From Methanobacteriota archaeon (GTDB taxonomy: Archaea > JAADCQ01 > Methanopyri > Methanopyrales > Methanopyraceae), in contig JAMOPY010000009.1 of the NCBI GenBank assembly GCA_027064305.1, positions 1 through 41,653 of the forward strand: a stretch of DNA of 41,653 bases. The letters run 5' to 3'. The notes under the pieces are model-generated. The model saw only the letters and a list, made by a program, of their open reading frames with translations, was not told where the DNA came from and searched no databases. Made by a program: the position numbers and the translations under genes. Positions 1 to 41,653 of this stretch are shown here, one piece after another (positions within the stretch are counted from its first letter, which is position 1; each line of letters begins with the position of its first letter).

Positions 1-888
1 CCAGTGCACCTCGAAAACCGCGGGTCCCTTCGCCCCCTCATCGCGGAAGCAGCGCTGCCGGGCCTCGGACCAGCGCGTTGAGAACTCGGTCAGCAGCTGC
101 TCGTAGTTCGCGCTGCACAGGTTGCACGCGTCCCTCCTTACGTTCACCGTGTGCACCTCGCGCATGGCCCTCAGGCGCTTGAGGCTGCTGACGGTAAGGT
201 TCCAGCTGGCGCCGAGCGCCACCCGCTCGTTCGCGTAGATCTTGCAGTGGATCCCCAGCGTCCCCTTGCGCCCCTCCGCCTCCCGGACCTCGAAGCCCAG
301 GCGGGCCCACCTCCTCAGCACCTCCGGCTTGTTCTCGCCGGCGGCGACGAGGAGGTAGAGCTCCAGGCCCTCCCTCGGCAGCTCCCGTAGGATCTGAACG
401 CCCTCCTCTACCAGGTCGTCCGGGTCGGACACCCACGGGCTGGCCAGGCAGACGAGCTCCCCGGCCTCCTCGATCAGTCGGTCCAGTACCTTCTCCGAGT
501 ACTCGTAGAACCGGAGGCTCTCGTCGTCCTCCTCGCCGCCGAAGATCCGGGCCGAGAGGGCCTTGATCCCCTGCTTCGCCACCTCCGGGAGGGACAGCCG
601 GCTCGACAGCTCCTCCTCGATGTCCTCCCTAACCTCCTCGCCCGAGATGCCCACGGACTGGAGCACGTCCGAGAGCCTGTCGGCCGCATCCCTCACGACC
701 TGACTCGCCGACTGGAACATGTCCTTGATGCCGATCCCTTGGCGACGGGCCTCCCGAGTCAGCTCCCGGACGACCTGCTCGGCCATCTGACGCACGTATC
801 TCCGGGTCGACGGATCGCTCACGTACTTCTCCACTATCATGGAGATGACGGAGCTGAGCGCGTACTCCAACAGGATGTACTGGATCAC
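1..888 (-). CDS. Phospholipase D (PLD)/Nuc-superfamily domain protein, 3' end runs off the window
   Basis: Translated by hand (absent from the ORF track). GTG at 888 follows a GGGGTGA SD, and the frame is open to base 1. Contains LASPWV and [20 protein letters not shown], a variant of the HxK(x4)D(x6)GSxN motif. Confidence 0.7.
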
Positions 889-932
889 CGCGCTCACCCC
901 GGCGGCGGCGCCCGGCCCGGGAAGGGAGATGG

Positions 933-940
933 TTTTAACG
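933..940. promoter_or_regulatory. TATA-like box (TTTTAACG) between the divergent PLD-like gene and ilvE
   Basis: Only AT-rich patch in an 85-bp GC-rich divergent spacer, about 35 bp before the ilvE start. Confidence 0.55.
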
Positions 941-973
941 TTCGTCCGTCGGCCGGCGGGCGGGGGGACGAGG

Positions 974-1867
974 TTGTCCGAGCGCGAGCAGCTCGTTTAC
1001 CTCAACGGTGAGCTGGTTCCCCGGGAGGAGGCGAAGATCTCCGTCTACGATCATGGGTTCCTGTACGGGGACGGCGTGTTCGAGGGGATCCGGGCGTACG
1101 ACGGGAGGATCTTCAAGCTGGACGAGCACGTGGATCGGCTGTACGACTCGGCGAAGGCGATCATGCTGGACATCCCGATGAGCAAGGAGGAGATGAAGGA
1201 GGCGATCATCGAGACGGTGCGGGCGAACGGGCTGCGGGACGCGTACATCCGGGTGGTCGTGTCCCGGGGCGAGGGGGACCTGGGGCTGGATCCGGAGAAG
1301 TGCCCGGAGCCGACGGTCGTGATCATCGCGGAGCCGATGGAGCCGCTCTACGGGGACCTGTACGAGAAGGGTATCGAGGTGATCACGGCCTCGGTGCGCC
1401 GGATCCCGCCGGACGCGCTGGATCCTAAGATCAAGTCCTGCAACTACCTGAACAACATCCTGGCGAAGATCCAGGCGAACCTGGCGGGCGCGGACGAGGC
1501 GATCATGCTGGACCACGAGGGGTACGTGTGCGAGGGCACGGGCGACAACGTGTTCGTGGTGGAGGACGGCGTGGTCTACACGCCGCCGGAGGACACGATC
1601 CTGCGGGGGATCACGCGGGCGACGGTGATGGAGCTGTGCGAGGAGCTGGGGATCCCGGTGGAGGAGAAGCGGATCACGCTGGGGGAGCTGTACGCGGCGG
1701 ACGAGGTGTTCCTGACGGGAACGGCGGCGGAGGTGGCGCCGGTGCGGAAGGTGGACGGGCGGAGGATCGGGAAGGAGTGCCCGGGTCCGATCACGCGGAG
1801 GATCATGGAGGCGTTTCGGGAGCTGACGCGGCGGGAGGGGACGCCGGTGTACGAGGATGAGGTGTGA
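974..1867 (+). CDS. ilvE: Branched-chain amino acid aminotransferase (PLP fold IV)
   Basis: [25 protein letters not shown] (PLP Lys), EGTGDN, LRGITR and FLTGTAAEV motifs. Start moved to TTG 974 after a G-rich SD. Confidence 0.95.
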
Positions 1868-3420
1868 CCCGGGGTGCCCCGTTGTCCCTCCTCCGCCTCG
1901 TCCGGGGCAGCCTGACGGTCCTCGTCGGGTCGCTCGCGCTGCGCCTGGGCGGGTACGTGTACCGGCTGCTGGTCGGCCGGCTGCTGGGGCCGGACGGGTA
2001 CGGGATCGTTTCCTCCACGATGGTCGTGCAGACGATCGTGATGTTCCTGGCCACGTTCGGGGTCCCGCCCGCGATCGCCCGGTACGTGTCCCGGTACCGG
2101 GCGCTGGGTGACGGCGCGCGGGTGCGCCAGTTCATCCGGATCCCCACCGCGACGCTGGTGCTCCTCTCCGCGGCGGCCTCCCTTGCGCTCGCGCTCGCCG
2201 CCCCCTACCTGGCGTGCTGGTACTTCCACAACCCCCGGCTCTACTGGCCGCTCGTGCTCACGGCCGTCGGCCTGCCGTTCGCGGCGTTCGCGTCGTGCGT
2301 TCGCGGCGCGTTCCAGGGCTTCCAGGACATGAAGGGCTACGTGATGACCCAGTTCGTGGAGCAGGGGACCCGGGTGGGCGGCGCGCCGGCCCTGATCCTC
2401 GCCGGGTACGGGCCCGCGGGCGCCGTGTTCGCCTCGGCCGCGCTCGCGTACATGACGTCCGGGGCCTACGGGGCGATCCAGCTGCGCCGGAAGCACCTGC
2501 CCGAGGTACCTCCGGATGGGGATCCGCTCCCCCCGGCCCGGGTCGCCCGGGAGGCGCTGACGTTCGGCCTGCCCGTCGCCCTGACCGGGATCGCCGACAT
2601 GCTGCAGTCCAACGTGGACCTGCTCGCGATCGGCTACTTCCTGGGCACGCTGTGGGTGGGGTTCTACGACGCGGCCGGCCCCATCGCCCGGCTGCCCACG
2701 ACCCTGTGCGCCGCGGTGGCGACGGCCCTACTGCCCGCGGCCTCCGAGGCGGAAGCGCTGCGGGACGAGCGCACGCTGCGGCAGTACGCGCACATCTCAA
2801 TCAAGACCGTGTGGACGCTGCTCGTCCCGATGGCCGCGCTCACGGGCGCGCTGGCGGAGCCCCTGATCGTCCTCTTCTTCGGGACGTCGTTCCGGCCCGG
2901 CGCCCAGGCGCTCTACGTCCTCCCCATGGCCATGGCGTTCATCGTGCTGTTCCGCAACTGCGCGAGCCTGCTGCAGGGGATCGGGAAGGAGCGGCACCCG
3001 CTGCTCATCCTCACCCTCTCGCTGGCGCTGAACGTGGGGTTGAACGCGCTCCTCGTCCCGAGGCTGGGGATCTTCGGGGCGTCCGTCGCCACCGCCGTCT
3101 CCGACTGGGTGGCGATGCTTCTGGTCGTCCGGGCGGTGCTGGTCAGCGCCCCGGTGGAGCTCAAGCTCCGGTGGATGCTGGCGCCGGCGCTCGCGGGATC
3201 GGCCGCCTGGTTGGTCGCCCGCTGGGTCGCGGAGGCGCTCCCATGGGTGCCGCTCAAGCTGCTCGCCGGGTTCTCGGCGGGCGCGCTCGTCTACACGCTG
3301 CTCGTGGTCGCGCTGGGTGGGATCAGCGGGCTGGAGTGGGAGATCCTGGAGCGCGGGGCCGAGCGGATCGGCGCTCCGAGGCTCGTGACGGCGCTGCGTC
3401 GGCTCCAGCTCGTGGGCTAG
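1864..3420 (+). CDS. MOP-superfamily flippase (Wzx/MATE-like polysaccharide exporter)
   Basis: About 14 hydrophobic segments, [22 protein letters not shown] and [18 protein letters not shown] overlap with the ilvE stop. Confidence 0.85.
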
Positions 3421-3432
3421 GGGGGCGCCGGG

Positions 3433-3879
3433 ATGGGCCTGGCCGCCGCCCTGAGGGCCCTGGCGGCCGAGCGGATGGCTCGGGAGCTACCGCTGACCGA
3501 GGCGGCCGAGCGACTGGGCGTGGACGTGTCCACGGTCTCCCACTACCTCCGGGGGGACTACCCGAGCGAGCGCGCCCGGGACGCGGCGCGCCGGGTGCTG
3601 GAGCGGTCCGCGCCCTTCGGACTGTGGCCGGTGCTCGAGGAGGAGCTGGGCCGGGAGGTGGCGGCCGAGGTGCTCCGGTGGCTCGTGGGGGAGGAGGTGG
3701 AGGGTCGGGTGCGGGTGGATGACGCCCGGTGCGTGTCCTGCGGGAGGTGCCGGGAGGCGTGCCCCTCGCCGGACGCCTGCCTGGGGTGCGCGGAGTGCGT
3801 GCGGGCGTGTCCCACCCGGGCGCGCACGCTGGAGGTTCGTTACCGGGGCGTGCGCTACGAGGTTCGTCGGGAAAGGTAG
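3433..3879 (+). CDS. XRE-type HTH fused to a 2x[4Fe-4S] ferredoxin-like domain
   Basis: LTEAAERLGVDVSTVSHYLRG HTH. Two CxxCxxCxxxCP motifs (CVSCGRCREACP, CLGCAECVRACP). Confidence 0.85.
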   Translation: MGLAAALRALAAERMARELPLTEAAERLGVDVSTVSHYLRGDYPSERARDAARRVLERSAPFGLWPVLEEELGREVAAEVLRWLVGEEVEGRVRVDDARCVSCGRCREACPSPDACLGCAECVRACPTRARTLEVRYRGVRYEVRRER

Positions 3880-4364
3880 CGTTCGGCCAGCTGGATGGCC
3901 CGTTCCGCCGCCCGGGGTACGGCGCGGCGCACGGGTCGGGACATCCCGGGTCGGACCTCGGGGATCGGCAGCTCCTTCACCTGGCACCCGATGATCCGGA
4001 AGTCCACCCCCGCGCGCTCGCGCAGCTCGAGCAGGGCCCCCTCGACGCTCCACCCGTGCGCGTCGACCGGGATGATGCGGGCGTCGGGGCTGAGGTCCTC
4101 GGGCCCGAACTCCAGGAGCGTCCCCGGCTCCTCCCCCACGTCCACGGCGTCCACGACGACGATGAACTCCACCCGTGACTCCTCGTCGATCAGCGAGAAC
4201 ACGTTCTGTGGGGCGCCGGAGCCCGCGTCGATTACCTCCGCGTCCGGGTGCGACCAGCCCCTGCGCTCTATCTCCCGGACGACGGCCGGCCCGAACCCGT
4301 CGTCCCCGAACAGCTCGTTCCCGCACCCCACGATCAGCACCCGCTTCTCGAGGAAGCTCAGCAT
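3855..4364 (-). CDS. frhD: Hydrogenase maturation endopeptidase (FrhD/HycI family)
   Basis: IVGCGNELFGDDGFGPAV, VIDAG, VVDAVD and DAH motifs. Confidence 0.85.
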   Translation of the reverse strand: MLSFLEKRVLIVGCGNELFGDDGFGPAVVREIERRGWSHPDAEVIDAGSGAPQNVFSLIDEESRVEFIVVVDAVDVGEEPGTLLEFGPEDLSPDARIIPVDAHGWSVEGALLELRERAGVDFRIIGCQVKELPIPEVRPGMSRPVRRAVPRAAERAIQLAERYLSRRTS

Positions 4365-4370
4365 CGCCCG

Positions 4371-5463
4371 CTACCCCGTCCTCGCGAGTAGGTTTAGGAG
4401 CGCGAGCCGGAGCAGCGCCTCCAGGGGCCGGCACAGCGACTCGAGAAGCCACTTAACGTCCTCCCTCGGGATTGAGGTTCCGAGGAACCGCTCGACCGAG
4501 TTCACGACCGCCAGGAGCGCGTCGCGGGAGAGGGACCGGAGCTCGGCGGACAGCCAGTCCGCCAGGAACCCGTAGGTGCCGTCGGCGCGGACGCGCTCCC
4601 GACGGGCCAGCGCGCTCGGGTCGATCCGGTCCGGGTACAGGAGTGTGAAGGCCCGCTTGAGACCGTCGTTCATCAGGCGCACCCCCTCCTCGACGAGCGT
4701 TCGCGCGGCCGGTGACAGCCGGAACTCCCAGAGCCGGTTCAGCGCGGCGCGGAGGGCGGTGAACAGCAGGTTCAGGTACGGGGTGAGGGAGGCCACCACG
4801 TCCCGGCCCAGCCGGGACTCCAGCGTCCGTCGGGCGTAGGAGGTCACGAGGTCGACGACCCGGGGCCAGATCTCCCTGTCGCACGTCCTCAGGACCCTTC
4901 GAGCCACCTCCTCGGGCCGCGGCAGGAGCCGTTCGAACGCCGAAACCGCCAGCGCCCGGTCCGGGACGTAGGTGACGCGCACGGTCGTCCCGTCCCCGAG
5001 GAGCGTCATCCACGCCACCCGGAGCTGGGAGGTGATGCCCGAGCTCGAGGCCGTGATCCCGGCGAGCGCGGGCACGAGCCGGACCTCCCGGTGCACCGGT
5101 AGGTGGAGGAGCGCCTCCGTGAGGTGCCGGTCGAGATCCAGCGGCGGGAGGACCAGGGGCAGCGGCCCGGAACGGTGCTCAAGCCTCCGGCCGTTGGGGG
5201 TCTCGATGAGGACCAGGTCCCGGGTCCCGGTGATCCGGCCCACGAACACTCCGTCGGCGCGGTACCCGACGGCGGTCATCCCGGTGGGTTGGATCGGGGG
5301 CTGACCGTAAGACGATCCGGTAGGCACCTTCACCTCGACCGTGGCGGGCGTGAGCGTCGTCCCGTCGAACCTGGCCAGCACGTGGTCCGGGTGCACGCGC
5401 ACGAGCTGGGACGCGACGGGCGCGGGTGAGGATAGCGTGAGGAGGAGCGAGGTGAGGAGGATC
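4371..5463 (-). CDS. Lineage-specific hypothetical protein, start uncertain
   Basis: Long open frame filling the gap between frhD and rnp4, stop 6 bp before the frhD start. The listed start (5615) lies inside rnp4, so the real start is probably near 5400-5463. Confidence 0.6.
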
Positions 5464-5802
5464 GCGCTGGAGCGGGTGGAGCGGCTGCTGAGGCTGGCCA
5501 GGGAGGCGTATCGGGAGGATCCGGACCGTGCGCGGCGGTACGTGCGGTTGGCGAGGCGGATCGCGATGAAGGCGCGGGTGAGGCTGCCGAGGCACCTCAA
5601 GCGGAGCTTCTGCAAGCGGTGTTACACCCCGCTGATCCCCGGGGTTACCGCTCGGGTCCGGCTGCGGCAGAACCGAATGCCGCACGTATCGGTCACGTGC
5701 CTGGAGTGTGGGTACATATACAGGTACCCGTACCTGAGGGAGGTGAAGGAGCGGCGTCGCCGGCGCGCGGAGCGTCGGAAGGGGGTGGGCTCGGATGGTT
5801 AA
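5437..5802 (+). CDS. rnp4: Ribonuclease P protein component 4 (Rpp21)
   Basis: IALERVERL, ARRYVRLARRIAMK and the Zn ribbon CKRC...CLECG...RYPY. GTG 5437 follows GGTGAGG. Confidence 0.93.
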   Translation: MRRSEVRRIALERVERLLRLAREAYREDPDRARRYVRLARRIAMKARVRLPRHLKRSFCKRCYTPLIPGVTARVRLRQNRMPHVSVTCLECGYIYRYPYLREVKERRRRRAERRKGVGSDG

Positions 5803-6127
5803 GTACCCGGCCGACGTCAAGCGGCTGCCCGGGAAGGAGCGTCGCCGCCTGCGGGCCCGGGGCGTGATGCTGGAGCCGGTGGTGCGGATCGGGAAGCGCG
5901 GGCTCACGTCGGGCGTGATCGAGGAGGTGGACCGGCAGCTGGAGGAGCGGGAGCTGGTCAAGGTGCGGTTCGAGCGGAACGTCCTGCGCCGGTACGATCG
6001 CAAGGAGTTGGCGGCGGAGCTCGCCCGGAAGGTGAACGCGGAGCTGGTCGACGTGCGGGGTCGCACGGCCGTCCTGTTCCGGCCCCGACAGGGCTGGAAG
6101 CGCTACCTGGAGCGCTTCTCCCGGTAA
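5795..6127 (+). CDS. YhbY/CRM-domain RNA-binding protein
   Basis: [20 protein letters not shown] and [10 protein letters not shown]. Usual position between rnp4 and rps19e. Confidence 0.92.
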
Positions 6128-6138
6128 ACCAATTAACG
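6126..6138 (+). promoter_or_regulatory. BRE/TATA-like promoter (AAACCAATTAACG) for the rps19e operon
   Basis: AT-rich element about 35 bp upstream of the rps19e GTG, resembling AAACCTTTAACG before guaB. Confidence 0.55.
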
Positions 6139-6170
6139 CGGGCGGGCCCGCCGAGGCGGGGGGCTGGCGC

Positions 6171-6626
6171 GTGCCGGTGTACGACGCGTTCTCGGTCCCG
6201 GGGCACGAGCTCGTGGAGCGGCTCGCGGAGCGGCTGAAGGAGTTCGACGAGATCGAGCCGCCGGAGTGGGCTAAGTACGTGAAGACCGGGCGTCACAAGG
6301 AGCGACCGCCGGAGGACCCGGACTGGTGGTACGTGAGGGCCGCCTCCGTGCTGCGCCGGCTCTACATCGACGGGCCGGTGGGCGTCGAGCGACTGCGCAC
6401 GTACTACGGGGGCCGTCAGGACCGGGGCGCCCGCCCGGAGCGGTTCCGCAAGGGCAGCGGTGCGATCATCCGCAGGATCCTGCAGCAGCTGGAGGAGGCG
6501 GGGCTGGTGGAGAAGACGGACGAGGGTCGGGTGCTCACGCCGGAGGGGCGCTCCCTGGTGGACGAGACGGCGCACGAGATCGCCAAGGAAAAGGGGTACA
6601 CGGATAAGTTCCAGTCCCCGGTGTAG
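6171..6626 (+). CDS. rps19e: 30S ribosomal protein S19e
   Basis: [21 protein letters not shown] and [14 protein letters not shown]. Confidence 0.97.
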
Positions 6627-6641
6627 CCGGGGCGTACCACC

Positions 6642-7004
6642 ATGACGGACCCCGAGCTGGAGCGGCTTCGAAGGAAGAGGATGCTCGAGCTGCAGCGCCG
6701 GGCCCAGGCTCAGCAGGCCCGGGAGGGGGCGGAGGAGCGTAAGGAGGAGGAGCGACGCGCGCTGGAGGAGGCGCAGCGCCGGGCGCTCCTGCGCAAGATC
6801 CTGACCCCGGAGGCCCGGGAGCGGCTGGCCCGCGTGCGCCTGGCCCGGCCGCAGCTGGCGCAGGCCGTGGAGAACTATCTGATCCAGCTGGCGCAGTCCG
6901 GCCGGTTGAACGGTCGGGTGGACGAGGATCAGCTGAAGAGGCTCCTGAAGCAGGTCTCGGAGGCGACGAGGAAGGATTTCAAGATCCGAATCGAGCGGAA
7001 GTAG
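6642..7004 (+). CDS. PDCD5/TFAR19-family DNA-binding protein
   Basis: [24 protein letters not shown] and [12 protein letters not shown]. Confidence 0.93.
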
Positions 7005-7015
7005 GGGGCTCCGAA

Positions 7016-7171
7016 ATGGCGAAGGCCAAGCCCCTGGGTAAGAAGCTGAGGATGGGTCGGGCCATCAAGCAGAACCGCCGGGTACCCCCGTGGGTGATCG
7101 CAAAGACGGGCGGTCGGAGCGTTGAGAACCCGAAGCAGCGGCACTGGAGGAGGAGCAAGCTGAAGCCGTAA
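7016..7171 (+). CDS. rpl39e: 50S ribosomal protein L39e (51 aa, not in the ORF track)
   Basis: Hand translation [51 protein letters not shown], directly before rpl31e. Confidence 0.96.
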
Positions 7172-7185
7172 GGGGGTGACCGAAC

Positions 7186-7452
7186 GTGGCGGAGGGCGAG
7201 GTGGTGGAGGAGCGCGTTTACACGGTTCCGCTGCGGGACGCCAAGAAGGCGCCCCTGAAGAAGCGGGCCCCCAAGGCGATCAAGGTCCTCCGGCAGTTCA
7301 TCGAGCGGCACATGAAGGCGGAGGAGGTGAAGATCGGGAACGACGTGAACGAGCGGATCTGGGAGCGGGGGATCAAGAAGCCGCCCTCCCGGGTGAGGGT
7401 CCGCGCGGTGAAGTACGAGGACGGAACCGTCGAGGTCAGGCTGGCGGAGTGA
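7186..7452 (+). CDS. rpl31e: 50S ribosomal protein L31e
   Basis: ERVYTVPLR, RAPKAIK and VNERIWERGIKKPP. Confidence 0.97.
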   Translation: MAEGEVVEERVYTVPLRDAKKAPLKKRAPKAIKVLRQFIERHMKAEEVKIGNDVNERIWERGIKKPPSRVRVRAVKYEDGTVEVRLAE

Positions 7453-7454
7453 CG

Positions 7455-8120
7455 ATGACCGTCGTCAAGGCCTCGATCCGCGGGGACCCGAACGTCGGGG
7501 CCTGGATCGCCGCGTCGGAGGAGTTCGCGGTGGTCGCCCCCCGGGTCCCGGACGACGTGGTGCGAGACCTGGAGGAGGCGCTGGACGTCGAGGTGGTAAA
7601 GACCACCGTCGCGGGGAGCCAGCTCGTCGGCGCCCTGCTGGCCGTCAACTCCCACGGCGCCCTGTTCCCGCGGCACGCCGACGATCGGGAGATCCAGGCG
7701 GTCGCCGAGCTGGGCGTGGAGGTGGACGTCCTCCCCTCCAAGATGAACGCGGTGGGTAACCTGGTGCTGGCGAACGACCGGGGTGCCCTGGTTCACCCCG
7801 ACCTGAACGATCACGCGCTCGAGGTCGTGGAGTCCGTGCTGGGCTGCCGCGCGGAGCGGGCGGAGATCGGCGGCGTGAAGACGGTCGGGTCCGCCGGCGT
7901 GGCGAACTCGAAGGGCGCCCTGATTCACCCGGGCGCGACGGAAGAGGAGCTGGACCTCGTGTCCAAAGTCCTAAAGGTGGAGGCCGAGGTTGGGACCGTC
8001 AACAAGGGTTCCCCCTACATCGGGGCCGGGCTGGTGGTAAACTCCAAGGGCGCCCTCGTGGGCGAGGAGACGACCGGACCCGAGCTCGCCCGCATCGAGG
8101 ACGCGCTCCACCTGATCTGA
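7455..8120 (+). CDS. eif6: Translation initiation factor 6 (aIF6)
   Basis: [36 protein letters not shown] and GEETTGPEL. Start ATG 7455. Confidence 0.96.
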
Positions 8121-8136
8121 CCGGGGGTGCCGCCCC

Positions 8137-8391
8137 GTGTCGGAGGAGGGTCCCGAGGTGAAGGTGTTCGAGGTTCGAGGCACGTTTCGGATGGGTGACG
8201 AGCCCCGGCAGCCCTTCCGAAAGCAGGTCACGGCCACCCGGGAGGAGGAGGCGCTGGAGAAGGTCTACTCCGAGCTGGGTAGCGAGCACCGGGTCTCCCG
8301 GACGGAGATCCGGATCGAAGAGATCAAAGAGATCGACCCCGAGGACGTCGAGGACCCGGTGCTCAGGCGCCTCTTAGGGGTGGAGGAGTGA
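8137..8391 (+). CDS. rpl18a: 50S ribosomal protein L18Ae/LX
   Basis: KVFEVRG, FRKQV and [13 protein letters not shown]. Lies between eif6 and pfdA. Confidence 0.93.
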
Positions 8392-8900
8392 TGGCGGAGA
8401 AGAAGGGGAAGGAGAAGGACCGGGAGAAGCTGCAGCGCTTGATAGCCGAGATCCAGCAGCTGCAGGGTCAGGCGGAGGCGATCAACGCGCAGCTCGATCT
8501 GATTGACACCTCCATCGAGGAGCTGAACCGGGTGGAGGAGACGCTTAAGGGCGTGCAGGAACTGAAAGGGGAGGAGGAGGTGCTGGTGCCCGTCGGCGCC
8601 CAGTCGTTCGTGAAGGCGACGATCACGGACACGGACCGCGTCATCGTGGGCATCGGAGCGGGCGTGGCGGTGGAACGCACGATCGACGAGGCCCTGGAGT
8701 CCATCGACAACCGGCGTCAGGAGCTGGAGAAGGCCCGCTCGGAGGCGCAGAAGCGACTGCAGGAGATCTCGCAGAAGCTGCAGGAGAAGCAGCGTGAGGC
8801 GCAGCAGCTGGCCGAGAAGCTGGGGCTCACCCAGCAGGCTCAGCAGGCCCAGCAGGCCGCCCAGCAGCGGCAGTCGGGTGGTCCCTCCGGCGGCTCCTAA
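8391..8900 (+). CDS. pfdA: Prefoldin alpha subunit with Gln-rich tail
   Basis: Coiled coils flanking EVLVPVGAQSFV...VIVGIGAGVAVE. Confidence 0.95.
   Translation: MAEKKGKEKDREKLQRLIAEIQQLQGQAEAINAQLDLIDTSIEELNRVEETLKGVQELKGEEEVLVPVGAQSFVKATITDTDRVIVGIGAGVAVERTIDEALESIDNRRQELEKARSEAQKRLQEISQKLQEKQREAQQLAEKLGLTQQAQQAQQAAQQRQSGGPSGGS
8832..8867 (+). repeat. Short tandem repeat (CAGCAGGCY)x3 plus a partial copy, encoding QQA repeats
   Basis: cagcaggct cagcaggcc cagcaggcc gcc cagcag. Confidence 0.7.
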
Positions 8901-8924
8901 CCCCTTCCCGGGGGTCCCCTGCCC

Positions 8925-10088
8925 TTGTTCGGCAAGATGAAGAAGCTGCTGGGCAGCGTGAAGGAGAGGGTCACGAAGCGCGTGGAGCGGCGGGCCGAGG
9001 AGGAGTCCCCGAGCCCGGGAAAAGTTAAGGAGACTGAAACGATTGAAGCAGGGGAAAAGACCGAGCCGGAGGAGGGGAAGGGGAAGAAGGACGAGGAGAG
9101 TGTTAAGGAGGAGAGGAAAGAGAGGATGGAGAGCGCTGAGGGAGAGGAGGGGAAGGAGACCGAGGGGAAGAGGCTGAAGAAACCGTCACTGAAGGAGAGG
9201 CTGAAGCGGGTGATCAAACGTGAGGTCACGATCACGGAGAAGGACGTGAAGGATATCCTGGAGGAGTTTGAGCTGAACCTGATAAGCAACGACGTGGCGG
9301 TGGAGGTGGCGGAGAGTATCAGGAAGGAGCTGGAGCGGGAGCTGATCGGCAGAAAGGTCAAGGGCAAGTCGGAGGTCCAGAAGGTGGTGGAGCGGAGCCT
9401 CCAGCGGGCCCTGCTCTCCGTGCTCGAGCCGGAGCGGGAGGTGGACCTGTTCGAGGTCATCGAGGAGGCCCGGGAGGAGGGCCGACCCGCCGTCATCATG
9501 TTCGTGGGCGTGAACGGGAGCGGTAAGACCACGACCATCGCCAAGGTGGCCAAGCTGCTCAAGGATCGCGGGTACTCCGTGGTCATCGCCGCGGCGGACA
9601 CGTTCCGGGCCGCCGCGATCGAGCAGCTGGAGGAGCACGCCGAGCGGCTCGGGGTCACGCTGATCAAGGGGGAGAAGGGCGACGACCCGGCGGCGGTCGC
9701 GTTCAACGCGGTCCAGCACGCGGAGGCGAAGGGCAAGGACGTCGTGCTGGTGGACACGGCCGGCCGGGCCTACACGGACGTGAACCTGATGGAGGAGCTC
9801 CGCAAGATGAAGCGCGTGCTCGAGCCGGACCTGGTGATCTTCGTGGGGGACGCGCTCGCGGGCAACGACGCCGTGGAGCAGGCCCGGACGTTCGACGAGT
9901 ACGTGGGGATCGATGGGGCCATCCTGACCAAGGTGGACGCGGATGCGAAGGGCGGGGCGGTCCTGTCCATCACGAAGGTGACCGGTGCCCCCATCCTGTA
10001 TCTGGGCGTCGGTCAGGGCTACGATGACTTGAAGGAGTTTCAACCGGAGTGGTTCGTCGAGCGCGTCGTGGGGGCTGAGTCGTCGTGA
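8925..10088 (+). CDS. ftsY: SRP receptor FtsY
   Basis: Charged N-terminus, then GVNGSGKTTTIAK, DTFRAAA, DTAGR, TKVDADAKGG and GVGQ. Confidence 0.97.
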   Translation: MFGKMKKLLGSVKERVTKRVERRAEEESPSPGKVKETETIEAGEKTEPEEGKGKKDEESVKEERKERMESAEGEEGKETEGKRLKKPSLKERLKRVIKREVTITEKDVKDILEEFELNLISNDVAVEVAESIRKELERELIGRKVKGKSEVQKVVERSLQRALLSVLEPEREVDLFEVIEEAREEGRPAVIMFVGVNGSGKTTTIAKVAKLLKDRGYSVVIAAADTFRAAAIEQLEEHAERLGVTLIKGEKGDDPAAVAFNAVQHAEAKGKDVVLVDTAGRAYTDVNLMEELRKMKRVLEPDLVIFVGDALAGNDAVEQARTFDEYVGIDGAILTKVDADAKGGAVLSITKVTGAPILYLGVGQGYDDLKEFQPEWFVERVVGAESS

Positions 10089-11431
10089 TCGGAGGGTTGG
10101 GCGACCGTCTCTCCGCGCTCGTGGACAAGATCAAAGGCGCCCCGGTCATCGACGAGCGGCTCGTGAAGGAGGTCGTGCGGGACGTCCAGCGCGCGCTGCT
10201 CGAGGCGGACGTGGACGTGAAGCTCGTGATGGACCTCAGCAAGCGGATCGAGCGGCGGGCGCTGGAGGAGGAGCCGCCCGCCGGCGTGCCCAAGCGCGAC
10301 TACCTGCTGAGGATCGTGTACGAGGAGCTGGTTGACCTGCTGGGCGGTGAGGAGACGGAGGGGCTGGACGTCGATCCCTCCCGGGACGTCAACGTCATCA
10401 TGCTGGTCGGACTCTACGGCATGGGTAAGACCACCACGGCGGCCAAGCTGGCCCGGTACCTGCAGCGGAAGGGGTACAAGGTCGGGCTCGTCTGCGCGGA
10501 CCCGTACCGGCCCGCGGCGGACGAGCAGCTGCGGCAGCTGGCGGAGGAGATAGGCGCCCCCGTGCACACGGAGGACACCGACGACGCGGTGAAGATGGCC
10601 GAGCGGGGCGTGGAGGAGCTTAAGGACGAGTGCGACGTGATCATCATCGACACGGCGGGCCGGGACCGGCTGAGCGAGGACCTGATCGAGGAGCTCAAGG
10701 AGATCGCGGAACGGGTGGAGCCGCACGAGGTGCTGCTGGTGCTGGACGCCACGGTGGGCCAGAAGGCGGGCGACCACGCGGAGGCGTTCCACGAGGCGGT
10801 CCCGCTGACGGGCGTGATCCTGACCAAGCTCGACACGGCGGCGAAGGGCGGCGGTGCCCTCTCGGCCGTGGCCCGAACCGGCGCCCCGATCAAGTTCGTC
10901 GGCACGGGCGAGCGGCTGGACGACCTGGAGGAGTTCAACCCGAAGAGCTTCGTGGCCCGCCTGCTGGGCATCGGCGACATCGACGAGCTGCTGCGCCGCA
11001 CGGAGGAGATGATGGAGGAGGAAGAGAAGGAAGAGGACGTCCTGGAGGGCGAGTTCACGCTGAAGGACCTGTACGAGCAGCTGGAGGCGCTGAGCAAGAT
11101 GGGACCCGTGGACAAGCTGCTGCAGTTCGTTCCGGGGATGGGGGCGGGACGGCGAGCGCGCGAGCTGTCCAGGATCACGGAGGAGCGGTTGAAGAAGTAC
11201 AAAGTCATCATGGACTCCATGACCGAGAAGGAGCTGGAGAACCCGGAGATCATCAACAAATCCAGGATCCGGAGGATAGCCATCGGGTCCGGCACGTCTG
11301 AAAAGGACGTCGTAGAACTCTTAAACCACTACAGGATGATGAAGGAAGTCCTTGAAGACATACAAAGCGGCCGAATCCCGAGGATCGGAGGGGAACTCGG
11401 GAGGGTCATAAGAAACGTGCTAAGGGGGTAG
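10085..11431 (+). CDS. srp54: Signal recognition particle protein SRP54
   Basis: ALLEADV, GKTTT, DPYRPAA, DTAGR and TKLD, plus the M domain IMDSMT...SRIRRIAIGSG. Confidence 0.97.
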   Translation: MIGGLGDRLSALVDKIKGAPVIDERLVKEVVRDVQRALLEADVDVKLVMDLSKRIERRALEEEPPAGVPKRDYLLRIVYEELVDLLGGEETEGLDVDPSRDVNVIMLVGLYGMGKTTTAAKLARYLQRKGYKVGLVCADPYRPAADEQLRQLAEEIGAPVHTEDTDDAVKMAERGVEELKDECDVIIIDTAGRDRLSEDLIEELKEIAERVEPHEVLLVLDATVGQKAGDHAEAFHEAVPLTGVILTKLDTAAKGGGALSAVARTGAPIKFVGTGERLDDLEEFNPKSFVARLLGIGDIDELLRRTEEMMEEEEKEEDVLEGEFTLKDLYEQLEALSKMGPVDKLLQFVPGMGAGRRARELSRITEERLKKYKVIMDSMTEKELENPEIINKSRIRRIAIGSGTSEKDVVELLNHYRMMKEVLEDIQSGRIPRIGGELGRVIRNVLRG

Positions 11432-11440
11432 ATTAGGATT

Positions 11441-11881
11441 ATGGTGAAGAAGATCTCGGAGCTCTTCGTGATCGGCCTGCAGGAGGCGCTCTTCGAGACG
11501 CACGGCAAGATGGCGCTGGCCCTGAACCGGATCGCCGGCCGCGCCATGCTCGACTACCTGAAGGATCATGACATGCTGGAGGCCTCGGGGCACTCGACGG
11601 AGTCGCTGGCCCACGACATCCAGGAAATCATCGACACGCTGGACTCGGTCGAGAACGTGGAGGCCGAGGAGGAGGGCAACGAGATTCGAGTGAGGATCAT
11701 CGGATGCCCGTTCTCCGAGGCCAAGCAGGCGCTGCTGAGGCGCGACAAGATGCCGGTGGTCTGCCCGTTCGCCTCCTGCATACTGAAAATCACGGAGGAG
11801 ACGTTCGAGCAGCGGATGCGGATGAAGGAGATCAACGTGGACGAGGACCAGTGCGAGTTCGTGATGGAGAAGCTCGAGTAA
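11441..11881 (+). CDS. Stand-alone V4R / methanogen-output-domain-like small ligand-binding protein
   Basis: 146 aa with IRVRIIGCPF, VVCPF and terminal QCEFVM, the Cys pattern of the V4R-like fold. Confidence 0.6.
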   Translation: MVKKISELFVIGLQEALFETHGKMALALNRIAGRAMLDYLKDHDMLEASGHSTESLAHDIQEIIDTLDSVENVEAEEEGNEIRVRIIGCPFSEAKQALLRRDKMPVVCPFASCILKITEETFEQRMRMKEINVDEDQCEFVMEKLE

Positions 11882-12037
11882 CTGTGCCCCGCCCGACGGG
11901 ACCGGGGCGTCATCGTCGGGCGCCAGCCCGCCTCCGCCCGGTCGGGCCAGCGGGGCTCATCGCCCGTGTGCCCCGACCGTTGAACGGTGGCTCATCGGCG
12001 GCTCCGGCCACCTCCCCACCGCCTGCCGCGCCGGGGC
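11880..12037 (-). ncRNA. Two-hairpin box H/ACA(-like) guide sRNA
   Basis: Two GC-rich hairpins on the minus strand, each closed by a GCCCCG/CGGGGC basal stem followed by ACA (11969-11967, 11885-11883). Each has an apical GA...GAUGA K-loop or K-turn, and the upper stem sits 15-16 nt from ACA. Confidence 0.8.
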
Positions 12038-12079
12038 GGGCCCGCGCTCGGGCTCTCAGGAGCGTGACGGGGTGATGGT

Positions 12080-12937
12080 TTGCGTGGGACGGGTCGCGCC
12101 TACGCCGCCGGCACGGTCGTCAACGCCATTTCCGCCAAGAAGGGCTGCGCCTTCGCGCTGGATTTGAAGGTTACCGTCCGCGCCCGGGAGGCCGAGGAGG
12201 ACGCCGTTCGGACGGACGTGGAGGACACGTCGCTGGTCGAACGCTGCGTGGACGTGGTCCGCGAGCACGTCGACGCGGAGGACGCGCGCTTCCGGATCGA
12301 AATCGAGTCGGAGATCCCGGTGGCCGTGGGCCTGGCCAGCAGCAGCGCGGTCTCCAACGCCGTGGTCGAGGCCCTGCTTCGAGCCTTGGGGAGGGAGCCC
12401 GAGCCGCTGGAGGTCGTCCGCCTGGGGGTCGAGGCCAGCCTCCGGGCCGGGGTGACGGCGACGGGCGCGTACGACGACGCCTGCGCCTCCTTCCTGGGTG
12501 GGATCGTGCTCACGCTGAACGATGAGCGTAGGATCGTCGACGTGCGCGAGCCACCGTACGATCACGCGGTGGTCCTCCTCCCCGGCGGTCGCGTGGAGAC
12601 CCGGGAGGTGGACGTGGAGCGGTTGGAGCGCGTCGCCCCGGTGGCGGAGGCCGCCTTCGAGCGCGCGCTCGTCGGGGATTACCGTTCAGCCATGCTGATC
12701 AACTCGTCCGCGTACTGTCCGTTGCTCGGGCACGACCTGGACCCGGTGCTCGACGCGCTGGAGGCGGGCGCGTCGGCGGCCGGTCTCTCCGGCACGGGCC
12801 CGGCCTACGTGGCCCTGTGCGAGACGAGGTCCGACGCCGAGGCCGTGGAGGAGGCGTGGGAGGACGTCGGCAAAACGCTCCGGACGCGGGTCGTTGGTCT
12901 TGAGCGCGTTGGAGGGGCTCAGGCGCAAGATCGATGA
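12080..12937 (+). CDS. aroK: Archaeal shikimate kinase (GHMP family)
   Basis: GTVVNAI, IPVAVGLASSSA, TGAYDDA and AAGLSGTGP. Confidence 0.95.
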   Translation: MRGTGRAYAAGTVVNAISAKKGCAFALDLKVTVRAREAEEDAVRTDVEDTSLVERCVDVVREHVDAEDARFRIEIESEIPVAVGLASSSAVSNAVVEALLRALGREPEPLEVVRLGVEASLRAGVTATGAYDDACASFLGGIVLTLNDERRIVDVREPPYDHAVVLLPGGRVETREVDVERLERVAPVAEAAFERALVGDYRSAMLINSSAYCPLLGHDLDPVLDALEAGASAAGLSGTGPAYVALCETRSDAEAVEEAWEDVGKTLRTRVVGLERVGGAQAQDR

Positions 12938-13178
12938 CATCGATAGGGACCTGTTGGACGCCGTGATCCGGCGGCTGAAGGTGGCGGAGGAGATCGGTCG
13001 GGTGAAGGCCCGGGAGGGGCTGCCGCTGACGGATCGGGAGCGGGAGTCGGAGATTCGGAGGAGATGGAGGGAGAGGTTTAAAGCTGAGGGTCTGGATCCC
13101 GCCCTTGCGGACCTCATCCTCGACTCCCTGCTTGAGGCAAGCAAGCGGGTGCAGCGCGGGGTGATAGACGATGGGTAA
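12900..13178 (+). CDS. Chorismate mutase (AroQ class)
   Basis: LEGLRRKIDDIDRDL...RLKVAEEIGRVK...DRERE. Start is 12894, 12900 or 12909. Confidence 0.92.
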   Translation: MSALEGLRRKIDDIDRDLLDAVIRRLKVAEEIGRVKAREGLPLTDRERESEIRRRWRERFKAEGLDPALADLILDSLLEASKRVQRGVIDDG

Positions 13179-13380
13179 GGTGCGCCCCTCGTTCGTGAAG
13201 CGGCCGGCCCGCGAGATCGTGGAGAAGTACGAGGAGTACCTCACGACCGACTTCGAGCACAACAAGAAGGTCGTCGAGATCGTGGCGGAGCCCAAGACCA
13301 AGCGCCTGCGCAACCTGATCGCGGGCTACGTGACCCATCTGATGAGGCTGAAGGAGCGTCAGGAGGAGTCCGAGGAGTAG
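13171..13380 (+). CDS. rps17e: 30S ribosomal protein S17e
   Basis: MGKVRPSFVKR, DFEHNK and KRLRNLIAGYVT. Confidence 0.97.
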   Translation: MGKVRPSFVKRPAREIVEKYEEYLTTDFEHNKKVVEIVAEPKTKRLRNLIAGYVTHLMRLKERQEESEE

Positions 13381-13395
13381 CCGGGAGGTCACGCC

Positions 13396-14298
13396 TTGAC
13401 GGACGTGGACATCGAGGGCATCATCCCGGCTCTGATCACGCCGTTCACGGACGACCTGAAAGGGATCAACGAGGAGGGACTGCGCGAGAACGTCTCGAGG
13501 CTGATCGAGGCCGGCGTGCACGGGGTCGTGCCGGCCGGCACGACCGGGGAGTCCTCCACGCTGAGCCACGCGGAGCACCGGCGCGTGATCGAGGTGGTCG
13601 TGGACGAGGTGAACGGTCGGGTCCCCGTCATCGCCGGCGCGGGCTCCAACTCGACCCGGGAGGCCCTGGAGCTCTCCCGGTACGCGGAGGACGTGGGCGC
13701 CGACGCGATCCTGTCCGTGGTCCCGTACTACAACCGGCCCCCGCAGGAGGGCCTGTACCTCCACTTCTCCCGGATCGCCGAGGCGGTGGACTGCCCGATC
13801 ATCCTCTACAACGTGCCCTCCCGCACCGGTTGCTCCCTGGACCCGGAAACGGCCGCCAAGCTCGCGGAGGAGTACTCCAACATCGTGGGAGTGAAGGAGG
13901 CGAGCGGGAACCTGGACCTCGTTCAGCGCTTCGTGGAGGAAACGCCCGACGACTTCATCGTGCTGTCCGGCGTGGACGAGCTGAACCTGCCCATCCTGGC
14001 CGTGGGCGGCCGCGGCACGGTCTCCGTCACCGCCAACGTCGCCCCCGAGCTGATGGTCGAGATGTACGAGGCCTGGAAGCGGGGCGACCTGGAGCGGGCC
14101 CGGGAGCTCCACTACCGGCTGCTCCCGCTGCACCGGGCCCTGTTCACCGAGACGAACCCGATCCCCGTCAAGGCCGCGGCGGAGATGGTCGGGCTGTCCT
14201 CCAGCCCGCCCCGACCCCCGCTGAAGGAGGCCCGCGAGGACACCAAGGAGCTCCTGAGAAGGGTGCTGAAGGACCTGGGCCTGCTGGAGGGGGAGTAG
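13396..14298 (+). CDS. dapA: 4-hydroxy-tetrahydrodipicolinate synthase
   Basis: ALITPF, GTTGES, PYYNRP, LYNVPSRTG, GVKEASG and ETNPIPVK. Confidence 0.97.
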   Translation: MTDVDIEGIIPALITPFTDDLKGINEEGLRENVSRLIEAGVHGVVPAGTTGESSTLSHAEHRRVIEVVVDEVNGRVPVIAGAGSNSTREALELSRYAEDVGADAILSVVPYYNRPPQEGLYLHFSRIAEAVDCPIILYNVPSRTGCSLDPETAAKLAEEYSNIVGVKEASGNLDLVQRFVEETPDDFIVLSGVDELNLPILAVGGRGTVSVTANVAPELMVEMYEAWKRGDLERARELHYRLLPLHRALFTETNPIPVKAAAEMVGLSSSPPRPPLKEAREDTKELLRRVLKDLGLLEGE

Positions 14299-14301
14299 TC
14301 G

Positions 14302-15474
14302 CTGAACGCGAGGGAGATCCTGGACCGGTACCACATGGACGTGTACTCCCGGTTTCCGGTCACGCTCGTGAGGGGCGAGGGGGCCCGGGTCTGGGACGAT
14401 CAAGGGCGCGAGTACATCGACCTCGTGGCCGGGATCGCGGTGAACGTGCTCGGGCACTGCCACCCGGCCGTGGTGGAGGCGATCACCGAGCAGGCCTCCC
14501 GGCTGATTCACTGCTCCAACCTGTACTACAACGAGCCTCAGGCCGAGGCCGCCAAACTCCTCGCGGAGACGGCCCCGGGCGACCTCAACCGGGTCTTCTT
14601 CTGCAACTCGGGCACCGAGAGCATGGAGTGCGCGATCAAGCTGGCCCGGAAGTGCACGGGCCGCACGAAGTTCATCGCGTTCGAGCACGGCTTCCACGGG
14701 CGCACGCTGGGCGCCCTCTCGGCGACCTGGAAGCCCGAGTTCCGCGAGCCGTTCGAGCCCCTGGTGCCGGGGTTCGAGCACGTTCCGTACGGGGACCTGG
14801 ACGCGGTCGAGGAGGCGATCGACGAGGACACGGCCGGGGTGATCGTGGAACCGGTGCAGGGAGAGGGGGGCGTGCGCGTCCCGCCCGAGGGCTTCTTGCG
14901 GGGGCTCCGCGAGCTCTGCGACGAGTACGGGGCCCTGCTGATCGTGGACGAGGTGCAGACGGGCATGGGTAGGACGGGCCGGTTCTTCGCGTTCGAGCAC
15001 GAGGGGATCGTGCCGGACATCGTCTGCCTGGCCAAGGGACTGGGCGGCGGGGTCCCGGTCGGGGCGACGATCGCGCGGGAGGAGGTCGCGGAGGCGTTCG
15101 AGCCCGGGGATCACGGGTCCACGTTCGGGGGGAACCCGCTGGCGTGCGCCGCGGTGGTGGCAGCGGTCCGCACCGTGCTGGAGGAGAACCTGCCGGAGGC
15201 CGCGGCCCGGAAGGGTGAGAGGGCGCTGGAGCTGCTGTCGGAGGCGGAGGATCACGTCGTGGAGGTGCGGGGACGCGGCCTGATGATCGGGGTGGAGGTG
15301 GGCGACGGGGACCGGGCCGAGGAGATCGCCAGGGAGATGGTGGACCGGGGCGTGCTCGTGAACGTCACCTCCGGGGACGTGATCCGGCTGGTGCCGCCGC
15401 TGGTGATCACCGAGGAGGAGCTGGAGACCGCGCTCACGAGGCTCGTGGACGCGATCGCCGGGCGGTCGGGCTAG
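14302..15474 (+). CDS. argD: Acetylornithine aminotransferase, probable CTG start at 14302 (first ATG at 14335)
   Basis: GIAVNVLGH, NSGTES, FHGRT, EPVQGEGG, DEVQTG, LAKGLGGG and HGSTFGGNP. Confidence 0.95.
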   Translation: MNAREILDRYHMDVYSRFPVTLVRGEGARVWDDQGREYIDLVAGIAVNVLGHCHPAVVEAITEQASRLIHCSNLYYNEPQAEAAKLLAETAPGDLNRVFFCNSGTESMECAIKLARKCTGRTKFIAFEHGFHGRTLGALSATWKPEFREPFEPLVPGFEHVPYGDLDAVEEAIDEDTAGVIVEPVQGEGGVRVPPEGFLRGLRELCDEYGALLIVDEVQTGMGRTGRFFAFEHEGIVPDIVCLAKGLGGGVPVGATIAREEVAEAFEPGDHGSTFGGNPLACAAVVAAVRTVLEENLPEAAARKGERALELLSEAEDHVVEVRGRGLMIGVEVGDGDRAEEIAREMVDRGVLVNVTSGDVIRLVPPLVITEEELETALTRLVDAIAGRSG

Positions 15475-16172
15475 TCCAGGTAGTCCCGCAGCCACTTCAC
15501 CTCGTTCAACTTCTCCCCGATCCGGTCCCGGAGCAGCCCCTCCGGCTTCTCGTACCTGCGGTCGCACTCGTGGGTGCCCGTGGGCGTGTGCACGACGTCC
15601 ACGGGGACGTCGTGCTCCTCCATCGGGATCTCCCCGGCGGGCAGCACCTGCACGTCGTGCACGGTCGTGTGGACGGGCGTGTCCTCGTCCACCAGCCCCA
15701 GCTCGGCCAGAATGCCCCACTCCAGGTCGAAGTACCCGCCCCCCTTGCCCAGCCGGGCCCCGTCCGGCGCCACCGCCACGGAGCCGGCCACCACCAGGTC
15801 CGGGGCGGGCAGCTCGTCGGGCATGACCCGGCGGCCCTCCCGGAACGCGCCCCGGATCGTGGAGGCGCGGCGCGGGTCGCGCGGGTTCTCGATCACGAGG
15901 AACCCCTGACGCAGCCGCGGCGTGGGCATGATCAGCGTCTTACCGTCCCTCAGGGCCCGCTCCCGCACCGGCCGCTGGGGCGAGTCCGGGTTCACCTTGA
16001 TCACGTCCGCATCCTCGTACTCGTCGGTCGAGGTCAGCCGGCGGGCGGCGAGCTGAGCGCCCCGGAAGTTGGGGATCCGCCCCTCGACGGGGAAGGGTGG
16101 GGCGGCCTCCCCCGACTCCTCCAGCTCCCGCCACACCCGGCGGCGGATCCTGGCCTTCTCCACCTCCGACAT
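15471..16172 (-). CDS. 5-formyltetrahydrofolate cyclo-ligase family protein (archaeal paralog)
   Basis: GRIPNF, KVNPDSPQ, MPTPRL, RLGKGGGYFDLE and HDVPVD. Confidence 0.9.
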   Translation of the reverse strand: MSEVEKARIRRRVWRELEESGEAAPPFPVEGRIPNFRGAQLAARRLTSTDEYEDADVIKVNPDSPQRPVRERALRDGKTLIMPTPRLRQGFLVIENPRDPRRASTIRGAFREGRRVMPDELPAPDLVVAGSVAVAPDGARLGKGGGYFDLEWGILAELGLVDEDTPVHTTVHDVQVLPAGEIPMEEHDVPVDVVHTPTGTHECDRRYEKPEGLLRDRIGEKLNEVKWLRDYLD

Positions 16173-16176
16173 GGCC

Positions 16177-17940
16177 CTACACCACCCGCACCGAGTCCAG
16201 CTTCCTCGCGTTCCTACGGACCGCCCGGCGAACCTCCCGGGCCACCTCCTCCATCCGCCTCCTCGCCTCCTCGGGGGGCAGCTCGGAGATCTCCTCCATC
16301 CTGCGCTCGATACGACGGGTGAGCTCCACGCTCACCAGCTCGGGGATCCGCTCCTCCAGCACCTCGATCAACCGCTCCCCGCGCCGGGTGGGCTTCATGC
16401 CGCGGCCCGCCCGCTTCACGTACCCGCGGTCGAAGAGCTTTTTCACGATCTCCGCCCGGGTGGACTCCGTCCCGAGCCCCAGCTTCTTCATCTTCGCCAC
16501 CAGCCTGGACTGCGAGTACCGGGGCGGCAGCGGCTCCTTCCTGCGCTCGACCCGCACCCGGGCCCGCACCGTCTGCCCCCGTCGGGCGTCCGGCATCCTC
16601 CGCTCCTCCGGCCGGTCCCACGGGTAGACCGCGTACCAGCCCTCGGACTTCACCTCCTTCCCCTCCGCCACGAACTCAACGCCCGTGCCCGGATCGCGGG
16701 CTAGGATCCTCCACTCCACCACCTCCGCGTCCCGGGCGAGCGTGGCCAGGTACCGCCGGGTGATCAGGTCGTAGAGCCTCCAGGCCAGGGTTCCGAGCCG
16801 ATCCTTGACGCGCTTCCGCTCCCCGGTCGGGGTGATGGGCGGGTGAGCGCCGTCGTACTCCCGCCCGGACACCGGTTCGTCGCGTCGCCCGGCCCGGCGG
16901 AAGTCCGACATCGCGCCCGGGTGGGCCCGCTCCAGCCGGCGCAGGAGGGAGTCGTGATCGAAGGTGGGCGGGTACCGGTTCGTGGCCGTTCGGGGGTACG
17001 TGATCAGCCCCTCCTCGTAGAGCCGCTGGGCCGTGTCGAGGGTCTTCTTCGGTGAGATCCGCAGGATCCTGCCCGCGGCCCGCTGCAGGTCGGTGAGGTT
17101 GAACGGGGCGGGCGGGGTCACGCGCTTCCGCCGGCGTTCCACCCGCTCGATCCTCAGCTCCCGGATTCGACGCGCCAGCCGTCGGGCCCGCTCGGGATCG
17201 CGGAGCTTCTCCCGGGACTTCAGCCGCCCGAGGGGCGTGTCCGCGACGAGCACCCAGTAGTGTCGGCGCTTCTTCTTGGCCTCCTCACGCTCCCGCTCCC
17301 TTTTGACCACCAGCTTGAGGGTCGGCGTCTGAACGCGGCCCACCGAGACGATCCCGTCGCTGCCCTGGGAGAGCTTCCGGGTCAGCGGGATGCCGTAGAG
17401 CCAGTCGGCGATGGTGCGGGCGAGGGCGGAGTAGGCCATGCTTGGGTCCACGCGCTCGCCCCGAAGGGCCTCCTCGAGCGCCCGGAGGATGTCCCGACGG
17501 GTGTAGGCGGAGAACCGCATCCTCCGGGCCCGCTCGGGGTCGTCCAGCCTCCCGCGCTTCCGGAGCCAGACGAGCACCTCCCAGCCGATCAGCTCCCCTT
17601 CGGGGTCGTTGTCGGTGGCCACGATCACCCGGTTCGCCCGACCGCCCGCGTACCGGTCGACGGCCCGCTCCACCGCCCGCAGGAACCGGCGCTTCTCCCG
17701 GATCGGCCGGACGTCGAACTCCCGGGGATCGGGGAAGTAGTCGGGATGGTTGAACCCTGGGTCGTTCCGGGGCCACCACTCCAGCACGTGGCCGGAGAGG
17801 CAGGTAACGGCGAACCGGCGGCCGCGGTGGCGGGCGAATCCCAGGAGCCGCCGTCCGACCCACCGACCGCCGAGGAATCGGGTGATGGTGGCGGCCAGGC
17901 TGGGCTTCTCGGCCACGATCACCATCGTCTCGCCCGACAT
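16177..17940 (-). CDS. topA: Type IA DNA topoisomerase (archaeal Topo III-like), no C-terminal Zn ribbons
   Basis: AEKPS, GH, ATDNDPEGE (TOPRIM), GRVQTPTL, catalytic ITYPRT and GLGTESTR. Confidence 0.95.
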   Translation of the reverse strand: MSGETMVIVAEKPSLAATITRFLGGRWVGRRLLGFARHRGRRFAVTCLSGHVLEWWPRNDPGFNHPDYFPDPREFDVRPIREKRRFLRAVERAVDRYAGGRANRVIVATDNDPEGELIGWEVLVWLRKRGRLDDPERARRMRFSAYTRRDILRALEEALRGERVDPSMAYSALARTIADWLYGIPLTRKLSQGSDGIVSVGRVQTPTLKLVVKREREREEAKKKRRHYWVLVADTPLGRLKSREKLRDPERARRLARRIRELRIERVERRRKRVTPPAPFNLTDLQRAAGRILRISPKKTLDTAQRLYEEGLITYPRTATNRYPPTFDHDSLLRRLERAHPGAMSDFRRAGRRDEPVSGREYDGAHPPITPTGERKRVKDRLGTLAWRLYDLITRRYLATLARDAEVVEWRILARDPGTGVEFVAEGKEVKSEGWYAVYPWDRPEERRMPDARRGQTVRARVRVERRKEPLPPRYSQSRLVAKMKKLGLGTESTRAEIVKKLFDRGYVKRAGRGMKPTRRGERLIEVLEERIPELVSVELTRRIERRMEEISELPPEEARRRMEEVAREVRRAVRRNARKLDSVRVV

Positions 17941-18488
17941 GCCAGCAGGAGCCCCAGGACGATCGTCCCCGGGTGCGCGGGGGACGGGCTCCCTTCCCCG
18001 TCCTGGGCTCCGGCCGACGGCGCGCGCCGGACGAGCACCTGACAGTCGATCGAGTCGCTCCCGGCGGGCGATCTTAGGCTGATTCGGAGCCGGTGCGCGC
18101 CCGGGCGGACGTTCAGGGTGAGGGACTGCTGGAACAGCCCGTTGGCGTCCAGGCTTACGTCCCGCTGCAGCACCGTTCGGTCGTCGAGGGTCACGGAGAG
18201 GGTGCAGCGACTGGCGCGGTGGGGGGAGGCGACCGCCACGTTCAGGAGTGCGGGCCCCGAGAGCCGCACCTCCACGCGGTCGCGGACCCGGCGCCGGTGG
18301 GTGTCAGGGTCCACCCACGCGATCCTGGCGTAGTCCGACGGGGACTCCGCCTCCGGGGGCCCGAGGACGCAGTCCACGATCACGGGGTGGTCGTAGGGGA
18401 GCCTCTCGACGTCCTCCGGGGTCAGTACCTGGGCCGCGGTCGGGGTCAGGCAGAGGAGGAGCGCCGCGGTCGCCGCGAGGACTCTCAA
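17919..18488 (-). CDS. Secreted/cell-surface hypothetical protein with possible C-terminal anchor
   Basis: Signal peptide MRVLAATAALLLCLTPTAA, beta-rich body, and C-terminus SPSPAHPGTIVLGLLLACRARRW. Confidence 0.7.
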   Translation of the reverse strand: MRVLAATAALLLCLTPTAAQVLTPEDVERLPYDHPVIVDCVLGPPEAESPSDYARIAWVDPDTHRRRVRDRVEVRLSGPALLNVAVASPHRASRCTLSVTLDDRTVLQRDVSLDANGLFQQSLTLNVRPGAHRLRISLRSPAGSDSIDCQVLVRRAPSAGAQDGEGSPSPAHPGTIVLGLLLACRARRW

Positions 18489-18569
18489 GGCGTCAACCCC
18501 TGGTCCGGGCTCGCCCGTCCCGGAGGAACTATTTAGGGAGTTTCCGCAGACCGGGCTGGGGCCGGATCG

Positions 18570-19283
18570 ATGCGGCCCAGGCTATTGGTGAGCCCCGTCG
18601 ACCGGAACGAGGCGCTCGAGGCCGTGGAGGGCGGCGCTCACATCATCGACGTGAAGAACCCGAGGGAGGGCTCCCTCGGGGCCAACGTGCCCTGGGTGAT
18701 CCGCGAGATCATGGAGGTGGTGCCGGAGGATCGCGAGGTCAGCGCCACCGTGGGTGACGTGCCGTACAAGCCGGGCACGGTGTCGCAGGCCGTGCTCGGG
18801 GTCGCCTCCATCGGGGTGGATTACGCGAAGGTGGGGCTCTACGGGGTGAAGACGTCGGAGGAGGCCGTGGAGGTCATGCGGGCCTGCTCCCGCGCGGTGC
18901 GGGAGTTCGGGTACTCGACCCGGGTCGTGGCGGCCGGGTACGCGGACGCGCACCGGGTGGGCAGCCTGGACCCGATGAAGGTGCCGGAGGTGGCGGCGGA
19001 GGCGGAGTGCGACGTGGCGATGGTGGACACGGCGGTGAAGGACGGGAAGCGGCTGTTCGACTTCCTGAGCGAGGAGGAGGTGGGCGAGTTCGTGGATCTG
19101 GCCCACGAGCACGGGCTGGAGGTCGCGCTGGCGGGCTCCCTGCGCCGGGAGGACATGCCGGTCGTGAAGGAGCTCGGGGCGGACATCGTGGGCGTCCGCG
19201 GGGCCGCCTGCGAGGGTAACGACCGGGACCGCGGGTCCGTCCGCAGCCACCTGGTCCGGGAGCTGGTCGAGGCGCTGGCCTGA
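18570..19283 (+). CDS. mfnB: (5-formylfuran-3-yl)methyl phosphate synthase (methanofuran biosynthesis)
   Basis: LLVSP, IIDVKNPREGSLGAN, VSATVGD, DYAKVGL, MVDTAVKDG, ALAGS and GVRGAAC. Confidence 0.93.
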   Translation: MRPRLLVSPVDRNEALEAVEGGAHIIDVKNPREGSLGANVPWVIREIMEVVPEDREVSATVGDVPYKPGTVSQAVLGVASIGVDYAKVGLYGVKTSEEAVEVMRACSRAVREFGYSTRVVAAGYADAHRVGSLDPMKVPEVAAEAECDVAMVDTAVKDGKRLFDFLSEEEVGEFVDLAHEHGLEVALAGSLRREDMPVVKELGADIVGVRGAACEGNDRDRGSVRSHLVRELVEALA

Positions 19284-19340
19284 ACCCGATCGATTACCTT
19301 TTTACCGTGGCGCGCCGCCGGGCCGCGGGGGAGCCTCACC

Positions 19341-19922
19341 ATGGGTGAGCTGGCGGATCAGATCCGGAAGCACGCGGTGCCGACGCTGGTGAACGGGCTG
19401 GGAGCGGTGCTGACGGTGGCGCTCGCGCAGCTGCTGGTGCCGATGCTCTCCTCGCTGGGCTCGGCGATCCCTGGGATCGGCGTCCCGGTGAACACGATGG
19501 TGACGGTCGGCGTGATCCTGCTGTTCTTCTACTTCCTCTACCAGACGATCCGGCACCTGGCTCCCATCGTGAACGCGGCGTCCGACCTGCTCTCTGAGCT
19601 GGTGCTGGGCGAGCGGGACGAGAACGTCCGGACCGCGACGTACAACCTGGTGCTGGCCATCGTCGCCATCCTGGCGGCGGTGCTGCTCTCCCCGCTGGTC
19701 GTCCCGCTACCGGGCCTGGGCGCCGTGCTGAGCGTCATCGTGCTGGTCGCGGGGCTCGGCGTGGGCGCGCTGTTCCTGGTGAAGGCGGCGAAGGGTTACT
19801 ACAGCGCTTTCAAGGAGAAGATGGAGGAGCTCTCGGAGCGACTTGCGGAGTGGGCGGAGGAGCTGGAAGAGCGGGCGAAGCGGGCGAAGGAGGAGAAGGA
19901 GGAGAAGGAGGCCGAGGAGTAG
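19341..19922 (+). CDS. Hypothetical membrane protein (about 4 TM) with acidic coiled-coil tail
   Basis: Four hydrophobic segments, GGGGAG SD, and TTTTTA about 40 bp upstream. Confidence 0.8.
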   Translation: MGELADQIRKHAVPTLVNGLGAVLTVALAQLLVPMLSSLGSAIPGIGVPVNTMVTVGVILLFFYFLYQTIRHLAPIVNAASDLLSELVLGERDENVRTATYNLVLAIVAILAAVLLSPLVVPLPGLGAVLSVIVLVAGLGVGALFLVKAAKGYYSAFKEKMEELSERLAEWAEELEERAKRAKEEKEEKEAEE

Positions 19923-19932
19923 GCGCCCCGGC

Positions 19933-19940
19933 TTTTTCTT
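19933..19940 (+). terminator. Oligo-T terminator (TTTTTCTT)
   Basis: U-rich tract about 10 nt after the stop at 19922, followed by the guaB promoter-like AAACCTTTAACG (19952-19963). Confidence 0.55.
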
Positions 19941-19961
19941 CCCCTCCCGGCAAACCTTTAA

Positions 19962-22239
<2,278 letters not shown>

Positions 22240-22309
22240 CCGGCATCCCCGACCGCGTCCCGAGCGACGCTTGAATAACCTCGCCCCGGCCCGTCGCGGG
22301 GCCCCTCGC

Positions 22310-23047
22310 TTGCCCACGGTGCGGGAGATCATAGAGTTCCTCGAGGAGCTCGCCCCCCTGGACCTCGCGGAGGACTGGGACAACCCGGGACTCCAGGTGG
22401 CGCCCCCCGACGGACTCTCCCGCCGGGTGAGTCGGGTCGTGGTGGGCCTCGACGTGGCGCACGTCGTGGACGCGGCCCGTAGCGCGGAGCTCGCGGTCAC
22501 TCACCATCCGCTGCACCTGAGACCGCCCAGGAGGATCACGGGTCACACCTTCTCCCTGCTGCGCCGGGTGCTGGAGGCGGACGCCACCTTCTACGCCGCC
22601 CACACGAACTGGGACCGGGCCGATGGCGGCGTCGCGGACTGTCTGGCCCGCCGGCTGAACCTGCGCGTCGTGGACACCGCCTGCGACGGGTTCGGTCGGG
22701 TCTGCGAGGTGAGGGGCTCGGAGGACGAGCTGCTCAACGCGCTCCGGAACCTCTCCCCGCTGACCACGGTCTACGGGGATTGGGAGGGCGTTCGGACGGT
22801 ACTGGTGGTCCCGGGGGCCGCCCCGGGCGAGGTGACGCGGGAGGCGGACGGGGTGGACGTCGTCGTCTCCGGGGAGGTGAAGTACCACACCAGGGCGGAG
22901 CTGCTGGATCTGGGCGTGACCGTGGTGGAGCTGGGTCACGAGTACAGCGAGCTCCCGGGCGTGCAGGAGCTGGCCCGGCGCGTCCGGGAGGAGTTCGAGG
23001 TGGAGGTGGAGGTCGTCCCGCCCCCGGACCTGACGGTTATCCGTTAA
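22310..23047 (+). CDS. Nif3-like dinuclear metal-centre protein (HcgD-like in Hmd-containing methanogens)
   Basis: LAPLDLAEDWDNPGL, THHP, YAAHTNWD, GEVKYH and LGHEYSE. Confidence 0.9.
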   Translation: MPTVREIIEFLEELAPLDLAEDWDNPGLQVAPPDGLSRRVSRVVVGLDVAHVVDAARSAELAVTHHPLHLRPPRRITGHTFSLLRRVLEADATFYAAHTNWDRADGGVADCLARRLNLRVVDTACDGFGRVCEVRGSEDELLNALRNLSPLTTVYGDWEGVRTVLVVPGAAPGEVTREADGVDVVVSGEVKYHTRAELLDLGVTVVELGHEYSELPGVQELARRVREEFEVEVEVVPPPDLTVIR

Positions 23048-23075
23048 AGTCTAGTAACCCGGTTGCCGGGCCGGG

Positions 23076-23137
23076 CCCGATGATGTGAGTACAGCACGCC
23101 GAGCGCGGCCCGTGACGACCACGGGAGCGGCTGAGGG
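23076..23137 (+). ncRNA. C/D box sRNA
   Basis: CCC-GAUGA(C)-15 nt-CCGA(D')-GUGACGA(C')-12 nt-CUGA(D)-GGG, with a CCC/GGG terminal stem and TTAAAG about 30 nt upstream. Confidence 0.8.
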
Positions 23138-23144
23138 TGATCGC

Positions 23145-24395
23145 TTGGGTAAGAGGATCCTGGTGCTCGTGGGGGACGGGATGGCCGATCGGTTCGAGCC
23201 GGACCGAGGAGAGACGCCGCTGCAGGCGGCGGACGTGCCGAACATGGACGAGCTGGCCCGGCGCGGGTCGACGGGTCTAATGGATCCGATCCGACCCGGG
23301 GTCCGACCCGGCAGCGACACGGCCCACCTGGCGCTGCTGGGCTACGATCCGTTCAAGGTGTACCCGGGTCGGGGACCGCTCGAGGCGCTGGGCGCCGGGG
23401 TGGAGGTGAGGCCCGGGGACGTGGCGTTCCGGTGCAACTTCGCGACGGTGCGGAGGGAGGACGGTGACCTGATCGTCGAGGACCGGAGGGCGGGTAGGAT
23501 CAGCGAGAAGGAGGGGACGCCGGAACTGGCCAGGGCGGTCAACGAGGAGGTCGATCTGCCGGTGGAGTTCGAGTTCCGGGAGGCGGTGGGCCACCGGGCC
23601 GTGCTGGTGCTGCGCGGTGACGGGCTCTCGGCGGACGTGACCGACGCGGACCCCAAGCGGCCGGGTCGGCCGGTGAAGGAGGTGAAGCCCACCTCGGACG
23701 ACCCCGCGGCCGAGCGGACGGCGGAGATCGTGAACGAGTTCATCCGACGGGCGCACGAGGTGCTGGAGAACCATCCCATCAACGAGGAGCGCCGGAAGCG
23801 GGGGCTGCCCCCGGCGAACGCGATCCTGCCGCGCGGGGCGGGCCGGCTGAGGAGGGTGGAGGGGTTCGAGGAGCGGCACGGGATGTCGGGCGCCGTGGTG
23901 GCGGGCGCCTCGCTGATTAAGGGGATCGGTCGGATGCTGGACATGACGGTGCCGGAGGACGAGGGGATCACGGGGCGGAAGGACACGGACCTGCGTCGGA
24001 AGGCGGAGCTGGCCCTGAGGTGCCTGGAGGAGCACGAGTTCGTGCTGGTGAACTTCAACGCGGTGGACGAGATGGGTCACGACGGGGATTTCCGCGGGAA
24101 GGTGGAGATGCTGGAGCGGATGGACCGGGAGCTGGTGGGGAGGATCCTGGACGAGGTGGACCCGAGCGAGGTCGTCGTGTGCTTGACCGCGGACCACTCG
24201 ACTCCGGTGACCGTGGGGGATCACACGGCCGACCCGGTGCCGGTGGCGATCTGGACGGACGACGCCCGCCGCGATGACGTGGAGAGGTTCGACGAGGTTT
24301 CCGTGGCCCGCGGGTGCCTGGGCCGGTTCCCCGGGCTCCGGCTGATGGACGTGCTAAAGGACCTGGCCGACCGGTTGGAGAAGTTCGGGGCGTGA
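23145..24395 (+). CDS. apgM: 2,3-bisphosphoglycerate-independent phosphoglycerate mutase
   Basis: GDGMAD, PGSDTAHL, GRGPLEALG, AFRCNF, DRRAGRI, DEMGHDG and TADHSTP. Start TTG 23145 after GGGTGA. Confidence 0.95.
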   Translation: MGKRILVLVGDGMADRFEPDRGETPLQAADVPNMDELARRGSTGLMDPIRPGVRPGSDTAHLALLGYDPFKVYPGRGPLEALGAGVEVRPGDVAFRCNFATVRREDGDLIVEDRRAGRISEKEGTPELARAVNEEVDLPVEFEFREAVGHRAVLVLRGDGLSADVTDADPKRPGRPVKEVKPTSDDPAAERTAEIVNEFIRRAHEVLENHPINEERRKRGLPPANAILPRGAGRLRRVEGFEERHGMSGAVVAGASLIKGIGRMLDMTVPEDEGITGRKDTDLRRKAELALRCLEEHEFVLVNFNAVDEMGHDGDFRGKVEMLERMDRELVGRILDEVDPSEVVVCLTADHSTPVTVGDHTADPVPVAIWTDDARRDDVERFDEVSVARGCLGRFPGLRLMDVLKDLADRLEKFGA

Positions 24396-24399
24396 TTCG

Positions 24400-24948
24400 G
24401 TGGGGCTGCTGGGCCTCTCCGAGCACCTCGTCCTTTATTTCATGGAGTTCGAGCGGGCGATCGGGCTCCCGGGGATGCTCCTGATCACGGCGCTGGAGTG
24501 CAGCGTGCTCCCGGTCCCCCCGGAGCCGTTCGTGTTCCCGTACGCGCTGAAGATGAACCCCTGGGCGCTCGCGGGCCTAACCGCCCTCGCGTCCATCGCC
24601 GGGAGCCTGCTCGGCTACGCCATCGGGTACTACGGGGGTCGTCCCCTCGCCGTCAAGCTCGTCGGGGAGGCGAACCTGATCCGGGTGGAGGAGCGGCTCA
24701 CCCGGCACCGGCTCGCCGCCTGGGCGTCCGTGTTCCTCGCCGGGCTTATTCAGTTCATACCGTTCAAGCCCTTCACCATCGGGGCCGGCCTCGTCGAGAT
24801 GGACCTGCGCCTGTTCCTCACCGCCGTCGTCTCCGGCCGGTTCCTCCGGTTCCTGCTGTTGGGGTACGTGTCCCAGTCCGAGGCGGTCCGGTCCGCGATC
24901 TCCCACTACCTGGGGCCGAAGGTGCTGAAGATGCTCATGAGCGTGTAG
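24400..24948 (+). CDS. DedA/VTT (YqaA-like) membrane protein
   Basis: LPVPPE, ASIAGSLLGYAIG, IPFKPFTIGAG and GRFLRF. Confidence 0.88.
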   Translation: MGLLGLSEHLVLYFMEFERAIGLPGMLLITALECSVLPVPPEPFVFPYALKMNPWALAGLTALASIAGSLLGYAIGYYGGRPLAVKLVGEANLIRVEERLTRHRLAAWASVFLAGLIQFIPFKPFTIGAGLVEMDLRLFLTAVVSGRFLRFLLLGYVSQSEAVRSAISHYLGPKVLKMLMSV

Positions 24949-24960
24949 GGGGATCGGTGG

Positions 24961-25452
24961 GTGCCGGACGTGCTCGTGGTGCTGGGAAGCTCCAGCGATC
25001 GAGACGTGGCGGAGAAGGCGGTGAAGGTGCTGGAGGAGGCCGGCGTCGACTACGAGGTGCGGGTGGCGTCGGCGCACCGCTCGCCCGAGCTGCTGGAGCG
25101 GATCGTGGAGGAATACGATGAGGAGGTGAAGGTGTACATCGCGATCGCCGGGCTGGCGGCGCACCTGCCGGGCGTGCTCGCGGCCCGGACGAGCAAGCCC
25201 GTGATCGCGGTGCCCGTGGACGCGAAGCTCTCGGGCCTGGATGCGCTCCTGTCCTCCGTGCAGATGCCGCCCGGGGTGCCGGTGGCCACCGTGGGGGTGG
25301 ATCGCGGCGAGAACGCCGCCCTGCTGGCCCTCAGGATCCTCGCGCTGGAGGACGAGAGGGTGCGGGAGTTCCTGGAGGAGCACGCCGAGCGCATGCGGGA
25401 GGAGGTAAGGGAGGCCGACCGGCGGCTCCGGACTCAGCTCTCCAGCGCGTAA
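24961..25452 (+). CDS. purE: N5-CAIR mutase
   Basis: [20 protein letters not shown] and [18 protein letters not shown]. Confidence 0.96.
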
Positions 25453-26027
25453 TCAACCAGGGCGTTGAAGGCGGCGACGGCCATCGGGGTCCCGCCCCGC
25501 ATCGAGAGGTTCGTGATCAGCGGGACCCCCCAGTCCAGCGCCGCGAACTTCACCTCCAGGGAGCCCAGGCCCACGGGCATCAGCAGCGCCACGCTGACGG
25601 ACTCCCGGTACTCTCCCACCTTCTCGGCGGCCGTCGGCGCGTTGCCCACGACCACGGCCACGCGCTCGTGCTCGCTCAGGATCCTGCGCATGCCGTCCCC
25701 CGTGACCGTGTCCCGGGCGCTGCTTCTCCCCTCCCGAGAGGCCACCAGGGCGTCCAGACCCAGCCTTTTCAGGGAGCGGCGGATCCCGGCCCTCACCATC
25801 TCCACGTCGACCGCCACCAGTTCCGCCCGCTTTAGCCCGCGCACGACCTCCCCCTCGGAGGGCACCACCCGGAGCGTCTCGGTGATGAACGGGTCCCAGG
25901 TCGCGTGGGCGAGGCGCAGGGCGAGGTGATCCTCCAGCCCTTCCGGCTCGCCCAGTCGCTCGATCCACCGGTCCAGGCTCCGCTCGGCGATCCGACGCCC
26001 CCGCTCGGTCCGCTCGCCCAGCGTCAC
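25434..26027 (-). CDS. cbiC: Precorrin-8X / cobalt-precorrin-8 methylmutase
   Basis: [33 protein letters not shown] and [14 protein letters not shown]. Confidence 0.88.
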
Positions 26028-27679
26028 CGCAGTACGGCCCCTTCATCCGCTCCCCGAACCAGCTCCCGGTAGCGACGCAGGTACCCGGTCACCTCGTCCT
26101 CGGGGGGTTCCCACTCCCTCAGCCGGGCCTCCAGCTCCCCCTTCTCCAGGTCGACCTCCAGCCTCCGCTCCCGGACGTCGATGCGGATGGTGTCCCCCTC
26201 CTCCACGACCGCGATCGGACCGCCCCGGTAGGCCTCGGGCGACACGTGGCCGATGCACGGACCGCGGGTCCCGCCCGAGAACCGCCCGTCTGTGACCAGG
26301 GCCACCGAGTCGTCCAGCCCCATCCCGCACAGGGCGGAGGTGGGGGTCAGCATCTCGCGCATGCCCGGACCGCCGGCCGGGCCCTCGTAGCGGATCACCA
26401 CCACGTCGCCGGGGTCCACCTCGCCGCCGAGGATCGCCTCGGTCGCCTCCTCCTCGGAGTCGAACACGACGGCCGGACCCTCGTGCTCGTACATGTCCTC
26501 GGACAGCGCGGCCGTCTTGATCACGGCCCCCTTGGGGGCCAGGTTCCCGTACAGGATCCGGATCCCACCCTCCTCCTCGACCGGGTCGTCCTTCGGTCGG
26601 ATAACGTCCCGGTCCCTGACCTCGGCGCGCTCGACGCGCTCCCGCACCGGACGGCCGGCGTAGTCCGGCCGGTCGAGATGGAGGTCCTCCGACAGCTCCC
26701 TCATCACGGCGGGCACGCCGCCGGCCTCGTACAGGTCGCGCATGGTGTAGGGGCCGCCCGGCCGCATCGCGCAGAGGTGCGGCGTGTCCCGGCTGAGCTC
26801 GTCGAAGTCGTCGAGGGAGAGGTCAACGCCCGCCTCGCGGGCGATCGCGAGCAGGTGGAGCACGGTGTTCGTGCTGCCGCCCAGGGCCATGTCGACGCGG
26901 ATCGCGTCCAGAAAGGCCTCGCGGGTGAGCACGTCCCGGGCCGTGACGCCCTCCTTGACGGCCTCCACGAGCCGCGCGCCCGTGAGCTTCGCGATCCGGA
27001 GCTTCTCGGCCTCCGTGGCCGGGGTCGCCGCGCAGTTGAATTCCGACATCCCGAGCACCTCGGTCATGCACGCCATCGTGTTGGCCGTGAACATGCCGGC
27101 GCAGGAGCCCGGGCCCGGGCAGGCCCGGTGCTCGAGCTCCTCGAGCTCCTCCTCCGTCATCTCCCCCTCCTTCACCGCCCCGACGGCCTCGAACACGTCG
27201 ATGAGGTCCACGCGCTCCCCGTTCGCCCGACCCGGCTCCATGGGACCGCCCGTCACCACGGCGGCCGGCAGGTCGAGCCGGGCCGCGGCCATCAGCGCGC
27301 CCGGGACCATCTTGTCGCAGGACACGACCGCGACGAAGCCGTCGAACCGGTGGGCCTCCACCACGGTCTCGATGGAGTCGGCGACGAGCTCCCGGCTCGG
27401 CAGCGAGTACCTCATCCCGGGCGTGTTCATCGCAATCCCGTCGCAGAGGGCGATCGTCTCCACCTCGAACGGGACGCCGCCCGCGGCCCGGATCCCCGCC
27501 TTCACCGCCTCCGCGACCCGGTCCAGGTGGACGTGGCCGGGGACGATCTCGGAGTACGTGTTCACGACGGCGATGAACGGCCCGTCGCCCTCCAGCTCCT
27601 CGTCGGTGAGCCCGCAGGCCCGGAGCAGCGACCGGTGGGGAGCGCGCTCGAGTCCCCGTCGGACCCCGTCGCTCCTCAA
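26024..27679 (-). CDS. ilvD: Dihydroxy-acid dehydratase
   Basis: [47 protein letters not shown] and TDGRFSGG. Start TTG 27679. Confidence 0.97.
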
Positions 27680-27739
27680 CGCGGGCCCCGGTCGGTGCGC
27701 CGACCGGTGCAAAGATAAGCGTTCGGGACCGAGGGCGCC

Positions 27740-27801
27740 GGGGATGAGGAGGACCTTTGGGGCCGAGTTCGGGATGAGGTGAGGCCGGCTTTGCCGACCC
27801 C
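27740..27801 (+). ncRNA. C/D box sRNA
   Basis: GGGAUGA(C)-guide-CCGA(D')-GGGAUGA(C')-guide-CCGA(D), G-run/C-run terminal stem, AAGATAAG about 25 nt upstream. Fills the ilvD/ALDH gap. Confidence 0.8.
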
Positions 27802-29240
27802 TAGCTCGATCCCCGGCCCAGGACGATCGTCTTCTCCTCCGTGAACTCCCGGACCGCCCACGGCACGCCCTCGCGGCCCACGCCGCTGGCCTTCACGCCC
27901 CCGAACGGCATGTAGTCGACCCGGTAGTTGGTCACCCCGTTGATGATCACCCCTCCAGCCTCGAGCTCCCGCGCGGCCCGCACCGCCCGGTCCAGCCGGT
28001 TCGTGAACACCGCCGCGTGAAGCCCGTACTCGGTCGCGTTGGCCGCGCGGAGCGCCTCGTCGAAGTCCTCGACCCGAAGCACCGGGAGCACGGGTCCGAA
28101 CGTCTCCTCCCGCGCGACCAGGGCGTCCTCGGGCACGTCCGCGAGCACCGTGGGCGGGAGCAGCCGGCGCTCCCGGGGCTCGCCCCCCGTGACCACCTCG
28201 GCGCCTCGCTCGACCGCGTCCTCCACGTGCCTCATCACCTTCCGCAGCGCCCGGTCGTTGAGGAGCGGCCCCACGTCCGTGCGCTCGTCCAGCGGGTTAC
28301 CTACCCGCAGGGACTCCGCGGCCCTCGCGGCCGCCTCCACGAACTCCTCGTACGCGTCCTCCACCACGATGGCCCGCTCCACGGCGATGCACACCTGACC
28401 GGCGTGGGAGCACGCCCCCCGGACGACCTCCTCGGCGACCCGTTCCAGGTCCTCCACGGTCTCGTCCACGATGACCGGATCGTTCCCGCCCAGCTCGAGC
28501 GTCTTCCTCGGGATGGGGGAGATCCGCAGCAGCCGCTCGCCCACCTCCCGGCTGCCCGTGAAGGAGAGCGCGTCGAAGTCCGAGCGCGCCAGCCGCTCGC
28601 CCAGCTCCCCGCCCGGACCGACCACGACCTGGACCGCCCGCTCGTCGACCCCGGCGTCCAGCAGCAGCTCCGCCAGCCTCAGCGAGGAGAGTGGGGTCTC
28701 GGAGGCCGGTTTGTGCACGACGGAGCATCGGGCTGCGAGGGCGGGCCCCAGCTTGTGCGCGGGCAGCATCAGCGGGAAGTTGTACGGGGTGATGGAGAGC
28801 ACGACGCCCACCGGCTCCCGGACCGTGAGGATGAGCTCGGAGACGCGCCCCGGCTGGGCGTCGCCCGGCAGCGTCTCGCCCCAGAGCCGCTCGGCCTCGC
28901 CCGCGCACAGCCGCAGCACCTCCGCCGTCCGACGCACCTCGAACCGGGCCTCCCGGATCGGTTTACCGCCCTCGAGGGCGATGAGCCGGGCGAGCTCCTT
29001 CTCGCGCTTTCGAACCAGCCGGGCCGCCTCCTCGAGCGCCTCACGGAGCTCGTGGGTTCGGCGCTCCCTCCACCGTTTCAGACCTTCCTTGGCGTGTTTT
29101 CGAAGCTCGTCGACGTCGATCTCGGCGGGGATCAGCACGCGGCCGACCTCGGAGTCGTCGTAGGGGCTGAGGACCAGGAGCTCCTCCTCGCCCTCCACCC
29201 ATTCACCGCCGATCAGGCAGCCGAACTCGCGCTCCGGCAC
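27801..29240 (-). CDS. NAD(P)-dependent aldehyde dehydrogenase (lactaldehyde dehydrogenase-like)
   Basis: ITPYNFP, KPASETP, FTGS, LELGGND, AGQVCIA, EETFGP and [14 protein letters not shown]. Confidence 0.93.
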
Positions 29241-29297
29241 GATGGCCCCGCCGGCGGGGGCGGGTCCCGGGACTCTTAATCCGAGCGGCTCCCCGGC

Positions 29298-29320
29298 ATC
29301 GTTACGAGACGATTAACGAT
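29298..29320. repeat. 23-bp palindromic element, copy 1
   Basis: ATCGTTA-CGAGACGAT-TAACGAT flanked by CCCCGGC/GCCGGGG, 22/23 identical to 33229-33251. Confidence 0.85.
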
Positions 29321-29346
29321 GGCCGGGGGCGGAAGGGGGCGTGGGC

Positions 29347-29721
29347 CTACTCGCGGAGCTCCTCGACCTTCTCGATGATTTCGTCGACCAGGTCCTTGGC
29401 TTCGCCCGGGTCGATGATGCAGGCGCTGGCGGCCGCCACGTCGATGCCCGCGGCGGCGCCCAGCTCGTCCTTGCTCGGCACGTACACGTACGGGATGCCC
29501 TTCTCGTCGCACAGCTCCGGCAGGTGGGCGACCACCTCCTCCGGGTCCACGTCCTCGGCGATCAGGACCAGCACGGCCTGCTCGCGCTCGACCGCCTTCG
29601 TGGTCTCGTTGGTGCCCTTCCGGATCTCGCCCGTGTCCCGGGCGATCTCGAGCGCCTCGTAGGCCTTCTCGGCGAGCTCCTCGGGCACCTCGAACTTCAC
29701 GTACATGGGCTTGTCCGCCAT
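29347..29721 (-). CDS. rpl7ae: Ribosomal protein L7Ae (K-turn-binding protein)
   Basis: [29 protein letters not shown] and LGAAAG. Start ATG 29721. Confidence 0.97.
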
Positions 29722-29778
29722 AATCCGCACCCCCTCATCGGTTCATCCTCATCCCGGGCGTCGTCGCCTCGCGGTGAG
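29722..29778 (-). promoter_or_regulatory. rpl7ae 5' leader with K-turn-like motifs
   Basis: Leader GA-GGCG-ACGA-CGCC-CGG-GAUGA-G-GAUGA-ACC-GAUGA-GGGGUG has three GAUGA copies next to the SD. Confidence 0.65.
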
Positions 29779-29790
29779 CGCCGCAGGCTC

Positions 29791-29802
29791 AATATAAATA
29801 AG
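29791..29802. promoter_or_regulatory. Bidirectional TATA element (AATATAAATAAG)
   Basis: Reads TATAAA on + (towards the sRNA and pth2) and TTTATA on - (towards rpl7ae). Confidence 0.7.
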
Positions 29803-29825
29803 ATTTCGCCCTCGACGGTCGGCGG

Positions 29826-29883
29826 CCCGATGAGGAGGAGCTGACGGGCGTGACGCCGTGACGAGACTCCTCTCAGCCGAGGG
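29826..29883 (+). ncRNA. C/D box sRNA, probably guiding two adjacent 16S rRNA sites
   Basis: CCC-GAUGA(C)...GUGA(D')-GUGACGA(C')...CCGA(D)-GGG. The guides contain GAGCUGACGG and CUCCUCUCAG, complementary to the conserved archaeal 16S stretch CUGAGAGGAGGUGCAUGGCCGCCGUCAGCUC (recalled consensus). Confidence 0.85.
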
Positions 29884-29885
29884 TG

Positions 29886-30245
29886 GTGCCCTTGGCCTAC
29901 AAGCAGGTGATCGTCGTCCGGGGCGATCTGGACCTGAGCCGTGGTAAGCTCGCGGCCCAGGTGGCCCACGCGGCCGTGGGTGCGCTCCTGCGGGCCCGGG
30001 AGCTGGGGGCCCCGGTGGACGAGTGGTTGGAGGAGGGGCAGAAGAAGGTCGTCGTTCGGTGCGAGGACGAGCGGGAGCTGCTGGAGCGGTACGAGCGGGC
30101 GAGGGAGCTGAGCCTGCCCGCGTTCCTCGTTCGGGACGCCGGGTTGACGGAGCTGGAGCCGGGCACGGTGACGTGCGTGGGGATCGGTCCGGAGCGGGAG
30201 GAGCGGGTCGACCGGGTCACGGGCGACCTGCCGCTGCTGCGGTGA
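29886..30245 (+). CDS. pth2: Peptidyl-tRNA hydrolase 2
   Basis: KQVIVVRGDL, GKLAAQVAHA, GQKKVV, DAGLTE and GIGP. Confidence 0.96.
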   Translation: MPLAYKQVIVVRGDLDLSRGKLAAQVAHAAVGALLRARELGAPVDEWLEEGQKKVVVRCEDERELLERYERARELSLPAFLVRDAGLTELEPGTVTCVGIGPEREERVDRVTGDLPLLR

Positions 30246-30247
30246 GG

Positions 30248-30305
30248 GGCCTCCGCTAGGACGCGGCTCTTCACCCGTCCGTGCCCAGGTTTCTCGTCAT
30301 CGGCC
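30248..30305 (-). ncRNA. Probable C/D box sRNA with CGGA D boxes
   Basis: Minus strand: GGCC-GAUGA(C)-15 nt-CGGA(D')-GUGAAGA(C')-12 nt-CGGA(D)-GGCC, in the gap between the convergent pth2 and infB. Confidence 0.7.
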
Positions 30306-30314
30306 CGGGCGCGC

Positions 30315-32117
30315 TCACGTGCCGTAGAACGGGTCCTCTCGGCGCTTGATCTCCGCGATCTCCTCCAGCACCTCCCGCTCGTCCTCGGTGAGCAGGTCCC
30401 AGAACTCCTCGAACATCAGCCTGGCGTGCTCCGACGGCACGTCCGTGTAGAGGATGTCGCCCTCCTCGAAGTGGCGGCCCACGATCGGTCCCTCGATCGA
30501 GATGGCCACCTCCTCGCCCCGCTTGGCCTCCTCCTGCGGCTCCCCGTGCGACTGGATCTGCTTGATCCGGCCCAGCTCCCGACCGTCCTCGCGCATGAGC
30601 GGGTAGCCGGGCTTGATGACGCCGCCGAGGACGCGGACGCCCACGATCGCCGGCTTGCTCTGGCGGAAGATGTAGCCGGGCAGGACCTTGACCTTGCCCG
30701 GGCGGACGAGCTCGTCCAGGCGGCGACGGCGCTCCCGCTCGATCCGCTTCTCCACCATCTCCTCGTACTTCTCCACCAGCTCGTAGATCACGTCGTCGAT
30801 GATGATGTCCACGTCGTACTCCTCCGCCAGCTCCTCCGCCTCCTCGGTGATGCCCACGTTGAACCCCACGATCACGCCCAGGCGCGGATCCTTCTCGGCG
30901 ACCGCGTGCGCCTCGATCACGTCCTCCTTCGTGATGTCACCCACGTCGGCGCGCCGGATGGGGACCTCCTTCTCCTTGAACTCGCCCACCACGGCCTCCA
31001 GCGTGCCGAGCGTGTCCGCCTTGATGATGATCCCGTCCTTGTCCGTCTCGATCGTGACCTCTTCCACCTCCTGCTGCACCTCCTTCACGACCTCCTCCAC
31101 GTCCTCGTCCTCCCCCACGACCCGCAGCGGGGTCCCGGCGATCGCCCGGTCCAGCTCCGGCGCGCTGATCTTCACGCCGGCCGCGGCGCTCACCTCATCC
31201 ACCTTCCGGAACCGGTCGCTCGGGTCGCGCATCTCGTCCATCGGCTTGGGCTTCAGCAGCGAGCGGACGCGGGTGACGATCGGCTCCTCTGGGTGGCCGA
31301 TGACGATCCGGTCGCCCGTCCGGATGATCCCGTCGTAGAGAATCGCGTCCACCGTGTGGCCCAGGCCCGGCTCCTTCTTGACCTCCAGGATCGCGGCCTT
31401 CCCGGGACCGCTCACCTCGATCCTGAGCTGCTCCTCCAGGAACCGCTGGGCGAGCCCCGTCACGACCATGAGCAGCTCGGGGATGCCCTCCCCGGTGATC
31501 CCGCTCGTGGGGACGATGGCGACCGTGCGCGTGAAGTCCCGCACCCGGTCGAAGCGTTCCGCCTGGAACCCGTGCTGGTGCAGCTGGCCGATGAGCTCGT
31601 AGATCTTCTCCTCCACCCGCTTCTGCACCTCCGGGGACTGCTTCTGGAACGACTCCAGGAAGGGAGAGTCCTCGTGCGGCTGCCAGCCGGGGACCCGGTC
31701 CACCTTGTTCGCCGCGACCACGAACGGCGTCTTGTAGCGGCGGAGGATCCGCAGGGCCTCCTCGGTCTGGGGCATGACGCCTTCCATGATGTCGATGACC
31801 AGGATCGCGATGTCCGCGAGGGCGCCCCCGCGGCGGCGGAGGTTGGTGAAGGCCTCGTGACCGGGCGTGTCGATGAACAGGAGACCCGGGATCGTGAGCT
31901 CCACGTCGAGCTGCTCGAGCAGGGGCCCGCAAATCTCCTTTATCACGTCCAGCGGGATCTCCGACGCGCCGATGTGCTGCGTGATGCCGCCCGCCTCCTT
32001 GGCGGCCACGGCGGTCCCCCGGATCTTGTCCAGGAGGGTCGTCTTACCGTGATCCACGTGCCCCAGCACCGATATGATGGGTTGCCGGATCACCTTCTCA
32101 CCCTCGCTCAACTTCAA
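30315..32117 (-). CDS. infB: Translation initiation factor aIF5B (IF-2)
   Basis: RQPIISVLGHVDHGKT, EAGGITQHIGA, IDTPGHEAF, NKVD and KADTLGTLEA. Confidence 0.97.
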   Translation of the reverse strand: MKLSEGEKVIRQPIISVLGHVDHGKTTLLDKIRGTAVAAKEAGGITQHIGASEIPLDVIKEICGPLLEQLDVELTIPGLLFIDTPGHEAFTNLRRRGGALADIAILVIDIMEGVMPQTEEALRILRRYKTPFVVAANKVDRVPGWQPHEDSPFLESFQKQSPEVQKRVEEKIYELIGQLHQHGFQAERFDRVRDFTRTVAIVPTSGITGEGIPELLMVVTGLAQRFLEEQLRIEVSGPGKAAILEVKKEPGLGHTVDAILYDGIIRTGDRIVIGHPEEPIVTRVRSLLKPKPMDEMRDPSDRFRKVDEVSAAAGVKISAPELDRAIAGTPLRVVGEDEDVEEVVKEVQQEVEEVTIETDKDGIIIKADTLGTLEAVVGEFKEKEVPIRRADVGDITKEDVIEAHAVAEKDPRLGVIVGFNVGITEEAEELAEEYDVDIIIDDVIYELVEKYEEMVEKRIERERRRRLDELVRPGKVKVLPGYIFRQSKPAIVGVRVLGGVIKPGYPLMREDGRELGRIKQIQSHGEPQEEAKRGEEVAISIEGPIVGRHFEEGDILYTDVPSEHARLMFEEFWDLLTEDEREVLEEIAEIKRREDPFYGT

Positions 32118-32166
32118 CCGTCCCCCAACGCCCTTTCAACGGTCTTCAGGCCGGACTGCACCCACA

Positions 32167-32175
32167 ATTTAAACG
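32167..32175. promoter_or_regulatory. Palindromic TATA (ATTTAAACG) between the divergent infB and rdgB
   Basis: TTTAAA reads the same on both strands and is flanked by CACCCA/TGGGTG inverted arms. Confidence 0.65.
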
Positions 32176-32195
32176 TTGGGTGGGGGCGGCGCCGC

Positions 32196-32759
32196 TTGAA
32201 GATCCTCGTCGCCACCGGAAACCGGGCCAAGTTCCGGGAGATGAGGGACATCCTCCGGGAGCACGGGATCGAGGCGGAGCGCGTGGACGTGGACTACCCG
32301 GAGCTGCAGTCGGACAGCCCGGAGGAGATCGCGGCCCACGGGGCCCGGTACTGCGCCGAATCGCTCGGTAAGCCGGTGATCGTGGAGGACTCGGGCCTGT
32401 TCGTGGACGCGCTGAACGGGTTCCCGGGCCCGTACTCCGCCTACGTGTACGAGACGATCGGAAACGAGGGTATCCTCCGACTGCTGGAGGGCGAGGAGGA
32501 CCGCTCGGCCCGGTTCATCTCCGTGGTCGGGTACTGCGAGCCCGGTGGGAAGCCCGTGACGTTCACCGGGGAGGTGCGCGGGCGGATCGCGGAGGAACCG
32601 CGCGGGGAGGAGGGGTTCGGGTACGATCCCATCTTCATCCCGGAGGGCCGAGAAAAAACGTTCGCCGAGCTGGGCGTTGAGGAAAAATGTAAAATGTCGC
32701 ACCGAGCCCGGGCCCTCGAGAAGTTCGCGAGATGGTTCAAGCGCCACGCGGGGCGATGA
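32196..32759 (+). CDS. rdgB: dITP/XTP pyrophosphatase (Ham1/RdgB family)
   Basis: ATGNRAK, EDSGLFVDALNGFPGPYS, GFGYDPIF and SHR. It is the C-terminal part of the 777-aa shadow ORF, start TTG 32196. Confidence 0.95.
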   Translation: MKILVATGNRAKFREMRDILREHGIEAERVDVDYPELQSDSPEEIAAHGARYCAESLGKPVIVEDSGLFVDALNGFPGPYSAYVYETIGNEGILRLLEGEEDRSARFISVVGYCEPGGKPVTFTGEVRGRIAEEPRGEEGFGYDPIFIPEGREKTFAELGVEEKCKMSHRARALEKFARWFKRHAGR

Positions 32760-32762
32760 GCG

Positions 32763-33212
32763 ATGGCGCGCATGCACTCGCGGGACAAGGGCAAGTCCGG
32801 CTCCACCCGGCCCCCGCGCGTGGCCCCGCCCTCGTGGGTGGAGTACTCGCCCGAGGAGGTGGAGAGCCTGGTCGTGGACCTGGCCAAGCAGGGCTACGAG
32901 CCCGCGATGATCGGGATCAAGCTGCGCGACGAGTACGGGATCCCGGACGTGAAGCTGATCACGGGCAAGAAGATCACCGAGATCCTGGAGGAGCACGGGC
33001 TGGCCCCGGAGATCCCGGAGGACCTACTGAACCTGATCCGGCGGGCCAAGCGACTCCGCGAGCACCTGAAGCGGCACCCCAAGGACCTGCACTCGCGGCG
33101 CGGACTGCAGCTGATCGAGTCGAAGATCCACCGGCTGGTGCGGTACTACAAGCGGAAGGGCAAGCTGCCCGAGGACTGGCGGTACGACCCGGAGGCCCTG
33201 CACGTCGAGTAG
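32763..33212 (+). CDS. rps15: 30S ribosomal protein S15 (S13e)
   Basis: [21 protein letters not shown] and [14 protein letters not shown]. Confidence 0.97.
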
Positions 33213-33228
33213 GCCGACCCCCGGCCGA

Positions 33229-33251
33229 ATCGTTACGAGCCGATTAACGAT
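33229..33251. repeat. 23-bp palindromic element, copy 2
   Basis: ATCGTTA-CGAGCCGAT-TAACGAT flanked by ACCCCCG/CGGGGGT. Confidence 0.85.
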
Positions 33252-33278
33252 CGACGGGGGTGAAAAGGGGAGATACCT

Positions 33279-34573
33279 TGAGCGAGGACCGCTGGAGCGA
33301 GCTGGAGGAGCTGATGGGGGAGGGCGCCGACCTACTCTCCGACCTGAAGGGACACGCGGTCCGCGTGTACACGCACAACGACGCGGACGGGCTCTCCGCC
33401 GGGGCCATCCTGACCTTCACCCTCCGGTGCCTGAGGATCCCGGCCACCGTCCGCGTGCTGGACAACGAGTCCGACGTGCTGGAGCACGGGCTCGACGGCC
33501 CCACCATCCTCCTGGACATGGGCAGCGGCATCCTGCGCCACCTCTCCTCCGATCACCCGGTGCTCGTCGTGGACCACCACGAGGCGCCCGACGAGGCGCC
33601 CGACAACGTCACCCTGGTGAACCCGCGCCGGTGCGGGTTCAACGGCGGGACCGAGGCCTCCGCGTCCACCGTGACCTACCTACTCTGCAAGTTCTTGGTC
33701 AAGCTGGAGCGCACGGAGCTCCCCAAAACGGCCCTGGTGGGCGCCTACGGGGACAACCAGGCCGACCGGCGCGGGGTGCGCGGGCTGAACCGGATCCCGG
33801 AGCGGGACGGGGAGGAGGGCGAGGTCCTGGAGCCCCGGGACCCCGCGTACTGGACGTACGGGCGCGCCACCATGACCGTCGGGGAGATCGTGGAGACGCT
33901 GTCCGGCCCGGAGGTCCGGCGAGCGCTCGAGGCCCGGTTCGGGGAGCTGGACCGGCCCCCGGTCGAGCTGCCCCGGGAAGAGGAGTGCGAGATCGTGGAG
34001 GAACACGCCCAGCTGACTGACTTGAACGGGAAGACCGGGTACATCCACGTCTTCCGCGACGAGCGACCGCTGGCGGAGCTGAGGGATCCGCTGGAGACGG
34101 CCACCCTACTCAACGCCTGCGGGCGGTACGGTGAGGGTTGGGTCGGGCTGGTCGTCGCCATGGGATGCTGGGACCACCTGGACCGGGCCAAGCGCCTCCG
34201 ACGCAAGCACAGGGCCGTGATCCGGGAGGCGCTGTCCAGGCTCGAGCGCGGTCAGGGCGTGCGGGACCGCGACGGCTACCTGCTCGTCGAGGGCGACCGG
34301 CTCGGCGTGCCTCCCACCGTGATCGGCATCGTCTCCCAGATCGTGTGCGAGAACGAGGGTAAGGTCGTGGTGGGCGTGTCCCGCGTGGACGATGACACGG
34401 TTAAGGTCTCGATCCGATGCCCCGAGGACAGCGGGGTGGACGCGGGCGAGCTCGCCAGCGAGGCCGCCGAGCGGGTGGGTGGCGAGGGGGGCGGGCACGA
34501 GCGGGCGGCCGGGGCCGAGATCCCGGCGGACCGACTGGACGAGTTCCTCAGGTGCCTGGAGCGGACGCTGTGA
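33279..34573 (+). CDS. DHH/DHHA1 RecJ-like phosphoesterase
   Basis: HNDADG, LLDMGS, VDHH, GD, LLNACGR and GGGHERAAGA. Conserved position after rps15. Start TTG 33279. Confidence 0.9.
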
Positions 34574-34575
34574 GG

Positions 34576-35043
34576 CTACCGCTCCTCGTACAGCCAGCCC
34601 TCGTCGCACCGCTCGTACTCCACGATCGGGGGCTCCTCCCCAAACACGACCTTGATCTCCCGCTCCGCGGACTCCGGCGAGTCCGCCGCGTGCACCACGT
34701 TCCGACCGATGTCCAGCGCGAAGTCCCCCCGGATCGTGCCCGGGTCAGCCTCCACGGGATCGGTGGCCCCGATCAGGTTCCTCACCACCTTCACCGCCTC
34801 CCGGCCCTCCACGATCATCGCCACCACGGGACCGGACGTGACGTACTCCACCAGGTCGTCGAAGAACGGCTTGTCCCGGTGCTCCGCGTAGAGCTCCTCC
34901 GCCGTCTCCCGATCGAGCCGCATCATCCGCATCGCCACGATCTTCAGACCCTTCCGCTCCAGCCTCCTGATAACCTCACCGACCAGCCCGCGGACTACCC
35001 CGTCGGGCTTAATCATCACGAACTCCCGCTGCACGTCCGGCAC
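34576..35043 (-). CDS. ndk: Nucleoside diphosphate kinase
   Basis: [23 protein letters not shown] and RNVVHAADS. Confidence 0.97.
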
Positions 35044-35076
35044 GCACATCCCCGGCCACGCGCCCGCCCGACCGGC

Positions 35077-36240
35077 TTAATCACCTTTGCGGACTACCCG
35101 CACCACCGGCACCCCCTCCGGCACCTCACCTACCCTAACGCGCAGCCGCTCCCTCACCCGACGACCCAGCTCCCCCACGAACTCCACCCCCACCACCCGA
35201 CCCGACCGCACCCACCGCTCCAGCACCCGCGCGACCCGACCCGCGTCCACCTCCTCGCAGTACCCGCCCGAATCCCCACCGATCACCACCCCGAACCGAT
35301 CCCACCGGTCCGAGGCCACCCTCAGCGCGTACTCCACCGTCTCCTCATTCACCGCCGGATGAACGTCCACGAGCCCACCGTCCCGAGGCTCCAATCGACC
35401 CCGCACGAACCCGCGCCCCCGGGCCGCCGACACGTCCTCCCGATCCGCCAACCCGGAGAGCACGGCGACCACCGCCGCCAGCCCGAAGCAGCGGTCGTGA
35501 AAGTCGATCCCGAACGGTTCCCACCCCAGGGACAGGCCGGGGGCCCGAGCGCGTCCGGGACCCACCTCCACCCGAATCACCCCGGGCCCGCGCAGGCCGA
35601 CCCTCACCGCCTCCCGGGACTCAACAACGACCCTGGATCCCACCTCCACCGCCTCTCGGATCGTGCGAACCTTCGCCCGGACGGCCGACCTCCGACCCCC
35701 CGCGATCCGGTAGTCGTACGGAGCCCCGGTGAACACCGCCCAGTCCGCCGCCGGGGTGACCCCCAGCGAGACCTCGCAGACGTAGGGCGGGCGGCAGTCC
35801 CTCACCACCTCCAGCACCCGGGCGGGCGTGACCGACGGCCGACCCACGGGCGACTCGTCCGTCGTCGACACGGCCGGATCGTGGCCCGCCTCCTCCAGGA
35901 TCCGGGCCAGGTACGTGGCGGTCGTGGTCTTCCCTCTCACCCCGGTCACCTCGAACAGCGGGCCCTCCTTGAGCCCGCCCGCCAGGGCCCCGGACAGCGC
36001 GTGGTGAGTGACCCTCGGGCCGCGCACGGGCCCGTAGTCGACGCCGCAGTGCACGGGCACGGCTACGAGATCGTACGACCCGAAGGCGCGCCGGACCACC
36101 GGGTACCCCCGCGGTTCCCGGAACGTGCCGTACACGTCGACGAGCACGACGTCCAGGCCCAGCTCGTGCAGGAAGTCGCTCAGTACCACCCCTCCGTGGG
36201 TGGCGTCGACGACACAGGCTCGAGCCTCCGGAGCACCCAC
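35077..36240 (-). CDS. cfbE: Coenzyme F430 synthase (Mur-ligase-like)
   Basis: VVDATHGG, DVYG, PVH, THH, EVTGVRGKTTTA, SVTPA, EVSLG, DYRIAGG and CEE. Start GTG 36240. Confidence 0.85.
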   Translation of the reverse strand: MGAPEARACVVDATHGGVVLSDFLHELGLDVVLVDVYGTFREPRGYPVVRRAFGSYDLVAVPVHCGVDYGPVRGPRVTHHALSGALAGGLKEGPLFEVTGVRGKTTTATYLARILEEAGHDPAVSTTDESPVGRPSVTPARVLEVVRDCRPPYVCEVSLGVTPAADWAVFTGAPYDYRIAGGRRSAVRAKVRTIREAVEVGSRVVVESREAVRVGLRGPGVIRVEVGPGRARAPGLSLGWEPFGIDFHDRCFGLAAVVAVLSGLADREDVSAARGRGFVRGRLEPRDGGLVDVHPAVNEETVEYALRVASDRWDRFGVVIGGDSGGYCEEVDAGRVARVLERWVRSGRVVGVEFVGELGRRVRERLRVRVGEVPEGVPVVRVVRKGD

Positions 36241-37337
36241 CGCTCCTCCCGCTCGGTCAGCCGCAAGGCGGCGGAGGGCGTCGAGGAGCAGGCGACCACC
36301 GTGCAAACGGGCTCACCTCCCGGCACGATCGTGCCCGGTCGGACCCGATCCCGGGCCCGGGAGAGACGGCCCGCGCGGACGGTCCCGGGGGCGTAAACGA
36401 CCCGCTTGCAGGCCCATCCCCGCACCCGCACCCGCTTCAGGCGCAGCTCGCCCCGGCAGGCGGAGGAGTGGACGGTCATCGGGTTGACGTCGGCGACCCG
36501 GGCGAGGCACTCGGTGGCGGCCGTGGGACGGGGGTTCACCTCCACGAGGTAGAACGTGTCGCCCTCCAGGACCCCGTCCACCCCGTTCAGCCCCACCAGG
36601 CCCAGCTCCTCGGTGACCACCCGGCAGACCCGCTCTAGCTGCCGGCGCACCCTCGGGACGAGGTGAAACGGGGAGGGCACGAGGTTCCCCCGGTAGGCGT
36701 AGCCGTCACCGTCCAGATCCACCAGCTGGTCGTTGACGGAGAGGAGGACCGCGTCGGAGCCGTCGGACAGGAACAGGGCGCTCACGTGACGACCCTTGAG
36801 CAGCCGCTGGAAGATCACCCCGGGCCGGGGCTCGGCCCGCTCCCGCTCCACCCGACGGACGCCCACGCCTCCGGCCCCGCTCACCGGCTTCTCCACGATC
36901 ACCCGGCCCGGGACCTCGCCCGGGTCGCGGGAGGTCTCGGGCATTGGAACGAGGTCCGAGAGCCGCCGGTAGAGCTCCCACTTATCGCCGGCCCGACGCA
37001 CGACCCCGGGCGGGTTCCCCAGGAACTCGGCTCCCAGCCGCCTGGCCACCCGGTGCGCGGGTTCGACGGCGAACTCGGACGTGGGGACGATCGAGTCCGG
37101 CTCCAGCTCCCTCAGCCGCTCCTCCAGCCAGCCCGAGGGGGGCGTCCGGAACGGGGGCAGGACGCGACCGGGGCCCTCCCGAACGTACGGGACCACCCTC
37201 CCGGGCTGATCCTCCGGGTCGTAGAACTGCACCGAGCACGCGGGTCCGCCCGGATAAAGCTCGCAGAACTGCCGGTTGACCACCCCTACGAAGGCCACCT
37301 TACAGGAGTCGGAGGAGCTTGAGCGCCCGCTCGGCAA
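36180..37337 (-). CDS. ATP-grasp carboligase (COG2232-like, methanogen/C1-cofactor associated)
   Basis: LGNPP, DKWEL, KPVSGAGG, YRGN, GLVGLNGVD and VEVNPR. Start uncertain. Confidence 0.85.
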   Translation of the reverse strand: MPSGRSSSSDSCKVAFVGVVNRQFCELYPGGPACSVQFYDPEDQPGRVVPYVREGPGRVLPPFRTPPSGWLEERLRELEPDSIVPTSEFAVEPAHRVARRLGAEFLGNPPGVVRRAGDKWELYRRLSDLVPMPETSRDPGEVPGRVIVEKPVSGAGGVGVRRVERERAEPRPGVIFQRLLKGRHVSALFLSDGSDAVLLSVNDQLVDLDGDGYAYRGNLVPSPFHLVPRVRRQLERVCRVVTEELGLVGLNGVDGVLEGDTFYLVEVNPRPTAATECLARVADVNPMTVHSSACRGELRLKRVRVRGWACKRVVYAPGTVRAGRLSRARDRVRPGTIVPGGEPVCTVVACSSTPSAALRLTEREERWVLRRLEPVSSTPPTEGWY

Positions 37338-37848
37338 CCTTCAGGTCCCTCAGGGCCTCCTCCGGATCCTCGGTACTGACGGCCCGGTCCAGCCACGTTC
37401 GAACCACGGACAGGACGACCTCCCGAAGCTCCTCCTCCGACTCGACCGGTCGCGCCTGGGGCTCACCCTCCTCGACGACGGCCTCCTCCCCTTCCTCCCC
37501 CTCGTCCTCACCCTCCTCGGCCTCCTCACCCTCGCCCTCTTCCGACTCCTCGGTTTCCTCTTCCTCCTCCGACGTCTCCTCGACCTCCTCCGCCTCCTCC
37601 GGCCCGGACCCGGGCTCCGGACCCTCGACCGACCCCGACTCGGCCTCCTCCCGCCGGCCACGCTCGACCATCGTGAGCTTACCCTTGACCACCTCGAACT
37701 TGGCCCCGCAGACGGGGCACACGACCCGCTTGGTCTTGGGGTGCTGGAAGAGCGGCGCCTTGCAGTCCGGGCAGTGGATGCCGAGCATCTTGTACCCGGC
37801 GAGCAGCTTCTCGGCCATCCGGTTCAGGTCGGTCCGGCGGATGCTCAT
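37300..37848 (-). CDS. UPF0148 / autoantigen-p27-like Zn-ribbon protein with long acidic linker
   Basis: MAEKLLAGYKMLGIHCPDCKAPLF...VVCPVCG. Confidence 0.88.
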   Translation of the reverse strand: MSIRRTDLNRMAEKLLAGYKMLGIHCPDCKAPLFQHPKTKRVVCPVCGAKFEVVKGKLTMVERGRREEAESGSVEGPEPGSGPEEAEEVEETSEEEEETEESEEGEGEEAEEGEDEGEEGEEAVVEEGEPQARPVESEEELREVVLSVVRTWLDRAVSTEDPEEALRDLKVAERALKLLRLL

Positions 37849-37865
37849 CCCGGTCCGCTCTCCCC

Positions 37866-38351
37866 CTATGGGGCGAGCGCGGCGTACGGCGTTCGCATGA
37901 TGAACATGGGAACCCGGTCTCCCACCTCCTCCTCGATGATCTCTCTAACCTTATCCTCATCCTCCGTGATGATAAATAGGACGGACTGCTCCTCTCCCGT
38001 GTACCCACCCCGGCCCGTCATCTCCGTTACTCCTTCCCCTTCCTGAATCAATCGGTTAATCACATCCTCCGACTTATCCACCGGAACTATGGCGATAACC
38101 AGCGCCGGACCTAAGCTAACTTCAAGCCTTCCCACGATCCTTGCTATCTCGAAGTCGTTGTCGACCTTCATCTTCATCCTAGCCTGCTCTAAGTGGTTCC
38201 TAACCCCGGAAACCGTAATGCCAAGTTCCTCCGCGATCTCCCGGTACGACATCCCCTCGGATCGCATTACGGAAACCGTGGCTTGCCGTTCCGTAAGCCC
38301 GTACACGTCCATCAGCACCTCGACGACTTCCCGGTTAATCTTCGATTTCAC
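37866..38351 (-). CDS. LuxR/sigma70-r4-type HTH fused to a PII-like (DUF2179-type) domain
   Basis: LTERQ...EGMSYREIAEELGITVSGVRNHLEQAR, then GVTEMTGRGGYTGEEQSVLFII. Confidence 0.8.
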   Translation of the reverse strand: MKSKINREVVEVLMDVYGLTERQATVSVMRSEGMSYREIAEELGITVSGVRNHLEQARMKMKVDNDFEIARIVGRLEVSLGPALVIAIVPVDKSEDVINRLIQEGEGVTEMTGRGGYTGEEQSVLFIITEDEDKVREIIEEEVGDRVPMFIMRTPYAALAP

Positions 38352-38371
38352 GCCGGAGGGCCCCCGGGGCC

Positions 38372-38401
38372 GTAACTTCCAAAAAGTTTTTTCAAGGTTA
38401 C
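38372..38401. promoter_or_regulatory. Imperfect 30-bp palindrome over a divergent promoter, candidate operator
   Basis: GTAACTTCCAAAAAGTTTTTTCAAGGTTAC, 22 of 30 positions self-complementary. Confidence 0.55.
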
Positions 38402-38433
38402 CTGGGGCGGCGACCCAGGAGGGGGGTGGCGAC

Positions 38434-38703
38434 TTGTCGGACTACGAGGAGAAGTTCGAGCAGTGCTGCACGCTCCTTGAGGAGCGAATTGTTCAGGATG
38501 ACCAGGTGCCCAGGAACGTGCGCCGGGCGGCCAAGCAGGCGATCAAGGCGCTGAAGGAGGAGGGGCAGTCGCCCGGGGTGAGGGCCAGCACGGCCATCTC
38601 CACGCTGGAGGAGGTGGTCAACGACCAGAACACCCCGGAGTACGTGCGGCCCGTGCTGCTGCAGGTGATCGCCACGCTGGAGCAGGTTAAGGACGAAGTC
38701 TGA
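38434..38703 (+). CDS. UPF0147 family protein
   Basis: IVQDDQVPRNVRRAA, VRASTAISTLEEVVNDQNTP and LE end. TTG after GGAGGGGGGTG. Confidence 0.9.
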   Translation: MSDYEEKFEQCCTLLEERIVQDDQVPRNVRRAAKQAIKALKEEGQSPGVRASTAISTLEEVVNDQNTPEYVRPVLLQVIATLEQVKDEV

Positions 38704-39259
38704 CGGACAGCCGCGCCGCCTCCTCCAACGCCTCGGCGAGGGAGAGCGCCTCCATCGGGTTCTCCCCCACCACCAGGCCCCCGTGCCGCTCCAGCACGGC
38801 CGCCATCGGCTTCCTGGCCACCCGTCCCACCGCCCTGGCCAGCTCCTCGCTCCCTGGAGGGTGGTACTCGATCCACTCGACCGACCCCACGCTCCTTCTC
38901 AGGCCCTCCGTCACCCTGACCTTCCGGAGCGCGTGGGCCGCCTCCGTGACCCACGGGGAGTGAAAGTGGAGTACCACCCCATCACCCACCTTCTCGTACA
39001 CGGACAGGTGCATGGGTAGCTCCGAGGTGGGCTCACGCGTCCCCACCAGCCGCTCCCCGGACCCGGCGTCGACCACCGTGACGTGGCGCGGCCTCACGTC
39101 CGCCAGCCGGAACCCGGAGGGGGAGACGGCCACCCGGCCCTCCCGGCACGCGCTGACGTTGCCCGAGCCCCCGGCGGTGAGACCCCGTCGGTGCAGCTCG
39201 AGGCACAGGCGGGCCACCGTCCTCCTCAGCCCCGCCAGGGACCCCTCGGGCACCCTCAT
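38687..39259 (-). CDS. Class II aldolase/adducin family protein (fuculose-1-phosphate aldolase-like)
   Basis: GSGNVS, SPSG, PTSELPMH, LHFHSP, PGSEELA and HG. Confidence 0.9.
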   Translation of the reverse strand: MRVPEGSLAGLRRTVARLCLELHRRGLTAGGSGNVSACREGRVAVSPSGFRLADVRPRHVTVVDAGSGERLVGTREPTSELPMHLSVYEKVGDGVVLHFHSPWVTEAAHALRKVRVTEGLRRSVGSVEWIEYHPPGSEELARAVGRVARKPMAAVLERHGGLVVGENPMEALSLAEALEEAARLSVRLRP

Positions 39260-39870
39260 GACTTACGCTCCACCTTCTTGAGCCGTATCGAGTTCGGGTC
39301 GACGATCAGGTCGCCGCTCTGATCGAAGACCCCGGAGGCCTCCGCCTCGATGTAGTACGGGGTGGAGTAGATCACGATCGTCTCCCCCTTCGTCTTCACC
39401 CGTTCCACGTACCCCACCGCCTTGATCAGCACGTGGGCCCGCCGTCCGGGCTCCGGCCGGGTGTCGGCGTAGGCTCTAAGGCGACCCCCGGCGATCTCAT
39501 CGACGTGCGTGAGCCGGGTCAGCCGGTCGCACACGTCGTGGGCGTTGGCGATGTTCACCCGGTACCGGAACTCCACCTTCCGCTTCACCCGCTCCTTGAA
39601 CTGACTCGCCTTGTACCCGGTGTACTCCAGCAGGGTCTTCACGCCGCTGCTGAAGCTCGTCATGAACTGGACGTAGGCCATCGCGAGGTCGTGGGCCAGC
39701 GCGTCGTAGTCGCCACGGGCCAGGTCGGCGGTCGCGCGGAAGATCAGCCGGACGTCCACCGGCGACTTGCCGGACAGCGATATGGCGAACAGGAACCCGG
39801 AGACGGAGGACACCGAGAACACGATCACGGCCGCGAGGATCCTGGCCGCGATCGCGGTCGCTCGGGCCAC
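39256..39870 (-). CDS. Hypothetical protein with N-terminal membrane anchor
   Basis: GTG 39870 avoids overlap with DP1. Hydrophobic ILAAVIVFSVSSVSGFLFAISL, and ATGA coupling to the aldolase gene. Confidence 0.7.
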   Translation of the reverse strand: MARATAIAARILAAVIVFSVSSVSGFLFAISLSGKSPVDVRLIFRATADLARGDYDALAHDLAMAYVQFMTSFSSGVKTLLEYTGYKASQFKERVKRKVEFRYRVNIANAHDVCDRLTRLTHVDEIAGGRLRAYADTRPEPGRRAHVLIKAVGYVERVKTKGETIVIYSTPYYIEAEASGVFDQSGDLIVDPNSIRLKKVERKS

Positions 39871-39898
39871 GGTGCCCGTCCCCCGTGGGGTGAGGACC

Positions 39899-41494
39899 GT
39901 GGAGGAAGAGCGGTTGAGGATCGTGCGTGAGGTGGCGGAGCGGCATCGGGTGCTGCTGGACCCGGAGGCGGTGGAGCGGCTCGTCTCCTCGGAGGAGGAG
40001 CCGGAGGCGCTGGAGCGAGCGGATGAAATAGATTTGCCCGTGCTCACCGGCGAGCTCGTCTCCGGGGAGCTGGATCCGGAGTTCCTTGAGGGGATCGACG
40101 GGAGCGTCTACGAGGTCCTGGAGCGGGGTGAGGGGGAGGGAGGCGAGTCTGAGGAATCCACCGAGGTCGTGGTGGAGCACCGCTCGGAGACGCCCCCGGC
40201 GGCCGAGGTGGACGCGGAGGTGGAGATCGTTCAGGAGGCGCAGAGGGTGGACGCGGAGGGTAACGTGGAGGGTTTCGTGCAGCACTTTCGGGACCGGTTG
40301 GAGAAGCTGAAGCCCAAGGTGCGCCGCCTGTTCGACGGCGAGTGGGTGGACTCGCTGCGGGAGCTGGCGGCGAGGGCGCGGGAGGAGGCGGGCGTGTACT
40401 GCTTCGCCGGTCTGGTGACGAACGTGAGGGAGTCGGAGCGGGCCCAGGTGCTGATCCTGGAGGACGGAACGGGCGAGGTGCGCGTCGTGGTCCCCAAATC
40501 CAAGGCGCCCCGGGCGTTCGAGAAGGTGAAGCGGGAGGTGGCCCCGGGCGTGGTTCTCGGCGTGAAGGCGTTCGTCAAGGTGCAGCGTGGGACCACGGCG
40601 TTCGTGGGGGATCGGTACGGGGAGATCCTACTGCCGGGGGAGGGCGCCAGGAAGACCCGGAAGGCGCGGATCGAGGACGACGTCCGGGTGGTGTTCATCG
40701 GCGACGTGCACGTGGGCTCGAAGCGGTTTCGGGAGGATCTGTTCAAGAGGTTCATTGAGTGGTTGAACGATCCCAGCGATCCGGTCGCGGGTAAGGTGAA
40801 GTACGTGATGATCACGGGCGATATCGTGGACGGTATCGGGATCTACCCGGGGCAGCGCGAGGAGCTGGAGATCCTCGACATCGACCGGCAGTACGAGCGG
40901 TTCGCGCGGTACCTGGAGGAGTTCCCCGACTGGGTGGAGGTGGTGATCATCCCGGGCAACCACGACGCGATCCGGCAGGCGTTACCGCAGCCCAGCCTGC
41001 GCTCGTCGGACCCGGCGCAACCGCTGACCGAGCTGGACGGGGTGCACCTGCCCTCGAACCCGGCCCTGGTGCGGCTGCACGGGGAGCTGGAGGTCCTGAT
41101 GTTCCACGGGCAGTCGCTGGACGACATCATCCTGAGCCGACCGGACGCGGAGCACGATCCGAACGGCGTCCGGACGGCGGCGGAGGCCTGCCTGAGGGCG
41201 CGGCACCTGGTGCCCATGTACGGGGAGTCCGTGCCCATCGCGCCGCTCCCGGAGGATTACCTGGTCATCAACCGGCTGCCGCACGTGTTCGCCGTGGGGC
41301 ACACGCACATCAGGGCCCTGCACCACTGGCGGGGCTGCGACGTGATCTCCACGGCCACCTTCCAGGAGCAGACGGACTTCCAGCGGAAGGTGGGAATCGA
41401 GCCCACCGTGGGAAGGGTTATAGTCTACGACCCCACCCACGGAGGCCGGGACCCCGGTCGAAGGATGACCGTGATCAACCTGAAGGAGGCGTAG
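39899..41494 (+). CDS. polB: DNA polymerase D small subunit DP1 (proofreading exonuclease)
   Basis: OB fold (LEDGTG), GDVHVGS, GDIVDGIGIYPGQ, PGNHD, HGQSLDD, RHLVP, GHTH and FQEQTDFQ. GTG after GGGGTGAGG. Confidence 0.96.
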   Translation: MEEERLRIVREVAERHRVLLDPEAVERLVSSEEEPEALERADEIDLPVLTGELVSGELDPEFLEGIDGSVYEVLERGEGEGGESEESTEVVVEHRSETPPAAEVDAEVEIVQEAQRVDAEGNVEGFVQHFRDRLEKLKPKVRRLFDGEWVDSLRELAARAREEAGVYCFAGLVTNVRESERAQVLILEDGTGEVRVVVPKSKAPRAFEKVKREVAPGVVLGVKAFVKVQRGTTAFVGDRYGEILLPGEGARKTRKARIEDDVRVVFIGDVHVGSKRFREDLFKRFIEWLNDPSDPVAGKVKYVMITGDIVDGIGIYPGQREELEILDIDRQYERFARYLEEFPDWVEVVIIPGNHDAIRQALPQPSLRSSDPAQPLTELDGVHLPSNPALVRLHGELEVLMFHGQSLDDIILSRPDAEHDPNGVRTAAEACLRARHLVPMYGESVPIAPLPEDYLVINRLPHVFAVGHTHIRALHHWRGCDVISTATFQEQTDFQRKVGIEPTVGRVIVYDPTHGGRDPGRRMTVINLKEA

Positions 41495-41495
41495 C

Positions 41496-41653
41496 GTGGG
41501 GCTGGTTGGGGTGGAGCATCCGAGCGTGGACCGGGCCGTGCTGGTTCCGTTCACCAAGGTGGCGGCGGGGATCCTCCGGTTCTCGGACGTGGACGTCGTC
41601 GGAGCGTGCGACTACCGGGACCATCGGGTGGGGAAGAAGACCACCGAGGTCGT
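41496..41653 (+). CDS. 5' fragment of a CDS, possibly DUF1611-like
   Basis: Open frame ...PFTKVAAGILRFSDVDVVGACDYRDHRVGKKTTEV runs off the window. Resemblance to DUF1611 N-termini is from memory only. Confidence 0.45.
   Translation, partial: MGLVGVEHPSVDRAVLVPFTKVAAGILRFSDVDVVGACDYRDHRVGKKTTEV

Follow-up and report, generated by a model that had tools for sequence, protein, structure and literature searches.

The window, the whole 41,653-nucleotide stretch of DNA that was analysed, contains a gap of 198 nucleotides between an ORF of 146 amino acids and a shikimate kinase gene, both on the plus strand. The G+C content of this spacer is approximately 79%. It lies in a G+C-rich genome with hyperthermophile-like proteins and tRNA genes carrying C at position 8. 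All of the motif strings given in an earlier note for a two-hairpin H/ACA RNA are located on the minus strand between positions 12037 and 11883, with the correction that hairpin 2 reads GA-GG-CGGGC and not GA-G-CGGGC. The claimed antisense position relative to both flanking genes holds, and the 3’-most ACA box ends (11883) 2 nucleotides from the stop codon of the 146-amino-acid ORF. As also claimed, the 100 nucleotides upstream of the RNA contain no A/T-rich box when inspected by eye, and no TATA-like box was seen by eye upstream in any of the six genomes of the genus. The parts of the RNA are as follows.

12038 to 12056, minus strand: conserved 5’ leader, AGAGCCCGAGCGCGGGCCC, nearly invariant in 6 of 6 genomes
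11970 to 12037, minus strand: H/ACA hairpin 1, from alignment, covariation, and RNAalifold
12037-12032 with 11975-11970, minus strand: hairpin 1 lower stem P1
12031-12023, minus strand: hairpin 1 5’ guide, GCGCGGCAG
12022-12016 with 11990-11984, minus strand: hairpin 1 upper stem
12015-12013 (G-G-A) opposite 11996-11991 (GAU-GA-G), minus strand: hairpin 1 K-turn
12012-12007 with 12002-11997, minus strand: hairpin 1 apical stem
11983-11976, minus strand: hairpin 1 3’ guide, UCAACGGU
11969-11967, minus strand: ACA box of hairpin 1, the same in all six genomes
11957 to 11966, minus strand: linker CGGGC-GAU-GA, proposed bulged strand of a third K-turn, pairing with the leader
11886 to 11956, minus strand: H/ACA hairpin 2, from alignment and covariation
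11956-11950 with 11892-11886, minus strand: hairpin 2 lower stem P1
11949-11944, minus strand: hairpin 2 5’ guide, UGGCCC
11943-11935 with 11909-11900, minus strand: hairpin 2 upper stem, 9 base pairs and one bulged C
11934-11933 (GA) opposite 11914-11910 (GAU-GA), minus strand: hairpin 2 K-turn
11932-11926 with 11921-11915, minus strand: hairpin 2 apical stem
11899-11893, minus strand: hairpin 2 3’ guide, CCGUCGG
11885-11883, minus strand: ACA box of hairpin 2, the same in all six genomes
11861 to 11882, minus strand: probable 3’ tail, running antisense to the final codons of the 146-amino-acid ORF, its extent taken from a relative

Hairpin 1 was originally described as ending in a K-loop closed by GGUGGC/GCCACC. 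This fold was ruled out, as only 83% of its cells (one pair in one sequence) can pair and it shows no compensatory changes. In the supported alternative, the pairings are GCGGUGG–CCACCGU and GGUGGC–GCCGCC, which result in a K-turn with a 6-base-pair apical stem and a 5’ pocket strand of normal size (8–9 nucleotides). The 19-nucleotide pocket strand noted previously is an artefact of the earlier fold. The upper stem is composed of six Watson–Crick pairs and one or two G.U pairs, and the ACA box is separated from the pocket top by 14 nucleotides, or by 15 when the lowest G.U pair does not form. In hairpin 2 this distance is 14 nucleotides, and 13 in genome G004.

A search at the DNA level found the element in 6 of 41 genomes, which are all six genomes of one genus. 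The window’s own genome (G000) and the relative G002 share 87% identity over the element. A search with model R1 across 150 genomes again returned every one of the six, with E-values at the locus between 1e-22 and 1e-32. Outside the genus it gave no comparable score, and no homologue was detected with this model among the 144 other archaeal genomes. Three of 36 metagenome stretches matching a pattern are real copies. Having scores identical to those of G003 and G004, they add no diversity.

The two ACA boxes and every GA dinucleotide of the K-turns are unchanged across the six genomes; the earlier note had held that their loss in relatives would speak against the RNA. In an alignment of six sequences from this one genus, fitted to the model, 97.2% of the cells in the 42-pair structure can pair, compared with 38–48% in slid controls, and 8 of the 42 pairs have changed on both sides, a number reached by none of 500 shuffles. 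RNAalifold recovers the same helices from an alignment that was not fitted. The helices of hairpin 1 (1–3) are paired in 97–100% of cells and those of hairpin 2 (4–6) in 89–98%. The lower and upper stems (helices 1, 2, 4, and 5) reach 98–100%, with compensatory changes in both upper stems. That of hairpin 1 varies between U-A, C-G, and U.G, and its apical stem contains three compensatory pairs. Hairpin 2 has three compensatory pairs in the upper stem, all from G004, and one in the apical stem. Each hairpin carries the K-turn sequence motif beneath a covarying apical stem, and the 3b.3n position of the K-turn varies between G.G, G.U, U-A, and U.U. Several pairs on the minus strand are G.U, for example columns 37–77 in 6 of 6 sequences. 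These would be A.C on the plus strand, which supports the minus strand as the RNA strand.

The pockets of hairpin 2 in G004 differ from those in the other five genomes. The self-pairing of this pocket pointed out in the earlier note is present in those five and absent from G004.

Folding energy by itself is weak evidence here. The single sequence folds marginally better than its shuffles (z = −1.98), 7 of 200 of which fold as well, and in its minimum-energy fold hairpin 2 does not take the H/ACA shape, since there are two copies of GCCCGAC. The Rfam search that had been proposed (Rfam 15, gathering scores) returned no families in the window, including HgcE, HgcF, HgcG, and the Pyrobaculum sRNAs. 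The best match below threshold, with E-values allowed up to 10, is to the Pyrobaculum H/ACA model PyrR209, which scores 14.4 bits where the threshold is 42.

Evidence for transcription comes from the relative G002. Its orthologous locus (L004), flanked by the ORF that neighbours SRP54 and by the shikimate kinase gene, is present in four of four small-RNA runs, with a summed depth of up to approximately 38,000 over hairpin 1; these values are from contigs of the relative rather than the window’s organism, and strand is indicated only by A-tails. The A-tails at L004 positions 1599 and 1911–1916 mark 3’ ends of the sense strand. Some parts of the locus have no cover in some of the runs. In one of the four runs a circular unitig of 203 nucleotides is present. 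Its junction joins position 1718, which is 22 nucleotides past the second ACA box, to position 1516, which is 6 nucleotides before the leader AGAG. A BHB-type splice motif at this junction was considered and rejected, as the two ends lie together at one end of a short terminal helix, an arrangement that does not resemble a bulge-helix-bulge. The data from the relative suggest that a longer transcript is processed to release the RNA and that at least some of the molecules are circularised.

The leader and the linker may interact. RNAalifold pairs leader positions 12053-12049 with linker positions 11966-11962. All five pairs can form in all six sequences, and one pair changes from G-C to A-U in G004, a compensatory change matched by 79 of 500 shuffles. 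The leader and linker may form a third K-turn, a weak hypothesis in which A12056-G12055-A12054 would be the non-bulged strand and GCCCG (12053-12049) the C-stem strand. The GGGC-GAUGA-GCCC motif noted earlier in the linker is conserved in the genus. Local hairpins within the leader (GCCCG/CGGGC) and within the linker (GGGC/GCCC) were each rejected, since both are broken in G004, whereas the leader–linker pairing survives there.

A C/D box guide directed at the leader was also sought. A 17-nucleotide pattern search gave no more matches than its reversed control, and none of the 15 candidates from a strict C-box to D-box scan is complementary to the leader. A loose scan returned one C/D-like site with a 10-nucleotide match (contig C33), against a chance expectation roughly estimated, not computed, at 0.3. 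This site has no clear C’ or D boxes and was not retained.

H/ACA guide RNAs direct an enzyme that converts chosen rRNA uridines into pseudouridine. In archaea, the K-turn is the L7Ae binding site and the ACA box is the anchor for the PUA domain of Cbf5. Genes for the partner proteins are present in the window’s own genome: Cbf5 (481 bits), Nop10 (84.5 bits), and Gar1 (30.9 bits) all score above curated cut-offs. Taken together with the conservation, the covariation, the strand-specific G.U pairs, and the expression in the relative, this bears out the earlier identification of an L7Ae/Cbf5-type RNA with two hairpins. We assign a probability of about 0.8 to the identification of the locus, on the minus strand of the gap, as an archaeal H/ACA guide sRNA gene of the double-hairpin type. 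L7Ae, Nop10, Cbf5, and Gar1 would assemble on each hairpin. The pocket strands would then pair with a target RNA so as to flank an unpaired U-N, the U of which would be isomerised by Cbf5.

The earlier note regarded the RNA as a possible orphan guide. This appears to apply to hairpin 2 and not to hairpin 1, whose corrected pocket matches the 5’ end of 16S rRNA. The target string proposed previously for hairpin 1 (GUUGAAC-UN-UCCCCAC) is half wrong because the 5’ pocket strand it was derived from was the fold artefact described above. The best rRNA match of the corrected pocket is at U12 of the 16S rRNA (position 1 being the start of the Rfam SSU match), in the strand that forms the central pseudoknot. 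In the predicted duplex, the 3’ guide would bind GUUGA of the 16S rRNA and the 5’ guide would bind CUGCCG(GA), leaving U12-C13 unpaired. The match has 5+8 contiguous pairs in G001, G002, and G004, and 5+6 in G000. Pocket shuffles reach 13 pairs in 3 of 1000 cases and 11 pairs in 25 of 1000, the latter uncorrected for the three or four registers tried, and the match in the window’s own genome is weak. The 3’ guide and its 16S target are both invariant. No match to 23S rRNA was found for either pocket.

The published rule requires an upper stem of 5–6 base pairs and 14–15 nucleotides from the ANA box to the target, and an upper stem of 7 base pairs is linked with inactive interactions in Pyrococcus, according to the cited portion of PMC2377435. 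Hairpin 1 lies within or at the border of this rule, with six Watson–Crick pairs plus G.U and a spacing of 14–15 nucleotides; the U12 register requires a 7-base-pair upper stem, G.U pair included. From the pocket complementarity, we judge the odds to be about even that the 5’ end of 16S rRNA around U12 is the substrate of hairpin 1.

Hairpin 2, with an upper stem of 9 base pairs and an ACA spacing of 14 nucleotides (13 in G004), falls outside the 5–6 base pair range. Searches of the 16S and 23S rRNAs of four genomes in four to six registers gave no conserved match for its pocket, and no rRNA match of 4+4 pairs or better. No target was found in 26 tRNAs, 5S rRNA, SRP RNA, or RNase P RNA. The best matches genome-wide lie in coding regions, resemble chance, and were set aside. 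Hairpin 2 is probably either an orphan guide for some other RNA or a structural or assembly module.

Three other explanations of the locus were weighed. The spacer could hold chance hairpins, or a DNA-level terminator or promoter serving the plus-strand genes. Stems form easily in G+C-rich sequence, and the modest folding z-score and the lack of an Rfam match would fit such an element. It would not account for eight compensatory pairs, for pairs that take the G.U form on the minus strand alone, for the high small-RNA depth in the relative, or for model E-values at the locus that nothing outside the genus approaches, and we give this explanation almost no credence. The RNA could instead act mainly as a cis-antisense control of its plus-strand neighbours, at the 3’ end of the 146-amino-acid ORF and the 5’ end of the shikimate kinase gene. 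In the relative, the A-tailed ends at L004 1911–1916 represent transcripts running approximately 215 nucleotides into the 146-amino-acid ORF in antisense, and short RNAs overlap the kinase start. Conservation and covariation are nevertheless concentrated in the intergenic hairpins and not in these overlaps, the abundant RNA species is the hairpin region, and an antisense role needs neither ACA boxes nor K-turns. A mainly antisense function is accordingly very unlikely, if slightly less so than a chance or DNA-level element.

The strongest of the three is a structured RNA that binds L7Ae and resembles an H/ACA RNA, yet directs no pseudouridylation, serving as a scaffold, a chaperone for assembly of the 16S 5’ end, or a regulator that titrates L7Ae. 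Three conserved K-turn-like motifs would suit this role, as would the 7-base-pair borderline register of hairpin 1 and a hairpin 2 whose upper stem is too long for the rule and for which no target was found. Against it, the ACA boxes are invariant at 13–15 nucleotides from the pockets, a spacing that matters only for Cbf5, and the conserved pocket of hairpin 1 matches a stretch of rRNA that carries pseudouridine in two further archaeal lineages. We consider such a non-guide RNA improbable and retain the H/ACA guide RNA as the preferred reading.

The several parts of the guide RNA can be joined into one model, which taken as a whole is doubtful. The model describes a particle of approximately 200 nucleotides, partly circularised, with three L7Ae sites, in which hairpin 1 acts at U12 and hairpin 2 is an assembly module or a guide for a non-rRNA target. 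The leader (A-GA-GCCCG) and linker (CGGGC-GAU-GA) would form a long-range K-turn that clamps the base of hairpin 1. Hairpin 1 would either pseudouridylate U12 or hold that strand during assembly of the small subunit. U12 would be distinct from the uridines modified in Pyrococcus (U15) and Sulfolobus (U8).

Six H/ACA box sRNAs were identified in Methanopyrus kandleri by small-RNA sequencing, and the section of that paper drawn on here mentions a ‘5’ leader region’ of one of them (Su, Tripp and Randau 2013, PMC3695527). The present RNA shares with these the kind of organism, judging by the proteins and tRNA genes noted above, the RNA class, and detection in poly-A-tailed small-RNA libraries, and it too has a conserved leader. 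The genome is a different one, and, going by that section, the locus could be one of the published six. Novelty is therefore limited, since H/ACA sRNAs have already been reported for such an organism (PMC3695527).

The Pyrococcus RNA Pab105/Pf3 (HgcE, RF00060) is likewise a two-motif H/ACA sRNA with K-turns and ANA boxes. Motif 2 of this RNA directs a verified pseudouridine within the first 15–27 nucleotides of 16S rRNA, at or near the central pseudoknot. The pocket fits U15 in the Rfam SSU match numbering, 3 nucleotides downstream of the predicted U12, and motif 2 also serves 23S sites in Pyrococcus. Pab105/Pf3 has no sequence or model similarity to the present RNA, and RF00060 matches 7 of 150 genomes, all of another family, and none of the six in this genus.

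In Sulfolobus islandicus, sR109 guides 16S-U8, as determined by gene deletion and in vitro assay in the part of the report cited (PMC11077068). Like the predicted activity of hairpin 1, it acts near the 5’ end of 16S rRNA, and U8 is possibly the same nucleotide as U12. By that account sR109 is an atypical single hairpin without a lower stem or ACA box, whereas the present RNA has the classic two-hairpin form. A circular form of sR109 was detected in S. solfataricus (PMC3326292), a feature it has in common with the relative’s orthologue of the present RNA. The Haloferax volcanii RNA sR-h45 has the same double stem-loop H/ACA architecture and, as described in the relevant portion of PMC7075261, guides three 23S rRNA sites, in contrast to the pockets here.

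What the locus adds is a well-supported H/ACA sRNA gene, overlooked by annotation with Rfam, in a lineage for which few guide RNAs have been described. The circular form and the possible third K-turn are relevant, on thin evidence, to how guide RNPs stay folded at temperatures close to 100 degrees C. If the U12 target is true, guided pseudouridine would occur within the first 15 nucleotides of 16S rRNA, in the central-pseudoknot strand, in three archaeal lineages. In the numbering used here for U12 and U15, and with Sulfolobus U8 taken as published, the uridines would differ between lineages, and the guide RNAs compared show no sequence similarity. Different uridines served by dissimilar guides would then suggest that selection acts on the segment and not on any one uridine within it.

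The element, a probable two-hairpin H/ACA guide sRNA, lies on the minus strand of the window (approximately 12037-11883) and is preceded by a 5' leader (12056-12038). The window DNA is archaeal and G+C-rich. The element occupies the 198-nucleotide gap between a 146-aa ORF and shikimate kinase, both encoded on the plus strand.

10085-11431, plus strand, SRP54
11441-11881, plus strand, 146-aa ORF with several cysteines, starting 9 nucleotides past SRP54
12080-12937, plus strand, shikimate kinase, archaeal type (TIGR01920, 267 bits)

No Pfam or NCBIfam family was matched by the 146-aa ORF. A relative of this ORF with 92% protein identity adjoins the sRNA in a metagenome-assembled genome, and the element alignment suggests that the ORF lies beside the sRNA in the remaining genomes of the genus as well.

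A DNA search of 41 genomes located the element in every one of the six that belong to the window's genus and in no others, with identities of 77-100%. Both ACA boxes (11969-11967 and 11885-11883) and the GA of both K-turns, on whose conservation in relatives the earlier note had staked its reading, are invariant or nearly so in the six-genome alignment. The same is true of the hairpin 1 3' pocket strand, the leader, and the linker. A 42-pair structure was written and used to build a covariance model (R1), to which the six sequences were realigned. In this structure-fitted alignment of six related sequences, 97.2% of cells are paired and eight pairs are changed on both sides, with all changes in the hairpin 2 upper stem coming from a single genome (G004). 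None of 500 shuffles matched any of the five measures, and pairing fell to 38-48% when the partners were slid by 1-3 columns. RNAalifold predicts the same helices from the unfitted alignment, which counters the caveat of having fitted the alignment to the structure. The strand is settled as minus by several pairs that are G.U there and would be A.C if read from the plus strand.

The R1 model matched six of 150 genomes, all within the genus and none beyond it. A pattern scan of metagenomes returned 36 stretches, of which three are true homologues; these score the same as G003 and G004 of the genus and therefore add no new diversity. The Rfam search proposed in the earlier note, run over the whole window, returned no family at gathering scores, and the sole match at E values up to 10 was a Pyrobaculum H/ACA family (14 bits). 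The folding energy of the single element sequence has a z of −1.98, with 7 of 200 shuffles equally good. Given this weak match and marginal z, the single sequence is suggestive, but not compelling, as an H/ACA RNA.

Hairpin 1 (12037-11970) had been drawn as a K-loop hairpin with a 19-nucleotide pocket strand. This was not borne out, and the supported fold is a K-turn. The upper stem of the earlier drawing, GGUGGC/GCCACC, was rejected, with 83% of cells paired and no covariation. The supported stems are as follows.

12022-12016 with 11990-11984, minus strand, hairpin 1 upper stem (GCGGUGG with CCACCGU), with U-A / C-G / U.G replacement
12012-12007 with 12002-11997, minus strand, hairpin 1 apical stem (GGUGGC with GCCGCC), with three compensatory pairs

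Between these stems, G-GA on the 5' strand lies opposite GAU-GA-G on the 3' strand, which is, as judged from the sequence, the layout of a standard K-turn. Its 3b.3n position is variable (G.G, G.U, U-A, or U.U). The pocket strands are GCGCGGCAG and UCAACGGU, and the ACA box is 14 nucleotides from the pocket, or 15 with the bottom G.U pair opened. In active Pyrococcus motifs the upper stem measures 5-6 bp, the ANA box stands at 14-15 nucleotides, and the 3' guide counts more than the 5' guide (PMC2377435, partial text). Hairpin 1 conforms to this geometry, or nearly so.

The window's genome assembly (1.21 Mb, 50 contigs, 89% complete) contains 16S, 5S, SRP RNA, and RNase P RNA genes, together with 26 tRNA genes identified by ARAGORN. 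All three tRNAs inspected have C at position 8, a hallmark of Methanopyrus (PMC3695527, partial text). Genes for Cbf5 (481 bits), Nop10 (84.5 bits), and Gar1 (30.9 bits) are present, all above curated cut-offs. No 23S gene was found in the assembly, and the 23S was taken from G005, a genome of the genus whose element is 98% identical to that of the window.

Four genomes each were scanned for 16S and 23S rRNA sites using several pocket registers. The outstanding site for hairpin 1 in every genome is the 5' end of 16S rRNA, where GUUGA is complementary to the 3' guide and CUGCCG(GA) to the 5' guide, with U12-C13 left unpaired between them. We take U12 to be the equivalent of U17 in E. coli, the nucleotide with which the 17-19/916-918 pseudoknot helix begins. 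The match comprises 5+8 contiguous pairs in three genomes (G001, G002, G004) and 5+6 in the window's genome; the second-best rRNA site scores clearly lower. Of 1000 shuffles of the pocket strands, 3 reached 13 pairs and 25 reached 11. When three to four registers are allowed for, the predicted match is significant for a G002-type guide and no more than suggestive for the guide encoded in the window. The U12 register counts a G.U as the seventh pair of the upper stem, and this was counted against the assignment since 7-bp upper stems are linked to inactive interactions in Pyrococcus (PMC2377435, partial text). A different RNA, Pab105/Pf3 (Rfam HgcE), acts on the same 16S segment. Its motif 2 guides a pseudouridine that has been verified at 16S position 27 in P. 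abyssi numbering (15 in that of P. furiosus), and its pocket fits U15, three nucleotides downstream of U12. HgcE was matched in 7 genomes out of 150, which belong to a single family other than that of the window. In Sulfolobus islandicus, sR109 is reported to guide 16S-U8, in the numbering of that work (PMC11077068).

For hairpin 2 (11956-11886), the six-genome alignment and covariation show the earlier drawing to be essentially right. Every string quoted for the element was found on the minus strand between 12037 and 11883, the one slip being a G that the earlier note dropped in hairpin 2. The upper stem is composed of 9 bp and one bulged C (9 bp, unbulged, in G004), which breaks the 5-6 bp rule of Pyrococcus, and the ACA box is 14 nucleotides from the pocket (13 in G004). 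In the minimum-energy fold, hairpin 2 takes no H/ACA shape, because it contains GCCCGAC twice.

11941-11947, minus strand, GCCCGAC copy in the hairpin 2 5' pocket and upper stem
11915-11921, minus strand, GCCCGAC copy in the 3' strand of the hairpin 2 apical stem

The GUCGGGC of the 3' pocket is able to pair with either copy; G004 is without the repeat. Both pocket strands of G004 differ from those of the other five genomes, so the pocket self-pairing described earlier is not conserved and a common target cannot be written. The 16S and 23S scan gave no site for hairpin 2 with at least 4+4 pairs, and no target was found in the 26 tRNAs, 5S, SRP RNA, or RNase P RNA. The best genome-wide matches to this pocket are inside protein-coding genes. 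The view of the RNA as a possible orphan thus stands for hairpin 2 and probably gives way for hairpin 1, with its predicted match to the 16S 5' end.

Almost no variation is seen in the leader sequence A-GA-GCCCG (12056-12049) or the linker sequence CGGGC-GAU-GA-G (11966-11956). In the RNAalifold prediction, GCCCG and CGGGC pair and enclose hairpin 1, with a 3-nucleotide bulge and two G.A oppositions at the exact places of a K-turn; the closing G-C pair is replaced by A-U in G004. The extra linker motif GGGC-GAUGA-GCCC of the earlier note is conserved as sequence. The two alternative local hairpins, GCCCG/CGGGC in the leader and GGGC/GCCC in the linker, are each broken in G004 and were rejected. 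The leader-linker covariation is a single event reached by 79 of 500 shuffles, so this proposed third K-turn is rated as a lead only. Its non-canonical side would abut the hairpin 2 lower stem directly.

Expression was read from the orthologous stretch of the relative G002 (L004, sense strand plus), which is 87% identical to the window. This stretch is present in four size-fractionated small-RNA runs (X1-X4) of organism A from one 2013 study, and contigs cover the element in all four. Summed depth peaks at approximately 38,000 over hairpin 1 in X4. In X3 most of the element is covered at a depth of 350-450, as is its 3' two-thirds in X1. A-runs follow L004 positions 1503-1507, 1599, and 1911-1916; assuming A-tailed libraries, these are 3' ends of plus-strand (sRNA-sense) RNAs. 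Poly-A tail removal is described for such libraries (PMC3695527, partial text). In X3, a 233-nucleotide unitig with ends overlapping by 30 nucleotides joins 1718 to 1516, giving a putative 203-nucleotide circle that starts 6 nucleotides ahead of the leader AGAG and ends 22 nucleotides past the second ACA. The junction was seen in one of the four runs, as a contig. Circular C/D box sRNAs are reported in M. kandleri (PMC3695527, partial text), and a circular form of the H/ACA RNA sR109 is reported in S. solfataricus (PMC3326292).

Contigs extending to L004 1911-1912 stop at a T-rich tract, pointing to a longer primary transcript that extends, in antisense, into the 146-aa ORF. A T-run is lacking at the corresponding position of the window, where the first TTTT is approximately 95 nucleotides past the ACA. 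No sRNA promoter was found. Depth climbs to 600-1200 in X1 and X2 at L004:1872-1916, inside the antisense of the 146-aa ORF; the site would be a terminator for the primary sRNA transcript or else a small RNA in its own right. Short A-tailed RNAs from both strands lie over the shikimate kinase start (L004:1476-1507 and L004:1451-1503), with ends at 1503-1507 on the plus strand and 1451-1456 on the minus strand. These could represent a leader excised from the sRNA and short fragments from the 5' end of the kinase mRNA.

At other loci, weaker R1 matches indicate H/ACA-like hairpins in G000 (the window's own genome), G001, G003, and G004, out of the six genomes in the genus. In the window's genome, a further H/ACA-like hairpin carrying an ACA box lies at C23:81004-81127, minus strand (L045:1501-1624; R1 E of approximately 1e-3). 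Just upstream of it is a small K-loop-like hairpin with the loop UGA...GAUGA, and a G004 locus (L044) has the same arrangement. Another H/ACA-like RNA, found in G001 (L042) and G003 (L043), has clear upstream TATA-like boxes and a GAUGA immediately ahead of the lower stem of its last hairpin. A C/D-like site in the window's genome (C33, approximately 30405-30450, plus strand) contains CUGAUGA, a 16-nucleotide spacer, and CUGA; no C' or D box was seen at this site. Within the spacer, 10 nucleotides are perfectly complementary to window 12067-12058, which lies just ahead of the conserved leader, and by a rough estimate approximately 0.3 such sites are expected by chance. The site is of note only because a C/D guide is reported to target the leader of an H/ACA sRNA (PMC3695527, partial text).

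In architecture and probable mechanism, the element is a classic euryarchaeal multi-hairpin H/ACA sRNA, and it is assignable to no Rfam family. The small-RNA study of M. kandleri lists six H/ACA box sRNAs, with details in its supplement (PMC3695527, partial text). Considering the depth at the orthologous locus, we judge it likely, at roughly four in five, that this RNA is among those six. The contributions made here are modest and consist of a corrected fold, the 16S U12 prediction, the unusual geometry of hairpin 2, the circular form, and a possible third K-turn.
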